A DNA stretch of 7,513 nucleotides, taken from positions 1 to 7,513 of IMG/VR virus record IMGVR_UViG_2609460344_000015. One strand, 5' to 3'. Under the pieces are notes generated by a model that did not search any database, had not been told where the DNA came from, and was given only the letters and a program-made list of their open reading frames with translations. Below, piece by piece: positions 1-7,513 of this stretch. A program made the translations under genes and the position numbers. Positions within the stretch are counted from its first letter, which is position 1, and every line of letters starts with the position of its first letter. This stretch comes from a virus. Its lineage: Duplodnaviria > Heunggongvirae > Uroviricota > Caudoviricetes.

Positions 1-38
1 ATATTTCAGCTGGCGAATAATATCCGACAGTAATCACT

Positions 39-61
39 CTGCGCAATAGCGCGGCCTTTTT
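39..61 (+). terminator. Possible small intrinsic terminator upstream of the esterase gene
   Basis: Stem CTGCGC (39-44) / GCGCGG (49-54) with one G-U pair, AATA tetraloop, then CC + TTTTT (57-61). Short stem; the context upstream of position 1 is not visible. Confidence 0.25.
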
Positions 62-163
62 CGTATTGCGGGCTGTTGTCTATCTTCTGCCATTATCCTG
101 TAACTTCCGGACTTCAGCCCGCTCCTCATTTTACTCACAATATTATCCAGGCCGGGAGGATTC

Positions 164-2124
164 ATGGCATTTAAACACTATGACGTGGTCAGGGCGGCGT
201 CGCCGTCAGACCTTGCGGAGCGACTGACACAAAAACTGAAGGAGGGGTGGCAGCCATTTGGCAGTCCGGTGGCCATCACGCCTTATACCCTGATGCAGGC
301 CATTGCGGCGGAAGGTGATGTCACCACACCTGTGGTGGTGAAGCCGTCGGATGGAGAAGGCGCAGTTATCAGCACCACCAGCAACTCGGAGTATTACTTT
401 GTTGTTGCCCTGGCCGGGCAGTCAAACGGTATGGCGTATGGTGAAGGGCTTCCGCTGCCGGAGACATATGACCGTCCGGACCCGCGCATTAAACAGCTGG
501 CGCGTCGCAGCACTGTCACGCCGGGTGGTGCGTCCTGTAACTACAATGACATTATTCCTGCGGACCACTGCCTGCATGATGTTCAGGATTTGAGTAAGTT
601 TTCACACCCGAAAGCCAGCGCAGCTCAGTATGGATGCGTGGGGCAGGGATTACATATCGCGAAGAAATTGTTGCCGTTTATTCCGGCGAATGCCGGTATT
701 CTTCTGGTTCCGTGCTGCCGTGGTGGTTCTGCATTTTTGGCGGGCGATGAAGGTACCTTCAGCGAATCCACCGGCGCAAGCGAGACCTCGGCACGCTGGG
801 GTGTAGATAAGCCACTGTACAAGGACCTGCTTACCCGTACTCAGGCCGCACTGAAGGCTAACCCTAAAAATATTCTGCTTGCAGTGGTCTGGATGCAGGG
901 CGAGTTTGATTTGAAACAGGGTGCATACGCCACTCAGCCGGGGCTGTTTGATTCCATGGTGGAAAAATATCGTTCTGACCTGTCGGAATTCGGAGGTCAG
1001 TGTCTCGGGGGCTCTCCGTCATCGGTTCCCTGGATTTGTGGCGACACGACCTACTACTGGAAGCAGACTTATTCTTCGCAATACGATGCGGTGTATGGTG
1101 CATACAAGACGAAATCCGCAAAAAAAATCTTCTTTGTGCCGTTTAGACGGATGAAAACGGGCGAAATGTGGGTACCAACGAGCCGTCAGAAGATCCGGAT
1201 GTTGCGGATATTGGGTATTACGGAGCCGGTGGTCGAACGGACGCCAAAACCTGGACGACGGCCGACCGTAAAACGCATTTTGGATCATGGGCACGTCGTG
1301 GGATTATTTCCGACCGTCTGGCAACGGCGATTCTTGTGCATGCCGGGAGAACCGCTGAATTCATTACCGGAAAACAGCCTGATACGGTGAAGCCCACCGG
1401 ACCTTCCGGTGAAGGTACGGAGAGAGAGCCGGAAGCCCCGGTCAGTAACCGAACCCTGATGAGTCTGCTGGCGTCCGGCGAAGACCTGGCATCACAGGGC
1501 TGGCGCTATTATCACAAACCGGCGAGCGGAGACAATGTTAACAAAAACATTGCTGAAGCGGTGGTCAGTGATGCGGGGGCTACGGGAGGTAAGGCCCTGC
1601 AACTGAATAAACCGGAAAACCACATCTGGTTTCTGGAGCATGATGCAGCCGGACAGGGAGTGGAGTTACTGAAGAAGGGGGGACGTGTGAGCGTACGGTT
1701 TAAGTTGCCGGGTTCACTGGTGCCGAATCGGTTTGCCCTGGGCATTTACTGGCAGTTGTCGTCCCTGCCGGAGGGAGTGACGCTGGCAGAGGAAGGCAAC
1801 GACATGCTGATGTCCTTCTTCCTGCAGACGGATGCGACGAACCTGAACGCGATGTACCACAAGAAGCCGAATGCGAAGCTGGATACGTTCGGGGTCTTTG
1901 ATAACGGATGGCACACACTGGCTTTTGAGTTTGCCGGAAACAACAGCATTCAGGTGACGCCGGTACTGGATGAGAAACGGGGGACGCCGTTCACACTGGT
2001 GAAATCTCCGGCATCAGGGGCGGCGGACAAACTGCAACTGACAGGCATATCAAAGGCGGCGACATATACGCTGCTGATTGACAGTGTGAAGGTGGAAGTG
2101 AACAACGCGGATGCCGCGGCATGA
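164..2124 (+). pseudogene. nanS-p: Prophage sialate O-acetylesterase (NanS-p / SASA family) split by a single-nucleotide frame break near 1145-1150
   Basis: SD GGGAGGA 153-159, ATG 164. N-terminal ORF (164..1390) contains the GQSN catalytic motif (FVVALAGQSNGMAYGEG) typical of SASA/SGNH esterases. Protein-like translation continues in the frame of ORF 1168..2124, which has TAG at 1144-1146 just upstream, while the 164 frame becomes Arg-rich nonsense until its stop at 1388-1390. The two parts sum to about 650 codons, matching my recollection of about 645 aa for intact prophage NanS-p. Confidence 0.7.
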
Positions 2125-2133
2125 TAAAAAAAG

Positions 2134-2162
2134 CCGCCAGCGGCAGGAACGGAAGCTGGCGG
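2134..2162 (-). terminator. Hairpin oriented as a minus-strand intrinsic terminator just downstream of the esterase stop
   Basis: 8-bp GC-rich stem CCGCCAGC (2134-2141) / GCTGGCGG (2155-2162), 13-nt loop; A7 at 2126-2132 on + gives a U7 tract after the hairpin on the - strand. No U-tract follows on +. Confidence 0.35.
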
Positions 2163-2259
2163 AGGTAATCCCAATGGAGAATGTAAAGAAAAGATGCTTT
2201 CGTATATCGGTTTTTTAAATGAAAGCAGTTCTCATTGTCAACCATAACGGTAAGAAACT

Positions 2260-2442
2260 ATGACATTTATTCATCAGGTGATGCTGTACTTCTGTACGGC
2301 GGTCTGTGTGCTGTATCTTCTTTCGGGTGGGTACAGGGCAGTGCGCGATTTCTGGCGCAGGCAGATTGATAAAAGGGCCGCAGAGAAAATCAGTGCCAGT
2401 CAGTCAGCCGGAACAAAACCCGAAGAGCCTCTCATTCCGTAG
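2260..2442 (+). CDS. Hypothetical small membrane protein (60 aa)
   Basis: ATG 2260 preceded by weak SD (taAGAAAct); translation has one hydrophobic helix (IHQVMLYFCTAVCVLYLLSGGY) then a charged tail. Not recognised by me. Confidence 0.4.
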   Translation: MTFIHQVMLYFCTAVCVLYLLSGGYRAVRDFWRRQIDKRAAEKISASQSAGTKPEEPLIP

Positions 2443-2479
2443 CAACTTTCTTAACAACACCTTTCAACGAGAAAATACC

Positions 2480-2749
2480 ATGTCAGAAATAAAATCGCTG
2501 GTCACTGCTGAAGCAGTGAAGGAAGTCCTGCGCTCTGAAGAAGTCAGAAGCGCACTGAAACAGCAACTTCGGCAGAACCTTGAGGCGCGTCTTGATGCAG
2601 AAGTGGATGCCATTCTGGATGAACTGCTGGGCGCACCGACTGTTCCGGAGCCGGAAGGCATTGCGGATGACAGTGCTGTTTCAGATGGCGTCGGGTCTCA
2701 GCCTGATGGTAGCAGTGAGCCTCAGCCTGACGGCGAAATGATGATGTAA
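2480..2749 (+). CDS. Hypothetical acidic protein (89 aa)
   Basis: ATG 2480 in frame with listed ORF 2306..2749; the upstream extension overlaps ORF 2260..2442 so the internal ATG is preferred. Translation MSEIKSLVTAEAVKEVLRSEE... is a helical N-half followed by an Asp/Glu/Pro/Ser-rich tail. SD is weak (GAGAAAA). Confidence 0.5.
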   Translation: MSEIKSLVTAEAVKEVLRSEEVRSALKQQLRQNLEARLDAEVDAILDELLGAPTVPEPEGIADDSAVSDGVGSQPDGSSEPQPDGEMMM

Positions 2750-2824
2750 CCATGCGCAGGGGCTGTCGGTGTGAGCTGATGCCCCTCTTGTTGTTGTGAG
2801 CTTCCGGATTGCGGGAGACGGGGT

Positions 2825-3040
2825 ATGTACCAGATGGAAAAAATCACAACAGGTGTGTCATACACCACGTCAGCGGTGGGAACGGGCTACTGGTTCCTGC
2901 AGTTGCTGGACAGGGTTTCCCCGTCTCAGTGGGCGGCAATAGGCGTGCTGGGGAGTCTGCTGTTTGGTCTGTTGACGTACCTGACGAACCTGTATTTCAA
3001 AATCAGAGAGGACCGTCGTAAGACGGCACGGGGAGAGTAG
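2825..3040 (+). CDS. S: Class II holin, phage 21 S-like (pinholin type), dual-start motif
   Basis: 71 aa; starts MYQMEK with Met1 (2825) and Met4 (2834); SD GGGAGA 2813-2818. Two hydrophobic helices and the C-terminal FKIREDRRK...RGE tail that I recall from phage 21 S and Stx-phage holins. Confidence 0.9.
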
Positions 3041-3043
3041 GTG

Positions 3044-3124
3044 ATGAACCATGAAGAAATGAATCAGCGCTTCAGTCGTCTGGAAAATGAAATTGCTGAA
3101 CTGAATAAAAACTGTCGGCGCTGA
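3044..3124 (+). CDS. 26-codon leader ORF translationally coupled to the downstream moron gene
   Basis: Good SD GGGGAGAG 3031-3038 overlapping the holin stop, ATG 3044; encodes MNHEEMNQRFSRLENEIAELNKNCRR; its TGA (3122-3124) overlaps the ATG (3124-3126) of the next ORF. Confidence 0.3.
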   Translation: MNHEEMNQRFSRLENEIAELNKNCRR

Positions 3125-3600
3125 TGCCTTCTGAAGATGAAAAAAAACGCCGCGATGAGCAGTTTGCTGCGTTTGACGATTATTGTCGGAAAGTGATGAG
3201 CAGAAATCTCGCAGAGTGTTTCAGTATTCATAATGATAATTTCAGTGAGCTGGAATGGGAGTGTAACCGGCCATCCTTTGTTGTATCCGGTGATGCTGGG
3301 AAAATAACCATCTCAGAAAATGGGAAAGTAACACCTCCATCGCACCAGCACAGTGAGGAGCTCATTGAATTTGCCATTGATTACCTGAAGAACAATAAAA
3401 AGCAGGGGCTGATGAAGCGCGTTGGCCGTTGCATGGGATATCTTCAGGTAGCCGCTGAGATTGAAGCGCTGGCCAGTGGTGCTGATAAGGATGCAATTGT
3501 GCGGGAGGCTCTTCTTCGTGATTTTAATACTCCACCCTTTAAAAAAGTGCCGGCTTACTGGCTTCATCCGGGGCTGACTTATCTTAAAGTGCGTATTTAG
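3124..3600 (+). CDS. Hypothetical protein (158 aa), moron between holin and endolysin
   Basis: Uninterrupted ORF, no own SD (appears coupled to the leader ORF), no predicted membrane helix by eye, visibly lower GC than flanking lysis genes. Function unknown to me. Confidence 0.6.
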   Translation: MPSEDEKKRRDEQFAAFDDYCRKVMSRNLAECFSIHNDNFSELEWECNRPSFVVSGDAGKITISENGKVTPPSHQHSEELIEFAIDYLKNNKKQGLMKRVGRCMGYLQVAAEIEALASGADKDAIVREALLRDFNTPPFKKVPAYWLHPGLTYLKVRI

Positions 3601-3636
3601 TGGGCCAGGGACAGCGGCTGAATATTTAATATATCC

Positions 3637-4170
3637 ATGAACACCAAAATCAAATACGGCCTGTCGGCTGCCGTTCTGGCGCTGATTGCCGCTGGTGCGC
3701 CTGCGCCTGACATTCTCGACCAGTTTCTGGATGAAAAGGAAGGTAACCACACCACGGCATACCGTGATGGCGCGGGTATCTGGACCATCTGTCGCGGTGC
3801 CATTCTGGTGGATGGTAAACCTGTCGTCCCGGGCATGAAGTTGTCGAAGGAGAAATGCGACCAGGTTAACGCCATCGAACGTGATAAGGCGCTGGCATGG
3901 GTGGAGAAAAACATCAAAGTGCCATTGACCGAACCCCAGAAAGCGGGGATCGCGTCATTCTGTCCGTACAACATTGGTCCCGGTAAGTGTTTCCCGTCGA
4001 CGTTTTACAGACGAATTAATGCTGGTGATCGCAGGGGAGCATGTGAGGCGATTCGCTGGTGGATTAAGGACGGTGGCAGAGACTGCCGTATTCGTTCAAA
4101 CAACTGCTACGGTCAGGTATCCCGTCGTGACCAGGAGAGCGCGCTGGCGTGCTGGGGTATCGACAGATAA
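3637..4170 (+). CDS. R: SAR endolysin (phage lysozyme, GH24 muramidase, phage 21 R-like)
   Basis: 177 aa; N-terminal signal-anchor-release segment YGLSAAVLALIAAGAPAP followed by the lysozyme catalytic region EKEGNHTTAYRDGAGIWTICRG (Glu-Asp-Thr triad pattern). Pairs functionally with the pinholin upstream. Confidence 0.9.
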   Translation: MNTKIKYGLSAAVLALIAAGAPAPDILDQFLDEKEGNHTTAYRDGAGIWTICRGAILVDGKPVVPGMKLSKEKCDQVNAIERDKALAWVEKNIKVPLTEPQKAGIASFCPYNIGPGKCFPSTFYRRINAGDRRGACEAIRWWIKDGGRDCRIRSNNCYGQVSRRDQESALACWGIDR

Positions 4171-4260
4171 GCAGAATATTTTGCTGAAAAATAAGGCATG
4201 GCCACGCGGGCGGATAACATGAAATCCTGCGAACTGGCGAAACGTAAGTGAATAAAAGTA

Positions 4261-4299
4261 AAAACCCCGTTTGTTGGCAGCAAGCGGGGTTTTGTTTTT
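4261..4299 (+). terminator. Rho-independent terminator between endolysin and the small-ORF array
   Basis: Stem CCCCGTTTG (4265-4273) / CAAGCGGGG (4281-4289) with one G-U pair, 7-nt loop, flanked by AAAA (4261-4264) and followed by TTTTGTTTTT (4290-4299). Confidence 0.7.
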
Positions 4300-4364
4300 A
4301 TGGCAGTAAGCTATGGGAGGCTGCCTTGATTGATTTTAGCAAACTGATTAGGGAGTTGCGACTC

Positions 4365-4460
4365 ATGATTAGTCAATTACCAAACTGGAAATTTTTGCTG
4401 GTCTGGAGCATCCCTTTTTTATGGGTAGTATCCCAGTTAATTGTGGCAATTAAGGGGTAG
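4365..4460 (+). CDS. Small hydrophobic peptide P1 (31 aa)
   Basis: SD GGGAG 4351-4355, ATG 4365; MISQLPNWKFLLVWSIPFLWVVSQLIVAIKG is a single predicted TM helix. Lies in an AT-rich stretch. Confidence 0.3.
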   Translation: MISQLPNWKFLLVWSIPFLWVVSQLIVAIKG

Positions 4461-4462
4461 CT

Positions 4463-4594
4463 ATGTCAGACAAACTCATAACGCCGGCAAAGGTCCTGTG
4501 TGTGATTGTCGGTATTTCATTTTCACTAATGCTGGTTGCTCTTTTTCTGTCCCTCGCCTGGGTGATGTTGTCTTCGTCGGGGCTGCTGGGGTGA
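4463..4594 (+). CDS. Small hydrophobic peptide P2 (43 aa)
   Basis: SD AAGGGG 4452-4457, ATG 4463, starting 2 nt after the P1 stop; MSDKLITPAKVLCVIVGISFSLMLVALFLSLAWVMLSSSGLLG has one long TM helix. Confidence 0.4.
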   Translation: MSDKLITPAKVLCVIVGISFSLMLVALFLSLAWVMLSSSGLLG

Positions 4595-4596
4595 CA

Positions 4597-4713
4597 GTGA
4601 CTGATGACATCAGCAGAGCGCTGGCTTTTGCTATTAAGTGGGTGGCTGTTGGTATTGCTGTGTCTCCGATGCTGTATGGGCTGGCTAAACTGGTCATTGC
4701 GCTGAAATCGTGA
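4597..4713 (+). CDS. Small hydrophobic peptide P3 (about 38 aa, GTG start), paralogue of P4
   Basis: GTG 4597 (alternative GTG 4591 overlapping the P2 stop); VTDDISRALAFAIKWVAVGIAVSPMLYGLAKLVIALKS. Aligns with P4 across the N-terminus and helix. Start codon uncertain. Confidence 0.3.
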   Translation: MTDDISRALAFAIKWVAVGIAVSPMLYGLAKLVIALKS

Positions 4714-4724
4714 ACTTTAAAAAG

Positions 4725-4811
4725 ATGAGTGCTGAACTTATTCGGGCAATGGCATTTGCCATTCGTATTGTGGCCATTGCTGTTCTGGTCTGGGCAATCC
4801 GTTGGTGGTGA
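4725..4811 (+). CDS. Small hydrophobic peptide P4 (28 aa), paralogue of P3
   Basis: ATG 4725; [28 protein letters not shown]; stop TGA 4809-4811 lies 1 nt before the Rz ATG 4813. SD weak. Confidence 0.3.
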
Positions 4812-4812
4812 T

Positions 4813-5280
4813 ATGAACCGTGTTCTGTGTGTGGTGATTATTGTCCTGCTGGTAGCCTGTGGTGTGCTTAGTCTGGGGCTGAATCATTACCGCGATAACG
4901 CCATCACCTACAAAGCGCAGCGCGATAAAAAAGTCAGTGAGCTGAAACTGGCGAATGCCACTATTACTGATATGCAGCAGCGCCAGCGCGATGTTGCTGC
5001 GCTCGATGCAAAATACTCGAGGGAATTAGCCGATGCGAGAGCTGAAAATGAAACTCTGCGTGCTGATGTTGCCGCTGGTCGTAAGCGCCTGCGGGTCAAC
5101 GCCACCTGCCCCGGTACCGTGCGTGAAGCCACCGGCACCTCCAGCGTGGATAATGCAACCGGCCCCCGACTGGCAGACACCGCTGAACGGGATTATTTCA
5201 TCCTCAGAGAACGGTTGATGACAATGCAGAAGCAGCTGGAAGGGGCGCAGGAATATATCCGCACTCAGTGCCTGAAATAA
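4813..5280 (+). CDS. Rz: Rz i-spanin (inner-membrane spanin subunit)
   Basis: 155 aa; N-terminal TM helix then [16 protein letters not shown]...[16 protein letters not shown]...[24 protein letters not shown], closely matching lambda Rz as I recall it. Listed ORF 4729..5280 is an upstream GTG extension; ATG 4813 gives the lambda-like N-terminus. Confidence 0.9.
5033..5218 (+). CDS. Rz1: Rz1 o-spanin (outer-membrane lipoprotein spanin), embedded in the +1 frame of Rz
   Basis: 61 aa; lipoprotein signal with lipobox LVVSAC, Pro-rich mature part [32 protein letters not shown] matching lambda Rz1 as I recall it; entirely inside Rz. Confidence 0.85.
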
Positions 5281-5322
5281 GTTTTGTTGATGCGCCGTAT
5301 CGTCGCTGTATTCCCTCATTAA

Positions 5323-6227
<905 letters not shown>

Positions 6228-6234
6228 GGAGGTC

Positions 6235-6843
6235 ATGGTGGATAAGGGAAAAGAGATTATTGCAGTACGAAATGCAGCCTGCAACGAATACGGCGGGATA
6301 AACTGTGAGGTGCAGTTTGAAGATGCGGTCAATGAAAAAGGAGAGCAGGTATGGCTGCCGTATACCGCAACGGAAACGGATAATACAGAACACGGAAAAG
6401 CCTTGTGGTCGGGGCTGACAGCAGGAACATACGGAAGTGTGAGTGCCTTTGTTGCCACGGAAGCAATACTGGAAGCGGCAAAGGCGGCGAAAAGGGAAGA
6501 GATTAATATCTGGCGTGATGTGCAGGAGAATATGGAATACGTGATGGAATTCAACGGAAGGAACTGGGATTACGGCAAGAAGACGTTGTCCAGGATAAGC
6601 ACGACACGACTGATGGCAGAGAACAACCGTCTTCCGGAAGGGTTTGCCTGGACGGACGGGGATAATAATGTGGTGCCGGTAACGGCGGCGGAGATAATTG
6701 CGCTGGCAGATGCGACAGAGCAGGCGATGTTTGCGAAAGGTGTGGAGATTAATACACGTCAGCTTCAGATGAAAGCAGAGGTTGAGGCGCTGACAGAGCT
6801 GAAGGCGATCCGCAGTTATGTTGTCGGATGGCCTGCAAGCTGA
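6235..6843 (+). CDS. tfa: Tail fibre assembly protein (Tfa / Caudovirales tail-fibre chaperone family)
   Basis: 202 aa, immediately downstream of the tail-fibre gene; SD AGGAGG 6227-6232 overlaps the upstream stop (spacing to ATG 6235 is short, GTG 6238 is an alternative). Contains LPEGFAWTDG, resembling the LPENFTWLSPGG motif of lambda Tfa as I recall it, and a C-terminal ...VVGWPAS like the EWP ending of Tfa proteins. Confidence 0.65.
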   Translation: MVDKGKEIIAVRNAACNEYGGINCEVQFEDAVNEKGEQVWLPYTATETDNTEHGKALWSGLTAGTYGSVSAFVATEAILEAAKAAKREEINIWRDVQENMEYVMEFNGRNWDYGKKTLSRISTTRLMAENNRLPEGFAWTDGDNNVVPVTAAEIIALADATEQAMFAKGVEINTRQLQMKAEVEALTELKAIRSYVVGWPAS

Positions 6844-6845
6844 GT

Positions 6846-6873
6846 AAAAAAAACGGGACCACGGCCAGTCCCG
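6846..6873 (-). terminator. Intrinsic terminator for the minus-strand ykgJ-like gene (also caps tfa on +)
   Basis: Stem CGGGAC (6854-6859) / GTCCCG (6868-6873), 8-nt loop; A8 at 6846-6853 on + becomes a U8 tract directly after the hairpin on the - strand. On + only a weaker T-run follows (6884-6889). Confidence 0.5.
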
Positions 6874-6987
6874 GAACCATGAGTTTTTTAGGGTATTAGT
6901 TTGTTATCATAATTAGCGTGCTAAGTATGCCGTATCAGGCTGATTAGTGAAGTGATGTTGTTCGCATTTTTGCACGGCGGAGAATAT

Positions 6988-7317
6988 TCAGATTTTGGGA
7001 AATCCATATTTTTCCCGTGCGCGGTTACATGCTTCATTCGCGATGCCATTTTCGCCGGACATTGCGAATTCCCTGCATGTGGACGGACGGTTTTTGTAAA
7101 CAGAGCAATATGCGTTTTCACCGGGGGGGCCGGCCAGAGCGACACATCGGGGATTTTTCTGATTGGTGCCGCGCATACAGCGATGAAAAGGAGATATTTG
7201 CTCAGTGAGACTGACCGGGACGTTTCCGCCAGCATCATCGGCTTCAGCCCAGTAAAAAGAGACGCGGAAAAATGCACAACAGGCACCACACGTCATGCAT
7301 GGATTCGGATTGTTCAT
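6988..7317 (-). CDS. ykgJ: YkgJ-family cysteine-cluster protein (CxxCxxCC putative zinc/iron-chelating domain), chromosomal
   Basis: Minus-strand ORF; from the internal Met the product [31 protein letters not shown]... is 109 aa with the CxxCGxCC signature. The 19-codon upstream extension to ATG 7374 ([13 protein letters not shown]...) is encoded by a U-rich hairpin and looks non-coding. No clear SD at 7317, so the start is not certain. Confidence 0.7.
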
Positions 7318-7334
7318 TTTTATACTATTTGTTG

Positions 7335-7370
7335 TTTTTTCAGCGATCAGATAAAAGGGCGCTGAAAAAA
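7335..7370 (-). promoter_or_regulatory. Hairpin in the probable 5' UTR of the ykgJ-like gene
   Basis: 11-bp inverted repeat TTTTTTCAGCG (7335-7345) / CGCTGAAAAAA (7360-7370) with 14-nt loop, 18-53 nt upstream of the chosen start on the - strand. Confidence 0.3.
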
Positions 7371-7387
7371 ACATTCTCCAAAATTAG

Positions 7388-7393
7388 ATTATA
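7388..7393 (-). promoter_or_regulatory. Candidate -10 hexamer (TATAAT on - strand) for the ykgJ-like gene
   Basis: Reverse complement of 7388-7393 is a perfect TATAAT with G at -14; no good TTGACA-like -35 at 16-18 bp spacing. Sequence match only. Confidence 0.3.
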
Positions 7394-7415
7394 ACTATTT
7401 GATTTTATGGATAGA

Positions 7416-7449
7416 GGCATGCTTTTTACGAAAAAGTAAAAAGCATGCC
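7416..7449. promoter_or_regulatory. Perfect 12-bp inverted repeat (GGCATGCTTTTT / AAAAAGCATGCC) with 10-bp spacer upstream of the ykgJ-like promoter region
   Basis: Arms at 7416-7427 and 7438-7449. Sits where a -35 or activator site would be for the candidate -10; could be an operator or the terminator of the upstream minus-strand gene beyond the window end. Confidence 0.4.
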
Positions 7450-7513
7450 AAATTTGCCATTAACTCTTTGAATATTCAGCACTAATCATCTATTTCGGTT
7501 GCCTTCTTATTCA

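Follow-up and report, generated by a model that had tools for sequence, protein, structure and literature searches.

Chromosomal NanS (YjhS) is a 9-O-acetyl N-acetylneuraminic acid esterase whose structure has been solved (PDB 3pt5). The part of PMC9063846 that cites Rangarajan et al. 2011 describes it as an SGNH type II hydrolase with Ser19 and His301 as the catalytically active residues. Its phage-borne relative vb_24B_21 (gp84), from the Stx phage phi24B, is an intact, virion-associated protein of three domains, the C-terminal one of which is represented by PDB 6yp6. DUF1737 has been reported as the capsid-binding module of the phi24B protein, and according to a cryo-EM preprint the N-terminal, catalytic and C-terminal domains of the native protein are separated by cleavage (bioRxiv 10.64898/2026.04.10.717836). 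Reviews count seven or more active NanS-p enzymes in strain EDL933 (PMC8065619), and where the same article cites Saile 2018 the five NanS-p esterases of O104:H4 C227-11φcu are given as active. Functional nanS-p counts of this kind serve to predict growth on the 9-O-acetylated sialic acids of mucin. The closest counterpart of the gene studied here is WP_000874454.1, a 653-aa enzyme encoded in lambdoid prophages of O104:H4 and strain cM8a. Broken members of the family are known as well; in ATCC 25922, ExPEC XM and Ec15103, copies at the same prophage position carry one-base frameshifts and have been flagged as pseudogenes by NCBI PGAP.

The DNA analysed here, referred to as the window, is the full 7513-bp GenBank contig JNRD01000120.1 of assembly GCA_000704505.1, to which it is identical over its whole length. 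Its nanS-p gene (164-2124, + strand) is broken into two reading frames, and we put the probability at about 93% that it is a genuine loss-of-function allele of the prophage gene for 9-O-acetyl sialic acid esterase, caused by the deletion of one T in codon 328. The first reading frame (ORF1) runs on the + strand from ATG 164, which is preceded by GGGAGG, to 1390 and encodes 408 aa. Its native portion, the 5' part of nanS-p (164..1145, +), comprises codons 1-327 and the first base of codon 328, and is identical to WP_000874454.1 up to residue 327 except for P75S. Encoded here are the DUF1737 capsid-binding domain (residues 3-50; 170-313, +; PF08410, E = 6.9e-16) and, counted from its N-terminal end, about 80% of the SGNH/SASA esterase fold; the SASA domain (PF03629) is recognized in ORF1 with E = 1.8e-9. 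The GQSN motif, which the sequence-only reading had assigned to the frame of position 164, is found there at residues 85-88 (416-427, +), with the nucleophile Ser87 at 422-424. From 1146 to 1390 (+), ORF1 continues out of frame through 81 missense residues (RRMKTGEMWV...NSLIR) to the TGA at 1388-1390. The 3' part of nanS-p (1147..2124, +) lies in the shifted frame and comprises codons 329-653 and the stop codon. This frame is open over 1147-2124, and its long ORF begins at GTG 1168. The final 60 or so residues of the esterase fold are encoded here, among them the catalytic His372 (CAT at 1276-1278, +), together with a linker and, at about 1669-2010 (+), the lectin-like domain; DUF6645 (PF20350) is recognized in the 1147-2124 frame with E = 4.7e-44. 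Both ORFs strongly match parts of one protein, which bears out the earlier suggestion of a split NanS-p-type esterase.

The closest matches to window positions 100-2200 (2101 bases) in complete E. coli genomes are 2102 bases long and 99.8-99.9% identical, with a single 'SASA family carbohydrate esterase' as their annotation. Strain cM8a and O104:H4 2009EL-2071, both encoding the 653-aa WP_000874454.1, were taken as the intact reference alleles. Alignment to intact alleles, which the sequence-only reading had proposed as a means of locating a missing base, did locate it: the sole indel in the gene relative to either reference is a T absent between window positions 1145 and 1146. The sequence is CCG TTT ATG ACG GAT in the intact alleles and CCG TTT A-G ACG GAT in the window. 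In the intact gene, this T is the second base of the Met328 codon ATG (CDS position 983); it is flanked by A and G, with no homopolymer at the site. Apart from the deletion, window 100-2200 departs from cM8a at just two positions: 386 (T, against C in cM8a), which gives Ser75 where cM8a has Pro75, and 487 (C, against T in cM8a). Reinsertion of the T yields a 653-aa ORF that is identical to WP_000874454.1 at 652 of 653 residues, P75S being the only substitution. As judged from the alignment, repair of the full ORF by a single indel is far beyond what chance would be expected to produce, and a disruption that one base repairs relative to intact orthologues is the pattern of a frameshift pseudogene.

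The deletion turned TTTATGACG into TTTAGACG and thereby made a TAG at 1144..1146 (+) in the downstream frame (TTT ATG to TT TAG). This TAG, in the frame of the 1168-2124 ORF, had been noticed before, and it had been concluded that the switch of frame must occur at or after 1147. Position 1147 is indeed the point at which the downstream frame opens. The mutation itself, however, lies at 1145^1146, 1-2 nt upstream of that bound, because the TAG is itself a product of the deletion. The same reading had excluded the A8 tract (1120..1127, +; CDS 957-964) as the shift site, correctly, as the tract has its wild-type length in the window. The G6 tract (1677..1682, +; CDS 1515-1520) is also of wild-type length.

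Inactivation and an indel error had been left as the two explanations of the break. If the indel were an artefact of sequencing or assembly, the real gene of the strain would be intact; the sequence comes from a short contig (7513 bp) of a draft assembly, one-base indels are a common artefact in draft assemblies, and no complete genome has the deletion. An exact-sequence look-up, on the other hand, found the 408-aa ORF1 product on five contigs. Three belong to NCBI isolate assemblies (GCA_000704465.1, GCA_000704485.1 and GCA_000704505.1), which have consecutive accessions and may be related isolates of one study, and two to ENA metagenome assemblies (ERZ27275984 and ERZ28581214). The identical deletion is accompanied in five of five assemblies by the same two linked SNPs, giving the haplotype ΔT983 + C223T + T324C, and the two metagenome contigs and the GCA_000704485.1 contig show 0-1 mismatches to the window over about 2.5-2.8 kb. 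Moreover, the lost T lies outside any homopolymer, whereas the nearby error-prone A8 tract is of normal length. With one haplotype shared by separate assemblies, in a context that does not favour indel errors, an error is very unlikely, and ΔT can be regarded as a real inherited allele. Of the two earlier explanations, it is thus inactivation that stands.

The frequency of the allele was assessed with a 60-bp query across the site, which matched at 352 places spread over 260 of the 5426 complete E. coli genomes, with 98.4% identity throughout. All of them carry the extra base, so that the deletion occurs at 0 of 352 places. A metagenome-contig collection gave 38 matches to the intact junction and 0 to the deleted one; the GTDB representative genomes, which contain neither of the two, are uninformative here. 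The ΔT allele is, on these counts, rare and apparently confined to one lineage or one mobile segment. Homologues with the same two-ORF structure, which the sequence-only reading had named as evidence against a broken gene, do exist in the formal sense, but solely as copies of this same allele. Since the two-ORF form is confined to such copies, and the 260 genomes and 38 metagenome contigs are undeleted, an inherited mutation is indicated rather than a conserved two-gene design. One of these copies, on the GCA_000704465.1 contig (JNRB01000114.1, 61-9411; locus L003), has an identical ΔT allele and matches the window exactly up to window position 2880. Beyond this point it diverges within the holin gene and continues into another lysis module (92-94% identical), an HNH endonuclease gene and terminase, and at the contig end a short TerL fragment abuts a gpJ-like ORF. 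In L003, the ΔT allele thus occupies a second mosaic backbone, which also looks deleted.

The consequence for the enzyme can be read from the repaired protein. NanS/YjhS (PDB 3pt5) is matched over its full length by residues 73-391 (E = 1.4e-118), and the 'NanS-p' C-terminal domain of PDB 6yp6 by residues 464-648 (9.5e-61). In the 3pt5 alignment, GQS87N stands opposite the GQSN of NanS, and His372, in ADRKTHF, stands opposite the His at chain position 312. Counted from the printed alignment, chain position 30 is the nucleophile Ser19, so position 312 is His301. The end-to-end alignment with the solved NanS structure places the break inside the esterase fold. At codon 328, it falls between Ser87, encoded in the first frame, and His372, encoded in the second; the catalytic Ser and His that a NanS-p carries on one polypeptide are therefore not joined in the window copy.

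Translation from ATG 164 would yield 327 native residues followed by the missense tail. Such a product would keep DUF1737 and the nucleophile Ser87, but the end of the SGNH fold, where the general-base His372 lies, would be missing. His372 and the lectin-like C-terminal domain remain in the downstream frame, which has neither the native start nor Ser87 nor an obvious ribosome-binding site. As neither polypeptide could form the Ser-His active site, the esterase activity of the window copy is predicted, from the missing His block, to be lost. The 3' part is presumably not expressed, and selection on the gene has presumably been relaxed. The sequence shows no damage to either DUF1737 or the C-terminal lectin-like domain, and together with the reported cleavage of the phi24B protein this leaves a small possibility that the fragments might retain some non-enzymatic function. 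With only two further substitutions relative to the intact allele, the ΔT allele is young. The deletion would represent one step of ordinary prophage decay, in a remnant without terminase, head and tail genes, and the loss would be tolerated because E. coli genomes with this gene family usually hold several copies. Genomes with nanS-p-like DNA have it at a median of 4 places. With several nanS-p copies per genome, the loss of one is probably cheap.

Restoration of the full-length esterase by programmed recoding, either -1 ribosomal frameshifting or transcriptional slippage on A8, was also considered. The break follows the A8 run at a distance of 18 nt, one A added to the mRNA there would, by reasoning from the sequence, shift ribosomes into the downstream frame, and the rare Arg codons AGA and CGG come after the break. 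Rescue by slippage at A8 was nevertheless rejected: the TAG at 1144-1146 closes the target frame, and translation would terminate six codons on. A -1 ribosomal frameshift was rejected too, as no X XXY YYZ heptamer is present at 1139-1150 and a -1 slip on TTT (1142-1144) would read the same TAG next. Neither a slippery site leading into an open downstream frame nor its conservation in homologues was found. The junction is undeleted in 260 of 260 complete genomes (352 places) and in 38 of 38 metagenome contigs that have the segment, and the deletion is rare and recent, unlike a conserved recoding site. The TAG, the lack of a heptamer and the undeleted junction in every other copy examined rule out a conserved recoding site, and recoding as a whole is hardly credible.

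A different proposal would have the gene split into two functional products, with ORF1 providing a DUF1737 capsid decoration and a 245-aa product, re-initiated from GTG 1387, serving as a free lectin-like carbohydrate-binding domain. The stop codon TGA of ORF1 (1388-1390) overlaps the GTG at 1387-1389 of the downstream frame in a GTGA (1387..1390, +), and the gene callers of the two ENA metagenome assemblies began a 245-aa gene at this GTG, which may be a possible point of re-initiation. The undamaged terminal domains and the reported cleavage of gp84 into separate domains would also fit such a division. However, no evident Shine-Dalgarno sequence precedes GTG 1168, GTG 1387 or ATG 1459, and the prophage has no capsid genes whose product DUF1737 could decorate. 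The allele is also rare, and with just two substitutions separating it from the intact gene, selection has had no time to become visible; other copies are broken at quite different places, as random decay predicts. We consider this division of labour very improbable, and simple loss of function remains the preferred reading. An Rfam scan of the window gave no match, and a promoter and terminator scan of the window gave nothing above shuffle expectation that bears on the nanS-p split.

The other broken copies show where this allele family tends to fail. In ATCC 25922, G7 replaces G6 at CDS 1515-1520, and the gene (DR76_RS19760) is flagged 'frameshifted' by NCBI PGAP. In searches of complete genomes with 87-nt queries, the G7 form was found in 17 records, mostly re-sequenced ATCC 25922, and the A7 form of the A8 tract in three genomes, T309.Ta3, Ec15103 and FCI17. 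Both tracts are altered within one gene in Ec15103 (N2O69_RS13015; A7 + G5, PGAP 'frameshifted') and, as A7 + G7, in T309.Ta3 and locus L044. ExPEC XM (CXG97_RS02925) has a further, different frameshift and is likewise flagged 'frameshifted' by PGAP. Length variants of A8 and G6 (A7; G5 and G7) were noted for loci L010, L027, L044, L035, L008 and L049. The full gene is held by 26 of the 38 metagenome contigs with an intact junction, and 7 of these 26 copies have a frameshift (three with A7, two with ΔA163 and two with ΔG97), although some low-coverage metagenome indels may be errors. A8 and G6 can therefore be described, from the tract lengths in these copies, as recurrent frameshift hot spots of the allele family, though neither is the lesion in the window. 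The product name 'DUF6645 domain-containing protein' had been tried as a marker of pseudogenes and proved wrong, as an intact 656-aa protein of HS13-1 bears the name; the pseudogene count accordingly includes only entries flagged 'frameshifted'.

A joint reading of these observations would make the allele family a contingency locus, in which slipped-strand mispairing at A8 and G6 turns the esterase off and possibly on again. ΔT would then be an irreversible, 'locked-off' form, and the DUF1737 and lectin-like modules would perhaps be made separately by way of the GTGA at 1387-1390. This scheme is speculative, and we think it improbable. About a quarter of the full-length metagenomic copies being frameshifted, often at A8 or G6, is a modest population-genetic observation and does not call for a new mechanism; it suggests that any one nanS-p copy is dispensable, probably through redundancy.

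Set against the described systems, the window copy is, by architecture, homology and position, best classed as a pseudogene of the NanS-p family and not as a functional member. After repair of the T, it has the same sequence as WP_000874454.1 at all but one residue, the DNA differs at two positions, and the loci encoding that protein have the same neighbours as the window, namely DUF1378, DUF826, class II holin, lysozyme and Rz genes downstream. The window copy departs from it in lacking T983, with a truncated and partly missense product of 408 aa in place of the 653-aa enzyme, and in P75S. Chromosomal NanS shares the whole fold, the GQSN motif and the catalytic His; it has neither the N-terminal DUF1737 nor the C-terminal lectin-like domain, and in the window the catalytic codons stand in different frames. 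The three-domain architecture is that of gp84, but the two belong to different allele groups; in a phage collection, the top matches over the whole gene come mostly from Stx phages and have about 75% DNA identity. Unlike gp84, the window copy is frameshifted and lies in a prophage without capsid genes. The pseudogenes of ATCC 25922, ExPEC XM and Ec15103 belong to the same family as the window copy and share its prophage position and the one-base nature of the lesion. Their frames are broken by a G6 tract changed to G7 or G5, by an A8 tract shortened to A7, or at another site, in contrast to the non-homopolymer ΔT in codon 328 of the window. The finding is an ordinary one of a kind already known, such pseudogenes being flagged routinely by PGAP. 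The correct annotation is one frameshifted nanS-p pseudogene and not a 'SASA esterase' beside a 'DUF6645 protein', and the window copy should be left out of functional nanS-p counts.

The surroundings of the gene are those expected of a NanS-p locus, which occupies the late lambdoid region between the Q/tRNA region and the lysis cassette. In two near-identical loci (L001 and L002), the antiterminator gene Q and tRNA-Ile/Arg/Arg precede the gene; this upstream part lies outside the window. Genes for DUF1378, DUF826, class II holin, lysozyme and Rz follow on its 3' side. Beyond Rz, no terminase is found, unlike in the intact relatives. The post-lysis intergenic DNA (5290-5373) gives way to 109 bp from the 3' part of gpJ (5373-5481), a fragment with about 85% identity to gpJ of strain ZH48. 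Next come the 3' part of stf, the side tail fibre gene (5483-6233), a tail-fibre assembly gene (6235-6843) and, on the - strand, a gene for a YkgJ-family cysteine-cluster protein (6988-7374). In complete genomes, the ykgJ-family gene lies between the prophage end and potB, which places the prophage at the potB-side integration site. The window lacks terminase, lom, the head genes and the 5' part of stf, as well as most of the tail genes. None of the complete E. coli genomes has the junctions between Rz, the gpJ fragment and the stf fragment, which reflect either a heavily deleted prophage remnant or a mis-join in the draft assembly. If the contig is correctly assembled, the remnant would lack all head genes and most tail genes, in keeping with the decay of nanS-p.

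Some minor features of the contig may be added. About 100 nt 5' of the nanS-p start, a terminator-like hairpin at 39-63 is followed by a T-run (CTGCGCAATAGCGCGG CCTTTTTCGT); by consensus match, it may be a late-operon terminator read through by Q antitermination. A collagen-like Gly-X-Y repeat in the stf fragment (5556-5956; a 45-bp unit in 8.9 copies, 91% matches) yields long spurious ORFs at 5431-6171 (+), 5026-6045 (-) and 5486-5887 (-). The Rz spanin gene (PF03245) occupies 4729-5280, and an ORF for an Rz1-like lipoprotein (5033-5218) is embedded in it in another frame, the classical nested arrangement. The interval between holin and lysozyme (3124-3600) is occupied in the window by a 158-aa ORF for which no Pfam hit is recorded; the matching slot is filled by a YdfR-family gene in L001 and L002 and by a 330-aa DUF1327 gene in L003. 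Judged from these loci, this interval looks like a variable cargo slot in the lysis cassette.

Follow-up and report, generated by a model that had tools for sequence, protein, structure and literature searches.

Among the described systems close to the locus analysed here is K-12 YdfR (b1555, P76160; 103 aa), which is encoded in the Qin prophage in the order essQ-ydfR-rrrQ and which, like the 114-aa ORF47 of BP-4795 in the same essQ/S to rrrQ/R slot, consists of the DUF1327 domain (PF07041) only. A literature search for ydfR and DUF1327 turned up just one study of an interaction with RNase E and a single mention in comparative genomics. [quoted passage not shown] An N-terminal DUF1327 domain (E about 1e-45) is also found in two larger proteins, i.e., gp05 of Stx2 phage 86 (YP_794052.1; 268 aa, "YdfR family protein") and the 329-aa Stx2_95 protein BCI50300.1. 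These proteins can be described as a mosaic of three modules: M1, which is DUF1327; M2, a coiled coil plus a EKKRRDEQFAAF.DYC helix; and M3, a C-terminal domain of ~115 aa with the motifs GRCMG(Y/L)LQVAAEIEA, DF(N/D)xPPFK, and WxxPGxxYLKxR. The Stx2_95 protein carries all three (M1+M2+M3), whereas gp05 lacks the coiled coil and the EKKRRDEQFAAF module (M1+M3).

The 7,513-nt stretch of DNA analysed here (hereafter, the window) represents the late part of a lambdoid prophage of the Stx type, and its gene between holin and lysozyme combines M2 with M3, as does the protein WP_062891728.1 from the same slot of an Stx1c prophage of Escherichia coli ST866. In Stx phage genome records, the genes for gp05 and the Stx2_95 protein occupy this slot as well, and the C domain of gp05 is 83% identical to residues 44-158 of the 158-aa product encoded here (E=2e-73). 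DUF1327, in contrast, is absent from every reading of the window gene, that is, from its 158-aa ORF, from a preceding 26-aa ORF, and from the intact 185-aa relative P0001, and a BLASTP comparison of K-12 YdfR with P0001 returned no alignment. YdfR shares 47% identity with the N-terminal part of the Stx2_95 protein, which places it in the same mosaic family by way of the fusion proteins. The initial annotation, which was made from the letters of the window, had mentioned a small ydfR-like gene in this position of some lambdoid prophages: The position is indeed that of ydfR in Qin, but the kinship runs via the fusion proteins only, and no sequence similarity was detectable between K-12 YdfR itself and the gene described here.

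The holin-lysozyme interval and its prophage

The interval is bordered upstream by an intact gene for a 71-aa class II (phage 21 S-type) holin at 2825..3040 on the + strand (PF04971, E=1.4e-32; "class II holin family protein" in the annotation of relatives) and downstream by an intact gene for a 177-aa lysozyme with a hydrophobic N-terminal (SAR-like) segment at 3637..4170, also on the + strand (PF00959, E=1.4e-24; "lysozyme" in relatives). The last codons of the holin gene contain the SD of the next gene: As read from the sequence, the SD-like element GGGGAGAG at 3030..3037 (+) would serve the ATG at 3044, which lies 7 nt further on, and the equivalent ATG, 4 nt past the holin stop, is the annotated CDS start in relatives. 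The ORF that begins here is short (26 codons from ATG 3044, or 27 from GTG 3041) and ends with a TGA at 3122-3124. The ATG of the 158-aa ORF (3124..3600, +) shares the A of this TGA, yielding a TGATG stop/start overlap at 3122..3126 (+), and no GGAG-like SD was read in the sequence before this second ATG. The short ORF, the overlap, and the missing SD had been listed in the initial annotation, whose literal statements all hold and which read these elements as a well-initiated leader ORF that is translationally coupled to a cargo gene lacking an SD of its own.

Its other remarks on this accessory gene, which a lambdoid prophage carries between holin and endolysin, were borne out as follows. The GC content is 0.45-0.47 over 3001-3600 versus 0.55-0.56 in the flanks. 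The highest 19-residue Kyte-Doolittle mean is 0.75, and there is therefore no membrane helix. Neither the 26-aa ORF, the 158-aa ORF, nor the intact P0001 has a match in Pfam. The comparison with a moron held up in part: The deviant base composition is there, but the gene has neither its own promoter nor its own terminator, as no sigma-70-like promoter was found upstream of it, and its 3' end contains only a weak hairpin (3559-3576, inside the gene), after which the sequence ACTTATCTTA stands in place of a T run. Because no promoter-like site precedes the gene, it would be transcribed together with the lysis genes from pR'. An Rfam search of the window returned no RNA family.

The surrounding prophage is decaying. 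Upstream of the holin, the window carries a broken SASA/NanS-p-type esterase gene (164-2124, in the pieces 164-1390 and 1168-2124), followed by DUF1378 (2260-2442) and DUF826 (2480-2749) ORFs. Downstream of the lysozyme lie Rz (4813-5280) and Rz1 (5033-5218) and, directly after them, the GC-rich remnant of a tail fibre with collagen-like GXY repeats (about 5480-5960; GC content 0.63-0.69), an ORF resembling tfa (6235-6843), and, on the − strand, a chromosomal CxxCxxCC (YkgJ-type) gene (6988-7374), beyond which the related record L033 continues with potB/potA-like transporter genes, an M20 peptidase gene, and a JmjC gene. Since terminase, head, and tail genes are missing 3' of Rz in the window, where just the tail-fibre remnant is left, the prophage is defective. 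In another related record, L006, a deletion extends from the lysozyme to tfa. The esterase gene is broken by the loss of one T at ~1145 (GTTTA-GACGG here; GTTTATGACGG in records L028 and L033), and, as this site is not a homopolymer, it constitutes a second pseudogene in the window.

Two further features were seen between the lysozyme and Rz: a strong terminator-like hairpin at 4261-4293 (a 15-pair stem with a T run) and, after it, three small hydrophobic ORFs at 4463-4594, 4604-4705, and 4710-4811. The corresponding interval in ST866 also contains small hypothetical ORFs.

Comparison with uninterrupted relatives

A protein search revealed that the nearest relatives of the gene are 185 aa long (97-91% identity; clusters of 78-338 member sequences). 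These proteins start with MNHEEMNQRFSRLENEIAELNKKLS(A/T/V)LMPSEDEKKRRDEQ... and run across the junction as ...ELNKKLS[A/T/V]LMPSEDEKK... without a break, so that the "leader" is continuous with the "cargo." The 5' fragment at 3044..3124 (+) has the same sequence as the N-termini of P0001, P0002, and P0009, which are 185-aa proteins, and the 158-aa ORF is 97% identical to P0001. A PHROG scan placed the two ORFs side by side on one and the same family, with the 26-aa ORF at positions 117-139 of phrog_1085 and the 158-aa ORF at positions 141-296 (E=9.8e-104), while the intact P0001 spans positions 117-296 unbroken (E=2.6e-112). On phrog_36381, likewise, the 26-aa ORF falls at positions 1-23 and the 158-aa ORF at positions 28-122.

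At the DNA level, E. coli ST866 has the holin and lysozyme of the window and, between them, one 558-nt CDS, that of WP_062891728.1 (grouped here with clusters P0001, P0002, P0004, and P0009), whose DNA equals that of the window apart from one extra A and one SNP: With A6 the ST866 ORF is uninterrupted, whereas with A5 the window ORF is split. The single relevant DNA difference is thus AAT AAA AAA CTG (A6) in the relatives versus AAT AAA AAC TG (A5) at 3107..3111 (+) in the window, as located by alignment with ST866 and with the E. coli OkiPb01678 copy and by a run-length survey of 35 loci. From these comparisons the 26-codon ORF and the 158-aa ORF can be recognized as the two halves of one 185-aa prophage gene (MNHEEMNQRFSRLENEIAELNKKLSALMPSEDEKK...). 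What had been taken for a leader corresponds to native codons 1-22 (MNHEEMNQRFSRLENEIAELNK) of this gene followed by four out-of-frame codons (NCRR) and the TGA, as a result of an A6-to-A5 deletion, and the 158-aa ORF corresponds to its codons 28-185. The window copy thereby shares with its family the whole-protein match to phrog_1085 and the position between a class II holin and a lysozyme, and lacks the uninterrupted ORF of ~185 aa.

Our preferred reading, to which we assign a probability of about 0.88, is that the loss of a single A from an A6 tract has split a catalogued prophage gene, which in its intact form would encode a cytoplasmic protein, and that this allele is inherited in a decaying Stx-type lambdoid prophage. 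One A would have been lost from the tract at 3107-3111, changing AAT AAA AAA CTG into AAT AAA AAC TG. Ribosomes that start at ATG 3044, using the native SD in the 3' end of the holin gene, would then translate 22 native codons and four wrong ones before stopping at the TGA at 3122-3124. The rest of the gene would stay open in the −1 frame from 3109 onward (K L S A L M ...), where the first ATG, at 3124, is the codon of Met28, a conserved internal residue of the intact protein. Because the frameshift puts the new stop over this Met28 codon, and no reading frame but the shifted one contains this TGA, the TGATG overlap would be an accident. Termination-reinitiation at the UGAUG could produce at most a little protein, which would be devoid of the N-terminal helix.

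When intact, the gene is evidently a real one. Over 30 allele pairs drawn from nine distinct 185-aa alleles, the median dN/dS was 0.2, pointing to purifying selection on the intact gene. With more than 100 homologues and this ratio of ~0.2, the 158-aa ORF can be regarded, on comparative grounds, as other than a chance reading frame. The N-terminal helix is among the best-conserved parts of the protein, with L13, E14, L20, N21, K22, K23, and S25 being nearly invariant.

Frequency and origin of the shortened tract

To place the A5 allele among its relatives, we used a 71-nt query across the junction. Of 5,426 complete E. coli genomes, 884 contain a match to the region, the junction stretch is present in 231, and not one of the latter (0/231) matches the A5 version exactly: The first run is A6 in 231/231. 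Each of the best matches listed for the A5 query has a single gap and spans 72 nt of the record. With A6 in the query, 95 genomes match exactly, and the remainder of the 231 differ from it through substitutions. Exact-pattern scans of IMG/VR gave A5 in 3 contigs and A6 in 26 (26/29), and the A5 pattern was absent from the GTDB species representatives. Matches with BLAST ranges of 73-74 nt, which had hinted at extra indels in some complete genomes, are artefacts of the way in which the GCAAACAAA variant is aligned.

The window is nevertheless not alone. The same A5 occurs in five other records, L004, L005, L006, L033 (GCA_000249675.2), and L034 (GCA_907175995.1), which represent at least three assemblies; L004 and L005 are contigs of one IMG genome, and L006 comes from another. 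Two further candidates, L035 and L036, were rejected: They had been picked up for their exact 158-aa product, but their DNA has A6, and the ORF call is short since the contig starts inside the gene. Relative to window positions 2260-7513 (5.25 kb), L004 and L005 align without gaps and carry 40 and 23 substitutions, respectively.

L004 (IMGVR_UViG_2609460344_000014) and L005 (IMGVR_UViG_2609460344_000019) are 99.2% and 99.6% identical to the window, both with A5. The presence of two copies of the decayed region in one genome suggests a duplication or a gene conversion between prophages. As a separate observation, position 3023 in the holin gene is A in the window (Thr, ...RRKTARGE) and G (Ala) in L002, L004, L005, and L006; within 2990-3660, it is the sole substitution between the window and the other A5 records.

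The reading that competes best with an inherited mutation is a sequencing or assembly error, where the true genome would have A6 and an intact 185-aa gene, and the homopolymer was undercalled. The difference is, after all, one base in a homopolymer, A5 occurs in no complete RefSeq E. coli genome, and the neighbouring A8 run is off-frame elsewhere (A9 in OkiPb01678, A7 in L006), which is the pattern of homopolymer errors; an assembly error might, moreover, have been copied between related records, and a single genome contributes two of the A5 contigs. These points are outweighed by the recurrence of the same A5 in the five other records from at least three assemblies, in two of which (L004 and L005) the flanks are 0.4-0.8% different, by the position of the window's other frameshift, that in the esterase at ~1145, outside any homopolymer, and by the gross deletions that the prophage has undergone in any case. 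Since five further records of this decayed prophage also have A5, the allele was most likely inherited within one prophage lineage rather than arising as a repeated read error, and we consider an undercall distinctly unlikely.

A reversible switch was considered next, in which slipped-strand mispairing in the A6 and A8 tracts would turn the gene ON and OFF as in a phase-variable (contingency) locus. The gene does have two A tracts within its first 35 codons, the second being the A8 run at 3140..3147 (+), near the 5' end, and the tracts are off-frame in three lineages (A5 here, A9 in OkiPb01678/01712, A7 in L006). In OkiPb01678 (ACZ5Q8_RS17465) the A9 lesion of the second tract is independent of the one in the window, and PGAP calls this copy a frameshifted pseudogene; it resembles the window copy in having a one-base change in a 5' A tract, but the change is +1 in the second tract there and −1 in the first tract here. 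However, both tracts are short for efficient slippage. All 231 complete genomes have A6 in run 1, and many intact alleles have an interrupted run 2 (CAAACAAA, CAAAAAAA), which is therefore not maintained as a tract. The off states are, furthermore, fixed in decaying-prophage lineages, with no variation seen within a strain. We regard phase variation as very improbable.

The coupling originally proposed, in which a well-initiated short leader feeds ribosomes to an SD-less cargo via the UGAUG, fares worse still. UGAUG overlaps support termination-reinitiation in bacteria, and both the TGATG overlap and the missing SD are real. Yet, nearly all relatives read the leader in frame as the N-terminus of the protein that also contains the cargo, the leader residues belong to the best-conserved ones of the family, and no allele other than the frameshifted one has the stop codon. 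A separate leader is absent from 231/231 complete genomes and from 26/29 IMG/VR contigs, and, with this layout missing in nearly all relatives, the coupling is no evolved design. There is also no sign of selection on a coupled product, as A7 instead of A8 in the second tract of L006 breaks the 158-aa ORF itself after a few codons, 16 nt downstream; since this second frameshift destroys what the first had left open, nothing indicates that the remnant is being preserved. An evolved coupling is thus extremely improbable, and the "leader plus TGATG-coupled cargo" is, as judged from the comparison of alleles, the signature of a slippage-type frameshift rather than a regulatory device.

We give next to no credence to recoding, in which a programmed −1 frameshift or transcriptional slippage would restore the 185-aa protein from the A5 allele, because, although a −1 shift on AAU-AAA-AAC would give exactly ...NKKLSALM... 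as read from the sequence, the zero-frame heptamer is U AAA AAC rather than X XXY YYZ, RNA polymerase would hardly slip on a tract as short as A5, just one prophage lineage has the two-frame layout, and, with an in-frame A6 as the norm, nothing needs recoding.

The deletion of one base from a homopolymer can, in this way, mimic a designed uORF arrangement. As the apparent leader-ORF coupling vanishes upon comparison with relatives, the finding itself carries little weight, and the residual value of the locus lies in the family to which the split gene belongs, a mosaic gene that many records of Stx phages and prophages show between a pinholin-type holin and a SAR-type lysozyme.

The intact family and its possible function

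This family, phrog_1085, is already catalogued, narrow, and uncharacterised, and the window holds an ordinary pseudogene of it. Two other entries, phrog_36381 and phrog_26186, appear to be pieces of this gene and, like phrog_1085, stand in the catalogue without a function. A profile search of 1.84 billion representatives yielded 41 proteins; among the matches listed, those examined were of enterobacterial prophage type and therefore offered no route to a characterised relative. When the 158-aa ORF, the intact protein, and distant relatives were scanned against Pfam, NCBIfam, and PADLOC and, by sequence profile, against the PDB, no significant match emerged, such that a clear homology to a family of known function, which the initial annotation had allowed for, did not emerge.

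For the structure of the intact protein, we turned to AF2. With a shallow alignment (P0001 and 26 E. coli sequences) the pLDDT was 55, and this model was discarded. With a more diverse alignment the mean pLDDT rose to 81.7, reaching 86-97 over residues 51-140 and 81 toward the C-terminus, with a value of about 90 for the C domain. The predicted architecture consists of a long N-terminal helix, a disordered linker, and a three-stranded sheet packed on four helices. This conserved C-terminal domain of ~115 aa, with its three short strands and four helices, is encoded at 3250..3597 (+), as delimited by the alignment and the AF2 model. Searching the C-domain model against the PDB and BFVD returned no significant structural match. 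The C domain is under purifying selection and confidently modelled, with no fold relative found in these searches, and some phages have it joined to the YdfR domain.

The initial annotation had named lysogenic conversion, defence, and lysis regulation as candidate functions. Holins, antiholins, and spanins have a TM helix or a lipoprotein signal; here, the KD(19) maximum of 0.75 leaves no TM helix, and the model shows a soluble alpha/beta domain. The defence profiles of PADLOC-DB matched neither the 158-aa ORF nor P0001, P0057, or P0114. The intact protein is therefore neither a membrane lysis effector nor a known defence protein.

What it might do instead can be approached from the position of the gene, from its domain fusions, and from one paper on K-12 YdfR (PMC13232886). 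On these grounds we tentatively picture the intact protein as a soluble late accessory factor that acts via protein contacts, perhaps together with M1 on host RNA turnover or lysis timing, a guess that we hold to be more probably wrong than right. The reported binding of RNase E (PMC13232886) concerns M1, the domain that the window ORF lacks, and is not transferable to that ORF. A more far-reaching version appears to us quite unlikely: In it, the C domain would be an Stx-phage late effector that works with DUF1327/YdfR (through RNase E on RNA decay, on late or stx transcripts, or on lysis timing), and the reinitiated 158-aa remnant would still be partly active in the lysogen.

Two relatives illustrate how the modules and the position of the gene vary. 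In the 161-aa protein of E. coli O145 RM10425, M2 is joined to an unrelated C-terminal module, and, by comparison of the sequences, the N-terminal M2 module appears to act as an adaptor common to different C domains. The O145 gene (record L043, 670-1155; E. coli O145 RM10425-C1, WP_001457151.1) lies in the same slot, and its C-terminal module is without a Pfam match. In Salmonella enterica subsp. diarizonae (GCA_007695665.1; record L038, 4001-4498), a distant homologue of 165 aa, P0149, is encoded upstream of the holin. Its neighbours are Q and ParE-HTH genes on one side and the holin on the other, i.e., it does not lie between holin and lysozyme, and from this position, after Q and before the holin, the gene is better described as a late-operon gene than as strictly a member of the lysis cassette.

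Follow-up and report, generated by a model that had tools for sequence, protein, structure and literature searches.

The stretch between the holin gene and the lysozyme gene of an Escherichia coli prophage contains two overlapping open reading frames (ORFs), and the question raised by this locus is whether they represent a leader peptide and a gene, the two parts of a switch, or the remains of a single gene. The window, i.e., the whole stretch of 7,513 nucleotides that was analyzed, is the entire 7,513-base contig JNRD01000120.1 of the E. coli draft assembly GCA_000704505.1, and a lambdoid, Stx-phage-like prophage is represented in it by its late region. From the comparison with homologues and with other prophages at the same chromosomal position we conclude, with a probability of roughly 0.85, that the two ORFs are the halves of one 185-codon gene that became frameshifted when a decaying E. 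coli prophage lost one A. The features of the locus and its surroundings are listed in Table 1.

Table 1. Coordinates of the broken gene, its neighbors and the deletion scars in the window.
Feature	Position	Strand	Remarks or basis
SASA-family carbohydrate esterase gene (DUF1737, SASA, DUF6645), frameshifted near 1145	164..2124	+	
DUF1378	2260-2442		
DUF826	2480-2749		
Class II holin (PF04971), directly upstream of the broken gene	2825..3040	+	
5' fragment, 26 codons (MNHEEMNQRFSRLENEIAELNK, then out-of-frame NCRR) + TGA	3044..3124	+	ORF lister start GTG 3041
A5 run, site of the one-base deletion; ancestral A6 encodes K22-K23 of LNKKLS	3107..3111	+	alignment with ST866, OkiPb01678 and EC4115; run-length tallies
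TGATG: overlap of the 5' fragment's stop with an ATG that is internal in the intact protein (M28) and comes first in the 3' fragment	3122..3126	+	
3' fragment, 158 codons, with the whole conserved C-terminal module (EKKRRDEQF to end)	3124..3600	+	
Second homopolymer of the same gene, A8	3140..3147	+	alignment, length variants
Phage lysozyme (PF00959), directly downstream of the broken gene	3637..4170	+	
Rz-type lysis protein	4813-5280		
Deletion scars	5373..5486	+	two junctions

Reading frames at the A5 run and in the homologues

The sequence at 3104-3113 reads AATAAAAACT and includes a run of five A (A5). The upstream ORF can start at GTG 3041 or at ATG 3044 and ends at the TGA at 3122-3124, where this stop overlaps the ATG at 3124-3126 that opens the 158-codon ORF; the latter lies in the -1 frame relative to the 5' fragment. 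Adding one A to the run produces a continuous ORF that reads ...NEIAELNKKLSALMPSEDEKKRR..., so that the ORF at 3044-3124 and the ORF at 3124-3600 are fused, as had been pointed out in an earlier, sequence-only reading of this DNA. That reading was right about the fusion and slightly off in its length: instead of 184 codons, the repaired ORF has 185 codons plus a stop when counted from ATG 3044, and 186 when counted from GTG 3041. The equivalent of ATG 3044 is the start annotated by RefSeq in the homologues, and a GGAG is present about 8 nt upstream of it. The frameshift deprives the 158-codon ORF of only the first 27 residues of the protein and leaves its C-terminal module complete.

The product of the repaired ORF is exactly the recorded protein P0001, which is found on 147 contigs, and because of this identity the fusion cannot be a chance juxtaposition of two frames. 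It differs by one residue from WP_062891728.1 of E. coli ST866. In ST866 and in O157:H7 EC4115 (WP_001015158.1), RefSeq annotates one 558-nt coding sequence for a 185-aa hypothetical protein between holin and lysozyme; the order of the three genes is the same as in the window, whereas the window copy is one A shorter and split into a 26-codon and a 158-codon ORF. At the position of the A5 run, alignment showed six A (A6) in ST866, OkiPb01678 and EC4115, and the difference between A5 and A6 was the sole gap in 3,078 aligned bases between the window and ST866.

For the 816 bases from holin to lysozyme, matches covering at least 80% of this segment were obtained in 687 complete E. coli genomes. 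A 76-nt probe spanning the run found matches in 231 complete E. coli genomes; an exact A5 copy would reach 99% identity, and none of the 231 did so, 228 of them falling into the band from 95 to 99%. Among the matches listed, all were 77 nt long at 98.7% identity, as expected for A6. A pattern permitting A5 to A8 was run over IMG/VR and metagenome contigs and returned A6 in 26 of 29 IMG/VR contigs and A5 in the remaining three, while all four metagenome contigs had A6; A7 was found in none of these 29 and four contigs. A scan of species-representative genomes found nothing at this site in other species. SS52, which gave an 818-nt match, was considered as another frameshifted copy and rejected, as its extra base is intergenic and its gene intact.

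Every homologue examined has a single ORF across the site. The alignment of homologues, which the sequence-only reading had named as the way to check its proposal, thus showed one uninterrupted ORF (185 aa in RefSeq) and no two-ORF layout, in agreement with its suggestion of a frameshifted version of one gene. The same reading had set a leader stop conserved among homologues against that suggestion. The stop/start overlap sequence GCGCTGATG occurs in none of the divergent homologues, which have GCAGTGGCG or GTACTGGTG instead, and therefore the leader stop is not conserved. What is conserved is the protein: L20, N21, K22, K23 and S25 are invariant among 24 aligned homologues with identities as low as 56%, and the A5 break falls within this LNKKLS, which in the N-terminal helix is the most strongly conserved motif. 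The codons AAT AAA AAA are retained in divergent homologues; one subgroup has AAT AAG AAA, and hence the homopolymer as such is not conserved.

The A8 run is also variable, with A9 in OkiPb01678 and A7 in the IMG/VR contig L041, and in other alleles it is interrupted by C (GCAAAAAAAC, GCAAACAAAC). It lies exactly at the point where the alternative N-terminal parts found in the family meet the conserved C-terminal module, which starts here (EKKRRDEQF...). The OkiPb01678 copy is itself annotated as a pseudogene (ACZ5Q8_RS17465, 'hypothetical protein, frameshifted'). It is the same gene with the same haplotype and it was likewise changed by one base in a homopolymer, but there the change is from A8 to A9, 28 nt further downstream, and at the site of the window's A5 run it has A6. 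Unlike the prophage of the window, that of OkiPb01678 retains its terminase genes.

A prophage remnant next to potB

The A5 run is shared by the window, E. coli DEC6E (L006), the assembly GCA_907175995.1 (L007) and the IMG/VR contigs L017, L021 and L041. All A5 sequences have an identical gene haplotype, and this haplotype is the same in A5 and A6 carriers. The gene sequence is therefore uninformative as to the number of origins, and the case for a single origin is made by the common chromosomal locus. L017 and L021 contain, without gaps, the junction between the DNA downstream of Rz and a gpJ-like gene (Rz|gpJ') as well as the right-hand flank of the window. DEC6E and L041 have the right-hand flank in common with the window at 99.8% identity and have additionally lost 3778-6237; in DEC6E most of the lysozyme gene is gone. 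Wherever the flanks could be read, the A5 sequences sit in one potB-adjacent prophage remnant, and the Rz|gpJ' junction was found in none of the A6 loci compared. Since several distinct assemblies share A5 at one remnant, the missing base is a real, inherited one-base deletion. The most economical reading of these positions would be a single change from A6 to A5 in the ancestor of the remnant, followed by vertical inheritance. The exact 158-aa product of the 3' fragment (P0002) is present on six contigs, two of which are contig-edge truncations with A6.

L017 and L021 are both filed under IMG genome 2609460344, and each holds an equivalent of window positions 2260-7513, host-side flank included. 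Their identity to the window is 99.2% and 99.6%, and their esterase alleles differ, which suggests a mixed or duplicated data set.

Two deletion junctions mark the remnant. At 5373/5374 the DNA downstream of Rz is joined to the 3' end (the last ~40 codons) of the gpJ-like gene, and near 5484-5486 this gpJ' piece runs, out of frame, into a collagen-like tail-fibre gene at residue ~166 of the latter. The tail-fibre piece is followed by a DUF4376 gene, after which come two host genes, ykgJ-like and potB. The prophage in the window is missing all its terminase, head and tail genes. The same potB-side end is found in ST866 as part of a complete prophage that has tape-measure, J, lom and tail-fibre genes, and the window can therefore be identified as a gutted prophage remnant. 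The esterase gene is broken as well: one T was lost near 1145, outside any homopolymer, changing TTTATGAC to TTTAGAC, and the protein of 653 aa in relatives is divided over a 408-aa and a 318-aa ORF. The 408-aa fragment was found on five contigs, including two sister isolates and two metagenome contigs.

Downstream of the junctions, 8.9 copies of a 45-nt repeat encoding Gly-X-Y collagen-like triplets occupy 5556-5956. These triplets are in frame with the tail-fibre gene, whereas the listed ORF 5431-6171 is in another frame. Near 6841, at the extreme 3' end of the DUF4376 ORF, the window differs from DEC6E by a single base (GCT-GAG vs GCTAGAG), just before an A8 run at 6846-6853.

The late genes are probably not expressed in this lineage. 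In L021, the Q antiterminator ORF (PF03589, within 8299-9488) is truncated by a fragment of a Mutator-family insertion sequence (IS); it runs into a truncated transposase gene of this family on the opposite strand, and its last ~84 codons are IS-derived. Because Q is truncated, the late operon is probably untranscribed in L021. The window stops short of Q and pR', and for the window itself a silent late operon appears probable by comparison with these relatives. A promoter scan of positions 2000-4300 returned no sigma-70-like site.

We propose that the ancestral A6 (AAT AAA AAA, N-K-K) lost one A in the common ancestor of a few E. coli strains, by which the frame would shift after codon 22 and meet a stop four codons on. 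The loss would have occurred in the potB-adjacent prophage that lacks the terminase, head and tail genes. As the morphogenesis genes are deleted and Q is truncated in a relative, the late genes were probably free of selection, and the frameshift may be regarded as a further step of neutral decay. The gene has the properties of a frameshift pseudogene: its orthologues are uninterrupted, one indel separates it from the closest intact copies, and the lesion is present in several assemblies. It is an ordinary pseudogene and no genetic switch. Positions 3044-3600 should accordingly be annotated as a single frameshifted pseudogene, neither as a leader peptide plus a gene nor as the 134-aa or 158-aa proteins of the databases. 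The locus is an example of how the loss of one base in a short homopolymer can mimic a leader/ORF layout, and it has little importance beyond annotation.

Identity to the DEC6E-type relatives falls sharply left of 2260. The sister isolate L011 (JNRB01000114.1) contains the same frameshifted esterase-to-holin segment with a different downstream region, in which an intact 330-aa DUF1327 gene is followed by the lysozyme gene and then by terminase. The strain probably holds two prophages with a common esterase-to-holin segment. Because L011 links this segment to another downstream region, the leftmost 2.2 kb of this contig of the window may represent a collapsed repeat, the placement of which by the assembler would be ambiguous.

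Other explanations of the two-frame layout

The 3' fragment might still be translated. The stop of the 26-codon fragment overlaps the next start (UGAUG), an arrangement that could permit reinitiation and would yield an N-terminally truncated, active product of 158 codons. This proposal, which we consider improbable, is compatible with the account given above of how the two ORFs arose by loss of an A. The TGATG overlap is real, and the module from EKKRRDEQF onward is common to all architectures of the family (forms of 185, 213, 296 and 329 aa). The 329-aa long form is likewise split in many genomes, with the C-terminal part as an ORF of its own, and the collection has the 134-aa product in 458 of its blocks. 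Further, five of the six A5 sequences have an unmutated 158-codon ORF, which is expected if the mutation is recent and also compatible with a retained function. In the sixth sequence, L041, a second frameshift (A8 to A7) lies within this ORF. Against reinitiation, no Shine-Dalgarno-like sequence precedes ATG 3124, and the overlap itself is an accident of the codons for A-L-M that is not found in the divergent homologues. The helix that would be missing from the product bears the invariant LNKKLS and is the most confidently modelled part of the protein, and the late operon from which it would have to be made is probably silent. If the truncated product were made nevertheless, the "pseudogene" would still yield an active protein affecting lysis or host physiology. 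A related and equally doubtful view would regard the C-terminal module of ~150 residues as an autonomous unit that has been repeatedly uncoupled from its N-terminal partners, by the frameshift in the window and by the splitting of the 329-aa DUF1327 fusion in hundreds of other genomes.

It is very improbable that the missing A is an error of sequencing or assembly in a draft contig and that the living strain has an intact gene. In favor of an error, the window is a short draft-assembly contig, homopolymers are classic sites of error, and a second single-base frameshift, that of the esterase gene, is present in the same contig. However, other assemblies supply at least four more distinct sequences with A5 (L006/L007, L017, L021 and L041), and with five distinct sequences sharing A5 a homopolymer read error, or a systematic miscall, is unlikely. 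The frameshift of the esterase gene lies outside homopolymers and is seen again in the sister isolates and two metagenome contigs, and no further indels were present across 3 kb in the comparison with ST866.

Hardly any credence can be given to the remaining explanation, that the run of A acts as a switch, either by phase variation or by slippage of RNA polymerase or the ribosome on AAAAAC (-1) that restores the full-length protein. The sequence-only reading had raised such a slippage-prone switch between a short peptide and a long protein, and this part of it was not borne out. A -1 shift on AAA AAC would indeed give ...ELNKNLSALM..., one residue off the intact protein, and the A8 run in the same gene also varies in length (A9, A7). 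The run in question, however, is A6 everywhere outside one lineage, with no A7 found, and in one subgroup the same residues are specified by AAT AAG AAA, in which there is no run. Contingency loci and transcriptional slippage depend on runs longer than A5 or A6 to vary at a useful rate, and both lengths are below those of tracts with appreciable slippage of DNA or RNA polymerase. As for the ribosome, the zero-frame AAU AAA AAC provides U AAA AAC, which is not the canonical X XXY YYZ, and the P-site tRNA would have to re-pair on UAA. The 88 nt downstream (3113-3200) had a minimum free energy of -24.4 kcal/mol, no better than that of shuffled sequences (-20.1 ± 3.0 kcal/mol, z = -1.44), and no Rfam family was detected in the window. 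The absence of A7 and of a stimulatory RNA structure thus leaves a slippage switch without support. The two-frame layout is conserved in no homologue, all of which are single-frame. In a phase-variable locus ON and OFF lengths are intermixed among close copies; here A5 was confined to one chromosomal locus and lineage. The locus resembles homopolymer contingency loci and programmed frameshift sites in having a homopolymer at the junction of two ORFs in different frames, and it is unlike them in having a short run whose length does not vary among relatives, a split restricted to one lineage and no stimulatory element.

The family of the intact gene

The intact gene is an accessory gene of lambdoid prophages. 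It was always located between the class II holin gene and the lysozyme gene (window, L001, L003, L045-L052). The repaired protein, like the 185-aa proteins of ST866 and EC4115, belongs to PHROG 1085, a family of unknown function, which it matches with E = 3.7e-113 (residues 1-185 to profile positions 117-296). A Pfam scan of the repaired protein returned only a sub-threshold match to Relaxase_C, and DUF1327 (PF07041) was absent; NCBIfam and PADLOC gave no significant family, and a profile search of PDB sequences returned nothing below E = 0.27. The family is narrow: in an exhaustive HMMER search of 1.84 billion proteins it comprised 36 representative clusters, many of them fragments. An AlphaFold2 model built from a 24-sequence alignment (mean pLDDT 51, pTM 0.24) was confident only in two N-terminal helices.

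Longer relatives of 287-329 aa carry DUF1327 (PF07041, YdfR) in front of the sequence of the window gene. These YdfR-family long forms occupy the same slot between holin and lysozyme, and the window gene corresponds to their C-terminal ~180 residues; compared with YdfR of the Qin prophage, it is without the DUF1327 domain. YdfR of E. coli K-12 binds RNase E's catalytic domain and co-purifies with RNA (PMC13232886). Because these data concern a domain that is absent here, they are uninformative on the function of the window protein. As a narrow family intercalated between holin and endolysin in E. coli lambdoid prophages, the gene may merit a functional test in an intact phage.

The long form is frequently broken. 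In a very common allele, a net -1 indel near codon 159-163 splits the 329/330-aa DUF1327 long form, and in L055-L064 and L005 the gene order is S, a 162-aa DUF1327 ORF, a 134-aa ORF and R. RefSeq treats the N-terminal half of the split long form as an incomplete YdfR pseudogene. The broken long form appears to be commoner than the intact one (P0004 on 64 contigs; 134-aa product in 458 blocks).

Follow-up and report, generated by a model that had tools for sequence, protein, structure and literature searches.

Organization of the endolysin-spanin interval

The window (the whole 7,513-nucleotide stretch analysed here) is part of an E. coli prophage that is itself a remnant. Its lysis cassette comprises an S21-type 68/71 holin, a bona fide pinholin (2825-3040; PF04971, phrog_9876/20), and a SAR endolysin R of the phage-21 lysozyme type (3637-4170, plus strand; Pfam Phage_lysozyme, E=1.4e-24; phrog_7), whose N-terminal sequence, MNTKIKYGLSAAVLALIAAGA, is SAR-like. 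The i-spanin gene Rz lies at 4813-5280 (plus strand; Pfam Phage_lysis, E=3.6e-50), with the o-spanin gene Rz1 embedded in it (5033-5218, plus strand; Pfam Rz1, E=1.7e-21). The slot between R and Rz is occupied by a terminator and four tightly packed ORFs.

An earlier note on this DNA had described a strong terminator at 4261-4299, ORFs at 4365-4460, 4463-4594, 4597-4713 and 4725-4811 that would each encode a single-helix membrane peptide, two Shine-Dalgarno sequences, and a last stop codon 1 nt ahead of the Rz start. All of these are found. SD-like sequences lie at 4351-4355 (GGGAG) and 4452-4457 (AAGGGG), each peptide has one predicted TM helix (19-residue Kyte-Doolittle maximum of 1.9-2.9), and the stop codon of ORF4 (4809-4811) is separated by a single nucleotide from the ATG of Rz at 4813. 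Five hydrophobic ORFs of at least 25 amino acids are present in the region, against a maximum of four in 2000 mononucleotide shuffles. The GC content is 0.46 in the interval and 0.385 in ORF1, compared with 0.55 in R and Rz, which fits the expectation for acquired DNA.

The same note started from the premise that R abuts Rz in cassettes of the phage-21 type. K-12 Qin, where rrrQ overlaps rzpQ, agrees with it. The premise fails for H-19B. R and Rz of this phage carry a phage-21-like annotation, and a 297-bp gap separates the two genes and contains the same hairpin together with an unannotated homolog of ORF1.

The hairpin and its leader

R is followed by a non-coding spacer (Spacer1, 4171-4260, plus strand) with a hyper-polymorphic block at 4186-4244. 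Among loci that are otherwise near-identical, 22 of the 90 spacer positions segregate (pi 0.09). The spacer can be aligned to the Salmonella and Stx-phage versions, and an Rfam scan of it gave no match.

The 5' element of the cassette proper is an intrinsic terminator (4261-4299) composed of an A-tract, a GC stem and a U-tract. The hairpin itself (4261-4293) has 15 pairs, a T-run after it and a folding energy of -21 kcal/mol, and the A-tract upstream of the stem makes it bidirectional. The hairpin is kept in all R-Rz variants. Compensatory changes are seen at 5 of 12 stem pairs and the core pairs are never broken among 17 lineages. Homology between cassettes begins about 10 nt 5' of the hairpin. 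One type only (L119) has a second terminator, located 3' of its ORF.

The leader (4300-4325, plus strand) carries the Shine-Dalgarno sequence GGGAGG (4315-4320), 5 nt 5' of a TTG codon. In other lineages the leader SD reads (A/G)GGAGAA and is followed by a GTG or TTG start, 35-42 nt (about 37) 3' of the hairpin. A promoter scan of the window and of four other contexts found no plus-strand sigma-70-like promoter.

Nothing at the locus exceeded the Rfam threshold in the window or in eight related loci. Sub-threshold minus-strand matches to the rimP leader (30-36 bits) and to ctRNA_pGA1 (32.5 bits) are read as terminator look-alikes. Rfam 15 should include IsrK, which gave no match in the window. 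The EHEC prophage sRNAs AgvB and AsxR and the Pas RNAs were also considered and set aside; they are sited between Q/PR' and the holin gene, outside the R-Rz interval.

The peptide families

The first ORF exists as the earlier note had it, except for its start. Comparison with homologs (phrog_6632) moves this from ATG 4365 to TTG 4326, downstream of the leader SD, giving a 44-aa long form (4326-4460, plus strand). In the protein, a cytoplasmic N-domain that is conserved (MIDFSKLIRELR.M) precedes a single TM helix. ATG 4365 corresponds to the invariant internal Met14 and has its own SD, the GGGAG noted above, so that the family has two conserved in-frame starts, M1 and M14, with separate SDs. 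The other invariant residues are S5, K6, L7, I8, R9, E10, R12, L18, W21, K22 and F23. Synonymous codon variation at K6, I8 and R9 indicates that the N-domain is translated. The dN/dS ratio in the family is 0.17-0.57, and the Enterobacter copies differ by three synonymous and no nonsynonymous changes. A 70-aa PGAP model that starts at GTG 4248 runs through the terminator and is taken as over-extended. Family members occur in H-19B, Stx phages, Salmonella SPN3UB, Enterobacter prophages and Pseudomonas phages, always 3' of the same hairpin and at the leader distance given above.

ORF2 (4463-4594, plus strand) encodes a 43-aa peptide of phrog_4906 with a single TM helix. This family is found solely in E. 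coli and Stx phages. It comprises some 60 protein clusters, of which 42 have a length of exactly 43 aa; identity falls as low as 62%, and the core is CVIVGISFSLMLVA. The dN/dS ratio is 0.35 in frame, and 0.69 and 2.0 in the shifted frames. In Stx phage P27 the ORF2 homolog is situated directly 5' of Rz. A shared VLCV motif raised the question of a duplicated Rz TM domain; this was rejected, as hhalign gave a probability of 0.6% over 7 residues.

ORF3 (4591-4713, plus strand; 38-40 aa from GTG 4591 or 4597; phrog_1115/3246/4493) and ORF4 (4710-4811, plus strand; 28-33 aa from GTG 4710 or ATG 4725; matching phrog_4493/3246) are present as the earlier note described them, but not as complete genes: both are 5'-truncated copies of longer ones. 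ORF3 corresponds to the C-terminal TM portion of the KYKR family, whose members have 48-60 aa, and ORF4 is a truncated paralog of ORF3 from the 50-aa ...IRWW subfamily, its last 62 nt being identical to a full-length 50-aa form in another locus (L085). Both lack the conserved N-domain of the family together with its native SD and start. Full family members, like those of ORF1, have two conserved in-frame starts (here M1 and M13) with separate SDs. Between E. coli and Salmonella the TM domain of ORF3 shows 19 synonymous and 8 nonsynonymous changes (omega 0.07-0.10, with shifted frames above 1); omega for ORF4 is 0.17-0.25. GTG 4591 and GTG 4710 each overlap the preceding stop codon as GTGA. A 51-aa PGAP model of ORF3 is taken as over-extended.

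No homology was detected among the three families (phrog_6632, phrog_4906 and phrog_1115/4493) or between them and the Rz TM domain. Conservation of the frames and dN/dS, named in the earlier note as a check on the ORFs, speak for the genes: the frames are kept and all three families are under purifying selection (dN/dS 0.07-0.57). These comparisons show real peptide genes that are conserved, modular and linked to the hairpin.

The earlier note did not recognise the peptides, and the searches bear it out. They belong to no Pfam, NCBIfam or PADLOC family (PADLOC: 0 matches for six canonical peptides), and they match only PHROGs without an assigned function (6632, 4906, 1115, 3246, 4493). They bear no resemblance to Hok, Ldr, Ibs, TisB or to any other toxin family. 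All lack a lipobox, which, with the missing Rz TM homology, sets them apart from spanins. No paper on these ORFs was found by protein accession, location phrase or topic, and the peptide strings are absent from the 15 supplements of a Ribo-seq paper on small genes of O157:H7 Sakai.

Origin and spread of the array

Of 5426 complete E. coli genomes, 589 (about 11%) contain the four-ORF array with at least 99.4% identity, and 2062 match parts of the interval. Forty different R-Rz intervals were distinguished, falling into classes of 297, 335, 438, 489, 642 and about 1420 bp. In the same slot of related phages the modules occur singly or in pairs, and the mosaic breakpoints seen by BLAST coincide with ORF borders. 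Within the 642-bp class pi is 0.0016, about 30-fold below the values for R (0.046) and Rz (0.048), and the polymorphisms comprise four synonymous and four nonsynonymous changes; the array being nearly clonal, this ratio is uninformative as a test of selection. The four ORFs, which the earlier note had taken as one unit, thus form a young composite with hardly any variation, made up of separable modules, two of them 5'-truncated. By the pattern of its diversity the array is a near-clonal recombinant and no ancestral unit. Frameshifted copies also exist (L082, L076, L093).

The peptides are encoded in the endolysin-spanin slot of phages from several genera, alongside unrelated holins, endolysins and spanins. 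They include functional phages of medical relevance, namely the Stx1 phage H-19B, Stx1a, Stx2a and Stx2c phages, and SPN3UB; the gene is unannotated in most of these phages' records. The slot neighbours in Salmonella are an HP1-type holin and lysozyme; in Enterobacter they are two holins, a GH19 endolysin and short spanins (phrog_1026/1275). The GH19 endolysin paired with the Enterobacter ORF1 homolog has no obvious N-terminal TM or SAR segment, and a releasin-like role specific to SAR endolysins was rejected on this ground. Many cassettes with the same type of R are devoid of the slot, which indicates that the peptide genes are dispensable.

The ORF1 cassette is also located between tail genes (gpI|gpJ-like and FII|gpE-like) in Pseudomonas and P2-like phages, indicating a mobile late-operon cassette that is not strictly lysis-specific, and in Salmonella an ORF3-like gene lies 3' of a tail-fibre assembly gene. 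Elsewhere the R-Rz slot holds an Ant-like gene or a DNA methyltransferase gene. Given such cargo and the tail-gene sites, location is weak evidence for a role in lysis. Of the undescribed lysis-cassette accessory module suggested in the earlier note, uncharacterised conserved genes therefore stand, whereas position alone does not prove their part in lysis.

Possible functions of the cassette

Our best guess is that these are late-expressed accessory inner-membrane peptides gated by the terminator. Stated in full, three families of late membrane peptides would be carried on a conserved platform and would modulate envelope events at the end of infection; this is the account we prefer, and we hold it tentatively. 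The platform consists of the bidirectional hairpin, the leader of about 37 nt, the Shine-Dalgarno sequence and a non-ATG start. Since no promoter is present, the genes would be transcribed solely when late, Q-antiterminated transcription of the lysis region reads through the hairpin, and in the lysogen the hairpin, possibly together with a cis-antisense RNA, would silence the peptides. The window contains a recent recombinant pile-up of the three unrelated families, with ORF3 and ORF4 cut down to their TM domains. The stop-start distances of 0-2 nt or GTGA overlaps suggest that the four ORFs are translated as a coupled chain ending 1 nt 5' of Rz. We infer that the peptides are expressed only late, and any lysis-related role is of the same standing; they would be non-essential, and holin triggering and lysis timing, or spanin action, would be the likeliest targets.

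A first alternative, compatible with the preferred account and adding a mechanism to it, is an antisense-gated small-toxin cassette akin to type I toxin-antitoxin systems. We consider it unlikely, if possible. A minus-strand RNA of about 75-100 nt would extend over the start codon, SD and leader as far as the bidirectional hairpin and block translation of a membrane-toxic peptide until late mRNA floods the cell. The covarying hairpin at a fixed distance from the ORF, in Enterobacterales and Pseudomonas alike, is consistent with such gating. The hypothesis places a candidate antisense promoter, aimed at the hairpin, at the extended -10-like motif TGCTAAAAT (4333-4341, minus strand), which is encoded by codons D3-F4-S5-K6 of ORF1 and is one of three matches to TGNTAWWWT in the window. 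Independently, the homologous site of Pseudomonas phage L105 came up in the promoter scan (TTCGCA-18-TAAAAT with TG), and TGnTAnnnT is preserved in all eight lineages. In the unrelated ORF3/4 family, TATACT (5/6 of the -10 element) is found in all lineages at equivalent codon positions; in the type whose start occupies the canonical leader position (L033) its coordinates are the same as in ORF1, +8 to +13 from the start. Moreover, the first 13-24 codons show a synonymous divergence 2-5 times below that of the rest of the gene, and the predicted 76-nt antisense RNA has a fold z of -3.2 and an anti-SD, CCUCCC, in a loop.

However, the -10-like motifs are encoded by the conserved residues DFSK and KYK, and protein constraint alone could explain their persistence. 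The -35 elements are poor, and neither in the window nor in H-19B, SPN3UB or Enterobacter did the scan call a minus-strand promoter here. Rfam shows no antitoxin or sRNA family, the peptides do not resemble the toxins listed above, and the peptide gene is devoid of a promoter of its own, unlike in known type I systems. A further minus-strand promoter-like site (4469-4440) spans the ORF1/ORF2 junction, is not homologous to what the scan called in other loci and, as a single hit, is within chance expectation; it was discarded.

The peptides may instead be ordinary moron products, that is, lysogenic-conversion or exclusion factors that, for example, block DNA entry of superinfecting phages or alter membrane physiology; they would then play no part in lysis, the R-Rz gap being merely a permissive place for insertion. 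To this we assign the same low likelihood as to antisense gating. The polymorphic presence of the slot and its Ant-like and methyltransferase cargo would fit, as would the tail-operon positions of the ORF1 cassette, which are classic moron sites, its spread over genera and its lower GC content. Against this, morons normally have their own promoter, and here there is none to be found but a strong terminator about 37 nt upstream of the start; with the non-ATG starts, this terminator argues for very low expression in the lysogen. The PADLOC result is likewise unfavourable.

A bolder version of the preferred account, distinctly improbable in our estimate, combines terminator and cis-antisense gating of a promoter-less cassette, on whose platform the families are swapped, with long and short products that oppose one another in a holin/antiholin-like manner and set the moment of membrane failure. 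Hairpin, leader, non-ATG start and a small TM ORF with a second, internal start would together make up a hitherto unrecognised type of mobile cassette that passes among late operons of temperate phages, from Enterobacterales to Pseudomonas. If such opposed products were made, Stx phages, H-19B and SPN3UB would carry an overlooked lysis-control gene.

A more doubtful proposition still is that the array is recombination debris from illegitimate and homologous exchange between co-resident prophages, with ORF1 and ORF2 perhaps functional and ORF3 and ORF4 inert remnants whose frames stay open because the cassette is young. The truncations, the near-invariance of the array relative to R and Rz, the equal numbers of synonymous and nonsynonymous polymorphisms, the frameshifted relatives and the remnant state of the window's prophage all point this way. 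Since the 642-bp class is nearly without diversity, the intactness of the truncated ORF3 and ORF4 is no proof that they retain a function. Yet both kept an in-frame GTG that overlaps the preceding stop, the part retained is the TM domain, which is under the strongest purifying selection, and the composite has reached about 11% of the complete E. coli genomes.

Finally, it is highly improbable that the ORFs serve as a translational leader which delivers ribosomes to Rz by coupling, the peptide being secondary, as modelled on Gifsy-1 orf45-anrP: the last ORF always ends 1-22 nt 5' of the i-spanin start, the ...IRWW stop region also serves as the SD of Rz (GGTGGTGA) and orf45, with two in-frame starts, does work by coupling (PMC4825925), but the peptide sequences are strongly constrained (omega 0.07-0.35), the opposite of orf45, where nucleotides are conserved and amino acids vary (PMC4825925), and the cassette also occurs where no spanin follows.

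Lysis timing sets burst size and, in Stx phages, also toxin release, so that an overlooked membrane component would be worth knowing. Whatever the function, a hairpin-first, promoter-less cassette with interchangeable peptides offers a clean case of the movement of small genes between late operons, and illustrates how a peptide with toxic potential could stay silent in lysogens.

Comparison with known systems

Type I toxin-antitoxin loci such as hok/sok and hokW-sokW also encode hydrophobic peptides of less than 60 aa in prophages, and the peptides here are of that kind (28-60 aa, a single TM helix). The predicted cis-antisense RNA would likewise cover the RBS and end at the terminator. The loci differ in that no toxin promoter was found here, in the window or in the four other contexts, and no Rfam antitoxin or toxin Pfam matched. 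For hokW-sokW of Stx2 phage Sp5, the locus is reported to facilitate Sp5 phage release (PMC8621323).

The IsrK-orf45-anrP region of Gifsy-1 (Hershko-Shalev et al. 2016, PMC4825925) shares a late-region terminator that requires read-through, a small ORF (about 45 codons) that has two starts in frame, and a stop codon abutting the next gene. IsrK, however, follows antQ, a Q-like antiterminator gene, and not the endolysin gene; it has its own promoter and acts in trans, and the orf45 peptide sequence is unconserved, whereas the peptides here are conserved.

Lambdoid-phage morons (Juhala et al. 2000, cited in PMC4104026) are likewise extra DNA of odd composition at gene boundaries of late operons, patchy among relatives and common to distant phages. 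The R-Rz cassette resembles them in its insertion at a gene boundary, its variable presence among close relatives and its atypical composition. The canonical moron is ordered promoter-gene-terminator; here the terminator comes first, 35-42 nt from the start, and no promoter was detected.

Like the dual-start holins (lambda S105/S107, S21 68/71), the peptides would be small, late-made inner-membrane proteins of a lysis cassette, and the ORF1 (M1/M14) and ORF3/4 (M1/M13) families have paired in-frame starts with their own SDs, from which two products might be made. These starts are 12-13 codons apart, those of holins 2-3. There is no sequence membership in holin families by Pfam or PHROG, a pinholin is already present, and the charged holin tail is absent: the C-termini are of 2-7 residues (…AIKG, …SGLLG, …ALKS, …IRWW) with a net charge of 0 to +1.

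A precedent for such an accessory gene comes from P2, in which lysA, flanked by K (endolysin) and lysB/lysC (spanin), shifts lysis timing. Compared by description, LysA is larger, with about 140 aa and several TM helices against the 28-60 aa and one helix of the peptides here. The likeness lies in a non-essential membrane protein gene that occupies the same position between endolysin and i-spanin, is co-transcribed late and probably tunes timing.

Lysis genes of the prophage

A decayed lambdoid prophage of E. coli makes up the window, and its lysis cassette is of the phage-21 type. The window encodes an S21-type pinholin (2825-3040, PF04971), a truncated 158-aa ORF (3124-3600), the SAR endolysin R (3637-4170, PF00959) and the i-spanin Rz (4813-5280, PF03245), in which the o-spanin gene Rz1 is embedded (5033-5218, PF06085). 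R and Rz are separated by 642 bp. Since a tail-fibre fragment adjoins Rz, followed by a host gene, all head and tail genes have been deleted from this prophage. Within 5281-7374, the fragment with its collagen-like repeats comes immediately after Rz, and a DUF4376 tail-fibre assembly gene (6235-6843) precedes a minus-strand CxxCxxCC-domain gene.

Upstream, at 164-2124, a sialate O-acetylesterase gene (DUF1737 and SASA, then DUF6645) occupies two overlapping ORFs (164-1390 and 1168-2124) and looks like a frameshifted nanS-p-type gene; its homolog in strain CB9615 is a single intact gene of 1851 nt. In E. coli prophages, Pas-type sRNAs have been described close to the genes for esterase and holin (bioRxiv 10.64898/2026.05.13.724894), and they might fall at 2125-2825 here. 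An STnc100 sRNA match above threshold lies upstream of the holin in a Salmonella prophage (L094, 1653-1860), and one enterobacterial phage contig has a match to sRNA-Xcc1 (L140, 4910-4996). Between holin and endolysin (3041-3600), the 158-aa ORF, preceded by one of 27 aa, matches phrog_1085 (296 aa) in its C-terminal half only. The likely reading is that S and R flank a second insertion slot, occupied here by a truncated accessory gene.

Small-peptide genes between R and Rz

The earlier note described a terminator followed by four tightly packed, single-helix ORFs, and all of these features are present. At 4261-4293 a scan detects a stem of 15 pairs, then a T-run. The four ORFs (4365-4460, 4463-4594, 4597-4713 and 4725-4811), their spacing and their Shine-Dalgarno (SD)-like sequences are as stated there, and stops and starts are tightly packed up to Rz. 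Each peptide has one hydrophobic stretch (19-residue Kyte-Doolittle mean 1.9-2.9), hence a single TM topology, and the density of hydrophobic ORFs in the interval exceeds that of all 2000 shuffles. Three or four 'hypothetical proteins' are already present in the PGAP annotation of the interval, part of which is matched in 2062 of the 5426 complete genomes of E. coli.

The four ORFs are real genes belonging to three families, each matched by PHROG profiles of unknown function: ORF1 by phrog_6632, ORF2 by phrog_4906, and ORF3 and ORF4 jointly by phrog_1115/3246/4493. Pfam, NCBIfam and PADLOC give no match for the small peptides of the interval, and among the holin, spanin, type I toxin and defence families that could be tested they fall in none. 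In profile-profile comparison, none of the three families showed a relationship to another or to the Rz TM domain.

The comparison of frames and dN/dS proposed in the earlier note demonstrates that frames are kept and purifying selection acts in all three families. The ORF2 family (about 60 sequence clusters, exclusively from E. coli) is exactly 43 aa long in 42 of the clusters, with identity down to 62% and a conserved core, CVIVGISFSLMLVA. A 72%-identical copy differs from ORF2 by 27 nucleotides and no indels, giving a dN/dS of 0.35 in frame, compared with 0.69 and 2.0 for the two alternative frames. Members of the ORF3 family occur in E. coli, E. marmotae and Salmonella enterica; between E. 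coli and Salmonella the TM domain shows 19 synonymous and 8 nonsynonymous changes (omega 0.07-0.10; shifted frames >1). The ORF1 family extends to Salmonella, Citrobacter, Enterobacter, Klebsiella and Providencia (omega 0.17-0.57), and Enterobacter copies show synonymous differences only.

The gene models of ORF1, ORF3 and ORF4 required correction. The ATG at 4365, proposed as the start of ORF1, exists but is the invariant internal Met14; homologs (44-45 aa, N-terminus MIDFSKLIRELR.M) place the start at TTG 4326, which in the window has GGGAGG 5 nt upstream. The N-terminal part is the most conserved (invariant S5 K6 L7 I8 R9 E10 R12 M14 L18 W21 K22 F23), and it is translated, because the codons of I8 (ATT/ATA/ATC), R9 (CGG/AGG/CGC/CGA) and K6 (AAA/AAG) differ between lineages synonymously only. 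An SD of its own precedes Met14 in each lineage, but the codons that form it differ: E. coli has GGGAG and Pseudomonas GAGGTG. The canonical ORF3/ORF4 form is 48-60 aa, M[RE]KYKRILLRLT-MKNGLE...-TM, with two in-frame starts and an SD before each. ORF3 and ORF4 of the window are open frames but not complete genes: they keep the TM part alone, ORF3 being fused directly to the end of ORF2, and a short unrelated N-terminal stretch replacing the KYKR domain in ORF4. Their candidate GTG starts (4591 and 4710) overlap the preceding stops (GTGA).

In Salmonella prophages and phage SPN3UB, an additional hydrophobic ORF of 24-29 aa with a GWGW motif (L094, 2724-2813; L104, about 1570-1645) either overlaps the lysozyme stop or comes directly after it, 5' of the hairpin. 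It would be a fourth small-peptide family of the endolysin-spanin interval.

A recent composite

The array is not one ancestral unit but a recent composite whose modules are exchanged: relatives carry them singly or in other orders. The 78 loci recovered via Rz contain 40 different R-Rz intervals. After the hairpin there is a single ORF1-type gene in intervals of 297-298 bp, a single full-length ORF4-type gene in those of 335-336 bp, long ORF3 and ORF4 in that of 438 bp, and long ORF3 and ORF2, reversed relative to the window, in that of 489 bp. The window type is 642 bp long, and intervals of about 1.4 kb have gained an Ant-like gene or a DNA methyltransferase. The complete four-ORF version occurs in 589 of the 5426 genomes, always with at least 99.4% identity; the remaining matches break at query positions 160/164, 295, 298, 415 and 417, which are ORF borders. 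In the 642-bp class, R and Rz have nucleotide diversities of 0.046 and 0.048, whereas the stretch from hairpin to ORF4 has just 0.0016; recombination has therefore recently carried the cassette into lysis cassettes of diverse kinds. Intact truncated ORF3 and ORF4 therefore say little about selection; the class holds only 4 synonymous and 4 nonsynonymous polymorphisms. Frameshifted ORF2 or ORF3 copies occur at other loci (L082, L076, L093).

Adjoining this nearly invariant stretch, a block just 3' of the R stop (4186-4244) is hyper-polymorphic (pi 0.09, 22 of 90 sites segregating). One allele is a perfect palindrome, CGTTGGCCAACG, and conservation of a motif, GCGGATAACA..AAATCC, extends to Salmonella.

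Genomic locations

The earlier note suggested that the ORFs could be a lysis-cassette accessory module. The endolysin/i-spanin position of the cassette does recur: in E. coli, in Stx1 phage H-19B, in many further Stx phages (Stx1a, Stx2a and Stx2c; largely without annotation), in phage SPN3UB of Salmonella as well as prophages of that genus that have an HP1-type holin, and in Enterobacter prophages with two other holins, unrelated short spanins and a GH19 endolysin without obvious SAR segment. In Stx phage P27 an ORF2 homolog lies immediately 5' of Rz, downstream of an Ant-like gene. However, the genes are not bound to the lysis cassette. Pseudomonas phage YMC11/02/R656 has the ORF1 cassette, hairpin included, in its tail gene region; another group carries it between genes like gpI and gpJ, a P2-like phage has it with the tail tube gene on one side and gpE on the other, and it occurs in one further enterobacterial context. 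Some Salmonella carry an ORF3-like gene 3' of a tail-fibre assembly gene. The slot is absent from K-12 Qin and other loci with related R. These absences and tail-gene locations indicate that the genes are accessory and mobile. They are always in late operons and in late orientation.

In the Pseudomonas phage (L105, 2674-2790), a further single-TM ORF follows the ORF1 homolog; it is 38 aa long, unrelated, and has an SD to itself. Tandem small TM ORFs after the hairpin thus recur outside E. coli.

The hairpin and leader

The hairpin (about -21 kcal/mol) is part of the cassette. It is retained in every R-Rz variant, and inter-genus homology of the cassette begins about 10 nt 5' of it. Its stem is under selection: over 17 lineages the sequences vary (CCCCGTTTG/CAAGCGGGG, CCCCGACTG/CAGTCGGGG, CCCCAACTG/CAGTTGGGG, CCCCCGAGAGC/GGCTTCGGGGG and others), with both-sided changes in 5 of 12 pairs and core pairs broken in none. 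Because an A-tract lies upstream, termination should occur in both directions. The first start stands at a fixed distance of 35-42 nt 3' of the hairpin, is preceded by (A/G)GGAGAA and is nearly always GTG or TTG. Either an ORF1-type or an ORF3/4-type gene may follow the same leader. A plus-strand promoter scan of five contexts detected none.

At some loci, an 8-codon uORF whose stop overlaps a GTG start links the leader to the downstream small gene. It reads MGREVLSL or MCREVYSL, ends in TGA (L085, L094, L054, L064; about 25 nt upstream of the ORF3/4-type start) and begins where the canonical leader start lies. What remains of an ORF1-type start thus seems to have been put to new use in translational coupling.

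Possible roles of the peptides

We propose that the small ORFs would be transcribed solely by terminator-resistant late RNA polymerase and translated in coupled fashion, and that the peptides may act late, at the membrane. An accessory envelope or lysis role is our tentative preference, since the endolysin/spanin position recurs beside unrelated lysis genes and P2 lysA provides a precedent.

A second proposal, which we regard as rather doubtful, is that a predicted cis-antisense RNA gates peptide expression in the manner of a type I antitoxin. ORF1-family codons 3-6 read TGCTAAAAT on the minus strand, an extended -10; the window has three motifs of that type, one of them at these codons, and a promoter scan of the Pseudomonas phage picked out the homologous site. 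TATACT lies in the conserved KYK codons of the unrelated ORF3/4 family, at the same codon positions at loci where the ORF3/4 start takes the canonical leader position. Moreover, the first 13-24 codons diverge 2-5 times less at synonymous sites than the rest of the gene. Such an RNA, predicted to be 76 nt long, would span start codon, SD and leader and end at the bidirectional hairpin; its fold scores z = -3.2. However, the -10-like motifs coincide with conserved residues and the -35 elements are poor.

Two other minus-strand signals were seen. A promoter-like CTGACA-18-CACAAT with TG (4469..4440), across the ORF1/ORF2 junction and directed at the hairpin, was rejected, as one match is within chance expectation and it is not homologous to the matches at other loci. 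Sub-threshold Rfam matches to the rimP leader (36 and 30 bits) and ctRNA_pGA1 (32.5 bits), on the same strand as the proposed antisense RNA, cover hairpin and spacer at L094 2833-2974, L104 1656-1797 and L123 2911-2993; they are probably terminator look-alikes.

That the peptides are a moron benefiting the lysogen is unlikely: cassette mobility would fit, but the upstream terminator and absent promoter do not.

Comparison with known systems

The finding of the earlier note is real, and is refined here. The hairpin-first platform is undescribed; the small genes on it are already annotated but functionally unknown. As a small-gene cassette it is directly testable by experiment. By analogy, the closest functional counterparts of an envelope- or lysis-acting peptide may be P2 LysA, dual-start holin/antiholin pairs and Hok-type prophage toxins. 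The hokW-sokW locus of Sp5 is reported to facilitate phage release (PMC8621323). The closest architectural analogue is Gifsy-1 IsrK-orf45-anrP, where terminator read-through leads to a small two-start ORF coupled to the next gene; unlike the present families, the orf45 peptide sequence is not conserved (PMC4825925).

Follow-up and report, generated by a model that had tools for sequence, protein, structure and literature searches.

A pair of small homologous genes between the endolysin and spanin genes of an Escherichia coli lambdoid prophage

Phage 21-type cassettes, which combine a pinholin with an endolysin of the signal-anchor-release (SAR) type, are the usual means of lysis in Stx prophages and in many other Escherichia coli prophages. 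To our knowledge, the gene list of such a cassette is generally taken as complete with S, R, Rz and Rz1. What, then, are the small open reading frames (ORFs) found between R and Rz in a prophage of this kind, and do they take part in lysis? We addressed this question in a 7,513-nt stretch of DNA (hereafter the window), a portion of an E. coli lambdoid prophage. The last two of the small ORFs, here called P3 and P4, had been proposed from the letters alone (the sequence-only reading) to be diverged tandem paralogues.

The lysis cassette and its small ORFs

The lysis cassette around P3 and P4 is of the 21 type. Its order on the + strand is S, R, a hairpin, P1 to P4 and Rz/Rz1 (ORF list and Pfam):

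2825–3040, + strand: class II (phage 21 S-type) holin, 71 aa, first gene of the cassette (PF04971 Phage_holin_2_1, E = 1.4e-32)
3124–3597, + strand: 158-aa ORF between the holin and lysozyme genes, no Pfam match
3637–4170, + strand: lysozyme R (RrrD/RrrQ type), 177 aa (PF00959, E = 1.4e-24)
4261–4303, + strand: hairpin and U-tract resembling an intrinsic terminator, directly 3' of R (terminator scan)
4326–4460, + strand: P1, small hydrophobic ORF of a family other than that of P3 and P4 (phrog_6632, E = 6e-5)
4463–4594, + strand: P2, hydrophobic, 43 aa, likewise of another family (phrog_4906, E = 4.5e-21)
4597–4713, + strand: P3, K-type member, AFAIKW...LYGLAKLVIALKS (PHROG profiles)
4725–4811, + strand: P4, R-type member, 28 aa, with the 'short-N' module MSAELIRA (PHROG profiles)
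4813–5280, + strand: Rz i-spanin, 155 aa (PF03245, E = 3.6e-50)
5033–5218, + strand: Rz1 o-spanin, embedded in Rz (PF06085, E = 1.7e-21)

In RefSeq relatives, 'YdfR family'/DUF1327 genes stand at the position of the 158-aa ORF and R is labelled 'lysozyme'. We predict that R is a SAR endolysin because its N-terminal stretch is Ala/Gly-rich and weakly hydrophobic (best 17-residue hydropathy, 1.77); the endolysins of Stx phages have likewise been described as predicted SAR endolysins (PMC8136144). The R-to-Rz interval measures 642 bases and opens with the hairpin, which folds at −24.2 kcal/mol (z = −5.05, with 0 of 200 shuffles as strong) and is kept after R in many related prophages (query bases 1–129 at 88–98%). 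Four hydrophobic small ORFs follow, packed with gaps of 2 nt (P1–P2), 2 nt (P2–P3), 11 nt (P3–P4) and, between the P4 stop and the ATG of Rz, 1 nt.

P1 is 44 aa long if read from TTG 4326, behind GGGAGG at 4315–4320, and 31 aa long from ATG 4365; its homologue in CP-1639 and in another fetched locus (L271) is a 45-aa ORF with a GGAG ribosome-binding site and a GTG start. P2 is RefSeq WP_001280935.1. Over 25 haplotypes its N-terminal 27 aa are conserved and its C-terminus is variable, with a pN/pS of 0.60.

P3 (VTDDISRALAFAIKWVAVGIAVSPMLYGLAKLVIALKS) ends with a stop at 4711–4713 and is 38 aa long from GTG 4597 or 40 aa from GTG 4591. A start at GTG 4597 is plausible, with a GGGG run 5 nt upstream and the P2 stop ending 2 nt before; GTG 4591, which shares bases with the P2 stop in GTGA, could equally serve as the start. 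P4 runs from ATG 4725 to a stop at 4809–4811 and has no recognisable Shine-Dalgarno sequence. It is identical to RefSeq WP_032140280.1, and its exact sequence occurs on at least 998 contigs. In near-identical prophages RefSeq lists P2, a longer P3 and P4 as hypothetical proteins.

Homology of P3 and P4 and selection on their products

Are P3 and P4 related to each other? The sequence-only reading had set the two peptides in an ungapped alignment from the first residue on (about 9 of 19 core residues identical), and we reproduced this alignment, with 9 identities in the core, together with its coordinates and translations. By BLASTP, with compositional adjustment, 9/22 residues are identical and 17/22 positive (single-comparison E = 2e-4). 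The BLOSUM62 local score of 47 compares with 21.5 ± 4.3 in composition-preserving shuffles (z ~6; 1/20,000 shuffles). All other pairings of the four hydrophobic mini-ORFs stay far below this score (z from −1.1 to 3.7), and thus the likeness of P3 and P4 is not mere transmembrane composition. At the DNA level, the best local alignment between the two genes is 14 nt long and not significant (z 1.4, p ~0.12), and six of the nine identical residues are written with different codons. The divergence of nucleotides under a conserved protein sequence that had been claimed for this pair is therefore real.

Profile searches gave the same answer. Three PHROG profiles, all of unknown function, are common to P3 (phrog_1115, 1.2e-24; phrog_3246, 2.7e-19; phrog_4493, 8.3e-17) and P4 (phrog_4493, 3.8e-6; phrog_3246, 9.2e-5; phrog_1115, 0.053), and P1 and P2 match others. 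We considered P1 as a third member and rejected it, as its likeness to the family lies only in its last 15 residues (shuffle p ~0.004; hhalign probability, 10%). The data support P3 and P4 as real, homologous genes of one family.

The two ORFs are very short, have no Pfam or NCBIfam matches and face antisense frames that are open throughout, as might be expected of chance ORFs in a non-coding spacer or of a real gene on the antisense strand. Codon statistics speak against both. In P3, variable sites over 17 haplotypes fall 6/3/18 by codon position (18/27 at the third), and pN/pS is 0.10 in frame, against values of 1.3 and 7.0 when the remaining sense frames are read. A comparison of the R-type alleles L093 and L142 counts 20.5 synonymous versus 6.5 nonsynonymous changes (dS 1.13, dN 0.059, omega 0.05). 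In the 37-codon core of the R-type alleles, dS reaches 1.79 at a dN of 0.06, and 23 N-terminal residues are identical despite many synonymous changes. Between P3 and P4 themselves, dS is ~1.37, near saturation, and dN ~0.5.

The sense frame scores best of the six frames, above each antisense frame, with omega values of 0.03–0.10. The closest competitor is the antisense frame that shares its wobble positions, which is open in all members and scores 0.19 versus 0.10 for sense, with 41/49 versus 44/50 identical residues; the sense frame has start codons, ribosome-binding sites and the orientation of the operon on its side. PHROG profile matches down to 1e-24, in-frame length variants and module swaps within the family, and an orientation and packing that fit a late operon also argue against chance ORFs, to which we give very little credence. 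P3 and P4 are protein-coding genes under purifying selection, as the sequence-only reading had argued when it preferred selection on the peptides to chance.

Modular build, origin and spread of the pair

A full-length family member starts with a basic amphipathic helix (xKYKRxxLRLx) and an acidic linker (MKxGxExxxP..D/E), followed by [RK]AxAFAI[KR], a hydrophobic helix that is striped with Ala/Gly and varies in length, and a basic or aromatic tail of 2–3 residues, KS or RWW. These parts come as modules. At the N-terminus we found a long form (xKYKRxxLRLxMKxGxExxxPxxxDxx) and a short form (MSA[DE][FL]I). At the C-terminus there is a K-type, as in P3 (AFAIKWVAVGIAVSPxLYGxAKLxxAxKS), and an R-type, as in P4 (AFAIRxVAxAVLxWxxRWW), and N and C modules are joined at [RK]AxAFAI[KR], an invariant motif in juxtamembrane position. 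Each of the four possible combinations is found: long with K (P0006), long with R (P0115), short with K (P0102) and short with R (P0164). One hybrid (P0137) carries a K-type N-terminus on an R-type C-terminus. A Yersinia member (P0186) has a K-type helix of P3 length that ends in VRWW, and two further members are length intermediates of 42 aa (P0180 and P0184). These bridging forms indicate that P4 is a P3-like protein with a shorter helix. P3 and P4 of the window are minimal versions, reduced to an acidic residue, the motif and the helix.

What kind of protein do these modules build? An AlphaFold2 model of a 60-aa member has a helix at residues 3–15, a loop and a continuous helix at 23–59 (pLDDT ~85–88). 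As read from sequence, the long forms have a basic N-terminus, the [RK]A motif has a conserved acidic residue three to four positions ahead of it, the helix carries small residues (Ala, Gly, Ser) at i, i+4, i+7 spacing, and only 2–3 residues follow the helix. Together, these features suggest N-in/C-out, tail-anchored peptides made for helix–helix packing. The full-length members also have two in-frame starts, each with a Shine-Dalgarno-like site, the longer product having a strongly basic N-terminus.

The family is narrow: an exhaustive profile search of 1.84 billion representatives returned only 32 clusters. Its members occur in lambdoid prophages of Enterobacteriaceae (Escherichia, Salmonella), with more distant ones in Yersinia. 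A scan of species-representative genomes with the family alignment yielded 56 pattern matches and 0 confirmed members, either because the family is too narrow for such a collection or because the query is too short. Searches of isolated phages by tblastn, whose low-complexity filter masks the helix of this family, returned 14 and 9 records, every one a 'hypothetical protein'. The proteins are catalogued in RefSeq as hypothetical (WP_042004856.1, WP_032140280.1, WP_000675931.1 and WP_062896309.1) and in PHROG (1115/4493/3246). P3 and P4 belong to these entries by profile match or identity and share their lambdoid prophage setting. The entries are a catalogue only, in which neither the link between the three PHROGs nor the mosaic of N and C modules is apparently recorded.

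Did the pair arise by duplication in place? Each gene is 96–99% identical to alleles that occur as single copies elsewhere, and the copies lack significant DNA similarity to each other. The 3' part of P4 is identical at 69/70 nt to the single-copy, long P4 allele of O157-type prophages. The 75 nt upstream are unrelated to that allele (18/75) and, including the 11-nt spacer, resemble the short-N module that an unrelated phage (L266, 42/75) carries before a K-type gene. Downstream of the motif, P3 matches full-length P3 alleles that occur alone at 96/100 nt; on the upstream side of the motif the match is confined to the last ~25 nt (39/75), beyond which the sequence is the 3' end of P2. The tandem is thus best explained as a mosaic assembled by modular recombination between two diverged phage alleles, with the motif and the gene boundaries as joints. 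A best DNA match of 14 nt between the copies is no evidence of recent tandem duplication. Of the earlier description as diverged tandem paralogues, the homology stands, on profiles and module swaps, and the in-place duplication does not, given the segment identities; 'paralogue' should not be taken to mean local duplication.

We next ask how well the pair is kept. The search for it in homologous prophages called for by the sequence-only reading was made with the exact 19-nt junction of P3 stop and P4 start in viral contigs, which found 97 stretches. In the resulting junction set (the window and fetched loci, n = 105), both ORFs are intact in ~100 sequences, and the two clear exceptions are rearranged contigs. 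Three loci (L017–L019) carry a full-length P3 with P4 and without P1 or P2.

This record bears on whether P3 is still functional. P3 lacks the N-terminal module of the 60-aa full-length alleles, that is, the conserved N-terminal helix, the linker and the native ATG. The RefSeq version of P3 (51 aa, from 4558) starts at a codon that is CTG in the window, and the related phage phiSTEC1589 (L006) carries a frameshifted P3. P3 could accordingly be seen as a gene in decay, which lost its N-terminal part on recombination with the P1–P2 block, with P4 alone functional. Such decay is hard to square with the ~100 of 105 copies in which P3 is intact, or with its differences from full-length alleles, which are four synonymous and one conservative. 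ATG-started 38-aa K-type forms also occur independently in nature (P0102 and P0099). Moreover, the first retained valine codon, 5 nt after GGGG, is GTG in 96/96 truncated, P2-joined copies versus GTA in 86/86 full-length ones. This fits continued translation of P3 and is suggestive only, since a single event is probably behind the 96 copies. We regard decay of P3 as unlikely.

The small ORFs hold the same position between R and Rz in every arrangement seen. The commonest arrangement other than that of the window is the O157 type (R, long P4, Rz); we also found R, long P3, P2, Rz; R, P1, P2, Rz in other relatives; and R, the P1-like 45-aa ORF, Rz in CP-1639. In Qin of K-12, rrrQ adjoins or overlaps rzpQ directly, with no small ORFs between, and therefore the small proteins of K-12 (YnfQ/R/U and others), which we considered as relatives, are unrelated. 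Of 5,426 complete E. coli genomes, 587 carry the 644-nt block over at least 80% of its length, and with it the tandem form, and 2,062 match parts of the block. Family members stand directly upstream of Rz in E. coli and in one Yersinia remnant. One relative belongs to a GH108/holin_8 cassette, where it comes after a non-SAR GH108 endolysin and is followed by a lipoprotein gene, not Rz. A strongly constrained family of putative membrane proteins of 28–60 aa thus sits at the R–Rz junction in a large share of prophages with 21-type cassettes.

Expression and possible roles in lysis

Are P3 and P4 expressed as lysis genes? They lie inside the holin–endolysin–spanin block and on the same strand. 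A sigma-70-like consensus scan of 3900–5400 found no + strand promoter-like site, the hairpin-to-P1 interval included; the sole site found is a weak one on the minus strand (4469–4440). Since no + strand promoter follows the hairpin, P3 and P4 would most likely be transcribed, along with R and Rz, as part of the Q-antiterminated late transcript alone, a reading drawn from a simple consensus search whose result stays compatible with expression in the lysogen. Translation of P1 to P4 would proceed by coupling along the ORF chain.

The last step of this chain may reach into Rz. In the fetched loci, the junction with Rz reads [R/K]WW-TGA-N-ATG in 193/193 cases (TGAtATG in the window), where the conserved TGGTGGTGA is similar to the consensus GGAGGTGA. 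TGG TGG TGA, with which P4 ends, could therefore double as the Shine-Dalgarno region of Rz, which would make P4 a coding sequence whose end also serves the ribosome-binding site of the next gene. The P1-like ORF of CP-1639 and L271, unrelated to the R-type family, ends likewise in IRWW-TGA-A-ATG. As hhalign aligns it to the R-type by the IRWW tail only, we rejected it as an R-type homologue and read the likeness as a shared Rz ribosome-binding region. The RWW end is thus at least partly set by the ribosome-binding site of Rz, and translational coupling from this end into Rz is plausible.

Could such coupling be all that the small ORFs do? They might act purely as a translational relay, carrying ribosomes from the hairpin to Rz and opening its ribosome-binding site, with the peptides themselves irrelevant. 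The tiny gaps between the ORFs, the invariant TGA-N-ATG junction, the appearance of the same tail on an unrelated ORF and the direct overlap of R and Rz in Qin all fit this idea. A relay, however, would not keep an amino-acid sequence as the R-type core does, nor keep [RK]AxAFAI[KR] with different codons in P3 and P4, and K-type members that stand before P2, not adjoining Rz, are equally constrained. A relay alone is quite unlikely.

Alternatively, P3 and P4 could be moron-type genes expressed from the prophage, serving superinfection exclusion, membrane stress or fitness, or the regulation of host membrane proteins, with no part in lysis. In bacteria, many small membrane proteins act as regulators of larger ones. 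The R–Rz junction looks like a hotspot for cargo (it holds a 231-aa ORF in PhiR5_1), the terminator-like hairpin would insulate the block from upstream transcription, and a Yersinia chromosomal prophage remnant has kept a family member together with Rz (1,647 index blocks in a public assembly collection). Against cargo of this kind, the hairpin and P1 have no sigma-70-like + strand promoter between them, in the other arrangements the first start codon comes only ~30 nt after the hairpin, the ORFs are joined tightly to Rz without a terminator of their own, and PADLOC gave no matches. We hold a moron role to be improbable.

As a whole, we favour the explanation, at a probability of about 0.55, that P3 and P4 are homologous single-helix inner-membrane genes, brought into tandem by recombination and expressed late as lysis accessories. 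Our best guess from their sequences and setting is that such late-expressed inner-membrane proteins would modulate lysis. Inserted N-in/C-out, they could use the small-residue faces of their helices or the juxtamembrane acidic patch to adjust the firing of the pinholin, SAR endolysin or spanin machinery, by contacting the pinholin, R in its SAR domain or Rz in its membrane helix. In a more specific form of this reading, which is tentative and in our judgement doubtful, the family would be a new class of lysis regulators that time SAR endolysin exit or i-spanin activation. The acidic-[RK]AxAFAI[KR] motif and the Ala/Gly helix face would then do the work, and, with dual-start isoforms and N and C modules that can be swapped, phages would be able to retune lysis timing by recombination. 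R-type members occur in O157:H7-type and Stx prophages and, on this lysis-regulator reading, would affect the timing of Shiga toxin release.

If the family does tune lysis, its members help to determine burst timing and toxin release, have gone unstudied in this respect and are a compact form of helix–helix regulation; if not, they remain a clear instance of micro-protein genes that evolve by exchanging modules. On present evidence P3 and P4 are a well-supported pair of small genes, which makes for a sound but modest finding. The family, catalogued and uncharacterised, is a reasonable candidate for a new accessory lysis function because of its position, constraint and abundance.

Several observations limit what such a function could be. 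Genes of the P3/P4 type are dispensable for a working cassette of this kind, since Qin has no insert and other relatives carry P1 and P2 only. The R alleles of all fetched loci form one group (88–100% identity), so that the linkage of the family to R and Rz may reflect descent only. The relative in the GH108 cassette argues against a strictly SAR-specific role. Literature searches with the peptide strings and accession numbers returned no papers, and those on the R–Rz interval of these cassettes returned no description of genes there and no evidence of function. At E ≤ 1, P3 and P4 matched nothing in Pfam (holin families and DUF2730 included) or in PADLOC, and Rfam found no family anywhere in the window. 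NCBIfam and PDB sequence profiles gave no meaningful match; an NCBIfam hit to an MFS small subunit (E 0.16, below the cut-off) was set aside as hydrophobic noise.

How do P3 and P4 compare with small lysis proteins that are already known? The dual-start proteins lambda S107/S105 and phage 21 S71/S68 follow an antiholin logic. They too are small membrane proteins of lysis cassettes, and the full-length family members share their dual start and basic long form; the region that holds the two starts is absent from P3 and P4 in the window. Unlike holins and antiholins, P3 and P4 have a single hydrophobic helix, no charged C-terminal domain (-KS or -RWW only) and no holin Pfam match, and the window has a separate PF04971 holin. 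We rejected a holin identity on these grounds.

HokW of Sp5 is a small membrane-active peptide of an Stx prophage that aids phage release on induction (PMC8621323). Hok differs from P3 and P4 in having its own promoter, an antisense RNA and another sequence family, with no Pfam-level similarity. A type I toxin identity was likewise rejected, there being no Pfam match, no Rfam family and no + strand promoter of their own.

Phage Mu offers a nearer parallel. Its gp25 'releasin' (DUF2730) is a membrane-tethered protein needed for SAR endolysin release; it is 99 aa long and N-out/C-in, with a 73-aa cytoplasmic domain, and it has been proposed that its acidic cytoplasmic residues target the endolysin's basic N-terminus (PMC9239132). 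Members of the P3/P4 family are 28–60 aa long, with almost no soluble domain, a C-terminal helix and no DUF2730 match; size and topology, with the missing match, rule out membership of the Mu releasin family. Mu also has no holin, whereas the cassette studied here has its own. Like P3 and P4, gp25 is a non-holin protein with a single helix, and its gene lies downstream of that for a SAR endolysin, a few genes away, and next to the spanin genes. R of the window starts MNTKIKY, with two lysines, and each family member keeps an acidic residue just before its helix. By this analogy, the Mu releasin would be the closest functional counterpart of P3 and P4.

Paired starts in family members and the start of P1

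Full-length members of the small membrane-protein family to which P3 (K-type) and P4 (R-type) belong have two in-frame starts, each preceded by a Shine-Dalgarno-like site. We found this arrangement, for example, in the following related loci:

L017, about 2990-3030: two in-frame starts of a family member
L003, 1657-1700: two in-frame starts of a family member
L093 and L142: two in-frame starts in long P4 alleles

A product initiated at the upstream codon, which is either ATG or GTG, is longer by about 12 residues carrying 4-5 positive charges (xKYKRxxLRLx); the second, internal start codon corresponds to the ATG in MK(N)G. This dual-start layout is reminiscent of that of holin/antiholin pairs. 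Annotations vary between the longer and the shorter product, which are 60 or 48 aa for K-type members and 37 aa for the R-type.

As judged from the sequence, P1, the first of the four small ORFs between R and Rz, probably starts at TTG 4326 to give a product of 44 aa, rather than at ATG 4365 (31 aa). The TTG is preceded at 5 nt by GGGAGG (4315-4320), and the P1 homologues of the related prophage CP-1639 and of locus L271 have a GTG start behind GGAG at the equivalent position. The PHROG profile matched by P1 is 45 positions long. P1 and P3 are weakly alike at their C-termini (PFLWVVSQLIVAIKG, the final 15 residues of P1, and PMLYGLAKLVIALKS in P3).

The junction with Rz and the P2/P3 boundary

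What might fix the C-terminus of these peptides? The small ORF preceding this Rz allele ended in [CGN/AAA] TGG TGG TGA, with a single base between the stop and the Rz ATG, in all cases (193 of 193), including:

Window, 4800-4815: small-ORF/Rz junction
L267 (Yersinia enterocolitica), 3138-3153: small-ORF/Rz junction
L271 and L272, about 1785-1802: small-ORF/Rz junction

The sequence TGGTGGTGA looks like the Shine-Dalgarno sequence of Rz; it is thus apparently the ribosome-binding site of the downstream gene that fixes the RWW C-terminus of the peptide. The same tail is also present on a P1-like ORF that is unrelated to the family.

Upstream of P3, variability of P2 in its 3' third is far above that in its first 27 codons. 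The P2 alleles of L022, L024, L027 and other loci are frame-shifted in the last third and end in ...RLDDVVFVGDAGVRGI, which is the frame running on into P3 in the window, and one database relative (P0106) is a P2-P3 fusion in a single protein. A long ORF is also open on the opposite strand of this region:

Window, 4476-4697, minus strand: antisense ORF of 73 aa opposite P2 and P3

An equivalent frame is open in all family members. Because the antisense frame and P3 have third-codon positions in common, the antisense ORF mimics a conserved gene (pN/pS 0.19), and we judged it to be a shadow of the Ala/Val/Gly-rich coding strand.

Family members in other settings

On Yersinia enterocolitica chromosomes (L267-L270, 2960-3601), a prophage remnant retains a family member of 49 aa and, 1 nt apart from it, an intact Rz gene (149 aa). 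Its neighbours are host genes (tmcA, a hydrolase) as well as an IS110 element; no holin or endolysin was called within 3 kb upstream. In the public assembly collection, the 49-aa protein was recorded in 1,647 index blocks.

A further arrangement was found in an E. coli contig:

L266 (UCZA01000058.1), 2086-2542 and 3052-3508: segment with a family member

The lysis cassette upstream is of another kind here (holin_8, holin_3_7 and a GH108 endolysin). Downstream of it come, in this order, a short-N K-type member, a diverged P2-like 44-aa ORF and a lipobox-containing (LVGC) ORF of 60 aa. In this contig a segment of about 966 bp is repeated and includes ambiguous bases, possibly as an assembly artefact.

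Other features of the window

The N-terminus of phage 21 S is MKSM. The window holin instead begins with MYQM (2825-2840) and retains the two-start layout, but is without the lysine that sets the antiholin form apart.

Downstream of Rz lie:

Window, 5556-5956: tandem repeat, 45-bp unit x 8.9, 91% match
Window, 5490-6227: open frame containing the repeat
Window, 6235-6843: DUF4376 ORF, after that frame

The repeat encodes a collagen-like Gly-X-Y array. Since a stop lies just upstream of the frame and a start is not evident, 5490-6227 apparently corresponds to the 3' part of a gene for a tail fibre. Longer ORFs over the repeat in other frames, on both strands, were dismissed as shadows of it.

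Finally, the DUF1737/SASA carbohydrate esterase gene (NanS-p type, 164-2124) consists of two overlapping ORFs, 164-1390 and 1168-2124. In relatives it is a single gene of about 616 aa (L001, 581-2431), and the split is a frameshift or sequencing error.
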